Source: a virus | Virus record (IMG/VR): IMGVR_UViG_3300042887_004758 | Span: 32,001 to 96,000 of that record | DNA: 64,000 nt | Strand: one strand, 5' to 3' | Part shown: in pieces, positions 1 through 64,000 of the stretch | How positions within the stretch are numbered: position 1 is the stretch's first letter | Layout of the letters: every line of letters begins with the position of its first letter | Translations under genes and position numbers: made by a program | Notes under the pieces: generated by a model | What the model saw: the letters and a program-made list of their open reading frames with translations, nothing else | What the model was told of the DNA's origin: nothing | Database searches by the model: none

Positions 1-2
1 AA

Positions 3-731
3 ATGAAAGAACAACTAAGAGTACTTGAGGCTCACGAAACCGGTAAAGGTATTTTGGTGGAGCACGATGCGGGATATATCTCACCAAATCATCCTGAAAA
101 CGAAAAGGTTATCATGGAATCCAAGTCAATGAGAGATCATTCCAAACCATTTATATTCTATGCTGTTCTTCAAAAGTTTGATACTCCAAATAGAAACGGA
201 AGATTATATCCCGAAAAAATATTAAAAAGAGAAGCCGAAAATTATAAGAGAATGATCCAAAAGGGAACTTCCCTTTCAGAGTTGAATCACCCCGAATCAT
301 CTATTGTAGATTTGGAAAGAGTTTCACACATTATTGATGATGTATGGTGGGACGGAAATACCTTGATGGGTAAACTCAGACTTCTAACCTCACCAGCGTT
401 TCACGAAACAGGTATTGTTTCTACACCTGGTGATATTGCTGCAAACCTTATGAGACAAGGATGTACAATGGGTATATCTTCAAGAGGGGTGGGGACTCTA
501 AAAAAGAAGGGAGAACAAAATGAAGTACAAGACGATTTTGAACTTATCTGTTTTGACTTAGTTAGTTCACCATCAACACCAGGAGCATATCTTTTTGACA
601 AACCTGAAGATAAATTCAACTTTGAAGAAAACATAGAAGAAGAAAGAAATTTAAGAAAACCTGAATCTGAAAAAGGATTGGGTAAGTCTCTTGATTTAAT
701 GAACAAACTTTCCGATTTTTTGGGAAGATAA
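3..731 (+). CDS. Prohead maturation protease (T4 gp21-like)
   Basis: NRNGRLYP, ELNHP (His), GISSRGVG (Ser) and FDLVSSPS motifs; upstream of scaffold and major capsid genes. Confidence 0.92.
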   Translation: MKEQLRVLEAHETGKGILVEHDAGYISPNHPENEKVIMESKSMRDHSKPFIFYAVLQKFDTPNRNGRLYPEKILKREAENYKRMIQKGTSLSELNHPESSIVDLERVSHIIDDVWWDGNTLMGKLRLLTSPAFHETGIVSTPGDIAANLMRQGCTMGISSRGVGTLKKKGEQNEVQDDFELICFDLVSSPSTPGAYLFDKPEDKFNFEENIEEERNLRKPESEKGLGKSLDLMNKLSDFLGR

Positions 732-741
732 ATAATTAATT

Positions 742-954
742 ATGGACGAAAAATATTTCATTGCAAAAATCCAATTTGAAACAGTAGATATTCAAACTGG
801 TAAAACCAAAAAAACAAGAGAGGAGAAATTGGTGAGGGGTTTTAGTGTAACCGATGTTGAAGCAAAAGTTACAAAGATTTTTGAAAGGTACACTGAAGAT
901 TGGAGAATCACAAGTGTAATAGAAAGTAAAATCAACGAAGTAATTGAAAAATAA
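742..954 (+). CDS. Small protein, DUF4494-like
   Basis: YFIAKIQFE...GKTKKTREEKLV...SVTDVEAKV pattern resembles the Bacteroidota DUF4494 family (recognised by eye). Confidence 0.6.
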   Translation: MDEKYFIAKIQFETVDIQTGKTKKTREEKLVRGFSVTDVEAKVTKIFERYTEDWRITSVIESKINEVIEK

Positions 955-981
955 AAGAGGGGTCATTTGACCCCTCTTTTT
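953..981 (+). terminator. Intrinsic (bidirectional-type) terminator
   Basis: AAAAGAGGGGTCA-TT-TGACCCCTCTTTT inverted repeat directly after the stop codon. Confidence 0.85.
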
Positions 982-1032
982 ATTTAATTTCATTAATATA
1001 CAAAAAATGTTAGATTTTTCTATAGAAGGGTA

Positions 1033-1039
1033 TATTTAT
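1033..1039 (+). promoter_or_regulatory. TATTTAT putative late promoter (scaffold/capsid operon)
   Basis: Same heptamer recurs on the coding strand upstream of many structural genes (see findings). Confidence 0.6.
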
Positions 1040-1068
1040 TTAGAAAAATAAATCTACTTAAATAGAAA

Positions 1069-2322
1069 ATGAGCAAAAAAGAAATTCTATTAGACGATAC
1101 ACTCTTACAGTTGAAGAACTTAGAAGAGTCTATTGCAAAAAACACAAAAGGAATACTTGCTTCAGTAATGAAGGAAGAAATCAAGTCTTTAGTAAAAGAA
1201 TCTTTAGGTGGTGACACCGATGAGATTAAAGAACAAGGTGAGGAAGATGAACTCGATCTTGAACTCGACACCGAGATGGGTGATGAGGGAGAAGAAGAGG
1301 AAGTTGAACTCGACCTTGATGATGAAGAGGAAATGGACGTTGACCTTCCTGCTGAATTCGGAGACGAGGACTTGGAATCTATGGATGACGAGGAACTCGA
1401 AATGGATTTTGAAGACGAAATGGAAGACGAAGATTTAATCGACATCACAAACATGAGTGATGAAGAACTCGTAAAGGTTTTCAAATTGATGGGTGATCAA
1501 GATGGAGTTATCGTTCAAAAGGAAGATGACGAAATTCACTTGAAAGATGAAAATGCAGATGTAGAATATGAAATTCAATTGGAAGGTGAAGATCACGAAT
1601 TGGAGGAAATGATGGACATGGAGGAAATGATCGACATGGATGAACTCGAAGAAGAAATGGAAGTTTCTGAAATGGAGGACATGGAAGTTTCTGAAATGGA
1701 GGACATGGACGAAGAGGAAGTGATGTACGAAATTGAGTTTGACGAAGAAGAAGAAGACGAAGAAGAAGAGGAAGAAGTTGAGTTAGAAGAAACATACGAA
1801 GAGGCTCACGAAGGTGAGGCACACAAAGAAGAAGCCAAGGAAGCGGCTAGAACCTTGGGTAATGGAAAGGCTTTTGGTAGAAAAGGTTTACCAAAACCAA
1901 GATCAGCACCTTATCATTTGAAAGTAGAATCTTATGAAAAACAAATAAGTCTACTCAAAGAAAAGAATGAAGAGTACAAAAAGGCTCTTGACCTTTTCAG
2001 AACTAAATTAAACGAGGTTGCGATTTTCAACTCAAATTTAGCTTACGCTACCAGATTGTTCACTGAACATTCTACAACCAAACAGGAGAAAATCAATATT
2101 CTTAAAAGATTTGACAACGTAGAGACATTAAAAGAATCAAAAAATCTCTATAAGTCAATCAAGAATGAATTGGTTTCCTCTACAAATGTTGTAACCGAAT
2201 CTGTGGTAAACAAAGTTCAAAAAACACCACAAAAAGGTTCAACAAACTTAGTTGAATCTAAAACATACGAGAACGCTCAGTTCTTGAGAATGAAAGATTT
2301 AATGAACAAAATAAACAAATAA
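1069..2322 (+). CDS. Prohead core/scaffolding protein
   Basis: Extremely Glu/Asp-rich, coiled-coil C-terminus, lies between protease and major capsid genes. Confidence 0.8.
   Translation: MSKKEILLDDTLLQLKNLEESIAKNTKGILASVMKEEIKSLVKESLGGDTDEIKEQGEEDELDLELDTEMGDEGEEEEVELDLDDEEEMDVDLPAEFGDEDLESMDDEELEMDFEDEMEDEDLIDITNMSDEELVKVFKLMGDQDGVIVQKEDDEIHLKDENADVEYEIQLEGEDHELEEMMDMEEMIDMDELEEEMEVSEMEDMEVSEMEDMDEEEVMYEIEFDEEEEDEEEEEEVELEETYEEAHEGEAHKEEAKEAARTLGNGKAFGRKGLPKPRSAPYHLKVESYEKQISLLKEKNEEYKKALDLFRTKLNEVAIFNSNLAYATRLFTEHSTTKQEKINILKRFDNVETLKESKNLYKSIKNELVSSTNVVTESVVNKVQKTPQKGSTNLVESKTYENAQFLRMKDLMNKINK
1657..1704 (+). repeat. 24-nt tandem duplication (MEVSEMED x2)
   Basis: ATGGAAGTTTCTGAAATGGAGGAC repeated twice. 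Confidence 0.8.
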
Positions 2323-2343
2323 ACTAAACAAAAAAAAATTAAT

Positions 2344-4146
2344 ATGGGAGCATTATTAGAAAGTGGTTTAGTTGGTAACATCGGTCTTAAGCACCTTAAA
2401 GTTATCAAAGAAGACACTATAAACAAATGGGACAAACTTGGTTTCTTGGAAGGATTGGGCGGACACTTAAAAGAAAACATGGCTCAACTTTATGAGAACC
2501 AAGCGTCACACTTAATCAACGAAGCGGCATCAACAGATTCTTCAGGTTCATTTGAGACTGTTGTATTCCCTATCATCAGAAGAGTTTTCTCAAAACTTTT
2601 GGCTAATGATATCGTTTCTGTTCAGGCGATGAACTTACCTATCGGTAAACTTTTCTACTTCGTACCTAAGATTCAAGCTTATGATACAGGAAATGCACAT
2701 TATCCACCGGTTGGTTCACCTGAAGCGGTTGCAAACGGGGATAATAATCCAAACCAAGGATATTCAACAGGTAAAAACCTTTATGATAGATTCTATGAGG
2801 GTAATGAAGCAACTTTGGACCCTCCTGGTTTGTTCGACTACTCAAAAGGAAGATATTCTTCAATTACTTCAACTGACGTTGTTACACAAGTTTGGAGTAG
2901 TGGTGATTTGATTGCATCAGGTTATGGTGCTGGTGAATACAGAAAAGTTCTCCTTACATTATCAGGATTTAGTAACGGTGGTTTTGGTAAATTACTCGGA
3001 CCTGACGGTAATATGGTTGATAGTGAGACTTTCCTTTCGGATTTGACTGTAAAAGCAACAACTATAGCTGGAGGTGCATTCTCAGGTGCTGGTAGTGGTA
3101 ACTTACTCTTTAGAGTTGTGACTCAAAAATACGGAAAAGGAATTGTTCAATATGGATCACAAGAAACTGTAGCTTTCGGACAAAGCAATACAGGTAATGG
3201 TGGAACTTTTGACAATATTTGTGATGCGAATGGTAAAATTTACTTAGAAGTTGACCTTCAGGTTCCTTGTTCCATAGGTGCAAATTCATTGGATGGTTAC
3301 TCAGGTTTAACTACTACCTTTGCAGGTACTTCAATTGCGGGATCCCAATTCTACTGTACTTACAGAATTTATGAAGAACTCGAATTCGAAGATAAGATTG
3401 GTGAAGTTTCATTTGATCTTGAGTCTGTGACTGTTTCTGTTTCAGAAAGAAAGTTGAGAGCTCAATGGTCTCCTGAACTTGCTCAAGACGTTGCTGCGTT
3501 CCACAACATCGACGCTGAGGCTGAATTGACAGCGTTGTTATCAGAACAGGTCGCGGCAGAAATCGACAGAGAAATCTTGAGAGATTTGAGAAAAGGTGCG
3601 GCATGGCAGTTAAGATGGGACTACAACGGTTGGAAGAGAGGTACATCATCTAACCCATTAACCCAGTACACACAGAAGGATTGGAACCAAACATTGATCA
3701 CTGCGATCAACCAACTTTCTGCACAAATCCACAAATCAACATTGAGAGGTGGTGCGAACTGGATCGTTGTTTCATCCGAAGTTTCAGCTATTTTTGATGA
3801 CTTGGAATACTTCCACGTTTCAAACGCAGCTCCTGAACAGGATCAATACAACATGGGTATTGAAAGAGTTGGTACATTATCTGGTAGATACCAGGTTTAC
3901 CGTGACCCATACTTCCCACCAAACCAAATCTTGATTGGTCATAAGGGAACGTCATTACTTGACACAGGTTACGTTTACGCACCATATGTACCTCTCCAAT
4001 TGACACCAACAATGTATAACCCATTCAACTTCACCCCAATCAAGGGTATCATGACCAGATACGCTAAGAAGATGGTGAACAACAGATTCTACGGTAGAAT
4101 CACTGTTGATGGTGTTAGAACATTCGACCTCAACGAATTGAGATAA
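2344..4146 (+). CDS. Major capsid protein (T4 gp23-like)
   Basis: IVSVQAMNLPIG, RKLRAQWSPELAQD, EIDREI, YAPYVPL and IMTRYA motifs. Confidence 0.96.
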   Translation: MGALLESGLVGNIGLKHLKVIKEDTINKWDKLGFLEGLGGHLKENMAQLYENQASHLINEAASTDSSGSFETVVFPIIRRVFSKLLANDIVSVQAMNLPIGKLFYFVPKIQAYDTGNAHYPPVGSPEAVANGDNNPNQGYSTGKNLYDRFYEGNEATLDPPGLFDYSKGRYSSITSTDVVTQVWSSGDLIASGYGAGEYRKVLLTLSGFSNGGFGKLLGPDGNMVDSETFLSDLTVKATTIAGGAFSGAGSGNLLFRVVTQKYGKGIVQYGSQETVAFGQSNTGNGGTFDNICDANGKIYLEVDLQVPCSIGANSLDGYSGLTTTFAGTSIAGSQFYCTYRIYEELEFEDKIGEVSFDLESVTVSVSERKLRAQWSPELAQDVAAFHNIDAEAELTALLSEQVAAEIDREILRDLRKGAAWQLRWDYNGWKRGTSSNPLTQYTQKDWNQTLITAINQLSAQIHKSTLRGGANWIVVSSEVSAIFDDLEYFHVSNAAPEQDQYNMGIERVGTLSGRYQVYRDPYFPPNQILIGHKGTSLLDTGYVYAPYVPLQLTPTMYNPFNFTPIKGIMTRYAKKMVNNRFYGRITVDGVRTFDLNELR

Positions 4147-4164
4147 TCAATTTAGAACACAAAG

Positions 4165-4192
4165 AAAAAGGGAACTTCGGTTCCCTTTTTTT
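4165..4192 (+). terminator. Intrinsic terminator with UUCG tetraloop
   Basis: AAAAAGGGAAC-TTCG-GTTCCCTTTTTTT between convergent genes. Confidence 0.9.
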
Positions 4193-4415
4193 ATTCCTCA
4201 GAATTTCTGATTTTTCTTATAGATTTACTTATAATTTCAGCTTCTTCCAAACTTAGAATACCCTTCCCTTGTGCGTATTCACAGCACCACATCAAACAGA
4301 ACATGGATTGTTCTACTGTAAGATTATCTATAAATTTGTTCAAATCATCAACTGTGTAATAATTCAGAGTATTGAATAAAATACCGAGTGGTTTTTGTTC
4401 TTCTTCATTTTCCAT
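4191..4415 (-). CDS. Hypothetical protein (probable start MENEEEQK at 4415)
   Basis: Fills the gap; ends at the bidirectional terminator. Confidence 0.65.
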   Translation of the reverse strand: MENEEEQKPLGILFNTLNYYTVDDLNKFIDNLTVEQSMFCLMWCCEYAQGKGILSLEEAEIISKSIRKIRNSEE

Positions 4416-4458
4416 AGGTAAAAAATACAATTTTCCGATATATTTATCAATAAAAAAG

Positions 4459-5361
4459 ATGTCTCAGTTAAAAGAAGATTTAGCGGTTTGGTTTGGTAAA
4501 AAGAAAAAATCTAAAGGGTCAAAACAACCACAAGGGCCGTGGGTGAATATATGTAAAAAAAAGGAAGGTGGTGGTCATCCTCCCTGTGGAAGAGATGAGG
4601 GTGAAACAAGAGGTTATCCTGTATGTAGGGCTAGATCTGTGGCTTCCAAAATGACTGAAGAGGAGAAAAAATCTGCTTGTGCAAGAAAAAGATCAAAAGA
4701 AAAGAAAGACCCTCAATCAGGGAAGGGACAAAAACCAACAAGAATTCAAATAAAAGGATACAAAAAAGAATCAGTTATGGATAAAAAGCCAATTTTTGAG
4801 TGGAAAACTCTCAACGAAAATAAGATTGTTTTGAGTGAAGAAATGAAATATCATATTGATAATAATATTTCAATTCACGAAAATGTTTTTAGGATGGGAT
4901 CTGACAAATATTTCTCTTTATTTAGGGAAGCAAGAAGTTTGGGTTATGAAAACTTCAACAATCAAGTGGATAGATGGTTAATTAAAAATACAGATATTGG
5001 TTTGTTTGAACTATATGAAGGGGAATTAGTTCCTTTAGATGTCCCGATGTTATATGAAGCCGAGTATCAGGGAAAAAAGGTTCAATTAAATAAACCTATG
5101 AGAGGGGGTAGTGGTGGAAAAAAATTCAAGGTTTATGTAAAAGATCCAAAGACGGGTAATGTAAGAAAAGTTTCATTTGGTGCCGCTGGAGGTGGTGGAT
5201 CCTTGGCTGTTAAATTAAAAGATCCTGCGGCTAAGAGATCATTTGCCGCAAGACACAAATGTCATACAACCAAAGACAAAACAACTGCGTCTTATTGGGC
5301 ATGTCGTTTACCAAGATATGCTAAGTCTTTGGGGTTAAGTGGTGGTGGAACATGGTGGTAA
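4459..5361 (+). CDS. Lys/Cys-rich multi-module phage protein, possible internal head protein (probable start MSQLKEDL at 4459)
   Basis: TATTTAT at 4441-4447 precedes ATG 4459; modules GPWVNI..HPPCGR..YPVCR and KVSFG..SFAARHKC..YWACR resemble ones seen in T4-like phages. Confidence 0.7.
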   Translation: MSQLKEDLAVWFGKKKKSKGSKQPQGPWVNICKKKEGGGHPPCGRDEGETRGYPVCRARSVASKMTEEEKKSACARKRSKEKKDPQSGKGQKPTRIQIKGYKKESVMDKKPIFEWKTLNENKIVLSEEMKYHIDNNISIHENVFRMGSDKYFSLFREARSLGYENFNNQVDRWLIKNTDIGLFELYEGELVPLDVPMLYEAEYQGKKVQLNKPMRGGSGGKKFKVYVKDPKTGNVRKVSFGAAGGGGSLAVKLKDPAAKRSFAARHKCHTTKDKTTASYWACRLPRYAKSLGLSGGGTWW

Positions 5362-5621
5362 ATCCTTATCAGGAAGAAGTAAATGACCGTGTAATCACCC
5401 GCATTTTCAACGAAAATGTTGGGAGTGATGAACTGGTATGGCATCGTGATAGAAACGACCGTATTGTGGAGATATTGGAGTCTGACGGATGGTATTTTCA
5501 GTTTGAAGATCAGTTACCAACAGAAATGAAAAAAGGGGATGTATTGAACATCCCCAAAGAAAGTTATCACCGAATTATCAAAGGTTCAAATGATTTGATT
5601 GTGAAGATTTACGAAATTTGA
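5352..5621 (+). CDS. Small cupin-like protein
   Basis: WHRD...IPKESYHRIIKG cupin-type histidine motifs. Confidence 0.6.
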   Translation: MVVNPYQEEVNDRVITRIFNENVGSDELVWHRDRNDRIVEILESDGWYFQFEDQLPTEMKKGDVLNIPKESYHRIIKGSNDLIVKIYEI

Positions 5622-5781
5622 TTTGGTAGTGTGGTGAAGACATTAAATCTTCGTGGAATAAATTAAAATAATCTAACGCTGAATCCGCAGATTGAGCCTC
5701 TGTTTGGTTAATAACTTTTCCTTCCTTAATTAGTTCATAGGTCCGATAATTCATTGTTATGGGATTTGTCAATAAATACAC
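5578..5781 (-). CDS. Hypothetical protein (start may be the internal Met, MNYRTY)
   Basis: Short ORF downstream of the TBDR on the same strand. Confidence 0.5.
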   Translation of the reverse strand: MYLLTNPITMNYRTYELIKEGKVINQTEAQSADSALDYFNLFHEDLMSSPHYQIKFRKSSQSNHLNL

Positions 5782-5801
5782 AAAAATGTGTAATAATTAC
5801 A

Positions 5802-8585
5802 TCAATTGAAATTATATTTCAAACTAAAATTGACATTTGATCCCATCCTTGTTTCTTGCCATCTGTTGTCCCCTTCATCCAATTTTTCATTACCGTTAAG
5901 GTCTTGGAACATCACCAAATCTTGTGAGAGTAAATCTCTAACATTAAATTTCATTTCAATATTTCCGAATTTTTTGGAAACCTGAAGATCAATCAAATTT
6001 CGCCCATTTTCCCAAACCGATGGTTCTTGAATATTTCCGACGATGAAGATTCTCGGACCGACCATATTGTAACTTGCGGAAACATTCCAATTATTTTGTG
6101 TGTTATATAACAAACCAAAGTTATAAACATAAGGTGATTGACCCTGTAATGGTCTTCCATTTTCAGATCCCTCAAATCCATTCAAATCAACTTCAGATTG
6201 AACCAATGAAACATTGGATGTAAGATTTAGATTGTCAATCAGATTTATTTTACCTTCAAATTCAATACCTCTGATAAACGCACTTTCAACATTCGAATAA
6301 TAAATCTCTGGTGCCCCTGAAACACCAGTTCTATTAATCAATTCAATTGGATTGGTTAAGTTCTTGTTGAATATCGAAATAGAAAAAATCTCATTTAAAT
6401 CGGGATAAAACTCAAACCTTACTTCTTGGTTATTTATTTTTGTTCTTTCTAAATATGGATTTCCTGTGATGATATTATCTTGAATAAAGTTGTAGAAGGT
6501 GAAGGGTGCGAGTTCTCTAAATTCAGGTCTTGAAACACTTGAATATACGGACGACCTAAGTTGGGTCTTTTCATTTATTGTATAAACAAAATTGAATGAA
6601 GGTAAGAAGTCAGTTATATTACTATTAATATGAATTGGTTTATTTGAACCAAATTCTGTGTAGAAAAAGTTTTGATTGTAATTTTCAATTCTTACACCAT
6701 AGATAAATCTGAATGATTTATATTTTGTATCAAATGATGTATATCCCGCCCCTAATGTGGAGTTTGCATTATAACTATCATCCACATTGGTTGATTCATC
6801 TAATTTAAAACCACCCATCCCATTGTCCAATAGTCCCATATTTTCTTGTGAAAAAATCTGACTTGGATCCAAAAGAAGTAATGAACTATCAAAATAACCG
6901 TTTTGTGGTTTGTATTGTGAATAACCTAAGTTACGAGAGATAAAATTTCTATCTCTGTGTTGATACATCCCACCTATCTTCACTTCATTTTCAAATGAAC
7001 CGAGTGTTATATTTCTTGACCAATCTAATTTTCCTGAATATAGATCTTCATCAGAATAAGACCAAAACATATTTCCCGCTGCGGTGGGGATAGTTCCATT
7101 TGATTGTATTACAGCAGTATATTGTGTATTTGGATCATCTTCATTCAAAGAATATTTTCGGTAAACTATTCTTCTTAAGTTTGGAATATCTCTTCTAACA
7201 TTGTTGTAACTCAAATTCCAATTCAACTTTGAATTTATGATGTTGTGAGTTCCAATTAACTGTTGTGATAAAAAGTTATTTTGTGTATACCAAAAATTTG
7301 TGGATCTTTCCCATTGTCTTGGGTCATTATCCATCTCTCTTACACCTTGTCTTACGTTAATTCTATCTTCAGAATTTATGGTGTAAAAGTTCTTTAATTT
7401 TATGGTATTATTAGGATTTAATAACAAAGAAAAATTAAGAAGACCACTGTTTGCGATATTGTGAACAAAAACTGAGTCATTAAGTTCCATCTTTTGAACA
7501 ACACCCAAACTTTGTTCTTCAAAATCTCTTCTTGTTGTAGTGGTGGTATTAAACTGACTTGAATAATTATAAGCTCCGCTTAAAAGAAGGGTTCTACTTC
7601 CAAATGAATAATTTTTTCCTACTGAATATTGAAAAGTAGAAGATACAGGTGCTTTTCTTGAATATGTTGACCAATCCGTTTGAATCAACGATGCAAGTTC
7701 AGCTCTTTCTTGTTTGGATAAATTTACAAACTCAGAAGTGTTTGGAATATTGTCGGGTAAACATCTAAATTCCGATCCCAACCCAATTGGATCCATCGGA
7801 CTCCCTCTGTAAGTTCCAAAGTCTTGGAAGGTGGTCATCGTGTTGAATGATGTTCCGATCTGAAAATTCTGATATGTCACTTCCTTCGGATCTGTTGTAT
7901 TGATGTTAATTAAACCACCTGAGAATTCACCAGAGAGATCAGGTGAGGACGATTTATTAACATACAAGTTGTCAATCATATTGGAAGGAAACAAATCAAA
8001 TGAAAATGCTCTTCTATCTGATTCGGTTGAAGGGAGAGGAGTTCCATTGATATAAGCGAAGTTATATCTATCGTTTAAACCCCTGATAATAACAAATTTA
8101 TTTTCTTGTATTGTTACACCCCCAACTCTTTTGAATACATCGGATGCTTTAGCGTCGGGTGTTTTACTAAAAACCTCTGAAGAAACACCATCAATAACTG
8201 ATGCTGATCTTTTTTGTAAAGCAATCATCTGTGTTGCAGATTGTTGATTTGCCTGAGCAACAACTGTGGCCTCACCTATTTCCAAAAAGACGGGGTTAAG
8301 AGATACATCAACAACCCCACTTTTTCCAACCATATTTATACTTTCAACTGAAGTGTCATAACCGATAAAACTGAATCTAACATTATAAACCCCTGAAGGA
8401 ATATTTTGAATTGAGAAGTTTCCATCAAGGTCACTCATCGTCCCTTTACCTAATTCCTCAATATATACCGTTGCACCAATCAACGACTCCCGTGATTGAG
8501 AGTCGTTGACCGTGCCAGATAAATTATATTGTGAAAATAAACAAAAAGGTAAGAATAAAAATATAAATAAGTTGAAGTATTTCAT
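5802..8585 (-). CDS. TonB-dependent outer-membrane receptor (Bacteroidota type)
   Basis: Signal peptide, carboxypeptidase-regulatory-like N-domain (LIGATV, FSFIGY), plug (IIRGLNDRYN), barrel motifs SRPEFRELAPF and GNPYL, terminal YNF. Confidence 0.93.
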   Translation of the reverse strand: MKYFNLFIFLFLPFCLFSQYNLSGTVNDSQSRESLIGATVYIEELGKGTMSDLDGNFSIQNIPSGVYNVRFSFIGYDTSVESINMVGKSGVVDVSLNPVFLEIGEATVVAQANQQSATQMIALQKRSASVIDGVSSEVFSKTPDAKASDVFKRVGGVTIQENKFVIIRGLNDRYNFAYINGTPLPSTESDRRAFSFDLFPSNMIDNLYVNKSSSPDLSGEFSGGLININTTDPKEVTYQNFQIGTSFNTMTTFQDFGTYRGSPMDPIGLGSEFRCLPDNIPNTSEFVNLSKQERAELASLIQTDWSTYSRKAPVSSTFQYSVGKNYSFGSRTLLLSGAYNYSSQFNTTTTTRRDFEEQSLGVVQKMELNDSVFVHNIANSGLLNFSLLLNPNNTIKLKNFYTINSEDRINVRQGVREMDNDPRQWERSTNFWYTQNNFLSQQLIGTHNIINSKLNWNLSYNNVRRDIPNLRRIVYRKYSLNEDDPNTQYTAVIQSNGTIPTAAGNMFWSYSDEDLYSGKLDWSRNITLGSFENEVKIGGMYQHRDRNFISRNLGYSQYKPQNGYFDSSLLLLDPSQIFSQENMGLLDNGMGGFKLDESTNVDDSYNANSTLGAGYTSFDTKYKSFRFIYGVRIENYNQNFFYTEFGSNKPIHINSNITDFLPSFNFVYTINEKTQLRSSVYSSVSRPEFRELAPFTFYNFIQDNIITGNPYLERTKINNQEVRFEFYPDLNEIFSISIFNKNLTNPIELINRTGVSGAPEIYYSNVESAFIRGIEFEGKINLIDNLNLTSNVSLVQSEVDLNGFEGSENGRPLQGQSPYVYNFGLLYNTQNNWNVSASYNMVGPRIFIVGNIQEPSVWENGRNLIDLQVSKKFGNIEMKFNVRDLLSQDLVMFQDLNGNEKLDEGDNRWQETRMGSNVNFSLKYNFN

Positions 8586-8586
8586 T

Positions 8587-10179
8587 TTACTTTTGTATTA
8601 CAAACTTCTGAACATCATTGGATGTTTGAATGAAATAAATTCCATCTTCAAAGTTTGAAAGATTGATTGTGGTTGGTGCATAATCCTCATAAACTCTTTG
8701 ACCCACCTGATTCATCACGAAGATGGGAGTTCTATTTGGTGAAACAACATTCAAAAAGTCAGAGGTTGGGTTGGGGTAAATTGTGAAGTTGGATGTGGTT
8801 TTGTTGTCAACACCGATCACAACAGGATTTGACAAAAGTGGATGTGTGAAATCCGCTCCCAAAGCTGGTGAATTACTTTCGCTAAGTCTAGCATCAGGAG
8901 TCAAACCCAAATCAACAAACAAATTAACCCAATCAATTTGTTCAACTGTTGTTGTTGAGTCGTTGTTGTTTACACCGAAGAATGAGTTGTAAAAATCCTC
9001 CGTTCCTGAAACACAATTTGAACCATTCGGAAGATCAGCCAAAATATTATTTGCAAACACCAAATCTCCGATTGTTACATTCACTTGTGACGAAATACCT
9101 TCAATTGACACGCCTTTTTCCCAACCTGTAACCAAAGAATTGAAGATAGAAGTTGAGGTGTTTCTTCTCAAACGAAATGCCTTTTCAAAGGTCTCACCAT
9201 TTGGAAGAGTTTCTGTAACATCATCACCAAATGGTCCAACCAAAGTTACATTAGAAAAAACAGGTGAGGTTAGAGGTTCATTAGGAGATCCTTGACCATC
9301 GTTGTCTGATTCAAATGAGTTAGAGTCACCAACTGCATCATACATATATTTGTTTCTAATTGACAAAACAAATTGAACTTTTCCTCTGTAACCAAAGTCT
9401 GTGTCAAAATCATCATCAATACCACTATAAGCGATGAGGTGCTTACAATTTACAGTTCCACCGAACCATTCAAATGAATCATCACCTGAATAAGATACTT
9501 GAACATTATTTACATAAGTCCCTGAACCGACAGAACCAAAGGTAATGCCGTTGATTTCTTTATTTGGTTCAAGAGCAATACCACAAAATTCAACTCTAAC
9601 ATATTCTAATATACCTGAGTTGTCATTATCATCAGTTCCACCGTATTCAGTATCCGAAGAGGCTGGAATACCTTCGATATTTGCAATACCACCAGGTTGA
9701 TTATTGATTGCATTACCCAAAATAACTAATCCTCCCCAATCACCCTCAGCTCTCTCACCCACAGGTTGATTGGATGTAAAAACGATGGGTTGGTCTTGTG
9801 TCCCTTGTGCAATAATTTTGGAACCTTTCGTGACAATCAAAGTTGCTTGTGTTGATGCGTCTCCTCTGATAATTGTTCCTGGTTGAATTGTCAAAACCGC
9901 ACCATTTTTGACATATATTTTGTTTTGGAGTTCAACAACACCTCCGATGGTTGTATTAACCGTAATATCAGAAGAAAGGATCATAGACGGGGTTGGGTAT
10001 TCTGTGTTTTGTGGATCCCAATTTGTCCATCCATAAGTCCAATCGGTGGCTGTTGTGTTGTCAGTCACAGGGAAGGCACCTCTGTAGTTTACATAATCCC
10101 AAGTCCATTCTTGAGCATTAGTCGTCAAAAGACCCATAAATAGTGACAGGGTCAGCAAAATTTGTTTTCTCATAATCAT
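8587..10179 (-). CDS. Secreted beta-helix protein with T9SS type A C-terminal sorting domain
   Basis: Signal peptide; GDWGGLVILG, DDSFEWFGG and DDDFDTDFGY motifs; C-terminal FTIYPNPTSD...GIYFI...QKFVIQK. Confidence 0.85.
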   Translation of the reverse strand: MIMRKQILLTLSLFMGLLTTNAQEWTWDYVNYRGAFPVTDNTTATDWTYGWTNWDPQNTEYPTPSMILSSDITVNTTIGGVVELQNKIYVKNGAVLTIQPGTIIRGDASTQATLIVTKGSKIIAQGTQDQPIVFTSNQPVGERAEGDWGGLVILGNAINNQPGGIANIEGIPASSDTEYGGTDDNDNSGILEYVRVEFCGIALEPNKEINGITFGSVGSGTYVNNVQVSYSGDDSFEWFGGTVNCKHLIAYSGIDDDFDTDFGYRGKVQFVLSIRNKYMYDAVGDSNSFESDNDGQGSPNEPLTSPVFSNVTLVGPFGDDVTETLPNGETFEKAFRLRRNTSTSIFNSLVTGWEKGVSIEGISSQVNVTIGDLVFANNILADLPNGSNCVSGTEDFYNSFFGVNNNDSTTTVEQIDWVNLFVDLGLTPDARLSESNSPALGADFTHPLLSNPVVIGVDNKTTSNFTIYPNPTSDFLNVVSPNRTPIFVMNQVGQRVYEDYAPTTINLSNFEDGIYFIQTSNDVQKFVIQK

Positions 10180-10238
10180 CTTTTTTTAAATTTATTGTAA
10201 ATTATACGTCTATAATTACAATAGGTCAAAAGAAGGTT

Positions 10239-10255
10239 GTTAAGAGAAAGTTAAG
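10239..10255 (-). promoter_or_regulatory. Tandem CTTAAC half-sites 11 nt apart (Pho-box-like)
   Basis: Minus strand reads CTTAACTTTCT-CTTAACAACCT upstream of the T9SS/TBDR operon. Confidence 0.4.
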
Positions 10256-10272
10256 TAAATAATAATAAGGAG

Positions 10273-10527
10273 TTATTTTTTTTCTTTACAGTAGGAACCT
10301 GAACATCTTTTCTTACCATCAAGACCAGGCATCCTTCCTTTACACACTTGAACCGCATATCCATTAGCATATGCACTTGGATAAACATCATATTTTGCTT
10401 TAGCGGCTGATATACCACGAGAACACAACTTATTTGATTTTTTCTTTTTCTCGGTAATGTAAGCCTCAATAAGAAACCTTCTCAAGATTTCTTTCATATC
10501 TTCATTATTTAAAATAATTTTACTCAT
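10273..10527 (-). CDS. Small basic phage protein (YPSAYANG motif)
   Basis: AKAKYDVYPSAYANG motif seen in T4-like phage proteins; leader MKEILRRFLIE. Confidence 0.7.
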   Translation of the reverse strand: MSKIILNNEDMKEILRRFLIEAYITEKKKKSNKLCSRGISAAKAKYDVYPSAYANGYAVQVCKGRMPGLDGKKRCSGSYCKEKK

Positions 10528-12023
10528 TTTTTATTTACGACTTGGAAATTTATTTCGTTTTTGTATGTGACAATATTATTATTTTGATTTAGTTGTAAAT
10601 CAATAAAATATTCATTTGGGATCTTGTCTTTAAGATCTAAAATAAAGAAATATTCCTGAGGTGTTCTATTAAGTTCAGTCCAATCTGTAACCTGAACCTC
10701 GGTTTGACCCTCCTTTACATATATCCTGTATTGAACATCAATGTCGTCGACAATATGTGATTTCGTATAAGCCTTTTTAGGTATAACCGATATTTTTCTT
10801 TGATCTGTGTTCAATATTTTCTCGGCGTATTGAATTCCATAGAATGTAAATCCGTACTCTTGAGTGTCGGGTAATGAGGTGTCATATTGTAAACTATCAC
10901 TATAAGATTTGAGTTCAAATTCATTTTCTATATTGGATAATACAACACCATTTAATACAAGATTTTTCCATCTATCGGTATATAAACAATTCAAACTTCC
11001 CCCCGTAATGGCAGGTACTGAAACCTTATATATCCCTTTACTAACTCTACAGGTTGATATACCTGTCAATCCCGCAATTTCATCGCCATTTGGATCTAAG
11101 ATGTCCACCGTAGGACTTGAATCCAAATTTATTGGGGATCCATTTCTTGAAATGTAGAGATAAAGTTCATTGGATGTACCTTCGGTAAAATTAGTTCTTG
11201 AATCATCAATCACATCATTCCAAGTGGAATAAAGGTAGGGTTCATAAAATGTTTGAGTATGTCTTGTAAAGAATCCCACAAAATATGATTCACTCAAACC
11301 TGTTAAGTTTTCTACTTGTGGAACATAAGCGACACCCCACCCTACATTATTTGTCAAAGATCCGTTTAAAATGGAGTTTATTTCACTTGTCATATCGAAT
11401 GAAATATCTTCGTCACCAAATTCAAAATGTTGGGTGTCTACAATGGTGAGTGCTGAATAATTAACCTGACCACTTGTTCCGGTATTATCATTTATATAAA
11501 TTCCGTTTGTACTCCAATCGTAAATAAGTTGTCTGTCAAAGTAATTGGATGGTCTCAATGAATAGGATTTATCAGTTTCAATAATGTTTCTATAATATTG
11601 ACTGTTAACATTGTCTACAGAGGTTTCGTTGAAATCATATCCAACACCTTCATCCCAACTTTGTGTTGTTCCTGTCGCTCCACCCGATTTTGGTATTCTA
11701 AAAAGAATCAAATCAAATGAAGTAGCTCTTCTTCTACCATCACTATTTGTTTCGTTTAGTAGATCCTCAAAGGCCGACGAATTGGTCATTCTTAATTCGT
11801 GGGTGATGTTTGTGTTACAGGATAAATTAAGATATCCTTCGGTAATTTTCTGTTGGAGAGGTTCTAAATCAAGATCAAAAATAAATCTCGAGAAAGATTT
11901 TGTTCCGATGGCGGGAAAGTTTGATCCGAAAAATAATTCTGTAACAGGGTTTCTACCCGTGTTTACTTCAGAATTAAAAACTATAGTATTGTTTCTACTA
12001 AAATATGAACGATGGTCAGACAT
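10524..12023 (-). CDS. Probable virion structural protein
   Basis: 499-aa beta-rich ORF; TATTTAT motif upstream (12039-12045, minus); next to the spike gene. Confidence 0.6.
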   Translation of the reverse strand: MSDHRSYFSRNNTIVFNSEVNTGRNPVTELFFGSNFPAIGTKSFSRFIFDLDLEPLQQKITEGYLNLSCNTNITHELRMTNSSAFEDLLNETNSDGRRRATSFDLILFRIPKSGGATGTTQSWDEGVGYDFNETSVDNVNSQYYRNIIETDKSYSLRPSNYFDRQLIYDWSTNGIYINDNTGTSGQVNYSALTIVDTQHFEFGDEDISFDMTSEINSILNGSLTNNVGWGVAYVPQVENLTGLSESYFVGFFTRHTQTFYEPYLYSTWNDVIDDSRTNFTEGTSNELYLYISRNGSPINLDSSPTVDILDPNGDEIAGLTGISTCRVSKGIYKVSVPAITGGSLNCLYTDRWKNLVLNGVVLSNIENEFELKSYSDSLQYDTSLPDTQEYGFTFYGIQYAEKILNTDQRKISVIPKKAYTKSHIVDDIDVQYRIYVKEGQTEVQVTDWTELNRTPQEYFFILDLKDKIPNEYFIDLQLNQNNNIVTYKNEINFQVVNKK

Positions 12024-12045
12024 ATAGATATTTTATCTATAAATA

Positions 12046-13569
12046 TCAATTTATCTTAAAGTTTTGACTTAAAACTTTTTGATAAGCATCCATCATTTTT
12101 TTCATTAATTCAGTTGTCGTCGCCCCATTTGTTGTAGTTGGTACTGGTGGTAGACCATGATAAGAGTGAACGTGAGTTATCAAATACTCGATTATGTAAT
12201 TCAACAATTCCAATAGCTCTTCACCTCTCACCATAGAAGACACATTCGGAACAATATTTTCATTTATAAAATCAGCTGATACTCCATAATTTGTCCCCTC
12301 TAAATTGACTTTTTGTTTTCCTGGTATTGTAGATTGGTGAGATAAAAAATAAAACTTATCGGCTCCGAATATTTGTACAGTTGAGTTGTCGGATGAAGTC
12401 TTCGAATCTTCTAAATTAAGTTGTCTAATCTGAACTGGATTATCTTTTTTATCCTTCGAAAAAATTAATCCGAATCCACCAAAACCAGAAGATTCAGTTG
12501 AACTCAAAGATATGCCTACTTGACCTTGAAATTGTAATGAGTTAAGTAAAACACGGGCATCAGAGGTTTGAGTTGTTGCCTCCAAAACTCTTTGTGTTGG
12601 TCTGTAATAAAATGGAAATACATTACCTAAAGAAGGAGAAATACTTAGAGTTGAGTTTTTGAATTTGTCTAATAAAGTATTGATGAACTCAATCGCTTCG
12701 TCTATGGGTTTTCCAAGAAAGCTTTCTTTATAAGCTAATGTTTTTCCTTCGACAATAGTATCAGGAAGGATGTCCATAGTTCTTACATTTTGACCGGCAT
12801 CAATTCTATAAAAATAGATGTCGCCTGAAAAGTTGGACGTACTATCCAAATTAATTATATCCCACTCAACTAAATAAGATACATTAGTTACGACAGGTTC
12901 GAATTTAAAAACTTTTTTCAAAGTTTTTTCAGAAGTTGTTGTCTCCAAATTACTTAATTGAATAAACGATCTTCTTGGGTTCTCGTAGGGATAAATTTGT
13001 CCATTAGGCATTTTGAGTCCAATAGATTTTGCCTTCCCTGATCTCAATAAAAGATCTTCATCTTTTAAAATTATATCGGTATTATATCTTCCTAAAATTG
13101 CAATATCATTCGGATCGGGAAAAACAGATTGTGTTTTTGGATTGATATAAGAACCATCAGGGTTTTTTAGGTCCGGCATAGATGTAACTCTATTTCCCGT
13201 ATTTAATAATTGTTCAGAATTTGCATATACATCTTTATATTGAACTACAGGTGAAGAAATTGGCCCCTGAACATAAAACTTATTCTTATCATCTTCATAT
13301 TTTGGGTTAGAATAAATAATGTGAACATATTCACCGACCTTAGGAATTTGTCTGAAAAAGTATGGAATTAAAGAATTATAGACAAAAGGATCTCGTTTAG
13401 TCCAAAAATACTTAGAAGGAATATCACCGGGAATGTCAAATACTTCATCAGGAAAACTCGCCTTTATGATGTCATTACTATATCGTGTGGTTGGGCGAGC
13501 ACGAATTCTACCAATCACCAAAGGATCGTCAACCGAAACACATATTCCAGGATGTATTATTTTGGGCAT
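12046..13569 (-). CDS. Baseplate central spike/hub protein (gp5/VgrG-like)
   Basis: N-terminal OB-fold pattern (DDPLVIGRIRAR...IPKVGEYV) and C-terminal HVHSYH metal-binding tip motif. Confidence 0.7.
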   Translation of the reverse strand: MPKIIHPGICVSVDDPLVIGRIRARPTTRYSNDIIKASFPDEVFDIPGDIPSKYFWTKRDPFVYNSLIPYFFRQIPKVGEYVHIIYSNPKYEDDKNKFYVQGPISSPVVQYKDVYANSEQLLNTGNRVTSMPDLKNPDGSYINPKTQSVFPDPNDIAILGRYNTDIILKDEDLLLRSGKAKSIGLKMPNGQIYPYENPRRSFIQLSNLETTTSEKTLKKVFKFEPVVTNVSYLVEWDIINLDSTSNFSGDIYFYRIDAGQNVRTMDILPDTIVEGKTLAYKESFLGKPIDEAIEFINTLLDKFKNSTLSISPSLGNVFPFYYRPTQRVLEATTQTSDARVLLNSLQFQGQVGISLSSTESSGFGGFGLIFSKDKKDNPVQIRQLNLEDSKTSSDNSTVQIFGADKFYFLSHQSTIPGKQKVNLEGTNYGVSADFINENIVPNVSSMVRGEELLELLNYIIEYLITHVHSYHGLPPVPTTTNGATTTELMKKMMDAYQKVLSQNFKIN

Positions 13570-13571
13570 TT

Positions 13572-13784
13572 TTATGAATTTGTTCTATTTTTATATCTAA
13601 CTAAAAGTTCATTGTAAACCGTTTCAGTTATTTTCATATGTTCAGAAACTTTTTCGATAATTTTCTTGGAATCATCAAAATCTCTTCTAAGAATATCCAA
13701 AACTTCGGTAATTTTTTTATTTGGGGTATTATCGAAGTCAGATATTACTTCCTTTATAAATTTTTGTTCGTTTTCTGTAATCAT
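13572..13784 (-). CDS. Hypothetical coiled-coil protein
   Basis: Co-oriented and tightly packed in the operon. Confidence 0.65.
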   Translation of the reverse strand: MITENEQKFIKEVISDFDNTPNKKITEVLDILRRDFDDSKKIIEKVSEHMKITETVYNELLVRYKNRTNS

Positions 13785-15721
13785 GTTACTTTACCATATA
13801 GTTTAGCTGGACCCAAAAAACCACCCGCAGTAGGTACTAATGGTGTAAGTTCATTTCCAAAATTTACTGTTGAAATTTGAACTTTTGAGTTTTCATCCAT
13901 TTCTTTTTTATATGCCCTCATTTGTGAGAAAGCATCTATCAAACCTAAATTTGGTGATCCATCAGGCATATCCCCGTTTGGGAATCCTAGTTTGTCTCTC
14001 TGTTCAATGTGATTTGAAAAAGCTCTGATTTCGGAAAATCCTTCCAACAAACCGGCAAAAGCAAGTGCGGGAAGAGGTATATCCAGTTTAGGGGCCAACA
14101 ATCTCAAAAGTGTTAATAACTCGTCAACTATACTTCTACACCTTTTGTAGTCACGAATCAAATTTACTAAAACAAAAGCAATAGAAAGTAATTTAGTGAT
14201 GATTACTATATATGAATTCTTAACTGATTTACTTATTTCTTTATTTAAGGAAGTAATGAGTTTGTAAATTTGTTTTTTTATTATTATAACTAAAACTTCT
14301 TTGAATTTTGCTTGAATTTCAGCAATCAAAGTGATCATGATATTTCTCATGTTGTCCAAGAAACTTTGGAAATCTTCTACTAAATCGACAAAATTTTGTT
14401 TTAATGCTTTGAACATTATAAAAATCGGCAACAAAACTTTAGGACTAATCAAAGACATAACAATAGTTTTGGGGAGTTGCCTCAGTACTTCTAAGTTTAG
14501 AACCGCATTAAAGTCAATTGTAGGAAGATTTTGTGACCACTCGGGGTTTTGTGCGGTTTCTTTAATATATTCTAAGAGTTCTTCTTGCAGTTGTTCATCA
14601 GTTTTATTTGAAGGGTTTTCCCAAATATTTGAAATATTAGTAATAATTTGATTGTAATCGACAGGTAATTTAACAGTATCACAACCCTCGAATTCAGAGA
14701 CTCGATTCATTACGTTATTGACCTCATTTTCTACATCTCTCAACTCAAATTCGGATAATTCAAAAAAAGAATCATCGATTTCCTCCAAAACAGAAATTTT
14801 AGAAGTTCCACCCACCTCAATTTCTTGAGTATTGTCAAAACATAGTCCAAGTATTCTCTGTATTATTTTCAATGAAACCGAAACATCCTCCAATTTTTTT
14901 TGACCAACATTCAATGACATATCAAGACATCCTGTAAGTAAGTTCATGATATTTTTGGCTATGTCCGTAAATTCAAAAATTTGGACACTTTGATAATAAT
15001 CAACTAAAAAGTCAGAAACGGTAGTAGGTGAGTTGAGTTTAGGTTGAAGTGTTATTTCATAAAAATCACCAAAATTACCAGTGTTAAGATCTTGAGTAAC
15101 ATATTTTATATCAAAAAGATCTTGACCTGAATTTCCTTTATAAAATTGACCATATTGTTCCGAATAACTTTGACTACTTAAAGTTCGATTATATAATTCT
15201 CTATTCATCGAAAATGGATTATTTTGAATAGAAAGAGGATCTTTTTCGTACAAAATTTTAGTTTGATTATCGTCGGGTGAATATTTTAAATAATCTAACA
15301 GGTCAATAGATTCGAGTTTTATGTATATTTTTTCGTTTGGAACATACTGTTGTTCTTGGTCACACCCTAAAGCTTTGATGGTAGAATCGGTAAGAAGTGT
15401 GGGGAGTTGATTTTTGACTTCTCTTGCCGCGTCCAACATGGCTTTCAATAAAATATCCAAAGTTTCACTTCCCGTCTCTGGATTTCTTACCAATTCTAAT
15501 AGCTGATCGTATTGGTTTTTTACCTTAGAAGAATTAAACTTTTGTGTTGCATTCTCTTTAGCGGAATTCAGTGTTTCAGAAAAAAACTTATTACTGGCAC
15601 TTTCAGCGTCACCAAGTCTTGTTTCTATTGAACTTATTTGTTTGAGTATTTTTTTACTGGTCTGACCACTTTTGATCTTACTCTTAATCTGATCGAAGTC
15701 ACCGCTTAAATCAAGTGCCAT
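13781..15721 (-). CDS. Hypothetical large helical protein (possibly virion)
   Basis: 646-aa ORF, translationally coupled to its neighbours. Confidence 0.7.
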   Translation of the reverse strand: MALDLSGDFDQIKSKIKSGQTSKKILKQISSIETRLGDAESASNKFFSETLNSAKENATQKFNSSKVKNQYDQLLELVRNPETGSETLDILLKAMLDAAREVKNQLPTLLTDSTIKALGCDQEQQYVPNEKIYIKLESIDLLDYLKYSPDDNQTKILYEKDPLSIQNNPFSMNRELYNRTLSSQSYSEQYGQFYKGNSGQDLFDIKYVTQDLNTGNFGDFYEITLQPKLNSPTTVSDFLVDYYQSVQIFEFTDIAKNIMNLLTGCLDMSLNVGQKKLEDVSVSLKIIQRILGLCFDNTQEIEVGGTSKISVLEEIDDSFFELSEFELRDVENEVNNVMNRVSEFEGCDTVKLPVDYNQIITNISNIWENPSNKTDEQLQEELLEYIKETAQNPEWSQNLPTIDFNAVLNLEVLRQLPKTIVMSLISPKVLLPIFIMFKALKQNFVDLVEDFQSFLDNMRNIMITLIAEIQAKFKEVLVIIIKKQIYKLITSLNKEISKSVKNSYIVIITKLLSIAFVLVNLIRDYKRCRSIVDELLTLLRLLAPKLDIPLPALAFAGLLEGFSEIRAFSNHIEQRDKLGFPNGDMPDGSPNLGLIDAFSQMRAYKKEMDENSKVQISTVNFGNELTPLVPTAGGFLGPAKLYGKVT

Positions 15722-16092
15722 TACTTAAGATGATATTTACCATCATCAAGTTTGTCAATGTCTTTTCCGATTAAATTTTGAAGAACATCATCATCAATTT
15801 CACTTAAACTGAAATTTTCTTCACTTTGGTTGTTAGATTTTTCCCAAATCTGAGATTGAAGTTTTGACAAACTTAATTTTTTCTCGATGGTGTCATTTAT
15901 TATTTTTTGTTGTTCTTTAATAATTGGACCTAACACAGTCAAATCTTCAGGATCTTTCATCATTGAAGCCATCTTGTTCTGAAGTCTAACTGCAGTATTT
16001 CTTTGTTCAACCAACTCGTTGTAAATTTCTTGCATCAATCCCAAGATTGAATCTTTGGATAATTTGATTTCTTTTCTGCGTGGTTTTGTCAT
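15721..16092 (-). CDS. Hypothetical coiled-coil protein
   Basis: Stop/start overlap with the next gene. Confidence 0.7.
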   Translation of the reverse strand: MTKPRRKEIKLSKDSILGLMQEIYNELVEQRNTAVRLQNKMASMMKDPEDLTVLGPIIKEQQKIINDTIEKKLSLSKLQSQIWEKSNNQSEENFSLSEIDDDVLQNLIGKDIDKLDDGKYHLK

Positions 16093-16100
16093 ATCTATAA

Positions 16101-16844
16101 TTATTCAGAATTCAATTTATTTAAGAATTCATAATACAGATGACGGTACTTTTTGATTGAACTCCTGACTTCTTTTGTGGACATGTTTGTCATTTCTCTT
16201 ATTGAAAGAAGTATGACGTTTTTATTGAATTTGTTGTTGTCGTTACCCAAGAAAACTCTCTCATAGTTTTTCAATAATTCAACAAGAGCATATCCCAACT
16301 TTATTTCATTTGTATTGAGATCAGATTTTTCAATAAAATCTTCAAGTTTTTCAACATACATATCAATGACTTCGGTCGTTTCTACATTTTCATATTCTAA
16401 ATAATAAATCAAGTCAGGTCTATTCTCTAAATTACTTGAAATATCCTCATATGAAATTCTTCTATTCTGATCTTTTTGGTCTTTTATGATCTGACCCATC
16501 AAATAGTTTTTACATATGGTTCCGAAATAAGAATATGCTTTTTTGTTTTTTTCAGGTTGAAATTTATCAACTTTGGTCAATAAAAAAGAATGCGTATCAC
16601 TATGGATGTCATTAAAATCCATATCTTTTCTGTATAACTTATATCGTCTTATGATTGATGAAATCATCTTATCCAATGGTGCGTGGAGAAACTCATCGTA
16701 GATTTTGTTTTTTTCACCCCACGTTTCGGCCTGAAGGAACATACGAACTGCATGTTCCTCCCTCTCGGCGAAATAATTTTTTTCTTTGGGTTTACGTCCC
16801 TTCTTAACTTTTTCAGTTTCCGTTACTGCTGACGTTGGATTCAT
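16101..16844 (-). CDS. Phage sigma factor, T4 gp55-like (late transcription)
   Basis: DKFQPEKNKKAYSYFGTICKNYL resembles sigma region 2 of the gp55 family (FDPEK..NPFAYFTQI). Confidence 0.65.
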   Translation of the reverse strand: MNPTSAVTETEKVKKGRKPKEKNYFAEREEHAVRMFLQAETWGEKNKIYDEFLHAPLDKMISSIIRRYKLYRKDMDFNDIHSDTHSFLLTKVDKFQPEKNKKAYSYFGTICKNYLMGQIIKDQKDQNRRISYEDISSNLENRPDLIYYLEYENVETTEVIDMYVEKLEDFIEKSDLNTNEIKLGYALVELLKNYERVFLGNDNNKFNKNVILLSIREMTNMSTKEVRSSIKKYRHLYYEFLNKLNSE

Positions 16845-17652
16845 CCACTAATTCAGGTTCGTATTTTATTTCCCTATCCTGAATGAAGAAGTATTCCTTT
16901 TTGGCAACTTCTAACCAAAACTTAGCTTCATCAGGACTTAAAGGACTTTCACCGAACTTATAATTCCAAAAAATGGATCCTAACCTCATATTCGTATGTT
17001 TGTAACCAATCTTAGGGATGGTTCTTATAATTGCGGAATTATATGTCATTCTCATTAAGAATTCATACACAAATGTTAACTTCATCGACTCTTTAAATCC
17101 TCCATAATCCAAGAATGTTTCTTTTCTAATAACCATCCCACTACTTTGGAAGTTCTGAAAACGAGCGAGTAACTCGTTTGTAACTATACCGTAATCCAAA
17201 TTAAAGTTTGCGGCAAAGGTTGCTTCGTTGGTGAAACCAGCAAATTGGTTTTTGTCATCGACATCAACAACTACAGGCAAAAATGCTTGAGAGTCAGGAT
17301 ATGCTTCTTTATAGATTTCTACATTTTTGAACCAAATTGCGGAATATTCATCATCGAATTCACAAAAAGAAACCCACTCGTTAGTTGCTTTTGACACACC
17401 ATAGTTTATTTGTGCTTGAAATGATGGTTCACCTTCATAAGTCTCGATTTTGACTATATTTTGTAAGTCTCCGAAATCATAATCTGTCAAAAATAACTGA
17501 AGTGATTCTTCGGCGGTGGGGACGATTATGAATTCTGTTGGTAATACCTTTTGTTTTTGTATTGATTCAACAAGTTTTGAAAAAAAATCCGAAAAGTCTT
17601 TTGTTTTGGATGACTTGATCGGTAATATTATTGTAGTATTTGATGTACTCAT
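16813..17652 (-). CDS. Glycosyltransferase, GT2/GT-A fold
   Basis: TIILPI start, INYGVSKA, FCEFDDEY (DxD-like), GGFKESM. Confidence 0.8.
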   Translation of the reverse strand: MSTSNTTIILPIKSSKTKDFSDFFSKLVESIQKQKVLPTEFIIVPTAEESLQLFLTDYDFGDLQNIVKIETYEGEPSFQAQINYGVSKATNEWVSFCEFDDEYSAIWFKNVEIYKEAYPDSQAFLPVVVDVDDKNQFAGFTNEATFAANFNLDYGIVTNELLARFQNFQSSGMVIRKETFLDYGGFKESMKLTFVYEFLMRMTYNSAIIRTIPKIGYKHTNMRLGSIFWNYKFGESPLSPDEAKFWLEVAKKEYFFIQDREIKYEPELVDESNVSSNGN

Positions 17653-18713
17653 AGTTCAGCTTCTACTGGTTTAAGTTTATCTAATTGTTGTTCCAATGAT
17701 TCAACTCGATTAGAAACATATTCTTGAAATAATTTATTCGAAAGAGTTACGAACTCTTCATGATTCTGATATTTTTTGGCAGTGTCCAAACCTTCTTGTA
17801 TTAAAGTTTCCGACACATTATCTTCTAACCAATTTTTAATATATTCTGCCAAGATATCAACCAAATCAAAATTATTTGTTGTCCAAATACCATTCTTCTC
17901 ATTAATCCATTCAGGTTCGATATAGGGAATTCTTCCAATGACTGGTGTACCCACAGACATTGACTCCAACGGATATGTTCCAAAAGATGATTTTTCATCT
18001 ATCCAAACAGAAACACATGCGTCTCGGAGTGGTTCATAAAATTGATCTTGATTCATAGATCTCATATCACGGAATGTAAACCAACGGTATTGAGGATATT
18101 TCTGATAGAAAATTTTAATCAAATTCAAAGAGTCTCTCTGTTCTCTTGAGTGAATCGCAATAATTGGTTTTGCTGGTTTATCTTTTTCGGTTGCGTATTT
18201 TGATAGAGGAACGGGTAAAACATCAACAGACACACTTCTGAAAATATCTCTTACCTTTTCAGCTAAAATTTCTGAAGTGGTCAAACACTTGTACACTCCA
18301 AATCCATTCCAACTTTGACCTGGTTTGAGAGTCTCGAATACATGATCATATGCTTGTGTGAGAATAATTTTACCACATGGAAGATTTTGAACCTGTTCGA
18401 TGATATATCCCAATAACTCAGGAATAATCAAAAAATCCTCAACCCCAACCTGTAAATTCTGACCATTTACATAATTTTCTTCGAGATCCTCGTATCCTTC
18501 ACCCAACCATGTTTTGTGTGATGTATATCCTTTTTCTTCAAACAAAATGATTGCATTTTTTCCATTTTGTTTCAAAGCATTCGCCAAATCATAAATGTAT
18601 TTTATTGATGCTTTGGGATTTCCTTTTGTATCTTGCACAAAAAAATAAAACTTATTAGTTCCGTTCTTAAGTGCTAAAATAGTTTTCTCTATTTTTACTA
18701 TATTATCTGTCAT
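17649..18713 (-). CDS. Glycosyltransferase, GT-B (GT4-like)
   Basis: SSFGTYPLESMSVGTPVIG resembles the EX7E motif. Confidence 0.75.
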   Translation of the reverse strand: MTDNIVKIEKTILALKNGTNKFYFFVQDTKGNPKASIKYIYDLANALKQNGKNAIILFEEKGYTSHKTWLGEGYEDLEENYVNGQNLQVGVEDFLIIPELLGYIIEQVQNLPCGKIILTQAYDHVFETLKPGQSWNGFGVYKCLTTSEILAEKVRDIFRSVSVDVLPVPLSKYATEKDKPAKPIIAIHSREQRDSLNLIKIFYQKYPQYRWFTFRDMRSMNQDQFYEPLRDACVSVWIDEKSSFGTYPLESMSVGTPVIGRIPYIEPEWINEKNGIWTTNNFDLVDILAEYIKNWLEDNVSETLIQEGLDTAKKYQNHEEFVTLSNKLFQEYVSNRVESLEQQLDKLKPVEAEL

Positions 18714-19011
18714 CGTCTTCTGTTTTTTTCAATATATTATCTTTAACTAAGGTATTAAATGCTAATTTAAAATCTATAGGAACATCACTTCCTCTCATCC
18801 CCATATTTTCATCGATATCTTCTTTCTCTGTTAATAAAACTTCAATCAAAAATTTGTAAACTTCGTAACTTACAACATTTATTGAAATTTTTTCATCAAC
18901 ATCGGCTCCATCTTCTTCTGTAATGACTTGTGTTGGTTTTGCGTCAATACGAAGTTTCGCATCTAGATGATTTAAATCTAAATACCATTCATCTCCAAAA
19001 ATTTTAAACAT
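18703..19011 (-). CDS. Hypothetical protein
   Basis: Operon-packed ORF. Confidence 0.65.
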   Translation of the reverse strand: MFKIFGDEWYLDLNHLDAKLRIDAKPTQVITEEDGADVDEKISINVVSYEVYKFLIEVLLTEKEDIDENMGMRGSDVPIDFKLAFNTLVKDNILKKTEDDDR

Positions 19012-19612
19012 TAATTATATTATTTTTATAAAAATTTATAAATTCTTCTAAAGAGTAAATCCTTTTACCGTATTCATAAGATGAGTTTTGTTCGTTACTA
19101 AATAAAACTACATTCGGAATCCAGTTTTTATAATCGTTTATTAGTGAGGTGTTACAAGTTACCAACACATCGACATCTTTCAAAATACGATCAATAGTTT
19201 TATCATTGTAGAATAATATCTCCTCAATTTCACATCCAAATTTAGACAGAAAAAATAAAGTGGAGGGTTTAGATCTACCGATTTCATCTGAAACAATAAT
19301 TATTTGATTGTCATCTCGTAGTTCTTTATAGATTTGGTTCAGAACTTGAAATGTATTCATTTCTGTTGATGGGGCATGACCAAAAATAGTCATTGGGTTT
19401 TCTATATAAATAAATTCATACAGTTCATCGTCAGATTGAAACTTGAAATGATCTTTAATAATTTCAGTGTTGATGGGTCGTACTATTTCGTATTGGAATT
19501 GTTCTTCCTCTTCACCAACCTCTAACTCATCTATCAAATATTTCTCATATGTAGATTCCAATTTTTTAATGGTGTCCCGAAGAACACCATTTACTTCGAA
19601 AGCGATCCTCAT
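19004..19612 (-). CDS. HAD-fold 5'(3')-deoxyribonucleotidase-like protein with degenerate motif I
   Basis: MRIAFEVNGVLRD aligns to the HAD I-x-x-D-x-D-GVL motif; STLFFLSK. Confidence 0.6.
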   Translation of the reverse strand: MRIAFEVNGVLRDTIKKLESTYEKYLIDELEVGEEEEQFQYEIVRPINTEIIKDHFKFQSDDELYEFIYIENPMTIFGHAPSTEMNTFQVLNQIYKELRDDNQIIIVSDEIGRSKPSTLFFLSKFGCEIEEILFYNDKTIDRILKDVDVLVTCNTSLINDYKNWIPNVVLFSNEQNSSYEYGKRIYSLEEFINFYKNNIINV

Positions 19613-20361
19613 TCTTCGTATTTATCTAATATTTTATTGATCAGGGGATTACGAATAATGTCTTTATTGTCAAAACTAAATACACCAATATCTTCAACAT
19701 TTTGGAATTTGACCAAAGCGTCGTATAATCCCGAATGAGTTTTATCCTTGTATCTATCAGTCTGTTCTAAGTCGCCCGAGATAAAAAATTTACTATTGAA
19801 TCCAATACGAGTAAGAAGAAGTTTCATTTGTTTTGGAGTGGCATTTTGACCTTCTTCAAATATTAGAATTGAGTTGTCAATATTCATACCCCTCATGTAC
19901 GCCAAGGCAAAGACCTCAATTACCTCTACTTCTTTCAATTTTTCTCTAGCTTCTTTACCAATGATCTTATTCATTAAGTAATAACTCGGAAAGATGTAGG
20001 GATCAAGTTTTTCTTCTACATTACCAGGTAATGATCCTAATTTTTCTTCAGCTTCAACGGCTGGTCTTACTATTATAATTTTCTCATAACCATTTTCAGG
20101 GTCACAAAGTAAATCAATAGCCGCTCTCATAGCAACAAAAGATTTCCCAACACCAGCCGGACCTGAACAAATCGTGATCTGATTGTTACAAAGAATATCA
20201 TAATAATCTTTTTGTGAATCAGTCAAAAACTTTTTTCTTGGTCTTTTAGTGACTATAGAATTTATTAATTCTTTCTTGTTTACATAAACCTCTCTTGGTT
20301 TAGTATCTTCTTTTTTTCTTTGTGTTCTTGTTTTTTTATACTCCTGTTGACCCGAATCCAT
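19609..20361 (-). CDS. phoH: PhoH-family ATPase
   Basis: GPAGVGKS Walker A, RPAVEAEEKLGSLPG, LAYMRG, EEGQNAT, LTRIG, GDLEQTD. Confidence 0.95.
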   Translation of the reverse strand: MDSGQQEYKKTRTQRKKEDTKPREVYVNKKELINSIVTKRPRKKFLTDSQKDYYDILCNNQITICSGPAGVGKSFVAMRAAIDLLCDPENGYEKIIIVRPAVEAEEKLGSLPGNVEEKLDPYIFPSYYLMNKIIGKEAREKLKEVEVIEVFALAYMRGMNIDNSILIFEEGQNATPKQMKLLLTRIGFNSKFFISGDLEQTDRYKDKTHSGLYDALVKFQNVEDIGVFSFDNKDIIRNPLINKILDKYEE

Positions 20362-20905
20362 TCGCGTTTCTATCTTTATCGTTTATTTCGTTGACTTTGG
20401 TAAGATTAACTGAATCACCATTTAACACAGGTGCCATTACCGCTTGAGCAACTTTCATTCCTTTGTGTATTGTAATGTCCATCGTACTGTTATTCATTAA
20501 TATAACCTTTATTTCACCATTGTAACCAGAATCGACAGTTCCTGGAGAATTTAAGACGGAAATACCTTTATTAAGGGCAAGACCACTTTTGGATCTTACT
20601 TGAATTTCATATCCATAAGGAATATCGAAATATAGTCCTGTTGGGACAATAGACCATGATTTAGCCGATATGGTCACTTCAACATTTGATAGTAGATCAA
20701 AACCTGAATCACTTCCATAATTGTAAAAAGGGTCAGGGTTGTCTGATTTATTTACAAAAGACAAAGCGATTTTAGGTTTATAATCTTTTATCTGTTGTTC
20801 CAACAAAGACATGGTTTCTTGCATTTTTGACTGATCGGCTGACATATCCATCAATTCTTTTAGTGCCGACATTGTACTTGTAAAATTTTTAATCTCTTTA
20901 ATCAT
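20336..20905 (-). CDS. dut: Trimeric dUTPase
   Basis: SGFDL, RSKSGLA, GTVDSGYNGEI, AQ and RNANGFGSTG motifs. Confidence 0.95.
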   Translation of the reverse strand: MIKEIKNFTSTMSALKELMDMSADQSKMQETMSLLEQQIKDYKPKIALSFVNKSDNPDPFYNYGSDSGFDLLSNVEVTISAKSWSIVPTGLYFDIPYGYEIQVRSKSGLALNKGISVLNSPGTVDSGYNGEIKVILMNNSTMDITIHKGMKVAQAVMAPVLNGDSVNLTKVNEINDKDRNANGFGSTGV

Positions 20906-21606
20906 TTTAAATCAAATATTTTTTTAATTATGTGAGCAAGTGCCACTGTATCTTTTTCACAATACTCACCAATCGTTTCAAGATTTTTGGTTTTGTAATA
21001 ATATTCATTAAGATTTTCACCTGTTACTTCACTGTCTTTGGGAGATTCAATTCCCATACTTACACACAAGAGATCCAAAGAACCAATTGAATAAGGATTA
21101 TTATAATTCCACAAATCTTTAGTATCAATTGCTTTTACTTCCCAAGGCTTTGTATTGTAAATTGGAAATATTTTTGGTGGTTTCATGTCGTTGATTACGA
21201 ATCTTTTACCGAGTGTTGGGATATCAAAAAGTTTGATATTATGACCACACATGTAAAAATCCAATCTTTCAATACGATTAAAAAGATTTCTAATTTCAGT
21301 CAGAAGTTCAACCTCGTTGTGGTTAGTAAAGGTTGTTCTATGAAGTTCTTTTTTAGTATCATAAAAACAAAAAGAGGCCGCAACAACTCTTGAAAATTCA
21401 GGAACAAGGGCTGCACGTTTGAAGTAGGTTTCTTCGGGTGAAATATCGCCATCTTCAGGGTACCTTCGTTTGAAGAAATCAATATAATCCAAAAAAACTT
21501 TATGTAACTTTGGTTTTTGTTTCTTTAACTCGGACAAAGTTTCAAATTCAGATACTGTTTCAATATCAAAAAACAGGATCTTGTCAAGTGGTTTATCTAA
21601 TGTCAT
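20902..21606 (-). CDS. 3'-5' exonuclease (DnaQ/PolB-like DEDD)
   Basis: FFDIETV, GHNIKLFDIP, YCEKD. Confidence 0.88.
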   Translation of the reverse strand: MTLDKPLDKILFFDIETVSEFETLSELKKQKPKLHKVFLDYIDFFKRRYPEDGDISPEETYFKRAALVPEFSRVVAASFCFYDTKKELHRTTFTNHNEVELLTEIRNLFNRIERLDFYMCGHNIKLFDIPTLGKRFVINDMKPPKIFPIYNTKPWEVKAIDTKDLWNYNNPYSIGSLDLLCVSMGIESPKDSEVTGENLNEYYYKTKNLETIGEYCEKDTVALAHIIKKIFDLK

Positions 21607-22817
21607 AATGAATTATAGAAATTTCTTCTGTTTTCGGAAAGTACTTTCAAATGATATTTTTCATTTACAGTTTCATAGAGTTGCTCACCCAAATCTTCAA
21701 CCCAACTCGGATTTTCGATCAGTTTTTTCATGAACTTACTCCAATCTTTGTGGTTCTTGTATTCATCAACCAAGAGTCCATTTGCGCCTTTGACAAATTC
21801 ACCGTTATTCAATCCGTGTTTAATGTCAATTGTATAAGGACCGATATTGGATGCGATAATTGCCTTCTTGTAGAACCCCGCTTCAATGACTTTGAGTTGT
21901 GACTTCATCCGATTGAACATCGTATTCTTAATCGGTGCAAGTGATACGTCAAATTTACTGTAGTTCTTGGCATATGAAGTGACAGGTGCGGTCCAAACCC
22001 TTGTATAGAAAGGATCGGGTTCATCCATATAATCTTCCTGTTTCCATTTCATCAAAAATTCTTTTTGTTTTTCAGAAACATATTTGTAGTTTGATGTAAA
22101 AATCTTTTCATATTTAGCCCAAACAGTTTCTTCGGGAAGGATGGGTCTTTGTTTTTGTGTACCCGTTGCTTTATCAATCTCAGTCACTGTTCCACGAGTA
22201 TCAAAACCACAAATGTACAGACGATATTTGTCTTTCAAGTCAGAAATTTTATCAAATGTGCCATCCAAAATCATAAGGTCGTGTAAGTGAGATGACCCAC
22301 CCAACCATCCAAATCTGACTTTATCGGATGGGATTGTTTTCTCTTTGAATTGTGGTTCTTCTGGATCGATTCCGTTTGGAATGACGTGAACATTCTTGTT
22401 AATAGTTTTTCTAATTTCATTAGCAAAAATATCAGTGGTGGTGGTCACCCACTCCGCTTCACGTAGATTATTAACAATTATTTTATCAAACTTTCTTTCA
22501 ACAACCATTGCGTGAGCAGGGTGTTCCATACCCGGCATCCAATAATCGTCAATATCACAGACAGTTTTAATACCCATCTGTTTGAGTTGTCCGATTACTT
22601 CTCTTGATTTTTCATAGTTTGTGTTAAGTGATCTATGAAATGATACAATATCATAATTTTTGAAGAAATTCAAATCGTCAATACTGATATCGTACATAAT
22701 ATCAATATGGAATTCGTCGGGATATTGCTGTTGTAGATAAGTGTGTGGTTGAACAGAACGAAACTTACCAACACCTGTTCTGTCGCTCGGTAATACTAAA
22801 ATTCGTTTTTTTGACAT
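21603..22817 (-). CDS. Glycosyltransferase, GT-B
   Basis: DIDDYW, FGWLGGSSHLHDL, SLAPIKNTMFNRMKSQLKVIEAG. Confidence 0.85.
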   Translation of the reverse strand: MSKKRILVLPSDRTGVGKFRSVQPHTYLQQQYPDEFHIDIMYDISIDDLNFFKNYDIVSFHRSLNTNYEKSREVIGQLKQMGIKTVCDIDDYWMPGMEHPAHAMVVERKFDKIIVNNLREAEWVTTTTDIFANEIRKTINKNVHVIPNGIDPEEPQFKEKTIPSDKVRFGWLGGSSHLHDLMILDGTFDKISDLKDKYRLYICGFDTRGTVTEIDKATGTQKQRPILPEETVWAKYEKIFTSNYKYVSEKQKEFLMKWKQEDYMDEPDPFYTRVWTAPVTSYAKNYSKFDVSLAPIKNTMFNRMKSQLKVIEAGFYKKAIIASNIGPYTIDIKHGLNNGEFVKGANGLLVDEYKNHKDWSKFMKKLIENPSWVEDLGEQLYETVNEKYHLKVLSENRRNFYNSL

Positions 22818-22863
22818 ATTTTTTTATTGAAAGTATAATTAAAAACTCTCAATAAAAAAAGGG

Positions 22864-23420
22864 TTACTTAAGTTTTTTGATACTTGTAATCTTACCTTCA
22901 AAAATATGTTTACCTACCGAAAGCTTCATTGTTTCGTTAGTAACCTTGGATTCAGAGATCATTCCTTTTATATCACCAAATTCTTCTTTGATAACATCTC
23001 TAACTGTATCTCTCACTAAATTTCTGATCATAGTCTTGAAACTTTCATCAATAATCGGACTTTGTGATGATTGTTTTTTGGGTTGAGTCCCTGATTGACT
23101 TTGAATTAATTTCGCAGCACCTTCAATAATTTCATCTGGTAATGTTGCACTGTATGAGTCAGGTTTTGCTATAGGATTTTCAATCATCAATCTTTTGATT
23201 TCATCAGGAAGATTCGAGCTCATAATTCTTTGTTCGTTGATCTCTGGCTCCGATACTTTGGGTTGCGCGGGAATGTTGTATATTGGTTCTTTATATTCTG
23301 ACGGGATATTGATGTTTGGAGATTGTCTAACCTCACCACGACCCATATTGTCGTGTCTCTCCATTATTTTTTTGGAAACTGCCAATTTCTGCATCAGGGA
23401 ATTCATATCGTTTGACATCT
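22864..23420 (-). CDS. Hypothetical protein (probable start MSNDMNS)
   Basis: ATG overlaps the stop of the upstream WYL gene. Confidence 0.65.
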
Positions 23421-23806
23421 TAATTAAATTTTGCATTTTTAAATACTCTCGTCATAGATTTGTCACCGTTTGGGTTATAACCTGGACGAGCCTCAGTAAA
23501 TTTATCACCTGTTAGATTAAAAGAAAATGTTTTAGGTACAATAAATAAACGCCAACCTGGTAAGGGTTGTTTACCTATTGTAGATGTATGTGATGCACCC
23601 TCTCTTTCCCAAGCTCTCAACACCAAATTTCCTTTTTTTGATATTCCTAAACATACTGGTTCGAGTTCTCTCAATCCTTTACCTCCCGGTTCATCACCAT
23701 CATAGTTTATGACAATAATATTTTTATTGCGTATTGCGTCTATAAGGTCTTTTTGGGACGCGACCTCAAGAATAATTTGTTTTTTTAATATCTCTAATAA
23801 CTTCAT
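23420..23806 (-). CDS. Stand-alone WYL-domain protein
   Basis: I-x-Y..R-x-x-EP-x-x-LG..LRAW..WRLF pattern. Confidence 0.7.
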   Translation of the reverse strand: MKLLEILKKQIILEVASQKDLIDAIRNKNIIVINYDGDEPGGKGLRELEPVCLGISKKGNLVLRAWEREGASHTSTIGKQPLPGWRLFIVPKTFSFNLTGDKFTEARPGYNPNGDKSMTRVFKNAKFN

Positions 23807-24099
23807 TATTCAGGAATAGTATAACCTTTGTCCTTGTTATACTTATTGATCTTGATGTTATTTGTTCTTTCAGCAGTATCTAATGAAGTACCGGCTTGAA
23901 CATTATAAACATCCAAGTAAAATCCAGTTCCTCTTCCGATATCATCACCATCAGCAAGAGCGTCAGGGTGAACGGATGAATAACTCTGTGAACGAGGTGA
24001 GAAATCATTTCTTGGGAATAATATACCTCTTTGTTGTTCAGCGATTTTACTCAATTCATTTGCAGGTTGTGCAAAATCTAATCTATCATTTGCTTCCAT
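23806..24099 (-). CDS. Hypothetical protein (possibly virion)
   Basis: HPDALADGDDIGRGTG motif; operon-packed. Confidence 0.65.
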   Translation of the reverse strand: MEANDRLDFAQPANELSKIAEQQRGILFPRNDFSPRSQSYSSVHPDALADGDDIGRGTGFYLDVYNVQAGTSLDTAERTNNIKINKYNKDKGYTIPE

Positions 24100-24550
24100 A
24101 ATTTATTAATTTTTTTATTCTGTTTATTTCCTCATTTATATTTTCAGGGGCAAGTTGTTTAAAGTGACTCTGATGTGTATTGTCAGATGCATTTGGAACT
24201 ATAGGATTGAGATCTGTATCAGGTTTTGTATGTTTTTGAATAATGGATGACTTCTTATCTTTTTCTCTCATAGACTGAAGTATACCAGTAACCCAACTCC
24301 TCATTTTATCTCCTCCGAGAAGTTCAAACGACAATCCTTCTTTCGGGTTGGTTTTGAACCAATTTTGAATTCTCTCCAAGTTTTGGAATGTCAACATACC
24401 CTTCTTTACCAAGTCCAAATTTCTTTTCCACCCTTGAGTTTGAGATAATTCCTCTTTGGATTTTCCCGCACCGAGTTTTTGTTTCTCTTTTAGAAGACTT
24501 ATAAGTTCTTGTGGAACCTTTATTTGTTTTCCGTAGAGTGAACTATTCAT
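24086..24550 (-). CDS. Hypothetical protein
   Basis: Operon-packed; C-terminal INEEINRIKKLI. Confidence 0.65.
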   Translation of the reverse strand: MNSSLYGKQIKVPQELISLLKEKQKLGAGKSKEELSQTQGWKRNLDLVKKGMLTFQNLERIQNWFKTNPKEGLSFELLGGDKMRSWVTGILQSMREKDKKSSIIQKHTKPDTDLNPIVPNASDNTHQSHFKQLAPENINEEINRIKKLINYGSK

Positions 24551-25323
24551 AGGTTCTTTATTAATTTCAATAATTCAGACATTGTTAATCCTTCTTTGTC
24601 TGCCAATTTTTTGATGGATTTTATATTTCTTTGTAAGATTTTTGATGTTTTTGGTTCTTTATCACTAACATCATTATCTTTTGATGATTTTCTAACCAAG
24701 ATATCTTCCACCATCTTAATCGCTTTTTGTCGTTGTTCTTCTTGAATTTCTCTTTCTTTTAGAACACTTCTTGATACGAAATTTGGATCGTCTTTGTATG
24801 GTGATTTTTCGTCCATTTCTGATTTTTTTCCGAATTCTATGGTTCTATCTTCAGCATCGGCAACATCCATACCCAGTTCTTTTTCAAGGTACTTAATTGT
24901 ATCTTCCGCGTCCATAAATTTGGTTTCTTCATAACCAAATGCATCTTCAAAATTTACTTCTTTCAACGAAGGTGAAAAATAAGCTCCGAAAGCTCTGAAA
25001 CCTCTTGATAGTGGATCGTTAGTAATTCTTGCGTTTGGAATGGTTTGATCCATCGTTTTTCTTGGATGAAGTTTTGGGTTAAGTCCAAATGGTATTTTAG
25101 AACTGTTCATAGTTCCATCAAAATCAATTAATTCATCCAATTCTTTTTTGGGTTCCTTTGATTTTGAAACATATTGTTTTTTGGGTTCCTTTGATTTTGA
25201 AACATATTGTTTGTGACTTTTGCATGGCATAAAGACCTCACCGTGTTTGTGAGTTCCTTCACAACCGAGTTCTTCTGCCTTTTTTTCGGCCGTTGTTTCT
25301 AACTTATATCCCTTAAGTTTCAT
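24547..25323 (-). CDS. Hypothetical protein with N-terminal GC..H.H...MPC module (DUF3721-like)
   Basis: AEELGCEGTHKHGEVFMPCKSH; TATTTAT upstream (25339-25345, minus). Confidence 0.65.
   Translation of the reverse strand: MKLKGYKLETTAEKKAEELGCEGTHKHGEVFMPCKSHKQYVSKSKEPKKQYVSKSKEPKKELDELIDFDGTMNSSKIPFGLNPKLHPRKTMDQTIPNARITNDPLSRGFRAFGAYFSPSLKEVNFEDAFGYEETKFMDAEDTIKYLEKELGMDVADAEDRTIEFGKKSEMDEKSPYKDDPNFVSRSVLKEREIQEEQRQKAIKMVEDILVRKSSKDNDVSDKEPKTSKILQRNIKSIKKLADKEGLTMSELLKLIKNL
25144..25212 (-). repeat. 33-nt perfect tandem duplication (KQYVSKSKEPK x2)
   Basis: GGGTTCCTTTGATTTTGAAACATATTGTTT at 25150 and 25183. Confidence 0.9.
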
Positions 25324-25338
25324 TAAGTTTTTTTATCT

Positions 25339-25364
25339 ATAAATACAAGGTGAGATGTATTTAT
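25339..25364. promoter_or_regulatory. Back-to-back divergent TATTTAT motifs
   Basis: ATAAATA at 25339-25345 (minus-strand TATTTAT) and TATTTAT at 25358-25364 between divergent genes. Confidence 0.6.
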
Positions 25365-25380
25365 TTTAAAAAAAGAATCC

Positions 25381-27777
25381 GTGGGAATACAAAATATCCG
25401 AAATCATTCCAACAACTCCATTAAATTGAGATTGGATACTTCTGAGTATTATGATTTTTATCTATCTAAAGATGAAATTGAATATGATCAGGAGACCGTA
25501 TTTTCAACAAATTTGATCGGTTTTGATGACGGAAATGTATTACCTGTTAATATAAGATTGTGGGATCCGGATTGTTCACCTCAACTCGAATTATTTTACG
25601 ATGATTTTGAAACTGATAATAATTTAGTATCGGATAAGTTCTATCCTTTTCCTGATTTAGTTGATGCATCTTGTTACTCGTTGAGTGGAATTTGTGATGT
25701 TGGATTAACAGGAATTGACAATGGACTCACAGACAGAATGAGTGGTGAAACACTCTATTACACAAGAGGATTATTAGATTCAATTAACAAATTTGACAGA
25801 TTAACATACGATAGACATCTTAAATTAATTTCGGTCACATCAAATGTAAGATCACCCAACTCAAGATTTTCAGGTATAACGGCAAACACCCTATATAATA
25901 TAGTTTCAAAACAAGAGGCGGGTATAGGATACTACCAAGAATTATATGGTGGTTTTTATCAAGGTTTTTACAAACTATACGAATATGATTGGCAAATATT
26001 ACCCGAAAGATATGAACTCGGATGGTCTATGGAGACGGTAATAAAGCCAAGAATATATGATGAATTTGAACCCGGCGCAGGTGAGACCACTCTAAACGAA
26101 ATCTATCCAAATAACGCAGGGATTTTCTTCTATATGGGGACAAGAGCGGAAGATAAATTCTATCATTATGCCACAGGTCATCCTGAAAGTTACACAGCTT
26201 ATACACGAGTAACCGAAGAATTAAGTTGTTTGAAAACTTGTTCTTGTACTTTGACGGCATTCACTTCAGATTGTTACAATGTTTACCCAATATCAGGTGA
26301 CACCTATCAAGGAACGGATTGTACCGTTTGTGGAAATGCATGTGAACACAAAGTGGTTGCCATACCACCCAAAGATCCAACGATAGATGTATTATCAAAT
26401 TCATTTGCAATACGATTATCGGGTGACCCAAAAAACCCAAAAATTAATATAAGGACAATTACCATCACGGGAGCATGTCAAACAACTGCGGATTGTGAAA
26501 CACACGAATATTATTTAACAGGATATACAATCAACAACATTTATTCCAATATTGGAATTTACGATTTCTGTTCGGGAAGTACCAACCAAACTGACTTTTT
26601 GAATACTGAAAAATGGTTACAGGTTGATGTCGTATTCAAACGATATACTTTCTACGAGGGATGTGACTTATTCTATGAAGGTGGAATTGGGGAAATGAGT
26701 TCCTTAATTTACCCTGCAACTGAAAGAGGTGACACTTTAAGTTTAATTCAACCACCTTATACTCACGACCAAGAAAAAGAATACCCCGTCCAAAGAGTCG
26801 TTATGAATAGAGATTTCATTGACTCAAAAGATAAAAGACTTGGATCTTTGAAAGTATATCTCAATGGTTATTTATTTATGATCGTAGAAAACTTTGAGGA
26901 AATTATTCCAAGACCTTTGAATACCGAAAAAGAAAAACAAATCGGTGTAAGTTATTCAATGTCATGGGGTGGTGGTACTCAAGGATTAAGGGAGAATCTA
27001 ACATTTAATAGTTGTACAGGAACCACTTACCAACAGGATCCTGAGTTATTTCCCGATACAGTTTTGTCAGGTACATCACTTTCACAATTAGAGACCGGTA
27101 TTTTATTAGAAAAGTACTTTGGGGGAACTTTTGATGGTGCAATTTCAGAATTTAGATTCTATGCCGAACCATTGAATGGTGGACAAGTTCAACACAATAA
27201 CAGAATTTTAAGAAATACTTATGATCTCTTTGATTATTTCTGTTTGGATTGTGAAAATTTCGAACCTTTACCAACACCATCACCAACCCCAACACCTACA
27301 GTTACACCAACGGTCACCAAAACTCCAACAAATACGCCAACAGTAACACCAACACTTACACCTTCAATTACCCAAACAATAACACCTACTCAAACAATTA
27401 CTCCCACACCCACAGAAACACCTACACCCACGGCAACAGTAACACCCACAGAAACACCTACACAAACCCCTACACCATCTATTACTCCGAGTATCACACC
27501 AACAATATCTTTAACTCCAAGTCAAACAGTTACACCTGGACTTACTCCAACACAAACACCAAGTGTAACCCCCACTCAAACTCCAACACAGACACCAACA
27601 GTTACGACGACACCAACGGTGACAACTACTCCAACACCAACTCAAACTCCAACTCAGACTCAAACTCCAACCGTATCACCGACAACTACTATAACACCAT
27701 CAATTACGCCTTCTATTTCAGAAACACCTACCGCTTCGGGTATAAGAACTGTCTTTGTTAGATTTAATACGCTGTAA
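25381..27777 (+). CDS. Virion protein, LamG/ConA-like domain plus mucin-like Thr/Pro-rich tail
   Basis: LKVYLNG..FDGAISEFRFYAEPL LamG-type signature; long TPT repeat tract at the C-terminus; GTG start. Confidence 0.7.
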   Translation: MGIQNIRNHSNNSIKLRLDTSEYYDFYLSKDEIEYDQETVFSTNLIGFDDGNVLPVNIRLWDPDCSPQLELFYDDFETDNNLVSDKFYPFPDLVDASCYSLSGICDVGLTGIDNGLTDRMSGETLYYTRGLLDSINKFDRLTYDRHLKLISVTSNVRSPNSRFSGITANTLYNIVSKQEAGIGYYQELYGGFYQGFYKLYEYDWQILPERYELGWSMETVIKPRIYDEFEPGAGETTLNEIYPNNAGIFFYMGTRAEDKFYHYATGHPESYTAYTRVTEELSCLKTCSCTLTAFTSDCYNVYPISGDTYQGTDCTVCGNACEHKVVAIPPKDPTIDVLSNSFAIRLSGDPKNPKINIRTITITGACQTTADCETHEYYLTGYTINNIYSNIGIYDFCSGSTNQTDFLNTEKWLQVDVVFKRYTFYEGCDLFYEGGIGEMSSLIYPATERGDTLSLIQPPYTHDQEKEYPVQRVVMNRDFIDSKDKRLGSLKVYLNGYLFMIVENFEEIIPRPLNTEKEKQIGVSYSMSWGGGTQGLRENLTFNSCTGTTYQQDPELFPDTVLSGTSLSQLETGILLEKYFGGTFDGAISEFRFYAEPLNGGQVQHNNRILRNTYDLFDYFCLDCENFEPLPTPSPTPTPTVTPTVTKTPTNTPTVTPTLTPSITQTITPTQTITPTPTETPTPTATVTPTETPTQTPTPSITPSITPTISLTPSQTVTPGLTPTQTPSVTPTQTPTQTPTVTTTPTVTTTPTPTQTPTQTQTPTVSPTTTITPSITPSISETPTASGIRTVFVRFNTL

Positions 27778-27779
27778 AA

Positions 27780-29000
27780 ATGGAAACGAACAATTTACTC
27801 CAATCAATTGAAAATTTAAAGATAGAATATAACAATGATTCAATTTGTTTGGGAAAAAAAATCAAAAATGGTGTGGTTACTGATGAATTATCTATAGTTT
27901 TTTTTGTTGACGAAAAAAAACCAATAGAAAATTTAACTCAAAGTGATCTAATACCATCGAGAATAAATGTTGGTGGGACTATTTTGAAGACCGATGTTGT
28001 TGAAAGTACAACACTGAACGTTCATCCTTGTCCAACAGAATTTAATTCAACCTGTATCTTTAATCCAGTACCAAATAGATCTTATATAAGACCAATAAAG
28101 GGTGGTATTTCAATAAGAAAAACAACTGATGGTATTGGAACTCTTGGTTTTTTGGCTAAACATACTGAAACAGGTGCATTGGTTGGTGTTACTAATTTAC
28201 ACGTTGCACTAAAAGTACATTTTAATGCAAATGACCTTTGTAAAGAACCACCTTGTACGTTTGATTATAACTCCCTAATTGAACAAATTTATCAACCAGG
28301 TGAAAGTTCATCTTACGAAACAGATTTTTATAACTTAGGCCGTGTTATGTATTGTACTTTACTTTATAATACTGGTTCGGCTGAAATTGATTGTTGTTTA
28401 GTGGCTTTAAAAGAAAGTGTATTGTCAAATAGTGAATCTTTCAAACAATATGGATTGAGTTTTACAACACCCCCTGTATTTGCAACAACCGCTGAGCTTG
28501 ATTCTATTTTAACAAATAATATTCCTTTAGCCGCGTCCGGTAGATCATCAGGACCGAAAGAAGGTTCATTGTGTGGACTAAAAGCATTATATGTAAATTA
28601 TTCATCTATGGTTAATGGATATAGAAAAAACAACGACGGATACGTTTGGGGTAAGAGATTTGCAAATCAAATTGCCTATACTAGAGTAGATCAAGATTGT
28701 CCTGACCCATCAATACCCGGTGATTCGGGTTCCGCGGTTTTTGGAAATTTCGGAGGAACTTGGAAAGTTGTTGGTCTGAACTTTGCCGGTGGAACTATGA
28801 GTTCAGGCATTGATATAGGAATATTCAATAGAATCGATAGGGTTGCGGCCTTAATGGGAATTGAAGCGTGGGATGGATCTCAATTGAATTTTATAGATCT
28901 TAATAATGTCAGTACTTACCAAGTTCAAGGTTTCAACTCCAACAACACAATAACTGTTGATGGTTCTACTTATTGTCAATCTGGATTAGTTAATAGTTAA
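27780..29000 (+). CDS. Trypsin-like serine protease
   Basis: GTLG, TNLHV (His), EIDCC (Asp), PGDSGS (Ser), VVGLNFAG. Confidence 0.8.
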   Translation: METNNLLQSIENLKIEYNNDSICLGKKIKNGVVTDELSIVFFVDEKKPIENLTQSDLIPSRINVGGTILKTDVVESTTLNVHPCPTEFNSTCIFNPVPNRSYIRPIKGGISIRKTTDGIGTLGFLAKHTETGALVGVTNLHVALKVHFNANDLCKEPPCTFDYNSLIEQIYQPGESSSYETDFYNLGRVMYCTLLYNTGSAEIDCCLVALKESVLSNSESFKQYGLSFTTPPVFATTAELDSILTNNIPLAASGRSSGPKEGSLCGLKALYVNYSSMVNGYRKNNDGYVWGKRFANQIAYTRVDQDCPDPSIPGDSGSAVFGNFGGTWKVVGLNFAGGTMSSGIDIGIFNRIDRVAALMGIEAWDGSQLNFIDLNNVSTYQVQGFNSNNTITVDGSTYCQSGLVNS

Positions 29001-29062
29001 TATTTACCTCTTCAAAACTTAATTTATGATTTGAATAAAATAAATTTTCAAACATAATTAAA

Positions 29063-30307
29063 GTGACTATATTTGTCCAAATAGCATCATACAGAGATCC
29101 CGAATTAGAAAACACAGTTAGGGATATGATTTCAAACGCCGATCGACCCGAAAAATTAAGGTTTGGTATTGCAAGACAATATAAAGAAGAGGACGGTTTT
29201 GATAAATTAGAAGAATTTAGAAATGATGATAGATTCAGAATTTTAGATATACCTTACGAAGAATCAAACGGAGCTTGTTGGGCGAGACACCTTATCCAAC
29301 AACTTTATAGGAATGAAACCTATACCCTCCAAATCGATTCACATATGAGATTCGAAAAGGGTTGGGACACCACTTTGATCGATATGATTGACCAACTACA
29401 AGAAGATGGACATGAGAAACCACTTCTAACAGGATATGTAAGTTCATTTGATCCTGATAATGACCCCGCAGGAAGAGCAAGAGATCCTTGGAGAATGGCA
29501 TTCGATAGATTTATCCCCGAGGGTGCAGTTTTCTTCCTACCTGAAACAATACCTGGTTGGACTGAACTAACCAAACCAGTTCCCGCTAGATTTTATTCCG
29601 CACACTTTTGCTTCACACTCGGAAAATTTTCAAAAGAAGTTCAACACGACCCTGAATATTATTTCCACGGAGAGGAAATCAGCATCGCAGCAAGAGCATA
29701 CACTCACGGATATGATTTGTTTCACCCTCACAAGGTAGTTGTTTATCACGAATACACAAGAAAAGGACGAACCAAACAGTGGGATGACGATAAGAAGTGG
29801 GTTGAAAAGAACAATCATTCTCATAAGAGAAACAGACAACTTTTTGGTATGGATGGTGAAGAAATGGTTGACTTAGGTCAATTTGGATTTGGTCCCGTCA
29901 GAACTTTAAGAGATTATGAAAAATATTCAGGTCTCCTCTTTAGTAAAAGAGCGGTTCAAAAATACACTTTGGATAAGGAATATCCACCAAATCCAAATAA
30001 TTACGAAACGGAGGAAGACTGGATCAACTCATTCACAAAACAATTCAAACATTGTATCGATGTTGCCTATGATCAGGTTCCCGAAAGAGATTATGATTTT
30101 TGGGTGGTTGCATTCCATGATCACAAGGATGAAACAATATACCGTAAGGATGCGGATAAACACGAAATTCAAGGGTTTTTTAGAGATCCTGACGGGTATT
30201 GTAAAGTTTGGAGAACTTTCAATGCTGAAGAAAAACCTGCATATTGGGTTGTTTGGCCACACTCTGAATCTAAAGGGTGGGGTGAAAGAATGACAGGAAA
30301 TTTATAA
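29063..30307 (+). CDS. GT60-like polypeptide GlcNAc-transferase (Skp1/mucin-initiating type)
   Basis: IFVQIASYRDPE, GACWARH, LQIDSHMRF..GWD, F.GEEI..AARAYTHGYD, YHEY motifs of the Pfam GlcNAc/GT60 family. Confidence 0.85.
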   Translation: MTIFVQIASYRDPELENTVRDMISNADRPEKLRFGIARQYKEEDGFDKLEEFRNDDRFRILDIPYEESNGACWARHLIQQLYRNETYTLQIDSHMRFEKGWDTTLIDMIDQLQEDGHEKPLLTGYVSSFDPDNDPAGRARDPWRMAFDRFIPEGAVFFLPETIPGWTELTKPVPARFYSAHFCFTLGKFSKEVQHDPEYYFHGEEISIAARAYTHGYDLFHPHKVVVYHEYTRKGRTKQWDDDKKWVEKNNHSHKRNRQLFGMDGEEMVDLGQFGFGPVRTLRDYEKYSGLLFSKRAVQKYTLDKEYPPNPNNYETEEDWINSFTKQFKHCIDVAYDQVPERDYDFWVVAFHDHKDETIYRKDADKHEIQGFFRDPDGYCKVWRTFNAEEKPAYWVVWPHSESKGWGERMTGNL

Positions 30308-30311
30308 AAAA

Positions 30312-30872
30312 ATGAAAGATTTATTTCTCAATTTAAAAAATGAAGACTTGGATGAGTTGAAAATGGAATCTTATTCTTTAATCAATAATGAAGAATATCA
30401 AAATTATTTTTTACAAAAATCATCTCAGGAACACTATCGACTACTAACTTTTTTATCCAATTATTTTGATGGTGTATCATTTGTTGATGTCGGTACTTTA
30501 TTAGGTTGTTCAGCATTGGCTTTGGCCGCAAACAAAACAAATAAAGTTTACTCATTTAATTTGACAGATCAATTACAATTGAAAGAAAAACCGCAAAATG
30601 TTGAGTTTATAGTCGATGACGTAATGAGTGATAAATACAAAGAAATCATATTAGATTCCAAAATAATTCTGTTAGATACTTTCCATACAGGAGATTTTGA
30701 ACTTATTTTTTTGAACTATTTGAAAAAAATTAATTATAATGGAATATTGATATTAGACGACATACGTTTGAATAATGAAATGTCTCAGTTTTGGGAGACA
30801 ATAAATGAAGATAAAATGGAAATCACCAACTTGGGTCATGTATCAGGGACTGGTGTTGTTTTTTTTGATTAA
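30312..30872 (+). CDS. Class I SAM-dependent methyltransferase
   Basis: VDVGTLLGCSA, LDTFH, ILDDI. Confidence 0.8.
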   Translation: MKDLFLNLKNEDLDELKMESYSLINNEEYQNYFLQKSSQEHYRLLTFLSNYFDGVSFVDVGTLLGCSALALAANKTNKVYSFNLTDQLQLKEKPQNVEFIVDDVMSDKYKEIILDSKIILLDTFHTGDFELIFLNYLKKINYNGILILDDIRLNNEMSQFWETINEDKMEITNLGHVSGTGVVFFD

Positions 30873-30874
30873 AG

Positions 30875-31507
30875 ATGATAAAAAGTTGGACATATAACAC
30901 CACCGGTGGTAAAAGGGAAGACATAAAAAAATATATATCCGACAACAATTTGAAAACAGTTGATGTTGGTGCATCTTACATGTTTTGGTCTTATCCTGAG
31001 TGTAAATTTGTTGCCGATTCGATTGTTGTCAATAAGGATGATGTTACTTTTTTTAATTTGAATTTGGAAGATAAAACCACATGGGGTGAGATATTATCAT
31101 ATGTCGAAACCTATGGAAAATTTGATTTCTCTATTTGCTCACACACAATTGAAGATGTATTTAATCCTTTGGAATTAACAGACTTGTTGACTAAAATATC
31201 ACTTGAGGGGTTTATTGCGTCACCATCAAAATATGATGAATTTTCGTTTTTATACCAAAATAAATATCGTGGTAATGCCCATCATAAACAATTTTTAGAA
31301 ATTATTAACAATGAAGTTGTTATTTTTCCAAAATTTTCTTGGATTGAAAATGATGTTAGAAGTGATGAAATCTTGATGAAAAATAAAGGTAAGGAAATTT
31401 CTTTTTTTTGGGAAAAGGAAATACCTATAAAAGTATTCGGAAATGGTATACCGTTTCAATCAGATAGTAACTTAATTAATGAATATTATAGACAATTGGA
31501 TAATTAA
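30875..31507 (+). CDS. Methyltransferase-like protein
   Basis: VDVGAS, FDFSICSHTIED. Confidence 0.7.
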   Translation: MIKSWTYNTTGGKREDIKKYISDNNLKTVDVGASYMFWSYPECKFVADSIVVNKDDVTFFNLNLEDKTTWGEILSYVETYGKFDFSICSHTIEDVFNPLELTDLLTKISLEGFIASPSKYDEFSFLYQNKYRGNAHHKQFLEIINNEVVIFPKFSWIENDVRSDEILMKNKGKEISFFWEKEIPIKVFGNGIPFQSDSNLINEYYRQLDN

Positions 31508-31508
31508 T

Positions 31509-32228
31509 ATGGAAAATGAAAAAATTTGCCTGATTACAGTATTATTTGACTATCCTGATTATTACGAACCATCTTTTTATAAAAACGCGTTGAAATATTT
31601 TTCATCTGAGGATATTCACATAGTCAGAAATTCTGGTTTGGTTAAGAATGGATCTTACTATGACAAACTGTATTACTATAAAATAGTAAATCTTTTAGAA
31701 TACATTAAATCTCAAATTCTTGGGAAGTATAAATATATACTATTTTTAGATGCCACGGACACAAATTTTATCGGTTCACCAAAAAATATAGTTGAAGATT
31801 TTCATTCATTGAATTGTAGTATAGTTATGGGAGCTGAGAAGGGTTTGTGGCCACCGACTAACTATACTCACTTATATGAAAAAAAAAGGTCTATAAACAA
31901 TTCCAAATATCTTAACTCAGGTACATATTTCGGATACACTGAAAAAATAATCTATCATTTAGAGGATATTATTACTAAAGAATATCAAACGGGTATTGAT
32001 GATCAAGGAAGATGGACAATTCAATATCTATTGAATGATGATATTATCATCGATCAAGAAAAAAACTTCTTTTTCAGTACGTTAGATAATAAAGACTATG
32101 TAGAAATCGAAAATAATAAAGTAACATTGTTAAATTCAAATGCGTTTATAATTCATGATAATGGACCCTTCAACGATAATACCATAAAATTAACTCAATT
32201 TATTAATGAAAACTATCAGAATAACTAG
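31509..32228 (+). CDS. PLOD/LH3-type glycosyltransferase domain protein (probable start MENEK)
   Basis: LFLDATD, GAEKGLWP, YLNSGTYFGY, DDQ, IIHDNG. Confidence 0.8.
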   Translation: MENEKICLITVLFDYPDYYEPSFYKNALKYFSSEDIHIVRNSGLVKNGSYYDKLYYYKIVNLLEYIKSQILGKYKYILFLDATDTNFIGSPKNIVEDFHSLNCSIVMGAEKGLWPPTNYTHLYEKKRSINNSKYLNSGTYFGYTEKIIYHLEDIITKEYQTGIDDQGRWTIQYLLNDDIIIDQEKNFFFSTLDNKDYVEIENNKVTLLNSNAFIIHDNGPFNDNTIKLTQFINENYQNN

Positions 32229-33189
32229 ACAAGGGTTTCCAAATCACGGTCAACACAGTTGGATGAGTTACTTTAAATTTGTACTATCCAAAAAATATAA
32301 TGTACTTATTGATCCAATTAATCCTGACATTGTAATACACTCGGATCTACACTATAATAGAGAACAAATCGATACATATACCAATCATTTACCTACAGAA
32401 TATAGACAGAATGATAAGAATAAAAAATTTATTTATGTTTCAGGTGAAGTCGCCGATTTTTCAGGACCTATATTTGCAAATGACAATCAGTGGGCGATAG
32501 GTTACAATAAATTTGAACACGAAAGATATTTGAGACAACCATCTGGTGTGTTCGATGTGTGGACATTATATGACGAATCAAGATTGGTTGATAGTCCATT
32601 ATCTTGGTTGACTCAAAAGAGGAATATTGATCAAATTAAGAATAGAAACACAGGATTTTGTTCAATAACACAGGCATCAGATAATAAATTTAGAGGTTTA
32701 GTCTTTGACAAATTAAATGAATATAAGATGGTTACGTCATCAGGCCCTTGGAGACAAAATATAGATCCAAAAGATGAACTGAACAAATATCAATGGTTGA
32801 ATCAAGTTTATATTGGAAGAAACGATGGATTGACTTACAGAGAAAAAATACAGTTTTTTCAAAAGTATAAATTTAATATTGCAATACACTACACAAATAC
32901 TGATTATATATTACAGGAAAAGTTATATCATGCTTTTTTTTCGGGTGCTATTCCTATTTTCTACGGGAATCAATATATTTTAGAGGAGGGATTTAACCCT
33001 GATAGTTTCGTAAATTTGCATAATTTTTCGGATTTGAATGATTTTTTGGAGTTAATCAAGAGAATAGATAATGACGACAATTTGTATAAAAAATATATTG
33101 AAGCCCCTCTTTTTTTGAATAATGAATTACCAATTTACTATGATTTTGATTACACACTTAATTTTCTAGAGAAAATTGTTGAATCATGA
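32206..33189 (+). CDS. GT10 alpha-1,3-fucosyltransferase-like protein
   Basis: YKFNIA...EKL..AF..GAIPIFYG, FNPDSFVN. Confidence 0.8.
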   Translation: MKTIRITRQGFPNHGQHSWMSYFKFVLSKKYNVLIDPINPDIVIHSDLHYNREQIDTYTNHLPTEYRQNDKNKKFIYVSGEVADFSGPIFANDNQWAIGYNKFEHERYLRQPSGVFDVWTLYDESRLVDSPLSWLTQKRNIDQIKNRNTGFCSITQASDNKFRGLVFDKLNEYKMVTSSGPWRQNIDPKDELNKYQWLNQVYIGRNDGLTYREKIQFFQKYKFNIAIHYTNTDYILQEKLYHAFFSGAIPIFYGNQYILEEGFNPDSFVNLHNFSDLNDFLELIKRIDNDDNLYKKYIEAPLFLNNELPIYYDFDYTLNFLEKIVES

Positions 33190-33899
33190 AATACATTTTT
33201 ACAACGTTGGCTGTTGGTAATTCGTACTTGGAAAATGCAATCAATTGTTATAATCAATTAAGTGAAAAATGTTCAGCAAGTTTTAATATTACAACAAACG
33301 AATCGATGGATGTAAGTGATAGAATCAATTTAGATTTATTTAAGTTAGACAAATATCACGATGACGGTGCTGGATTTTCATTTTACTTGAATTTAAAAGT
33401 ATTATCCCTCAAATATTGTTTAGATAAGGAATTTGACTACATCATTTTTAACGACGCCGATTGGATGACTTCGGAAGGTTTTAGTGAACAAAAAATTATT
33501 AACATGTTCAATTATATGGAAAAAAATAATTTAGATTTATTATTTGAAAGACCTGCCAAAATTGGTGACCACAAAAAAGATTTACAAAATTGTTTTTTTG
33601 ACAGGAAATTATTTGATTATAACGTCTTCGATCATAATAAATGGGATGAAGCTCATGTAGTTAATGAACAATTTTTAGTGTTTAAAAATAATTGGAAATT
33701 CAGATTTTTCGTTAGGAGATGGGAGGAGTTTTTGTGGTACTCTATAAAAAATAATATAAGGAATTACCCTGACGGATTCGAAATAGGTGTTTCTGCTTTG
33801 GAGTCTGATATGAAATGGGATTACGAAGCTTTTAGATACTTGTTACCAAATTGTTTTAAATTTTATGATAAATCTAATAACTTACATAAAAAGTTTTAA
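33186..33899 (+). CDS. Putative GT-A glycosyltransferase
   Basis: FTTLAVG..Y start and YIIFNDAD DxD motif. Confidence 0.6.
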   Translation: MKYIFTTLAVGNSYLENAINCYNQLSEKCSASFNITTNESMDVSDRINLDLFKLDKYHDDGAGFSFYLNLKVLSLKYCLDKEFDYIIFNDADWMTSEGFSEQKIINMFNYMEKNNLDLLFERPAKIGDHKKDLQNCFFDRKLFDYNVFDHNKWDEAHVVNEQFLVFKNNWKFRFFVRRWEEFLWYSIKNNIRNYPDGFEIGVSALESDMKWDYEAFRYLLPNCFKFYDKSNNLHKKF

Positions 33900-33901
33900 A
33901 T

Positions 33902-34531
33902 ATGAATATACAAACAAGAATTACTAAATTTACAAACTTGATAGATAATGACAGTCTATCGGCCTTTGACTATCATTCGGCACAACAAACTCACGAGGCG
34001 TACCAAGTATTCTATGACTTTATTTCAAGAGTAAAACCCAAGAGGATTTTAGAAATAGGAACTGCTTTGGGTGGTTTTACTGAATTTTTAGATATAATTA
34101 CTAAAGAACTCAAATTAGATGTCAAAATACTATCATATGATATTTCCGAAAGACCTTGGTATAGAGAAATGATTGAAAAAGGTATTGACGTTCGTGTTGA
34201 AAACATTTTTTCAGATGATTGGACTAATGTTAATCAGGAGGTCATTGACTTCATAAGGGAAGATGGTATAACTATAGTACTTTGTGACGGAGGGTATAAA
34301 ATCGGAGAATTTAATTTATTATCTGATTTTTTAAAGGTCGGTGACTTTATATTGGCACATGATTTTTGCTTAAATGACGAGGTATTTGAAAATGAAATGA
34401 AAAATAAAATTTGGAATTGGTGTGAAATTAAAGAATCTGACATAGTAAGTAAATCTCAAAAAAACAATCTGTCTTTCTATGATTATGATTTATTTAAAAA
34501 AGCAGCTTGGGTTTGTAAAGTTAAAGAATGA
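33902..34531 (+). CDS. SAM-dependent methyltransferase (CmcI-like)
   Basis: PKRILEIGTALGG, CDGG, LAHD. Confidence 0.8.
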   Translation: MNIQTRITKFTNLIDNDSLSAFDYHSAQQTHEAYQVFYDFISRVKPKRILEIGTALGGFTEFLDIITKELKLDVKILSYDISERPWYREMIEKGIDVRVENIFSDDWTNVNQEVIDFIREDGITIVLCDGGYKIGEFNLLSDFLKVGDFILAHDFCLNDEVFENEMKNKIWNWCEIKESDIVSKSQKNNLSFYDYDLFKKAAWVCKVKE

Positions 34532-36210
34532 TGAGTAACGTAACTTTAGTAACAGGTTTATGGGATTTAGGTAGAGGTGCTTTATCTGAAGGATGGGGAC
34601 GTGATTTTGAATCACACTATTTGAGTAAGTTCAAGGATATTCTCAAAATACCTACCAATTTGATCATATTTGGTGATTCAGAGTTGAGGGAGTTTGTTAA
34701 TGTACACAAAACACATAACGAAATTCAATTTATTGAAAGAAACTTGGATTGGTTCAAAGGTAATTTTTATGAAAAAATACAATCAATCAGAACGGATCCT
34801 AACTGGTTCAATCAAAAAGGGTGGTTAAGTGAATCTACTCAAGCTAAATTGGAAATGTATAATCCTTTGGTTATGCAAAAAATGTTTTTATTAAATGATG
34901 CCAAAATAATGGATCAGTTTGATTCGAAATATATGTTTTGGTTAGATGCTGGAATTACTAATACTGTTCACCTTGGTTATTTTACGCATGACAAAGTTTT
35001 GGAAAAATTACCAAAATTTATAAACAAATTTTCTTTTGTTTGTTTCCCGTATGATGCGGATGGTGAAATTCACGGATTTAACTACGATGAAATTTGTAAA
35101 TTATCCGGTACTAAAGTTAAAAAAGTGGCTAGAGGTGGTTTTTTCGGTGGTCCAAAAGATCAAATATCCGACGCTATGAATCTTTACTATGGTTTCACCA
35201 ATGACACTCTAAATAGAGGTTTTATGGGTACTGAAGAAAGTATTTTTTCAATAATGGTTTACAAATACCCCCAACAGTTTGATTATTTTGAAATTGAATC
35301 AAATGGATTATTAAGTAAATTTTTTGAGGATTTAAAAAATTCCAGTCTCAAAGTGAAAAACGAAACAACAATATTAAATAAGAATATAAGTTTAGACTTA
35401 AATAAAACTTCAGTTTACGTTATTACCTTCAATAGTCCAAAACAATTTGAAAAATTAATAAATTCATTTATTCATTATGATGACGATTTCATCGAAAAGC
35501 CAAAAAAATATTTATTGAATAACTCGACAGATAGAAGTACTGATAATCATTATGATGAACTTTGTGAAGAGTATGAGTTTACACAAATTAAATTTCCTGA
35601 AAACTTAGGTATTTGTGGGGGAAGACAATATATTGCTGAACATTTTGAAGAGAGTGATTCAGATTTTATGTTTTTCTTTGAAGATGATATGTTTTTTTAT
35701 GGTGGTGTAGAGGATTTTTGTAAAAATGGTTTTGGTAGGAAAGTTTCACAAATATATTCTAAATCATTGGAAATTACAAAAAATGAAGGATTTGATTTCT
35801 TAAAACTCAACTTTACGGAATTTTACGGAGATAATTCAACACAGTGGTCTTGGTATAATGTACCTCAAGACTTTAGAAACCAAAAATGGCCCGAATATAA
35901 TAAATTACCTACTCATGGTTTAGATCCAAATGCACCCAAAACTTCATTTAAAAACATCAAGAGTTACAAAGGTATACCGTATGCCAGCGGAGAAGTTTAT
36001 TATTCAAATTGGCCACAAATTGTGACGAGAGAAGGAAATAAAAAAATGTTTTTAGAAACTACTTGGGCACATCCTCATGAGCAAACATGGATGTCTTACA
36101 TTTACCAAGAAACTCTTAAAGACAGAATTACACCGGGAATCCTCCTTTTGACACCAACAGAACATAATCGATTTGATCATTACGACGGAAAATTAAGAAA
36201 AGAATCATAG
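34528..36210 (+). CDS. HtrL/YibB(WlaTC)-like glycosyltransferase fused to a GT2-like domain
   Basis: TLVTGLWDLGR, FWLDAG, GGFFGG, GTEES; second domain NLGICGGR, FFEDD. Confidence 0.75.
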   Translation: MMSNVTLVTGLWDLGRGALSEGWGRDFESHYLSKFKDILKIPTNLIIFGDSELREFVNVHKTHNEIQFIERNLDWFKGNFYEKIQSIRTDPNWFNQKGWLSESTQAKLEMYNPLVMQKMFLLNDAKIMDQFDSKYMFWLDAGITNTVHLGYFTHDKVLEKLPKFINKFSFVCFPYDADGEIHGFNYDEICKLSGTKVKKVARGGFFGGPKDQISDAMNLYYGFTNDTLNRGFMGTEESIFSIMVYKYPQQFDYFEIESNGLLSKFFEDLKNSSLKVKNETTILNKNISLDLNKTSVYVITFNSPKQFEKLINSFIHYDDDFIEKPKKYLLNNSTDRSTDNHYDELCEEYEFTQIKFPENLGICGGRQYIAEHFEESDSDFMFFFEDDMFFYGGVEDFCKNGFGRKVSQIYSKSLEITKNEGFDFLKLNFTEFYGDNSTQWSWYNVPQDFRNQKWPEYNKLPTHGLDPNAPKTSFKNIKSYKGIPYASGEVYYSNWPQIVTREGNKKMFLETTWAHPHEQTWMSYIYQETLKDRITPGILLLTPTEHNRFDHYDGKLRKES

Positions 36211-36227
36211 TATATTTATAATATATT

Positions 36228-38462
36228 ATGATAAATTTTTTTATAAAAAAATCCTCTAGTTTACCAATTCTCAAGGTTGAATTACTTGTTGATGGTAGAA
36301 ATCTGTATAACGGTTTATTAACCAGTATTACAGGTTCTACCATTTTCTTTTCAATGGAAGAGGAAAATACAGGTGTTAAGAGAATTTTGAAAGATATTGC
36401 CAGTTATGAAATAACTGATTCGAAAATTATACTATCTTATCAATTTACTTCACACTACACAAAAAAAATAGGGTCTTATTTCGGGCAGTTTAATATATCC
36501 AACAATTACGGATCTCAAATTTTTCCTATAACAGAAAAAATAAAAATAGGTATTATCGATTCAATTTATGATCAAAGTTCAGTTGATTGTTGTTCTACTG
36601 ATAAACCGATTTCAATACTACCATCACCAACTCCGACCACAACACCAACAAGTACAATATCACCTTTACCAACAAAAACACCTCTACCAACAAAAACACC
36701 CACAAGAACTCCGACATCTACTCCTACGGTTACACCAACTACTACACCCACAAGGACAGTTACTCCTACAATTACACGAACAAGTACTGTTACGCCAACT
36801 ACTACACCCACAAGGACAGTTACTCCTACAATTACACGAACAAGTACTGTTACGCCAACTACTACACCCACAAGGACAGTTACTCCTACAATTACACGAA
36901 CAAGTACTGTTACACCAACTATTACACCTACAAATACAATAACGCAAACTCCAACTGTTACGGTTACACCCACAAATACTATTACACCGACAAATACAGT
37001 CACTCCCGGACTTTCCCCGAGTATCACACCCACCAATACTGTTACAAGAACAAGTACCGCAACACCAGGATTATCTCCAACATCTACTCCGACAAATACT
37101 GTAACACCAACATCTACTCCGACAAATACTGTAACACCAACGAATACCGTAACACCAACGAATACCGTAACACCAACAAACACACCTTCACTAACACCGT
37201 TGAGTGAATTGGTTATAAATTTTGGATCTGAATATGGATCTGGTTCAACAAGGATTGTTTACACTTTCACAGCATCATCAATATCAGATGAAAATGTGAT
37301 AATTTCGTTTGATAATGTCTTATATAATAAAGTTACAGATCAACAAATTACAATTACGACGGGTGTTACTATAAATGCAGGATCAATTACTGGTCGTACT
37401 GAAGTTCTTCTAAGAGATGTTGATTATAATACGGAAATAGAAAAAGGATCAACATCATTTGTCAATGTAGTTTCAACAAGAAGAAATACTTCTTTCAATA
37501 AGTATGTCAAAGTTGTTTTTGAAGATTATACACCAATAACAGGTTTTGTTTATTTCGAAAAGTGTTGTGACAAAAGTGATCCAGGTCCCGATTATATAGA
37601 AGTTCAAGTAACTACTTTTGAATGGCATTCATTGGGTGGTGGTATTGTTTATAGTGGTACTTGTTATTCACCAATTGAAGGGCCGATACAATCGACGTTT
37701 ATTGGTTTGAGGTATGGTGCTGACTTTTTCGGGGATTGCACAGATCAAAGATTTTGTTCTTGTTACATTGCACCAACACCAACACCTTCTGTTACACCAA
37801 CTAAGACTGCAACTCCTTCACTAACAAAAACACCAACACCAACACCGACTAAAACAGTAACACCTTCTATCACAACAACATTAACACCAACCTCTACAAA
37901 TCCTAATAGTCTGCTTTGTTCTAGTAATGTTTCTGCAATTTTTATTGACTGTATTGGTTCTGCGACTCCATTTTTCATTGATTGTGTGGGCACATCGGAT
38001 CCTTTTTTTATAGATTGTTCAGGTTCTTCTCAAAATTTATTCATTGAATGTGAAATATCTACTCAAGAATTTATTATTGAATGTCAAGTAACTACACAAA
38101 ATTACTTTTTGGAATGTGATGTAAACACTATCCCATACTTTTTGAACTGCGAATCTTCATTCCAAACTTTCTTTTTAGAATGTATAGGTAATTTTGAATA
38201 TCTAACACCAACTCCTACATCAACGGTGACACTTACACCAACACTTACACCAACTACCACACTCACACCAACAATATCATTAACACCAACACAAACAATT
38301 ACTCCTACTACTACAACCACAAACACACCAACTGTTACGAGAACTAAAACACCAACACCAACGGTCACAAGAACTAAAACACCAACACCAACAATAACAC
38401 CGACTCAAGATAAGGTGACTCTGACACCAACGTCTACACCAACGTCTACACCAAGAAGATAA
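36228..38462 (+). CDS. Virion fibre/appendage protein: BppU-like N-domain, mucin-like TPT tracts, Cys-rich modules
   Basis: N-terminus paralogous to 45791 ([14 protein letters not shown]); three TPT tracts; TATTTAT at 36213. Confidence 0.7.
36729..36928 (+). repeat. 60-nt near-perfect tandem repeat (~3.3 copies; [20 protein letters not shown])
   Basis: Lines 36781 and 36841 are identical; flanking copies are near-identical. Confidence 0.92.
37077..37180 (+). repeat. 30-nt and 18-nt tandem repeats in a TPT tract
   Basis: CCAACATCTACTCCGACAAATACTGTAACA x2, then AATACCGTAACACCAAC units. Confidence 0.8.
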
Positions 38463-38519
38463 ATTTTTACTTCAAATGAAATTTTATCCAAATTAACATA
38501 TTTATAAAAAAAAACTTGA

Positions 38520-39752
38520 ATGGCTACACAAGGACAAATATCGATCACGGCAACCAATCTTTCTGGTGGATCATATAATTTTGAGATATATATTCGTGAA
38601 TGTGGTTCGGGTAGTTGGGGATCTCCGATCGATACTATTCCTTACAGTGGGTTTCCTTATTATTTTAACGTAGATGCCGTTCTCAGTGGATCTGTAACTT
38701 GTTTTGAATATTTGGTAGAAGAACCAACAACGTTGGCTCAATGTACCGGACAAGTTAATTTTGTAACACCAACACCGACGCCAACTAAAACTCAAACACC
38801 TACACCAACTAAAACTAAAACACCGACACCAACACCTACACCAACATCTTCTGTTGATTCCGGTGTCACTTTGAATCTATATTCAACATATAGTTCGGGT
38901 TCTCTGTTGGCGAATTATGTGTTGGTAAGAGATAGTATAGCAACTGAGGACATCTCATATCGATTCACAAACACTTTAAAAACAACAGGAGGTACAGAGA
39001 TTTCAATTGGATCGTTGATAGAAATACCCACAGGATTTTTAAGTGGGGAAACAATTTCTAAATTACCGTTTAATTCTTATAGTGAAATTGAACCAGGATA
39101 TTCCAATATCTCAGCATTTACATCTACTTCATTAGAAACAACTGTTGTTGATCGATATACTGAAGTTACATTCCAAGGAGTTGTTATTCCAAATGTACAA
39201 TATATTTTCCAAGATTGTTGTGGAATTTTACCTAATTTGGAGGTTGTGGTTCCGTTGACTGCGGTTCAGGTAAATTCATCTAATCCTTGGGTTCTACAAG
39301 GTAGAGTCATCAGTTATTTGGGTAATTGTTATAAGCCATTGACTCAAGGAGGAACGGGAACTTTATATTATCCAGCACCAGATGGGTCTACTTGTTCATC
39401 TTCAATATGCCCATCATGTCAAGTAATTACATCTCCAACACCCACAGTTACAAGGACACCAACAGTTACACCAACTATCACCAAAACACCTACAATCACA
39501 CCTACAAGTAGTGTTACACCAACGTCACCATGTTCCGATTGTGAATCTAATTTTGTTGATTGTTATGAGATTATGGGATGTTACTCATATCCAATTGGTG
39601 TGAGTCCAACACCTACAAGTACAGTTACACCTACACCAACACCAACCTCAACAATAACACCAACTATAACTCCAACACCAAGTGTTACACCAACCAACTT
39701 GATTTGTTTGGATCCTGACGCTGAGGGTTATGTTTATGATTATCCCGAATAA
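38520..39752 (+). CDS. Cys-rich, TPT-repeat virion protein
   Basis: Shared N-domain (YIREC..FPY..CFEY) and internal domain similar to 36228; TATTTAT at 38499. Confidence 0.7.
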   Translation: MATQGQISITATNLSGGSYNFEIYIRECGSGSWGSPIDTIPYSGFPYYFNVDAVLSGSVTCFEYLVEEPTTLAQCTGQVNFVTPTPTPTKTQTPTPTKTKTPTPTPTPTSSVDSGVTLNLYSTYSSGSLLANYVLVRDSIATEDISYRFTNTLKTTGGTEISIGSLIEIPTGFLSGETISKLPFNSYSEIEPGYSNISAFTSTSLETTVVDRYTEVTFQGVVIPNVQYIFQDCCGILPNLEVVVPLTAVQVNSSNPWVLQGRVISYLGNCYKPLTQGGTGTLYYPAPDGSTCSSSICPSCQVITSPTPTVTRTPTVTPTITKTPTITPTSSVTPTSPCSDCESNFVDCYEIMGCYSYPIGVSPTPTSTVTPTPTPTSTITPTITPTPSVTPTNLICLDPDAEGYVYDYPE

Positions 39753-39771
39753 ATAGAAAAAAAAAGATATA

Positions 39772-41979
39772 ATGCCATTAGGACAACTCTGTTTAACTGA
39801 TTTAGGTGGATTCGAATTAACCGATTTGGTTAATATCTATTCCAATGTTGATGGGTTTACCACCCCAATTGTTCAAGATGTTTTGATCGAATCTATGGCG
39901 TCTTCTGAAGAGAGTTGTCCTTACTTGTTGACAGATGTACCCGAAGGTACAACACAAATTTATATAGAGACCGTTGGCGGTGAAGTATGTTTATATTTAC
40001 CATTTCAAGAGATAAACTTATGTGAAGATTGTGATTTTGGTTTCAATGAATACACCGCTCAGACGATTGGTATACTCTCTGTTGGTATTTTGACTGCATC
40101 ATGTACAAGTGAAATCACCGACTACGTAATTGATTGGTTTAATTCAAACGGTGAAGTTGTATTAACAAGTGGTTTTGGTGATCAATTTGCCTATACCTTT
40201 CCACACCCAATGACGGGCAATGCATCACCACCTATAAATCCAGGTATATATGAACCAATTATCAGACAAGTTTTGATAAATGGCGTAATCTTTTCATCGG
40301 TCGAATTTGGTAATAATAATGTTTTGACTTCATTAAGTGGATGTTTACCTAATATTGAAGTAATTGTTTCTCCGAACACCTGTGACAATGGAAACACTCC
40401 AAATGGTACTTATAGTCATAGTGTCACATATAACGCAGTCGTTGGTGAAATACCCTCGTCAATGGATATAGTCTTGGAAATAGATTCGAGCGTAAACTAT
40501 ATTGCTTGGGCATTTGATGCCGATGCGATCACTGATCAGATTAAAGTTGTTTTTTCAGGATCGGCATATTCAGAAAAATATATTTTAGATTGGTTCAATG
40601 TTGGTCAATTGAATATATCTACAAGTTTTTCAGAACCACCTCCGTATGAAATACAATTTTTACAATCATCATCTGGTGATAGACAAGATTTGAAAAAAGT
40701 AAATTGTTTGACAGGATTTACTGTTTCTGAAGGGGACAAAATAATTTTTGAAGTGATTCCGAATCAATTGAATAATAATACAAATTGGAATTTAAGATAT
40801 AAATGCTTAGAAACATTTGATTGTGAATCTTGTTGGTTGACCGGTACTTCAAAAATTAATTTAACAAATGCGTTTGGAATAAATTCAATTCAAAATACTT
40901 GCACAGATAGAAGAGCCTTCTTATTTAATTTAAGTGGGTCATGTAGTAGTTTTGAAGACAACCTAAATGATTACTTTCAAACTCAATTCATTATAAATCC
41001 ACCAGGGGTTAACCCTACTTGGCCGAATACAGGTTCTTACTTTATAAATAGATTTCTCCCTAACGGATCAACCTCATATTGGGACACAACCTATTTATAT
41101 TTTACACAATTAAGTTATAGTAGTTTTCCGATCAGTATTTCTCCCGCATGTAATACACCAAGCACCAACCAAATTCAATTTACCAAAACTTATAACCCAG
41201 GTATACAAGAGGCAACTATCTACATGTATTTTACTAATCAATCTGAATTTTTATCGTATTGGAATAATTATCTCAGTGTTAGTAACCAATTTTCACCAAC
41301 ACAAAACACAAATGATCCTGAATATTATGAAGGTTATGTTTTCATAGTAAGACCACAACTGACACCAAATACTCAATGTGGTGATACAAGTCCTGATCCT
41401 ATAACTTATTATATACCTAAAGATGCTTTATTCGTATCAGGACAAACAGATGGTGGAGGGTACGAACTTCAAGTTTTTTGGGGTCCAGTATATAATAACA
41501 TTTCCGCATCGAATTGTGCGTATGGTACAATAAACAGTGTGGTTAATAGTTACACAAATTCTAGAACAGGAAATAATACTTCATTTACCAATAATAAAGG
41601 ATCAAGACCTATAGATCCTGTTGGTAAGCTTGAAATTTCGACAATTAATTCACTTAATACTGGTGTAACTTTAAGCTATAATTGGGTTTTCCATAGAAAA
41701 TTAAATGAGACTTTACCAAGAAATTATAACGATACAAATATTATATATCCACAATACAGTTCTGTAACGTGCCCAAATTTATATACTTTGGATCAAGCAA
41801 ATAGTCCAAATACGGATTACTATAGAAGAATTTATGCTAGATATAGAATAGAATTAATAAATCCAAGTGATCCTGAAGAATTCCGTGTCTTGAGTCAGTC
41901 AGTATCGGGAAATGATTTGGCGTTTGTTTTTAGTGGAGGAACAATAAATAATGTGAATACAAATTATGTAATTCAATAA
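39772..41979 (+). CDS. Large Cys/Asn/Ser-rich putative virion protein
   Basis: 735-aa beta-rich ORF in the fibre cluster. Confidence 0.65.
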   Translation: MPLGQLCLTDLGGFELTDLVNIYSNVDGFTTPIVQDVLIESMASSEESCPYLLTDVPEGTTQIYIETVGGEVCLYLPFQEINLCEDCDFGFNEYTAQTIGILSVGILTASCTSEITDYVIDWFNSNGEVVLTSGFGDQFAYTFPHPMTGNASPPINPGIYEPIIRQVLINGVIFSSVEFGNNNVLTSLSGCLPNIEVIVSPNTCDNGNTPNGTYSHSVTYNAVVGEIPSSMDIVLEIDSSVNYIAWAFDADAITDQIKVVFSGSAYSEKYILDWFNVGQLNISTSFSEPPPYEIQFLQSSSGDRQDLKKVNCLTGFTVSEGDKIIFEVIPNQLNNNTNWNLRYKCLETFDCESCWLTGTSKINLTNAFGINSIQNTCTDRRAFLFNLSGSCSSFEDNLNDYFQTQFIINPPGVNPTWPNTGSYFINRFLPNGSTSYWDTTYLYFTQLSYSSFPISISPACNTPSTNQIQFTKTYNPGIQEATIYMYFTNQSEFLSYWNNYLSVSNQFSPTQNTNDPEYYEGYVFIVRPQLTPNTQCGDTSPDPITYYIPKDALFVSGQTDGGGYELQVFWGPVYNNISASNCAYGTINSVVNSYTNSRTGNNTSFTNNKGSRPIDPVGKLEISTINSLNTGVTLSYNWVFHRKLNETLPRNYNDTNIIYPQYSSVTCPNLYTLDQANSPNTDYYRRIYARYRIELINPSDPEEFRVLSQSVSGNDLAFVFSGGTINNVNTNYVIQ

Positions 41980-41997
41980 AAAATAAAAAGAAGGAAA

Positions 41998-51959: not shown

Positions 51960-53720
51960 TTAAGAGAAGTGTTCCGTAATTAAATTTAAGATTTCTTCGG
52001 CCACACTTCCGTCATCAACATTATCCCCCATAACGGTTTCAAAAATATCTTTTTTCTTGGTTAGAATATCATAAATCGCACCTTCAATCGTATTTTCAAA
52101 GATCGGATAATAAACGCTGACTTTGTTGTTTTGTCCAATCCTGTAAGCCCTGTCCTCAGCTTGAGAATGATCTGACGGGACAAATGATAGGTCGTTCATT
52201 ATCACCACCTCGGCGGCGGTTAAGGTAATACCGACACCGGCAGCTTTTAAATTTCCGATAAAAACTTTAACATTTTCATCGTTTTGAAATTTGTCCACCG
52301 CTTCTTGTCTCTTTGTTTTGGAACAAGATCCATCAAGATAAACACAATCTTTTTTGTAATAATCCACAAACTGATTTAAAGTGTCGGTAAAATTGGTAAA
52401 GATAATCACCTTTTTTTCCTGATCTATTGCCGAGTTTGCAATTTCTATTGTATTTTGTATTTTTTCTTGGGCGATTATCTGTCTGACCTTCATTAATTTG
52501 GAGAACTGAAGTGCCAAAGATTTGGATTCCTCACTATTTCTATACCACTCATAATATTCACCCATCAAACTCTTATATAAGTTGGATTGTAGATTCAAAT
52601 AGACGGGTGTTCTAATTTTATCGGGAAGATCCAAGATGTCTTCTTTTAATCTTCTTAAGATGGTGGGTTGAGTTCTTTCTCGGAGTTCTTCAAGATTTGA
52701 TGCTCCGTTTACATTCCATATCAACCTGTTTCCTGCTCTGAATTGAAATCCGTTACAATACCTTCTTACATATGCCATCCAATTTTGAGCAACGGAAGAG
52801 TCAACCAACTCCAAAAGGTTAAAATAGTTAATCGGTCTTGAGGTAAGTGGGGTTCCTGTAAGCAACCAAACCCGACCAATTTTTTCTGCCACATCATTAC
52901 AAAGTTTGGTTCTCGCTGCTTTTTTATTTTGAATATAATGTGCTTCATCAATAATAACCAAATCAAAGTTTTCTTTAAGAATGGTAGAGTTTTCTCTATT
53001 TGATTCATCGTGGAAGTTTTTGATGATATCATAATTTACAATTACATAATCAGCACTTTCCCACTTTTTCCCTTCAACTATTGATATGGTTTTATCGGTA
53101 TAGTTTTTAATTTCTCTATACCAATTGATCTTCAAAGAGGCGGGACAAATAATTAAAACCTTCTTGGATTCAACTTCCAAAGATGCAATTACTGTTGAGG
53201 TTGTTTTTCCAAGACCCATATCGTCAGCCAATATAAACTTATCATTAGAAACCAATTTTTCGATTGCGATTTTTTGGTGTTCCATAGGTGGTCGGACAGA
53301 ATACTTATCATAGTCTATTTTTACCTCTTTTTGTTTCTTCAACAAACTGGCTTTTGGTAAATAGAAGTCGTGTAAATCTTCACTTTCAAAAAACTTCCCC
53401 CACACATGAAACGCCTTATCACCCTCAACCAATAGTTTTTCAATATAAACTTGTTTTGGTGGTTCGGATAATAATTTATCAAGAAATATTTTCTCTGAAA
53501 AATAAAAATCAATATCAACCCACTTTCTGGCGACCTTTGGGGTTTTGTCGTGGTTTTCTAAAATATATGTCGCTTGGTTTTTGGAGATCTTAAAGTTCTT
53601 TTGATTTTTTGAACTTTTTTTTAATTTCAGGATATAATTATTGGAACCTTCATAGGTGTCCAAAATTGACATCGCCTTAACTTCAGGCAAATTATGTGTC
53701 TTGGATGTTTTTTCTCCCAT
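51960..53720 (-). CDS. SNF2-family helicase (SMARCAL1/HARP-like)
   Basis: ADDMGLGKT, DEAH, LTGTP, GITLTAA, QAEDRAYRIGQ. Confidence 0.92.
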   Translation of the reverse strand: MGEKTSKTHNLPEVKAMSILDTYEGSNNYILKLKKSSKNQKNFKISKNQATYILENHDKTPKVARKWVDIDFYFSEKIFLDKLLSEPPKQVYIEKLLVEGDKAFHVWGKFFESEDLHDFYLPKASLLKKQKEVKIDYDKYSVRPPMEHQKIAIEKLVSNDKFILADDMGLGKTTSTVIASLEVESKKVLIICPASLKINWYREIKNYTDKTISIVEGKKWESADYVIVNYDIIKNFHDESNRENSTILKENFDLVIIDEAHYIQNKKAARTKLCNDVAEKIGRVWLLTGTPLTSRPINYFNLLELVDSSVAQNWMAYVRRYCNGFQFRAGNRLIWNVNGASNLEELRERTQPTILRRLKEDILDLPDKIRTPVYLNLQSNLYKSLMGEYYEWYRNSEESKSLALQFSKLMKVRQIIAQEKIQNTIEIANSAIDQEKKVIIFTNFTDTLNQFVDYYKKDCVYLDGSCSKTKRQEAVDKFQNDENVKVFIGNLKAAGVGITLTAAEVVIMNDLSFVPSDHSQAEDRAYRIGQNNKVSVYYPIFENTIEGAIYDILTKKKDIFETVMGDNVDDGSVAEEILNLITEHFS

Positions 53721-53763
53721 AACGTAATAAAAAATAGTTTATTTTTGTGTATTTATCAATAAT

Positions 53764-54237
53764 ATGAAAGACCTGATCAAAAAAATATTAAAAGAGGAAA
53801 CATCAGATCTCAAACCCGCATTGATTAAAGCATTCTATGGTTTCATGGAAATGGAGACACAAGGTTATGAGATTTATGTTGATATTCCTGAAAACAGATT
53901 TAGATACAATCCTGAGTCCATTTGGATCATCAATCCAAAGACCAAAGGATGGATTATAGGATTACTAAAATCAGGAAAACTTTGGTATTATGGCCCACTT
54001 TACGACAATTTTTTAAATTGGTTTAATGAGGAACGTTCTGTATTTGAACAACTTATAAGGATGTGGGTGGAGGACGTTCTCAAAAGAGGGGTATTAACAA
54101 TTCCGGTCCCAATGCCGGCAGCGATCCGTTCGGTGGGGGACGTTCTCAAAAGAGGGATATTAACAACACGGTTTCACTTCGCTCCAGGGGACGACCGGGT
54201 GGAAGACGTTCTCAAAAAAGGAATTAAAATATCATGA
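53764..54237 (+). CDS. Small protein with IKKILKEE leader and in-frame CRISPR-like array at the C-terminus (paralog A)
   Basis: TATTTAT at 53750; clear paralog of 54234; C-terminus VEDVLKRG x3 at a 22-aa period. Confidence 0.8.
   Translation: MKDLIKKILKEETSDLKPALIKAFYGFMEMETQGYEIYVDIPENRFRYNPESIWIINPKTKGWIIGLLKSGKLWYYGPLYDNFLNWFNEERSVFEQLIRMWVEDVLKRGVLTIPVPMPAAIRSVGDVLKRGILTTRFHFAPGDDRVEDVLKKGIKIS
54066..54233. CRISPR. CRISPR-like mini-array: 3 x 36-nt repeats, 2 x 30-nt spacers, inside a CDS
   Basis: R1 54066-54101 GGTGGAGGACGTTCTCAAAAGAGGGGTATTAACAAT; S1 TCCGGTCCCAATGCCGGCAGCGATCCGTTC; R2 54132-54167 GGTGGGGGACGTTCTCAAAAGAGGGATATTAACAAC; S2 ACGGTTTCACTTCGCTCCAGGGGACGACCG; degenerate R3 54198-54233. 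Confidence 0.65.
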
Positions 54238-54641
54238 AAGACCTAATCAAGAAAATATTAAAAGAGGAAACATCGGATATCAAACCGTCTTTGATCAGAG
54301 CATTCTATACTTTCATGGAGATGGAAATGGAGGGTTATAACATTTATGTAGATACTCCTGAAAATAGATTTGAATACAATCCTGAATCCATTTGGATTAT
54401 AAATCCAGACACTAAAGGATGGATTATAGGATTTAAAAGGTTCGGAAAACTTTGGTATAACACTCAACTTTACGAAAATTTTTTAATTTGGTTTAAGGAG
54501 GACAAATCTGTATTTGAACAACTTATAACGATGTGGGTGGAGGACTTTCTAAGAAGAAAAGTGTCAACAATACGAATGATTTACACCGATATGAATCCCG
54601 AGGTGGAGGACGTTCTCATTACAGGAATTGAACTACAATGA
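54234..54641 (+). CDS. Small protein with IKKILKEE leader and in-frame repeat-spacer-repeat unit (paralog B)
   Basis: ATGA coupling to paralog A; high similarity over the first ~100 aa. Confidence 0.8.
   Translation: MKDLIKKILKEETSDIKPSLIRAFYTFMEMEMEGYNIYVDTPENRFEYNPESIWIINPDTKGWIIGFKRFGKLWYNTQLYENFLIWFKEDKSVFEQLITMWVEDFLRRKVSTIRMIYTDMNPEVEDVLITGIELQ
54536..54637. CRISPR. Degenerate CRISPR-like repeat-spacer-repeat inside a CDS
   Basis: R 54536-54571 GGTGGAGGACTTTCTAAGAAGAAAAGTGTCAACAAT; S ACGAATGATTTACACCGATATGAATCCCGA; R 54602-54637 GGTGGAGGACGTTCTCATTACAGGAATTGAACTACA; period 66 nt. Confidence 0.5.
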
Positions 54642-55111
54642 AAGACTTAATCAAAAAAATTTTAAAAGAGGAAACAGAAGAGGTATTGGTAATACCGGGT
54701 TTTAATATTTTTCTTGATGGTGAAGAAGGATTACTTAATTTTTTGAGAAAATACGGTCATAAAAAATGGTCATTTAATGATGATTTAGATTTTTTCAACA
54801 GAAAAATTCTTGTAACTCTTTTTGATAACCCTGAAGACCTAAAATATTTAAATAATTTGGTTGATGTTTATGGTGAACTTGATCTTTATAGGGTTAAAGA
54901 TTTAAAAAGTTTAAATAATTTAAAACGTGTGTATGGTAATATGGATATTCGTGGAACTTCAATCACATCGTTAGATAGTTTGGAATATGTTGAAGGTGCT
55001 TTAAGGGTTAATTCAAAACTTATTGAACCAATTCTTGAACGAATAAAGTCAGGGAAACTTAAAGTTGAGGAACTATATCATTATTTCGACCAAGTACCAC
55101 TACCCGAATAA
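54638..55111 (+). CDS. IKKILKEE-leader protein with LRR/receptor-L-like repeats
   Basis: LKYLNNLVDVYGELDL / LKSLNNLKRVYGNMDI / ITSLDSLEYVEGALRV. Confidence 0.75.
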   Translation: MKDLIKKILKEETEEVLVIPGFNIFLDGEEGLLNFLRKYGHKKWSFNDDLDFFNRKILVTLFDNPEDLKYLNNLVDVYGELDLYRVKDLKSLNNLKRVYGNMDIRGTSITSLDSLEYVEGALRVNSKLIEPILERIKSGKLKVEELYHYFDQVPLPE

Positions 55112-55138
55112 AAAACTTATTTTCAATATTTATAGTGT

Positions 55139-55651
55139 ATGAATAGAAAAGTACCTATAAACAGGCTTTCAAAATTTTTTGGTGATAAAGATTTTTCTTT
55201 AGAATTAGAGATGGGTCAAGAATGGCTCTATGGTGATATGAACTTTACATTAGTTTTATATCAAATAGATCAGTCCAAAACAAAAAAAAGTAATGTTTAC
55301 GGTGAAGTAGAAGAAGATGGAATTGTTTATAAAACACCCGTTGAATTCAAAGGTTATGTAAGAGTTATGGAACCCCAAAATGAAAACTTGGGATCCACCA
55401 AACTCAGAAACTTAGAACCTGGAAATATTCAAATATCTGTTTATATTTCAGAACTTGAAGAGTTGGGTATAGACATAAAATATGGTGATTATATCGGTTA
55501 TTATGAAACCGAATCAAGAGTCAGATATTATACTGTAGTAAACGACGGAAAAGTAACTTCAGACAATAAACACACTTACGGAGGGGTATATCCTTATTAT
55601 AGGACAATTATTGCTTCACCCGTTAAGGACAACGAATTTAGAGGAAACTGA
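55139..55651 (+). CDS. Head closure/neck protein (gp14-like)
   Basis: SNVYGE and IKYGDYIG..YYTV pattern; lies before the tail terminator; TATTTAT at 55127. Confidence 0.6.
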   Translation: MNRKVPINRLSKFFGDKDFSLELEMGQEWLYGDMNFTLVLYQIDQSKTKKSNVYGEVEEDGIVYKTPVEFKGYVRVMEPQNENLGSTKLRNLEPGNIQISVYISELEELGIDIKYGDYIGYYETESRVRYYTVVNDGKVTSDNKHTYGGVYPYYRTIIASPVKDNEFRGN

Positions 55652-56688
55652 TGGGATTTCCAAAGAAGATAAAGAAGAAAATTGACTTAGTTCCTGATAA
55701 GATACTTCTTGATAGGAGGGAACAACTTTTGGATTATATTACAGAAGATGGAACTTATCTTCCCAAAAGTATTCTACACGAAGATCTTGATTTGGGAATG
55801 TTGGAGTTTGTGAAGAATGATCTTTCAACCGTTGTGTCAGGAAAAAAAATACCCACCATTGATATTATCATTACGACTCAGAATTGGGCACAATTTGCTG
55901 AAACTTGGAATTTTACGGATTTAGATGAAAATATAAATCCACCCTTTATCGCTACTGTTAGAAACCCTGATGTAAAATTCGGAACCAATCCGGCTCTGAA
56001 ATATAACATTCCAAACAAAAAAATGTTTTATTATGCCAAGGTTCCAACGTGGGATGGAAACAGAAAAGGTATGGATATTTACAAAATACCTCAACCTGTT
56101 CCTGTTGATATAACATTCAATGTCAAGATTTTTTGTAATAGAATGACTGAGTTGAATGCATTTAACAAAGTCGTTGTTTCTAAATTTGCTTCACGACAGG
56201 CTTATACATTTATTAAGGGTCACTATATTCCGATTATATTAGAAAATGTTTCGGATGAATCTGTTTTGGATTTGGAAAAAAGAAAGTACTATATTCAAGA
56301 TTATAGTTTTACAATGCTTGGGTTTTTGATTGATGAAAAAGAGTTTGAGGTCTATCCAGCCATTAATAGAATCCTTCAGATGGTTGAGGTGGTCCCTCCA
56401 AAAAGAAAGAGGCAAAAATTTGTTGTTCCTGATTTAAGAGATTCTAACTTTTCTTTTTCTTACTTAAATGGGCTTACAACTTTAAGTCAAAAATTTGATT
56501 TCAATGCCGATCTGACCTTTGGTGATTTAATCAATGTTGAAAGTTACTATGTCTACGTCAATAATGAATATTTTGGTGAAAACTCTCCTTTAGTTTTTGT
56601 AAATAATGGTGATATTGTTTCGATTACCATTAGGAAGGTGGACGATAATGAAGATAGTAAAATTATGGTGACATCAAAGTTGATTTGA
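55651..56688 (+). CDS. Tail terminator/sheath stabiliser (gp15-like)
   Basis: IPQPVPVDITFNV motif; upstream of the sheath gene. Confidence 0.6.
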   Translation: MGFPKKIKKKIDLVPDKILLDRREQLLDYITEDGTYLPKSILHEDLDLGMLEFVKNDLSTVVSGKKIPTIDIIITTQNWAQFAETWNFTDLDENINPPFIATVRNPDVKFGTNPALKYNIPNKKMFYYAKVPTWDGNRKGMDIYKIPQPVPVDITFNVKIFCNRMTELNAFNKVVVSKFASRQAYTFIKGHYIPIILENVSDESVLDLEKRKYYIQDYSFTMLGFLIDEKEFEVYPAINRILQMVEVVPPKRKRQKFVVPDLRDSNFSFSYLNGLTTLSQKFDFNADLTFGDLINVESYYVYVNNEYFGENSPLVFVNNGDIVSITIRKVDDNEDSKIMVTSKLI

Positions 56689-56829
56689 TCATTCACCATA
56701 TATGTCTTTCTTTTTTTTACAATTATCCGTAATTAATTTTTCCACAAATTTGTGTATTTTAATACCATTCTTCATACAGTAATTTTTTAATACTAAATGA
56801 TGTTCTTCTGATATTTTTATATTCTTCAT
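56689..56829 (-). CDS. 46-aa ribbon-helix-helix-like DNA-binding protein (not in the ORF track)
   Basis: MKNIKISEEHHLVLKNYCMKNGIKIHKFVEKLITDNCKKKKDIYGE, translated by hand. Confidence 0.7.
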   Translation of the reverse strand: MKNIKISEEHHLVLKNYCMKNGIKIHKFVEKLITDNCKKKKDIYGE

Positions 56830-56980
56830 GTAGAAAATATACGTTAATGACGTATTAAATCAAGGATAAAAAAAGAAGAAAAAATTATCTTTTTTTGAAA
56901 ATTTGTTTTGTAACCCCATTCTTTTGAGATTTTCCATAATATTTATGAAAAAATAAAAGTAAAGAATTTTTAATCAAAAA

Positions 56981-59900
56981 ATGGCAACAGCAAATTCAGT
57001 ATTCGTATCTCCTGGAGTATATACTTCAGAACGAGACTTATCATTTGTGGCTCAAAGTGTTGGTGTTACCACATTAGGTCTCGTCGGTGAGACTTTACAG
57101 GGACCCGCGTTTGAACCCGTCTTCATCAGAAATTTCGATGAATTCCAATTGTATTTTGGAGGAACCAATCCAACCAAATTTGTAAACACTCAAATCCCAA
57201 AATATGAAGCGGCTTATATAGCTAAAGCATATCTTCAACAATCTAATCAACTTTTTGTAACAAGAATTTTGGGTCTTTCGGGATATGATGCTGGACCATC
57301 TTGGTCTATCAAAACAATATCTAATCCCGATGTGAACACCATAGGTCTTTCTTCTGACTTGGGCACCTTTGGTTTCACTTTCGTCGGTACAACAGCATCA
57401 ACCACTAGTATAACTATCACTCTTTCAGGTGGTGGTGCTAGTTCTTATATTTCAAGTGTCACTGGAAACACTGTAACTTTTGCAGATGGTACAAGTTCTA
57501 CTATCTTGGATGAACTTGAGGGTTTTGCTTTTGATGTTATTTCCGATAATACTTTATCTGGTGATACAGCATATGTATATGGTTCTTTATCTGCCGGTAC
57601 GTTCAACGCTCTCACCGCTGCTGGTTTCACTGAACTCGTCAATGTTTTTGGTTGTGATAATCTGAACGAGTCAAGTGCTGATTTAACAGCAGTTAGTAAT
57701 GACACTTGGTACTACGGTTTGTTTGAGTTGACAAATAATACATACTCAGGTCTTTCATTCTCTTCTCGTATTTCGACTCTTGTAACCAATGGTACAGGTT
57801 CGTATACAGGAACTTGTGTTGGTTTTGTGAACTCCTATACCGCTGACACTTATTCTGATTCACATGATTTGATCGTGGGTACATTCAGATCTCGAGGAGT
57901 TTCTCAATACACCGATAATACTAATCCTACTTATGAGGTTACAGGAACTACCGATGTTGTTATGTTAGACAACTTGGATGGTATTTCACAAAATCCTTTC
58001 AACAATTTCACAGTTTCTGGTATTACCAAAGATTCTGTCACCTTCAGTTTCCAAACTTCTTTCCAATCATCGAATACCGACTTTGTCGGAAAAGTATTTG
58101 GTAGATCTAACTTTAACAAAGATAGAACCGAGGTTCCTTTGTTCATCGAGGAGGAATATTCAGGTCTTTTAGCGACACTTTACAACCAAGGTAAAGTTAG
58201 AGGTCTCTCTACAAGTTTGGTGTCGTTCGATTCCGCTCAAAGTTTGGATCCTAACACTATCGGTTGGTACTGTGAACAATATCAGACACCCGCGACACCT
58301 TACGTGGTTTCAGAACTGCGTGGTGATATAGTGGAAAGATTGTTCAGATTTATTTCAATTTCTGACGGAAACAATGCAAATAGACAAATTAAGATTTCTT
58401 TGGTCAACATGTCTTTCGCAAACAATAACTTTGACATTTTAGTTCGTGATTTCTACGACACAGATGAAAATCCTGTTGTTTTAGAGAGATTTGCAAACTG
58501 TACGATGAATGTTTCAAGTCCGAGCTACATCGCTCAGAAAGTCGGAACAGCTAATGGTGAATATGAGTTGAAATCTAAGTACATCATGCTCGAATTAGTG
58601 GAGGGTCACCCAGTTGACGCACTTCCTTGTGGATTCGAAGGTTATATTTCGAGAAATTACTCAACAAATATTTCACCTTTCTTGGTCTATAAAACACAAT
58701 ACTACACACCTGGTCAACTTGTTTATACCCCTCCATTTAACATTCCTGTACTAACAGCGGGTGGTGGAGCTTCTAATGTAAGAAGTTCGGGAGATAAGGT
58801 AAGAAGAACTTACTTGGGTATTTCGAATGTACAAGGATTCGATGCTGACTTCTTCTCCTACAAAGGAAAACAATTACCTGACAATATAGCTACTGACACC
58901 ACCTCGGCAGATTGGAACTACCTAACTCAAGGTTTCCATATGGATGTTAATGCAAGTGCAATTACAATACCAAGTACTTACGTCACTTCAGGTCAAACAG
59001 CTTACCAATGTGGTGTTGCTACCTTCCAAGCAGAACCAACATCTTCATCAAGTCCATACTATAAAATTTTCTCACGTAAATTTACTATTTTACCGGCAGG
59101 TGGTTTTGACGGGTGGGACATCTACAGAGAATACAGAACTAACGCGGACGCTTACCAACTCGGAGATACAAAATATCTTCTTGGGGCCGCAGCAACGGCT
59201 CAATTCCCTGACGCGTCAGGATGGGGAGCATTCAAGAAAATTACCGATGGTGAAAACACAGAGTGGGCGAATACTGACTACTACGCTTACCTCAAAGGTT
59301 TCCAAACATTCAATAATCCAGCGTCTGTCAACATCAACGTATTTGTAACACCGGGTATTGATTATGTAAATAACTTAGCTTTGGTACTAGACGCTATTGA
59401 TATTGTAGAACAGGATAGAGCTGACTCGATTTACATTACCACTACACCCGATTATGAAATGTTTGTGTCATCCACCTCGAATCCTGATGACTTCATCTAC
59501 CCAACAGATGCGGTGGTTAATTTAGAGGACAGTGACATCGATTCGAACTATACCGCTACATACTACCCTTGGATTTTGGTAAAAGATAGTGTGAACAATA
59601 CAAATCTTTGGATCCCACCAACATCTGAGGTTGTAAGGAACTTAGCTCTTACCGACAACATTGCTTTCCCTTGGTTTGCATCGGCGGGTTACTCGAGAGG
59701 TTTGGTTAATGCGGTCAAAGCAAGAAGAAAACTCACACAAGAAGATAGAGACATCCTTTATCAAGGAAGAATCAACCCGATCGCAACATTCTCTGATGTG
59801 GGTCCTGTGATTTGGGGTAATAAAACTCTCCAAGTTCGTGAGTCGGCACTTGACAGAATCAACGTAAGAAGATTGTTGTTACAAGCTCGTAAGTTGATTT

Positions 59901-60163
59901 CAGCGGTTGCTGTGAGACTTCTCTTCGAACAAAACGACCAACAAGTTAGACAAGACTTCTTGGACGCAGTCAATCCAATCTTGGATGGTATAAGAAGGGA
60001 CAGAGGTTTGACGGACTTCAGAGTGACGGTTTCAAGTTCTCCTGAAGATATTGATAGAAACCAATTGACTGGTAAGATTTACATCAAACCAACAAGATCT
60101 TTGGAATTTATTGACATCGAATTTGTAATCACACCAACAGGTGCATCATTCGAAAATATCTAA
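56981..60163 (+). CDS. Tail sheath protein (gp18-like)
   Basis: SPGVYTSERD start, YYPW, PWFASAGYSRG, INPI, WGNKTL, RINVRRLL, FEQND, IKPTRSLEFI. Confidence 0.95.
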   Translation: MATANSVFVSPGVYTSERDLSFVAQSVGVTTLGLVGETLQGPAFEPVFIRNFDEFQLYFGGTNPTKFVNTQIPKYEAAYIAKAYLQQSNQLFVTRILGLSGYDAGPSWSIKTISNPDVNTIGLSSDLGTFGFTFVGTTASTTSITITLSGGGASSYISSVTGNTVTFADGTSSTILDELEGFAFDVISDNTLSGDTAYVYGSLSAGTFNALTAAGFTELVNVFGCDNLNESSADLTAVSNDTWYYGLFELTNNTYSGLSFSSRISTLVTNGTGSYTGTCVGFVNSYTADTYSDSHDLIVGTFRSRGVSQYTDNTNPTYEVTGTTDVVMLDNLDGISQNPFNNFTVSGITKDSVTFSFQTSFQSSNTDFVGKVFGRSNFNKDRTEVPLFIEEEYSGLLATLYNQGKVRGLSTSLVSFDSAQSLDPNTIGWYCEQYQTPATPYVVSELRGDIVERLFRFISISDGNNANRQIKISLVNMSFANNNFDILVRDFYDTDENPVVLERFANCTMNVSSPSYIAQKVGTANGEYELKSKYIMLELVEGHPVDALPCGFEGYISRNYSTNISPFLVYKTQYYTPGQLVYTPPFNIPVLTAGGGASNVRSSGDKVRRTYLGISNVQGFDADFFSYKGKQLPDNIATDTTSADWNYLTQGFHMDVNASAITIPSTYVTSGQTAYQCGVATFQAEPTSSSSPYYKIFSRKFTILPAGGFDGWDIYREYRTNADAYQLGDTKYLLGAAATAQFPDASGWGAFKKITDGENTEWANTDYYAYLKGFQTFNNPASVNINVFVTPGIDYVNNLALVLDAIDIVEQDRADSIYITTTPDYEMFVSSTSNPDDFIYPTDAVVNLEDSDIDSNYTATYYPWILVKDSVNNTNLWIPPTSEVVRNLALTDNIAFPWFASAGYSRGLVNAVKARRKLTQEDRDILYQGRINPIATFSDVGPVIWGNKTLQVRESALDRINVRRLLLQARKLISAVAVRLLFEQNDQQVRQDFLDAVNPILDGIRRDRGLTDFRVTVSSSPEDIDRNQLTGKIYIKPTRSLEFIDIEFVITPTGASFENI

Positions 60164-60176
60164 ACAACTATTTAAT

Positions 60177-60207
60177 AAAAGGGGGAGAAAAGGTCTCCCC
60201 CTTTTTT
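60177..60207 (+). terminator. Intrinsic terminator
   Basis: AAAAGGGGGAGA-AAAGG-TCTCCCCCTTTTTT. Confidence 0.85.
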
Positions 60208-60212
60208 AAAAA

Positions 60213-61076
60213 ATGAAACTACTACGAAAAATAATATCAGAATATGTAGAGGAAAAAGTCCTCTCTGAAGGTTTTGATGAAGACTTGACCCCTGATTCAA
60301 AGTATTACGCTTTTGATTGGGACGACAATATTGTTTATATGCCGACCAAAATATTGGTTTTATCTGATGACAATAGAGAGGTAGGTATGGGTAGTGAAGA
60401 TTTTGCAAAATACCGTGAACAAATCGGAAAAGAACCCTTTATTTATCACGGACTCACTATTGTTGGTTTTGCAAAAGATCCTTTTAGACATTTCTCAGTT
60501 GCTGGTGATAAACAATTTGTAATTGATGCACTTACCGCACCTCCCGGTCCGTCGTGGAACGACTTTGTAGAGTGTTTAAATGGAGGATCTATATTTGCAA
60601 TTATTACAGCAAGAGGTCACTCACCAAAAGCGATCCGAGAAGCTTGTAAAAATTATCTTCTGATGAACTACAATGGTTTGAATGGAAATGTTTGTTACGA
60701 AAATTTAAAAAAATATCGTGAATTAACAGGTGAAGTTACAAACTCTTCAAAAACCCAAATGATAGACGAATACCTTAATTTGTGTAAATTTTATCCAGTG
60801 ACATATGGAGAGGGAAGTGCTCAAAATCCGGAACAAGGTAAAATAAATGCATTAAGAGAATTCATAGGATATGTAAAAGAAATGTCTGCAAAATTAAACA
60901 ACAGAGCATTTTTCAAGAATGATGTAAAGAATTTTTTTGTACCCCAAATAGGATTTTCTGATGACGATCTTAGAAATATAGAAAAAATCAAAGGATTTCT
61001 AGAAAAAGAATATCCAGAAGAGAGTCCAGTAAAAGTTTTTGCAACACATGGAGGACAAAAAAAAGAAATAAAATAG
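60213..61076 (+). CDS. HAD-superfamily phosphatase-like protein with leader
   Basis: FDWDDN (motif I), ITARGH (II), K, FSDDD (IV); N-terminal MKLLRKIISE. Confidence 0.75.
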   Translation: MKLLRKIISEYVEEKVLSEGFDEDLTPDSKYYAFDWDDNIVYMPTKILVLSDDNREVGMGSEDFAKYREQIGKEPFIYHGLTIVGFAKDPFRHFSVAGDKQFVIDALTAPPGPSWNDFVECLNGGSIFAIITARGHSPKAIREACKNYLLMNYNGLNGNVCYENLKKYRELTGEVTNSSKTQMIDEYLNLCKFYPVTYGEGSAQNPEQGKINALREFIGYVKEMSAKLNNRAFFKNDVKNFFVPQIGFSDDDLRNIEKIKGFLEKEYPEESPVKVFATHGGQKKEIK

Positions 61077-61165
61077 AAATTATAATATTTATAATTAAAA
61101 TAAACAACCTAGTGAACTAACTAGATAAAGAAATAAAATAAACTGAATAAAAGTAAATAGAAAAT

Positions 61166-61654
61166 ATGGCAGACTTACTAATGAAAATGCCGGTTCCTTA
61201 TGAACCCAAAAGAAAAAATAGATTTATCCTCAGATTTCCTTCATCTTTGGGTATAAATGAGTGGTTTGTTGAGTCAACCTCAAGACCAAAAATAACTATC
61301 AATTCCGTTGCTATTCCGTTTTTGAATACTGAAACGTATGTTGCCGGTAAATTCAATTGGGACACTATTAACGTCACCTTTAGAGACCCGATTGGACCGT
61401 CAGCAGCTCAAGCACTGATGGAGTGGGTTAGATTACATGCGGAGTCCGTTACAGGTCGTATGGGTTATGCTGCGGGTTACAAAAAGGATATTGACCTTGA
61501 ACTCTTAGACCCAACCGGTGTTGTGGTTGAAAAGTGGATCCTACAAGGTACGTTCCTTACTGATGTTAACTTTGATTCATTGGGGTATGGCGAAGACGGT
61601 CTTGCTACTATTACCGCAACACTTCGTCCTGATAGATGTATCCTTGTTTATTAA
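61166..61654 (+). CDS. Tail tube protein (gp19-like)
   Basis: EPKRKNRF, YVAGKFNW, YKKDI, W.L.G.F pattern; follows the sheath gene. Confidence 0.88.
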   Translation: MADLLMKMPVPYEPKRKNRFILRFPSSLGINEWFVESTSRPKITINSVAIPFLNTETYVAGKFNWDTINVTFRDPIGPSAAQALMEWVRLHAESVTGRMGYAAGYKKDIDLELLDPTGVVVEKWILQGTFLTDVNFDSLGYGEDGLATITATLRPDRCILVY

Positions 61655-61710
61655 GTTTATAATTATATATTTGTAAGAGATATTGACTTTATTATATTTC
61701 AGTTTATTTT

Positions 61711-61739
61711 AACCTCGGAGCCAATCTCCGAGGTTTTTT
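61711..61739 (+). terminator. Intrinsic terminator after the tail tube gene
   Basis: AACCTCGGAG-CCAAT-CTCCGAGGTTTTTT. Confidence 0.8.
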
Positions 61740-61742
61740 ATT

Positions 61743-62498
61743 ATGGACACTTCAAAAATTTACGGACAAGAAAATTTCAACTTACCACACGATGTGGTTC
61801 CATTACCTTCACAAGGTAAATTTTATGATTCAGGGAAAAAATCACTAAAGGTCGGTTACCTTACGGCAGCAGATGAAAACCTATTAATGAGTCAAAACCT
61901 CAAGGATGTCAACAACATGATCATAACTCTACTGAGGAGTAAAATATATGAACCTGACATTCAACCAGAACAACTTTTGGAAGGAGACGCTGAGGCAATT
62001 TTAGTTTTTTTGAGAAACACTGCGTTTGGATCACAATACAAAATTAAAACAACGGACCCGAAAACAAATGAAATGTTTGAGACCGACATAAATTTGGATG
62101 AACTAAACTTCAAAAAGTTAGAAAAAGAACCTGATCAAAGTGGACATTTTACAATCAAACTCCCAAAATCAGGAAATGAAGTCAAAGTAAAATTACTAAC
62201 TCTTGGAGATCAATTTGCTTTGAGAAAACTAAGAGACTCATATCCTTCGGGAATGGTGGTTCCAATAATCACAAAACGTTTGGAGATGAATATTGTCTCT
62301 ATAGACGGAAATGAAGACAGAAGTGATATATCAAGATTTATAAATATACTTCCAATAGCCGATTCGAAATTTTTGAGAACTGAACTAGAAGGATTGGAAC
62401 CTAGACTTGACCTAAAACAAAGAATTATAGCCCCGTCAGGAGAAGAGGTACAGGTCAATGTATCCTTTGGGGCTGAATTTTTTCGCCCTTTCTTCTGA
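61743..62498 (+). CDS. Baseplate hub assembly/tail assembly chaperone (T4 gp26-like)
   Basis: VPLPSQGKFY, LTAADE, LRNTAFG; ends FFRPFF; follows the tube gene. Confidence 0.7.
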   Translation: MDTSKIYGQENFNLPHDVVPLPSQGKFYDSGKKSLKVGYLTAADENLLMSQNLKDVNNMIITLLRSKIYEPDIQPEQLLEGDAEAILVFLRNTAFGSQYKIKTTDPKTNEMFETDINLDELNFKKLEKEPDQSGHFTIKLPKSGNEVKVKLLTLGDQFALRKLRDSYPSGMVVPIITKRLEMNIVSIDGNEDRSDISRFINILPIADSKFLRTELEGLEPRLDLKQRIIAPSGEEVQVNVSFGAEFFRPFF

Positions 62499-62655
62499 TT
62501 ACAAGCAAATACAACTCAAAGAGTTCTATTACTTGGTGAGAAATACGTCTATGACTTACCAAGACTTACAAATGATGCCGGTTTACGAAAGAAAATTCAT
62601 GATAAAAGAACTTTCCGATGAATTTCAAAGAATAAATGAAAAAAGGAAAGGATGA
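62458..62655 (+). CDS. gp51-like short ORF, probably a +1 frameshift extension of 61743
   Basis: MPVYERKF motif; overlaps the upstream gene across TTTTTTC. Confidence 0.6.
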   Translation: MYPLGLNFFALSSDYKQIQLKEFYYLVRNTSMTYQDLQMMPVYERKFMIKELSDEFQRINEKRKG

Positions 62656-62695
62656 TCAGAAATTTCAAATTCATCTATTTATAAAATAAAAATAG

Positions 62696-64000
62696 ATGCC
62701 ATATAGTCCATTAAGTTTTGATAATAGTATTTCTGAATTTTTCAGAACAAATAATATTATCAGAAATCTTCCACCCTACACCGTAGAAGGTAGTTTCTCT
62801 ACCCAAGTTTCAGGGGAAAATGGTATATTTCCAATAAAACTTAGGAACATGGCGGTCCAAGATTCAGCCGAATTGATAGAGATATATCCTGAATATTTAG
62901 AAAAACAATACCTTTTGAATTTTTTTGGGCCCCAAGATGGATTTGGGGTTCCGATCTCCATACAAGACATTCAAAATATAGTTACAAATAGAGACACCTA
63001 CTACACATTTGTAGCTTCGTTTTACCCACTACAAAACATTGTATTCCAAATCAACCCTGTTGGTTCGGAAGCGTCATTAAGTAACGACTCAAAACTTGCG
63101 CAGATCTCTGCTGATTTGTTGAAACAACAGTTTCAATATAGAATTGGTCAAGAAATTAGAGAAGAAACTTTTGGACGAATCAATTTATTGGACGCATTAT
63201 CGGATCCTTACGAAGCAACTGCGTTATTAACGGGGAACCGAACTTTGATAGAAAGAAATTGGCAGATTTCACAACCTGACAATTTGGTGGGTAAAGGATT
63301 AGATTTAGTTTCAAGGATCACAGGTGTGTATAGTCCATATTCTTGGATTCCCGGAGATTACTTTGACGATTCGGCACCAGTCACGGCAAACGAACAAACA
63401 ACTGTAGGTGGGAGAATTGTAAACGACTTAAGACAAGCGATTTCATCTGTTATAGGAATTGGTAGACCCGAATTAGACCCTTCATATAACTTTTTACAAA
63501 ACACAGGTGGAGGTCAAAAATCTGTTTTATTCAATAATCTTGAATTTAACAAGTATAGACCCGAATACAGAAGTTCTCAAGTACAAGCTGCTCAGACCTT
63601 ACTTGGACAGGGGATACAATCAATAGCCGAATTAGGTAGAGCACTGGGTGGAACACAACCACCCGCGGGACAATACTATCTTGGAACACAACAAACACCG
63701 ATCCCTAATTTAGTCGCACCACCAAATGAACAACCATCGGGTATGGATGGTGTTCCTGTTTATGGTTATACCATTTTGGGAAAAACATATGAAGGGGAAG
63801 GGTTAGACGGTACTTTCAGATTCGGATTTGCCGGTAGATCATTCTATAATCAAGGAGATATTCAAGGAGGTTTTTCATGGGCGGGTGCGGAAACAACACC
63901 TATTGGTGCTTTTGTAGGCCCTAATGGCACAACCTTTGGTGGAAATGCGTCTTCGACATTCGGAGGGACGGTTTCTGACGGATTTGCATTTACAAAAGAT
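62696..64000 (+). CDS. Large putative baseplate/virion protein, truncated by the window end (not in the ORF track)
   Basis: ATG at 62696 (MPYSPLSFDNSISEFFR...) appears open to the window end; TATTTAT at 62676. Confidence 0.8.
   Translation, partial: MPYSPLSFDNSISEFFRTNNIIRNLPPYTVEGSFSTQVSGENGIFPIKLRNMAVQDSAELIEIYPEYLEKQYLLNFFGPQDGFGVPISIQDIQNIVTNRDTYYTFVASFYPLQNIVFQINPVGSEASLSNDSKLAQISADLLKQQFQYRIGQEIREETFGRINLLDALSDPYEATALLTGNRTLIERNWQISQPDNLVGKGLDLVSRITGVYSPYSWIPGDYFDDSAPVTANEQTTVGGRIVNDLRQAISSVIGIGRPELDPSYNFLQNTGGGQKSVLFNNLEFNKYRPEYRSSQVQAAQTLLGQGIQSIAELGRALGGTQPPAGQYYLGTQQTPIPNLVAPPNEQPSGMDGVPVYGYTILGKTYEGEGLDGTFRFGFAGRSFYNQGDIQGGFSWAGAETTPIGAFVGPNGTTFGGNASSTFGGTVSDGFAFTKD

What the first reader, a model, noticed from the sequence alone, without database searches (positions are those of the whole stretch)
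54066..54233. CRISPR-like 36+30 array translated in frame as the C-terminus of a phage protein, with no cas gene in the window
Seen: three 36-nt repeats (consensus GGTGGAGGACGTTCTCAAAAGAGGGGTATTAACAAC, internal hairpin TTCTC-AAAA-GAGGG) separated by two unrelated spacers of exactly 30 nt. The 66-nt period equals 22 codons, so the array reads through as VEDVLKRGVLT-IPVPMPAAIRS-VGDVLKRGILT-TRFHFAPGDDR-VEDVLKKGIKIS. The spacers are 20/30 and 19/30 G+C in an AT-rich genome, so they look foreign. The last repeat is degenerate, as in real arrays, and ends exactly at the next gene's ATG. Known: 36-nt repeats with 30-nt spacers are the geometry of type II and type VI-B arrays. The 3' half GAGGGGTATTAACAAC closely resembles Bacteroidota Cas13b repeat ends as I recall them (e.g. 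...GAAGGGTATTCACAAC; needs database confirmation). Inference, three non-exclusive models: (a) the gene presents a Cas1-Cas2 integration site, so host spacer acquisition adds frame-preserving 22-aa units with a random 10-aa loop (CRISPR-driven protein diversification); (b) the late mRNA doubles as pre-crRNA that reprograms or decoys host Cas13b/Cas9; (c) the small protein is itself the RNA-binding partner of guides cut from its own mRNA.
Basis: partly seen in the sequence, partly recalled or inferred. Interest (0 to 1): 0.93.

Follow-up and report, generated by a model that had tools for sequence, protein, structure and literature searches.

The report
CRISPR-type array translated as phage protein
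The tail of a small gene in a giant freshwater phage is laid out base for base like a CRISPR array (36-base repeats, unrelated 30-base inserts) yet is kept readable as protein, and in a related phage one insert copies a bacterial gene, so DNA capture seems to write new 10-residue peptides into a phage protein.

Summary
Three 36-nt repeats with two unrelated 30-nt inserts lie in frame at the 3' end of a 157-aa gene. The next gene is a paralog with two more repeats. The genome is a large T4-like phage of Bacteroidota with no cas gene.

Across relatives the period is always 66 nt. I counted 251 unrelated 10-aa cassettes in 148 array versions. None of 87 distinct DNA cassettes has an in-frame stop, against 32 and 45 in the other sense frames. 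Cassettes are GC-richer than the phage (0.46 vs 0.34). The constant 36-nt unit is out of codon register, and shifted by one base between lineages.

One cassette of a relative matches a Cytophagales dehydrogenase gene at 28/30. The repeats resemble published Flavobacterium type VI-B repeats: 26/36 in relatives, 18-19/36 here.

I read this as a CRISPR-derived array co-opted as a hypervariable protein tail, probably filled by a 36/30 Cas1-Cas2 ruler. No protospacer was found for this window's own cassettes. The integrase is unidentified. The crRNA and decoy models have no support.

I found no paper describing this. The scan has noted the same phenomenon on other genomes.

The parts
53764..54237 (+). 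Gene A, 157 aa: about 100-aa N-terminal domain of unknown fold plus an array-encoded tail
   Evidence: ORF. 269 homologs. AlphaFold pLDDT is 85-94 over residues 20-100. No Pfam or PHROG family.
53764..53802 (+). Shared leader MKDLIKKILKEET, conserved at DNA level on three tandem genes. Possibly a T4-type capsid-targeting sequence (inferred).
   Evidence: Repeat family D2. Regex hits at 53764, 54234 and 54638 only. A T4-type prohead protease PF03420 is in the genome.
54066..54101 (+). Repeat 1 (36 nt). Its first G is the third base of the Trp codon. It encodes the end of the last helix of the N-domain (VEDVLKRGVLT).
54102..54131 (+). Cassette a (30 nt, 67% G+C). Also found in relatives, alone or in second place.
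   Evidence: identical in L011, P0005, P0007.
54132..54167 (+). Repeat 2 (36 nt, 94% identical to repeat 1; both differences change the amino acid).
54168..54197 (+). Cassette b (30 nt, 63% G+C). It is the only cassette in P0008 and P0024.
54198..54233 (+). Terminal degenerate repeat 3. Its 3' half holds the conserved C-terminus GIKIS and abuts the next ATG.
54234..54641 (+). Gene B, paralog (135 aa, 83% nt identity over 300 nt) with its own one-cassette array
54536..54571 (+). Repeat B1
54572..54601 (+). Cassette of gene B (30 nt, 40% G+C). Identical in L015 and L016, so an older cassette.
54602..54637 (+). Terminal degenerate repeat B2, ending at the ATG of gene C
54638..55111 (+). Gene C: same leader, unrelated LRR-like body, no array

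Best explanation
The 3' end of gene A (and of its paralog B) is a CRISPR-derived repeat-spacer array that has become part of a protein-coding gene. The 36-nt repeat encodes a 12-residue helical core (VEDVLKRGVSTT type). It is a copy of the last helix of a roughly 100-aa domain. Each 30-nt cassette encodes 10 residues of essentially random sequence.

New units arise by a DNA-level event that duplicates exactly 36 bp and inserts exactly 30 bp of captured DNA, at least sometimes bacterial (probably host) chromosomal DNA. They enter mostly at the gene-proximal end. The 66 bp add 22 codons, so the frame is kept. Cassettes with an in-frame stop are purged. Old cassettes drift toward the phage's AT-rich composition, and are lost, duplicated or traded by recombination between repeats.

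The only known enzyme with a 36/30 ruler is the Cas1-Cas2 integrase that fills type II-C and VI-B arrays of Bacteroidota. I infer that a host enzyme of that kind writes the cassettes, since no phage fragment carries cas1.

The product is a hypervariable small protein. From its T4-like leader it may be packed in the head and injected.

Shown: the geometry, the translation constraint, the DNA-level unit, the foreign composition, one donor match, and kinship to VI-B repeats. Inferred: the integrase, ongoing activity, and the role of the protein.
For: (1) Geometry. All repeat pairs are 66 nt apart: 90 hits at period 66 and none at 63-65 or 67-69; 162 of 163 protein periods are 22 aa. L144 has 9 identical 36-nt repeats with 8 unrelated cassettes, with exactly 36 conserved columns and 30 unconserved.
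(2) Translation. 0 of 87 distinct cassettes carry an in-frame stop, against 32/87 and 45/87 in the other sense frames.
(3) DNA-level unit. In GTG/GTA/ATG-type lineages, including this one, the base before the Val codon is G in 46/47, and the third base of codon 12 is free. In the GTT-type lineage it is the reverse, so the 36-nt unit is shifted by one base. The last cassette residue fits an NNG codon in 88/90.
(4) Foreign origin. Cassette G+C is 0.46, with no codon-position bias, against 0.34 in the loci and GC3 0.31-0.33 in the N-domains. Amino-acid use tracks codon number.
(5) Donor. L144 cassette 1 matches a Leu/Val-dehydrogenase-type gene co-terminally. There are 13 hits among 401 Cytophagales genomes at 3 or fewer mismatches, the best 28/30; the reversed-pattern control gave 0. 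Mismatches fall mostly at third codon positions.
(6) Polarity. The first cassette has G+C 0.477 and the last 0.399 (paired p = 0.009). Long relatives share their 3' cassettes and differ at the 5' end.
(7) Kinship. Up to 26/36 identity to the F. columnare VI-B repeat, in the same register; shuffles gave mean 12.0, sd 2.0, and a maximum of 22 in 17,600.
(8) Turnover. 251 cassette clusters in 148 array versions, with only one internal duplicate. P0005 is 95% identical to gene A and exactly one unit shorter.
Against: No cas1 in about 850 kb of ten phage fragments, though none is complete. No array with this repeat core in 185,579 species genomes. Three Cytophagales relatives of the donor have Cas1-linked arrays with 30-nt repeats and 35-36-nt spacers, not 36/30. 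Only one cassette has a donor match, and none of this window's own. The repeat core evolves like a coding sequence, with third-position variation and AGA/CGN Arg swaps. Repeat ends differ between lineages, so one integrase specificity cannot serve all. Arrays occur only in this gene family, which host off-target integration alone does not explain. Shared-cassette positions show no strict polarity. The orientation relative to VI-B repeats is ambiguous for this lineage.
Confidence: 0.7

Rival explanations
1. An ordinary tandem helix-loop protein repeat. It grew by unequal crossing-over of 66-nt units. The cores are homogenised by gene conversion, and the loops are driven apart by diversifying selection.
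For: The core is under protein-level selection. Whole-unit duplications exist (L150; P0185). Old cassettes show codon indels of 11 aa. Remote homologs have a helix, loop, helix end with a diverged second core. AlphaFold predicts helices for the cores.
Against: Identical repeats flank wholly unrelated cassettes. Only 1 of 148 arrays has a duplicate cassette. The conserved block is exactly 36 nt, out of codon register, and shifted by one base between lineages. Cassettes are GC-richer than the genome and lack codon-position bias. One cassette matches a bacterial gene at 28/30. The repeat matches a published CRISPR repeat at 26/36.
Confidence: 0.07
2. A working phage-borne CRISPR mini-array. Its RNA supplies or decoys guides for host Cas13b or Cas9, and translation is incidental or needed only to keep coupling to the next gene.
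For: Likeness to VI-B repeats. Cas-less arrays and repeat decoys in viruses are known (own knowledge; bioRxiv 10.1101/2024.10.29.618823). ATGA coupling to the next gene could by itself select against stops.
Against: The repeats fold no better than shuffles (z -0.3 to -1.0), whereas a true Cas13b repeat gives z -3.0. The repeat interior varies at synonymous sites. In the best-matching lineage the mRNA is the antisense of the VI-B repeat. No matching host repeat was found. No Rfam CRISPR-DR hit on the repeats.
Confidence: 0.15
3. The same translated array, but written by an unknown phage-encoded integrase or other dedicated phage machinery rather than by host Cas1-Cas2.
For: Arrays are confined to one gene family across lineages whose repeat ends differ. 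No matching host array was found. Every phage contig is incomplete, at 11-63%.
Against: No Cas1 homolog in about 850 kb of phage DNA. The 36/30 ruler and the repeat likeness point to the II-C/VI-B adaptation module (PMC8092290). No candidate gene is linked to the arrays in the loci read.
Confidence: 0.2

Closest known systems
Type VI-B (Cas13b) CRISPR arrays of Bacteroidota, filled in trans by type II-C Cas1-Cas2 (Flavobacterium columnare; PMC8092290, PMC5395568)
   Same: 36-nt repeat and 30-nt spacers. Repeat sequence likeness: 26/36 for relatives and 18-19/36 for this window, with G-TGG and ACAAC-type ends. The last repeat is degenerate. Spacers can come from the bacterial chromosome. No adaptation genes lie next to the array.
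   Different: It lies inside a phage gene and is read as protein with no stop in any cassette. The repeat interior evolves under protein selection. There is no stable repeat hairpin and no effector or cas gene in the genome fragments. Length variants (28-32 bp in F. columnare) are absent.
Cas-less mini-arrays, solitary repeat units and RNA anti-CRISPRs or crRNA-like regulators carried by viruses (own knowledge: Medvedeva 2019, Faure 2019, Camara-Wilpert 2023; bioRxiv 10.1101/2024.10.29.618823)
   Same: A virus carries CRISPR-type repeats without cas genes.
   Different: Those are non-coding RNA genes. Their repeats closely copy the host repeat, and they act through host Cas proteins. Here the array is coding and no host repeat matches.
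Off-target ('neo-CRISPR') spacer integration by Cas1-Cas2 (own knowledge: Nivala, Shipman and Church 2018; cited in PMC6698737 and PMC7054753)
   Same: A ruler-defined duplication of non-CRISPR DNA flanks a captured spacer, which can seed a new array.
   Different: That was shown in E. coli type I-E under over-expression. It has not been shown in phage genes, and the arrays were neither maintained nor translated.
Diversity-generating retroelements of phages
   Same: Targeted hypervariation of a phage protein's C-terminal part.
   Different: DGRs mutate adenines through a reverse transcriptase and a template repeat. They insert no foreign DNA and leave no repeat-spacer layout.
T4 internal proteins (IPI-III) with a shared capsid-targeting leader (own knowledge)
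   Same: Tandem, polymorphic small genes share a short N-terminal leader ending in L-x-E. The phage is T4-like and has a gp21-type protease.
   Different: No arrays are known in T4 internal proteins. Packaging of this protein is untested.

Membership tests
CRISPR array (generic) | Direct repeats of one fixed length separated by unique spacers of near-fixed length | tested here: met
   36 + 30 nt in the window. Only period 66 occurs in 57 loci. L144 has 36 fully conserved and 30 unconserved columns.
CRISPR array (generic) | Spacers derived from other DNA (protospacers) | tested here: inconclusive
   One cassette of relative L144 matches a Cytophagales dehydrogenase gene at 28/30, with 0 hits for the control. 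No match for the window's own cassettes.
CRISPR array (generic) | Polar addition of new units next to a leader, with old or degenerate units at the far end | tested here: inconclusive
   A terminal degenerate repeat is present. G+C falls from the first to the last cassette (p = 0.009), and long relatives share their 3' ends. Shared-cassette positions are mixed.
CRISPR array (generic) | cas genes in the same genome (cas1/cas2 or an effector) | tested here: not met
   No Cas1 in G000 or in 9 other phage records. No PADLOC cas hit in the large ORFs. All records are incomplete.
CRISPR array (generic) | Non-coding, transcribed and processed into crRNA | tested here: not met
   The array is in frame in an ORF, and 0/87 cassettes have an in-frame stop. 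Processing cannot be tested here.
Type VI-B (Cas13b) direct repeat | 35-36 nt with complementary GUUG/CAAC ends and a U-rich loop, giving a stable fold (PMC11662929) | tested here: not met
   The length is met. The ends are GGUG...CAAU/CAAC and the loop is AAAA. The fold is -3.0 to -3.9 kcal/mol with z near 0, against -11.3 and z -3.0 for the PspCas13b repeat.
Type VI-B (Cas13b) direct repeat | Sequence likeness to known VI-B repeats | tested here: met
   Relatives reach 26/36 against F. columnare and 25/36 against F. branchiophilum, in reverse complement and the same register. Shuffles reached at most 22. The window repeats reach 18-19/36 forward, about 3 sd above shuffles.
Rfam CRISPR-DR families | Covariance-model match | tested here: not met
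   No hit on the repeats at E up to 10.
T4-type internal (injected) head protein | N-terminal capsid-targeting leader cleaved by the prohead protease; presence in virions | not testable with these tools
   A leader ending L-K-E is shared by three tandem genes. A PF03420 protease is present. No proteome data.

The most novel reading that the evidence does not exclude
CRISPR adaptation machinery is routinely used, or hijacked, to write pieces of host chromosome into a phage gene as translated 10-residue cassettes. That would make it a spacer-driven protein diversification system acting on a small, possibly injected, phage protein. The gene's own coding sequence would serve as leader and repeat.
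Probability: 0.45. Interest if true: 0.95.

Novelty: categorically new. Interest (0 to 1): 0.88.

Why it matters
CRISPR arrays are taken to be non-coding memory banks, and Cas1-Cas2 is taken to serve immunity only. Here the same repeat-spacer architecture is kept open for translation in 87 of 87 distinct cassettes. It holds DNA of foreign composition, and in one case a traceable copy of a bacterial gene. If capture is ongoing, this would be a new way of making protein diversity: templated insertion of random peptides. It would also be a new link between phages and the host adaptation machinery, and a natural record of phage-host contacts, since cassettes would name hosts. The claim can be tested directly with amplicon sequencing of one locus during infection of cas1+ and cas1-deleted hosts.

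Tried and rejected
- Rfam on the region gave no CRISPR-DR hit on the repeats.
- Pfam, PHROG and PADLOC on genes A-C gave nothing useful.
- GenBank phages by blastn gave no match to the locus or the array.
- IMG/VR exact 27-mers of both window cassettes gave none.
- Searching for self-targets in the 110-kb contig and all loci gave none.
- The 3' 26 nt of the repeat in 185,579 species genomes gave 0.
- A two-copy core pattern gave 91 loci, none with a related repeat. The nearest was an Alphaproteobacteria 36+30 array at 22/36.
- BLAST of the window array, of L144 cassettes 2-8 and of the L154 arrays against about 400 Cytophagales genomes gave only background-level hits.
- Fold search of the AlphaFold model found no PDB fold. 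BFVD returned only uncharacterised phage paralogs.
- I rejected a conserved repeat hairpin: the stem register differs between lineages, and folding energies equal those of shuffles.
- I rejected strict leader-end-only growth: shared cassettes sit at either end or in the middle.
As a result there was no read mapping and no DNA for most of the long arrays.

Full report
**What is there.** Three 36-nt repeats lie at 54066, 54132 and 54198 of the window. They are separated by two unrelated 30-nt segments and sit in frame at the end of ORF 53764..54237 (157 aa). The ORF's stop overlaps the next ATG. The next gene, 54234..54641, is a paralog with 83% nt identity over 300 nt. It carries two further copies of the repeat at 54536 and 54602, again 66 nt apart. 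A third gene, 54638..55111, shares only the first 13 codons.

**The genome.** The window is bases 32001-96000 of a 109,981-bp IMG/VR contig estimated 36% complete. It encodes a T4-type portal, large terminase, tail sheath, prohead protease and B-family polymerase. It also encodes a TonB-dependent receptor and a protein with a type IX secretion sorting domain. It is therefore a large T4-like phage of Bacteroidota. No Cas1 and no PADLOC cas protein is present in this contig. Nine related phage fragments also lack Cas1, about 850 kb in all.

**The family.**
- The protein has 269 homologs of similar length. Their lengths step by 11 or 22 residues.
- Their C-termini hold one to at least six units. 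Each unit is a constant 12-residue core (VEDVLKRGVSTT type) followed by a 10-residue segment that cannot be aligned between proteins.
- 162 of 163 core-to-core distances are exactly 22 residues.
- Remote homologs at 30-50% identity have the same 12+10 layout with their own version of the core. Longer relatives reach 7-11 units.
- In all I counted 251 cassette clusters in 148 different array compositions. Only one array had an internal duplicate.
- The window's cassette a recurs alone (P0005, 95% identical to gene A and one unit shorter) and in second place (P0007, L011). Cassette b recurs alone (P0008, P0024).

**It is translated.** I located arrays on DNA of 57 loci without using ORF calls. 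None of the 87 distinct cassettes has a stop in the gene's frame. The other two sense frames have stops in 32 and 45 of them. The core varies mainly at third codon positions and swaps AGA with CGN Arg codons, so the peptide is under selection. The first repeat forms the end of the last helix of a confidently predicted domain (pLDDT 85-94). That domain matches no solved fold.

**The unit is nevertheless defined on DNA.**
- Only period 66 occurs, with none at 63-65 or 67-69.
- In L144, nine repeats are identical over exactly 36 columns, and the 30 columns between them show no conservation.
- In the window's lineage the base before the Val codon is G in 46 of 47 cases, while the third base of the twelfth codon is free. 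In the GTT-type lineage it is the other way round.
- So the 36-nt block is shifted by one base against the reading frame between lineages.
- At protein level, the last cassette residue fits an NNG codon in 88 of 90 cassettes. About 27% of residues at other cassette positions do not fit one.

**The cassettes look foreign.** Their G+C is 0.46, or 0.51 in the window's near relatives. They show no codon-position bias. The loci have G+C 0.34 and the N-domains GC3 0.31-0.33. Their amino-acid use tracks codon number, as random DNA would give. The gene-proximal cassette is GC-richer than the last one (0.477 against 0.399, paired p = 0.009). Long relatives share 3' cassettes and differ at the 5' end. 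This fits entry at the gene-proximal end followed by drift toward phage composition.

**One donor was found.**
- The first cassette of L144 aligns end to end with a Leu/Val-dehydrogenase-type gene of a Bacteroidota genome at 27/30.
- In 401 genomes of that genome's order, 13 carry it with at most 3 mismatches, the best at 28/30. The reversed pattern hit none.
- The order is that of Lunatimonas lonarensis, i.e. Cytophagales.
- The loci have 56-61% G+C. The cassette is the antisense copy, and the mismatches are mostly synonymous.
- I estimate the chance expectation of such a full-length match at about 0.01 over all cassettes tested.
- No other cassette gave a match above background, including the window's two.

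**Relation to CRISPR.** Published Flavobacterium type VI-B repeats are 36 nt with 30-nt spacers (PMC5395568 Table 4). In F. columnare they are filled in trans by the II-C Cas1-Cas2, mostly with 30-bp spacers and partly from the chromosome (PMC8092290). Phage repeats of the GTT-type lineage match the reverse complement of the F. columnare repeat at up to 26/36 in the same register. In 17,600 shuffles the mean was 12.0, the sd 2.0 and the maximum 22. The repeats lack the stable fold of a true Cas13b repeat (z -0.3 to -1.0 against -3.0). No host array with this repeat was found. The Cas1-linked arrays of three Cytophagales relatives of the donor are 30/35-36, not 36/30.

**Reading.**
- Best supported is a CRISPR-derived array co-opted as the hypervariable tail of a phage protein. 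It grows by ruler-defined insertion of captured DNA and is filtered for an open frame.
- The writer is inferred to be a host II-C-type Cas1-Cas2. A phage-encoded writer is not excluded.
- An ordinary protein repeat is very unlikely.
- A primary role as guide RNA or decoy is not supported.
- The shared leader ending L-K-E, in a phage with a gp21-type protease, suggests an internal head protein. That is inference from T4 biology.

**Prior knowledge.** Six literature searches found no description of translated repeat-spacer arrays. Notes of this scan report the same phenomenon on other phage genomes. I reached the main results before reading them. From them I took only the lead to PMC5395568 and the reverse-strand comparison, which I then tested.

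Noticed in passing
window 5802-10179 (-): A phage-borne TonB-dependent receptor (Plug, beta-barrel and CarboxypepD_reg domains) sits next to a protein with a type IX secretion C-terminal sorting domain. These are host-like outer-membrane genes in a T4-like phage.
   Followed up: no
window 50409-51935 (-): An Fe/Mn superoxide dismutase domain is fused to about 260 further residues of unknown family.
   Followed up: no
window 25381-45780 (+): Several large genes contain long Thr/Pro-coding tandem repeats with periods of 6-60 nt. They account for the 38 period-60 hits and are unrelated to the array.
   Followed up: no
L012:2959-3024: In one sub-lineage the last 'cassette' is a conserved imperfect palindrome encoding DHFVDTNNMV. 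It is followed by a degenerate repeat that contains the stop codon and continues as non-coding DNA.
   Followed up: partly
L150:2942-3073: One repeat-plus-cassette unit is duplicated in tandem. Its AT-rich cassette (DYFEYTNNTL) recurs in L151, and with point changes in L153, so it is an old cassette evolving as protein.
   Followed up: partly
L185, L186, L187 (Cytophagales genomes G342, G793, G750): Large Cas1-linked CRISPR arrays have roughly 30-nt repeats ending ATTGAAAT and 35-36-nt spacers. The period is the same (65-66 nt) as in the phage arrays, but the repeat/spacer split is the opposite.
   Followed up: no
L071 (Alphaproteobacteria MAG OZ246977.1): A true 36+30 array has a repeat that shares 22/36 with the phage repeat, including CTCAAAAGAG and an ACAAC end.
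   Followed up: no
P0194 (331 aa): A protein shares the first 30 or so residues (leader plus start of the N-domain) with gene A and then continues into unrelated sequence. This is consistent with recombination at the shared leader.
   Followed up: no
window 54063-54227 (+), alternative frame: The +1 frame through the window's array is also open (54 aa, Gly/Arg-rich). In the family at large, the other frames carry stops in 37-52% of cassettes, so this is probably chance.
   Followed up: partly

Follow-up and report, generated by a model that had tools for sequence, protein, structure and literature searches.

The phage gene at 54234-54641 of the window (the whole analysed stretch of 64,000 nucleotides), hereafter paralog B, ends in an array of 36-nt repeats and 30-nt inserts that has the layout of a CRISPR array and that, as the variation among its relatives supports, is translated and under selection at the protein level. 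Comparison of the related loci reveals units of constant geometry that have been gained, lost and shuffled, and inserts of a foreign, coding-like nature. We consider it probable that the array is both of CRISPR type and coding, i.e., that pieces of host DNA are captured as in-frame units and are subsequently selected as protein.

Architecture of paralog B and its repeat-insert units

Paralog B encodes 135 amino acids on the plus strand, composed of a core, a single repeat-insert unit and a terminal repeat. It starts with a 5' leader, MKDLIKKILKEET (54234-54272, plus strand), that is also present on paralog A and on the unrelated next ORF. The same leader heads unrelated proteins elsewhere (e.g., P0111) and is the junction at which many different metagenome contigs join. 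The rest of the core domain runs through residue 101 (54273-54535, plus strand). Residues 1-101 are 68% identical to paralog A (83% over 300 nt at the DNA level). The AF2 model of the core (mean pLDDT 75) predicts an alpha/beta fold with a helix at residues 91-109, the last of the core, of which the first repeat forms a part. The fold has no known relative: a PDB fold search gave no match, Pfam, PHROG and the ESM Atlas contain no family for the core, tblastn against cultured phages returned nothing and the matches in BFVD are uncharacterised proteins of uncultured phages only. The tail that carries the array is predicted to be disordered (pLDDT ~35) with a short helix per repeat, and a regular solenoid fold was rejected on these grounds.

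Past the residues ...MW follow a 36-nt repeat, VEDFLRRKVSTI, a unique 30-nt insert encoding RMIYTDMNPE and a 36-nt terminal repeat, VEDVLITGIELQ. The sequence of the ORF thereby confirms the preliminary description, which had reported this order of elements and its end at the next ATG. The register of the repeat needed correction, as the repeat actually begins with the G of the preceding codon, one base upstream (54 of 59 inserts). The repeat ends in ...ACAAC, the last base of the former 36-mer is fully variable, and the first base of the insert is the fourfold-degenerate site of a Thr codon. With this start, the degenerate repeat 1 of paralog B spans 54536-54571 and codes for the end of the last core helix, the insert spans 54572-54601 (GC 43%) and the likewise degenerate terminal repeat spans 54602-54637, all on the plus strand. 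The latter codes for the C-terminus and leads into an ATGA overlap (54638-54641), which combines the TGA stop of paralog B (54639-54641) with the ATG of the next ORF (start at 54638). All modules in the loci compared close in such an overlap.

A repeat search returned five copies, at 54066, 54132, 54198, 54536 and 54602, with a spacing of 66 nt within each array, in agreement with the earlier count of two units in paralog A and one in paralog B. The 23-nt repeat core has four matches with at most three mismatches, compared to none in 100 shuffles (0/100). Repeats are 36 nt long throughout, and inserts measure exactly 30 nt in 59 of 63 cases in the clade of the window and in 21 of 21 and 57 of ~100 cases in two further subfamilies. 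Since 36 nt and 30 nt make 22 codons, each unit adds a 12-residue repeat and a 10-residue peptide behind the ~100-aa core. Homologues of paralog B (110 proteins) indeed increase in length in steps of 22 residues, from zero to more than 20 units, which fits the conserved core and variable-copy tail proposed earlier. Near-identical direct repeats within the range of 23-47 nt and unique spacers of constant length, as in CRISPR arrays in general, are thus found in the family, even though the repeats of paralog B itself have decayed: its repeat 1 carries 6-8 mismatches to the clade consensus. The 3' half of the terminal repeat is diverged in every module. Searches with the repeat returned no CRISPR repeat family (CRISPR-DR) in Rfam above sub-threshold noise, no further copy within the 110-kb phage record, no match of the repeat core among 185,579 species genomes and, in IMG/VR, only two known relatives. 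Its hairpin is weak and no better than those of shuffles.

Paralog A (53764-54237, plus strand; 157 aa) carries its two-unit array at 54066-54233, with inserts of 63-67% GC, and the next ORF (54638-55111, plus strand; 157 aa) joins the same 13-aa leader to an unrelated, leucine-rich-repeat-like body without an array. A SNF2-family helicase gene (51960-53720, minus strand) forms the conserved left border of this variable cassette site. L006, L008 and L011 share this gene at 99% identity, while the adjoining modules differ in number and sequence. More generally, phages with flanking genes of 97-100% identity differ in how many modules they carry. Up to eight paralogs occur in tandem (L030). The neighbours examined comprise the helicase, the leucine-rich-repeat-like ORF and structural genes. 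Six ORFs of 585-926 aa were compared with defence-system models, and nothing except helicases matched.

Selection and turnover along the array

Only one of the 63 distinct inserts from 52 related loci of the window clade contains an in-frame stop, while base composition predicts a stop in ~34% of them (P = 2e-10) and the five other frames have stops in 6-21 of the 63 (10-33%). In the two further subfamilies, none of 21 and none of 57 inserts is interrupted. The variation among 78 distinct repeats is three-periodic, with entropies of 0.58, 0.56 and 1.06 at codon positions 1, 2 and 3, and even between subfamilies with as little as 30-45% core identity the 12-aa repeat is kept as protein. Variants of retained inserts comprise eight synonymous and six non-synonymous changes (pN/pS ~0.2), and old distal units persist as conserved protein segments. 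Where CRISPR arrays are non-coding and processed into guide RNAs, this array is thus coding. The depletion of stops, the periodic repeats, the low pN/pS and the conserved 12-aa repeat support the earlier proposal of a translated array under protein-level selection, and the frequent stops that would have favoured a function as RNA only do not occur. The substitutions listed in support of that proposal (GAG/GAA, CTC/CTA, GTA/GTG, GGG/GGA, R/K and V/I) are all present, but they are accompanied by non-conservative ones (E>G, V>F, G>K and KR>IT). In metatranscriptomes, a 152-nt contig is identical to 54369-54514 and a 205-nt contig lies on 53793-53996 (two RNA libraries); both fall on the cores, outside the arrays, and may stem from DNA carry-over.

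These patterns also bear on the view that the locus is a working phage mini-CRISPR array with an RNA product, either guide RNAs or repeat decoys for a host Cas13b or Cas9. Such RNAs would be used against rival phages, to harm the host or to blunt its immunity. The geometry of a CRISPR array, the polar growth and the degenerate terminal repeat speak for it, as do shared inserts that lack any change where the adjoining cores have 80-93% identity. Short arrays without cas1/cas2 have been described in huge phages, some of them without an effector and some directed against the host (PMC7162821). Even the open frame can be accommodated: with every module closing in an ATGA overlap, the array lies inside an ATGA-linked gene chain, in which an early stop would uncouple the next gene, so that the frame would be kept open. 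Nonetheless, we regard this explanation as unlikely, since repeat variation sits on third codon positions, the repeat is kept as a peptide across deep subfamilies, changes in retained inserts are mostly synonymous, old distal units endure as protein segments, and neither a viral target (four inserts in IMG/VR, arrays in INPHARED) nor a host array with the repeat (185,579 species genomes) was found. It is compatible with coding capture, as the two are not mutually exclusive, and the array may have an additional role at the RNA level.

Arrays gain units on the side of the core, and the first repeat is copied along with them. For instance, L039 and L033 have three inserts in common at the far end, and L039 carries two extra inserts near the core, preceded by identical copies of the first repeat. 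Long arrays combine core-proximal repeats of identical nucleotide sequence with decayed distal ones. CRISPR arrays characteristically grow in this polar way, duplicating the leader-proximal repeat and ending in a degenerate terminal one; in the present family, mosaic shuffling is also common. Identical inserts occur beside cores that are only 80-93% identical, with zero changes in the inserts themselves, and at different array positions, as in L012, where one of the inserts of paralog A occupies another position. Cassettes thus move between paralogs and between phages. The insert of paralog B recurs unchanged in L010 and L011, whose cores are 92-99% identical. Paralog B, with its decayed first repeat and an insert that is kept in sister phages, is probably an older, fixed one-unit copy. 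Localised hypermutation was rejected because shared inserts are conserved as much as the cores or more, with one exception, a 31-nt frameshifted insert of L005-L015.

Composition and source of the inserts

Any two inserts are either nearly identical (at least 25 of 29 positions) or related at the level of chance (at most 18 of 29), and nothing lies between. The gradual divergence that would have spoken against hypervariable spacers is therefore not seen, and the insert of paralog B is unlike all others, including those of paralog A, as had been claimed. All insert positions are variable. In the window clade, inserts have a GC content of 0.57 and a GC3 of 0.56, compared to 0.32 and 0.31 for the cores. 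Each insert displays a three-base GC periodicity (z = 3.75, p < 0.0005; controls, z = -0.9 for iid random sequences and 2.5 for real genes), the phase of which is spread evenly over the three ORF phases (16/19/17). This codon-like periodicity in random phase argues that the inserts are pieces of GC-rich coding DNA inserted regardless of frame, and the evidence points to captured foreign coding DNA as their source, a matter on which the preliminary description was silent. It also excludes non-templated random synthesis, which the flat base composition had suggested. In the two AT-rich subfamilies, the inserts share the codon-position composition of the phage itself (GC ~0.39), which fits an old age and fits evolution in place equally. 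The pairing of a 33%-GC phage with a ~55%-GC donor is unusual, and this counts against the capture reading.

Evolution in place is the essence of another explanation, an ordinary tandem-repeat protein with a 22-residue period, in which a 10-residue loop would be under strong diversifying selection and the repeats would be homogenised by gene conversion and recombination within a large population pool, with no capture from outside. In its favour, the family is large and old with a repeat that is kept as protein, modules clearly recombine often, the inserts of the AT-rich subfamilies are phage-like in composition, and no cas genes, host array or protospacer was found. Moreover, tandem repeats within genes are a known class of false CRISPRs, with a repeat-spacer layout inside a translated gene and no cas genes nearby, as here (Zhang and Ye 2017, PMC5294841). 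Those false CRISPRs are, however, defined by a lack of spacer diversity (PMC5294841), whereas the inserts described here are unrelated rather than similar, with bimodal identities, are fixed in length at exactly 30 nt, are foreign in composition and are added at one end. Repeats that are identical at the nucleotide level stand next to wholly unrelated inserts. Above all, window-clade inserts with a GC3 of 0.56 sit in a genome with a GC3 of 0.31, and in two thirds of the cases their codon-like periodicity does not match the phase of the ORF; evolution in place cannot produce such inserts. We therefore judge this explanation distinctly unlikely. A diversity-generating retroelement was rejected as well, given that RVT_1 is absent from the 110-kb and 208-kb records, that the 110 kb contain no further repeat copy and that variation affects all insert positions rather than template adenines alone.

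If units are captured instead, each would add a 12-residue helix-forming repeat and an arbitrary 10-residue peptide, and would join next to the core along with a copy of the first repeat. GC-rich protein-coding DNA, most likely that of the host chromosome, would supply the inserts as 30-bp pieces irrespective of frame and orientation. As the agent, a host Cas1-Cas2 integrase of the type found in Bacteroidota II-C/VI-B systems is most likely, which would work in trans on the DNA of the phage. Insertions with an in-frame stop would be lost, and the survivors would then evolve as protein. As the repeats would act as recombination joints, paralogs and phages could lose, reshuffle and exchange units and whole gene modules. 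Paralog B would be an old, fixed product of unit capture. A bacterial host of this kind is hinted at by a CarboxypepD_reg-Plug-TonB receptor gene on the phage. The whole repeat may resemble a published Cas13b repeat. The 36-bp repeats and ~30-bp spacers fit the Bacteroidota II-C/VI-B repeat class, as does the core-distal repeat end, which reads GTTGT on the other strand, a motif common to Bacteroidota II-C and VI-B repeats (PMC8092290).

The search for cas and reverse transcriptase genes that the preliminary description had proposed was negative for Cas1, Cas2 and reverse transcriptase in the 110-kb record (36% complete), and a 208-kb relative (71% complete) gave neither a Cas1 nor an RVT_1 match. 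Both phage records are thus incomplete. As the repeat core is absent from the 185,579 species genomes, it was not found beside host cas genes either. No protospacers were found for four inserts in IMG/VR, for the arrays in INPHARED and PLSDB (the few weak matches fall in the core or are at chance level) or for all inserts in the phage's own 110 kb and the related loci; the insert RMIYTDMNPE of paralog B has no match in IMG/VR, INPHARED or PLSDB. Since neither cas1, cas2, a reverse transcriptase, a host array nor a protospacer was found, we can only infer the capture machinery (a host Cas1-Cas2 of the Bacteroidota type), as we do the host as donor and the role as a protein.

A broader form of the capture reading is plausible, and we put it forward tentatively. 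A spacer-integration machinery, be it a host Cas1-Cas2 or an unknown enzyme, may routinely write pieces of the host chromosome into phage genes, and phages may use it as a natural peptide library on a folded scaffold, in which in-frame survivors are selected, age into conserved segments and are traded. The array may yield guide-like RNAs too, and its inserts would then be a log of infected hosts. If true, CRISPR-type spacer capture would have a second output beyond immune memory, i.e., new coding sequence. Peptides would then arise de novo from out-of-frame foreign DNA by a new route, and viruses would possess a new kind of targeted protein diversification next to diversity-generating retroelements. 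The literature searched holds no description of foreign DNA captured into a phage protein as 10-residue peptides.

Relation to known arrays, precursors and variable phage loci

A close parallel is found in Bacteroidota VI-B (Cas13b) arrays filled in trans by a II-C Cas1-Cas2, which combine 36-bp repeats with ~30-bp spacers as here. The VI-B arrays of Flavobacterium columnare have no cas1/cas2 of their own, receive units at the leader end, draw many spacers from the cell's own chromosome and are transcribed from leader to array (Hoikkala et al. 2021, PMC8092290). Similarly, the phage locus lacks its own cas1/cas2 and grows at the core end, which takes the place of the leader. In contrast, the 'leader' is here a protein-coding core, the array is in frame and selected as protein, it resides on a phage in up to eight tandem gene modules, and no Cas13b, Cas9 or Cas1-Cas2 and no host array with the repeat was found. 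Virus-borne arrays, described in archaeal viruses (PMC6858448) and huge phages (PMC7162821), share with the present locus that they are compact arrays without acquisition genes on a large phage genome. They are non-coding. In the cases that are known, the repeats correspond to those of host arrays, and the spacers to rival viruses or to genes of the host (Medvedeva et al. 2019, PMC6858448; PMC7162821). In huge phages, the spacers of some arrays are directed against the host chromosome (Al-Shayeb et al. 2020, PMC7162821). The array studied here differs from these in being an ORF under protein-level selection, with no viral match for the four inserts and the whole arrays searched and no match of the repeat to host arrays.

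It is very improbable that the gene encodes a multi-core precursor from which peptides are released or modified, as in cyanobactin precursors with their leader, recognition repeats and hypervariable cores: the conserved N-terminal part, the 12-residue motifs around variable 10-mers, the variable copy number, the up to eight tandem paralogs (L030) and the disordered AF2 tail would suit it, but the supposed leader is a folded domain of ~90 residues with the first repeat within its last helix (AF2), the genes next to the modules, in this phage and in related loci, include neither a protease nor a modifying enzyme, and this view gives no source for the inserts. The insert peptides are also devoid of recurring reactive residues and have the composition of out-of-frame foreign DNA, apart from a 2.9-fold enrichment in Trp. 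In cyanobactin PatE, too, a conserved front part is combined with short hypervariable cassettes that vary in number and are flanked by repeated motifs. Compared to PatE, the front part is here a folded domain, the neighbours examined include none of the adjacent maturation enzymes expected of a RiPP, and the cassettes look like captured out-of-frame DNA.

In their genomic setting, the modules resemble the internal-protein loci of T4-type phages, which are hyperplastic and consist of small genes with a common N-terminal capsid-targeting sequence. Here, too, tandem genes combine a near-identical leader with unrelated bodies, the site varies among near-identical phages, and the phage carries a Gp23-type capsid protein. 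To our knowledge, no T4-type internal-protein locus has an array-like tail. As a guess, the product may be an early or injected protein whose disordered tail offers changing peptides to bind host factors. Finally, with a family of 416 clusters at 50% identity and a phage that is present in at least 18 lake metagenome runs, the array is not a one-off oddity.

Architecture of the arrays and their family

Paralog B (54234-54641, plus strand) encodes 135 aa and lies between paralog A (53764-54237, plus strand; 157 aa), directly 5' of it, and a third ORF (54638-55111, plus strand), directly 3', with an ATGA overlap at both junctions. A repeat of about 36 nt occurs in five copies, at 54066, 54132 and 54198 in paralog A and at 54536 and 54602 in paralog B, spaced 66 nt apart within each array. 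With four matches of the repeat core in the window sequence and none in 100 shuffles, the repeat is not due to chance. Inspection of ORF, repeats and spacing recovered every element that the preliminary description had listed for paralog B, including the 36 + 30 + 36 layout, but not its 36-mer boundaries: a G precedes the 36-mer in 54 of 59 cases and its last base is fully variable, which moves the start one base upstream and leaves ...ACAAC as the end. In the corrected register, paralog B comprises a first repeat (54536-54571), an insert (54572-54601) and a terminal repeat (54602-54637), all on the plus strand.

A word-based search yielded 110 homologues, whose lengths proceed in 22-aa steps (113, 135, 157, 179 aa; and 124, 146, 168, 190, 212 aa). 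In their tails, the repeat VEDVLKRGVSTT alternates with 10-residue stretches that share nothing; the same stretches reappear among homologues in varied combinations and positions. A profile search of 1.84 billion representatives gave 416 clusters, many of 300-600 aa. At the DNA level, 52 loci of the window's clade were sampled along with loci of two more distant subfamilies, characterized by the repeats VEEVLNCKVNTT (L009, L046, L047, L054) and VEDTIQNGVKET (L059-L073). All three groups have the 36 + 30 layout. Up to eight tandem gene-plus-array modules occur on one contig (L030), and up to 21 repeats in a single ORF (L066).

AF2 modelling of paralog B (37 aligned sequences) predicts a confident alpha/beta core, in which the first repeat completes the final helix (residues 91-109); the second repeat forms a short helix, and the insert peptide is disordered (pLDDT below 50), a point the preliminary description had proposed to check. 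A nine-repeat member likewise combines a confident core with a tail of pLDDT about 35 and one short helix per repeat. No solved fold matched the core, whose only structural neighbours are uncharacterised proteins from uncultured phages.

Paralog B is an older, fixed member with a single unit. Its first repeat differs from the clade consensus at 6-8 positions, its insert has a GC content of 43% (versus 63-67% in paralog A) and is identical in loci L010 and L011, and the closest proteins differ in this insert by single conservative residues. Paralog A looks younger. About 25 nt upstream of its start, TATTTTTG (53728-53745) matches the pattern of the Bacteroidota -7 promoter box (TAnnTTTG), for which no clear -33 TTG was seen at the proper distance.

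Translation and selection at the protein level

The array is very probably translated, as four independent tests agree (stops, repeat variation, retained inserts and deep conservation). In the window's clade, one of the 63 distinct inserts contains an in-frame stop, while 34% are expected from base composition (P = 2e-10) and 14, 21, 14, 14 and 6 inserts have stops in the other five frames. The two distant subfamilies show 0/21 and 0/57 (other frames: 4-15 and 20-35). Since loci were picked via the core and repeats were located at the DNA level, the sampling did not disfavour stops. Entropy at codon positions 1/2/3 amounts to 0.58/0.56/1.06 across 78 distinct internal repeats, i.e., repeat variation is three-periodic and concentrated at the third position. 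Retained-insert variants comprise eight synonymous and six non-synonymous single changes, or a pN/pS of about 0.2, because only around one fifth of the possible changes are synonymous. The repeat peptide is kept across subfamilies with cores just 30-45% identical. The protein-level selection claimed from the sequence alone is thus upheld, and frequent stops, which would have favoured a function as RNA only, were not found. Insert peptides are a non-neutral sample, with Trp 2.9-fold and Asn 1.7-fold over expectation and Leu, Ala, Ser and Val at 0.6-0.7. The single in-frame stop comes from L043. This locus (L043:389-1300), with barely recognisable repeats and stops within inserts, is decayed and looks like a set of pseudogenised modules.

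Origin and shuffling of the inserts

Other origins of the inserts were weighed. Non-templated synthesis is excluded by the 3-base GC periodicity within inserts. Overall insert base composition at first appeared random, so structure within single inserts was tested: a summed range of 184 was obtained, compared with 145.5 ± 10.3 after shuffling (z = 3.75; reached by 0 of 2000 shuffles), with control values of z = -0.9 for iid sequences and z = 2.5 for random 30-mers from a real gene. The phase of this codon-like periodicity is evenly spread relative to the ORF (16/19/17), and its occurrence out of frame excludes evolution in place. Ordinary, gradual divergence of a repeat protein is ruled out as well: pairwise identities among 66 insert strings are either 25-28/29 or at most 18/29 (the level of the shuffled control) with nothing between, and repeats on either side of unrelated inserts often show not a single base difference (L047, L061, L070, L072, L039). 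Taken together, periodicity and evenly spread phase point to the inserts of the window's clade being pieces of GC-rich protein-coding DNA, inserted regardless of their own frame. The scarcity of stops would then stem from later selection rather than from in-frame capture. These inserts have a GC of 0.57 and a GC3 of 0.56, compared to 0.32 and 0.31 for the cores. The two AT-rich subfamilies show a periodicity that stays in register with the ORF frame, GC being lowest at codon position 3 in 38 of 62 inserts. Repeats of their distal units have decayed, and the protein sequence of their longer "inserts" is conserved from phage to phage; we read these as aged arrays.

Loci L039 and L033 (cores 90.7% identical) have three far-end inserts in common without a single base change, and L039 additionally holds one internal insert and, next to the core, two inserts preceded by exact duplicates of the first repeat. 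CRISPR arrays grow by such addition at the leader end. A paralog A insert holds the first array position here and the second in L012; other inserts are found singly or paired in other proteins, and mosaics are common. The best explanation, which we consider reasonably probable, is a CRISPR-type array that doubles as coding sequence and grows by capturing foreign coding DNA. No description was found in the literature on translated or in-frame CRISPR arrays, CRISPR-like hypervariable phage proteins, mini-arrays or false CRISPRs. The nearest known systems are phage mini-arrays, which are non-coding whereas this array is coding, and tandem-repeat false CRISPRs, of which it lacks one defining feature.

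The site at 53721-55138, between the SNF2 helicase and a 170-aa gene, is hyperplastic. The helicase and structural genes that flank it share 97-100% identity between the window and L006, L008 and L011, but the one or two modules lying within the site in these loci reach only 68-93%; the leucine-rich-repeat-like gene also differs (71% versus 97%), and a lake metagenome contig carries a further variant. Both paralogs and the unrelated third gene start with the near-identical 39-nt MKDLIKKILKEET (53764-53802, 54234-54272, 54638-54676), as does P0111, an unrelated 331-aa protein. Many different contigs from lake metagenomes join exactly at this segment, which resembles a joint between cassettes or a tag for targeting that bears an L-x-E site. 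Given varying modules between near-identical flanks and shuffled inserts, recombination seems to take place at the shared 5' leader and at the repeats. In L005 (1193-1295), a 31-nt insert puts the terminal repeat out of frame and creates a different protein end. This array is a widespread module (the same in L006, L007, L008 and L013-L015), and its 31-nt insert has changed far more quickly than the core (87% versus 99.7% identity).

Capture machinery, host and phage

The preliminary description had proposed a search for cas1, cas2 or a reverse transcriptase on the phage; none is encoded in the 110-kb record, nor are Cas1 or a reverse transcriptase in a 208-kb relative (71% complete), and cas models did not match six tested ORFs of 585-926 aa. 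The repeat core is absent from 185,579 species genomes. No protospacer was found for four inserts in IMG/VR, for arrays in INPHARED and PLSDB, or for all inserts in the phage's own 110 kb and the fetched loci. In Flavobacterium columnare, II-C and VI-B arrays have 36-bp repeats with GTTGT common to their leader-distal ends; the II-C Cas1-Cas2 supplies the VI-B array with spacers in trans, and roughly half of those newly acquired by the VI-B array derive from the chromosome of the cell itself (PMC8092290). The phage repeat resembles these in carrying GTTGT at its core-distal end. Because of this motif and a TonB-type receptor gene, we infer that the type II-C acquisition module of a Bacteroidota host may supply the insertion activity.

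There are hints that this host is a Bacteroidota bacterium. The 927-aa receptor (5802-8585, minus strand), an outer-membrane protein that combines CarboxypepD_reg and Plug domains with a TonB-dependent barrel, is a host-like gene unusual in a phage, and its architecture is familiar mainly from Bacteroidota. The source record comprises 109,981 bases (window: 32001-96000) with a CheckV completeness of 36%. Its Gp23-type major capsid protein, family-B DNA polymerase and tail sheath, the latter closest among cultured phages to Microcystis, Synechococcus and Flavobacterium myoviruses (~31-35% identity), identify the virus as a large phage of the T4-like kind. DNA nearly identical to it is present in at least 18 metagenome runs from lakes or fresh water, which belong to 17 studies. 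Residues ~140-247 of the polymerase ORF (46232-48946, plus strand; 904 aa) match a homing-endonuclease model and may be an inserted mobile element. Adjoining the helicase gene, a superoxide dismutase is fused to a C-terminal domain of ~260 aa (50409-51935, minus strand).
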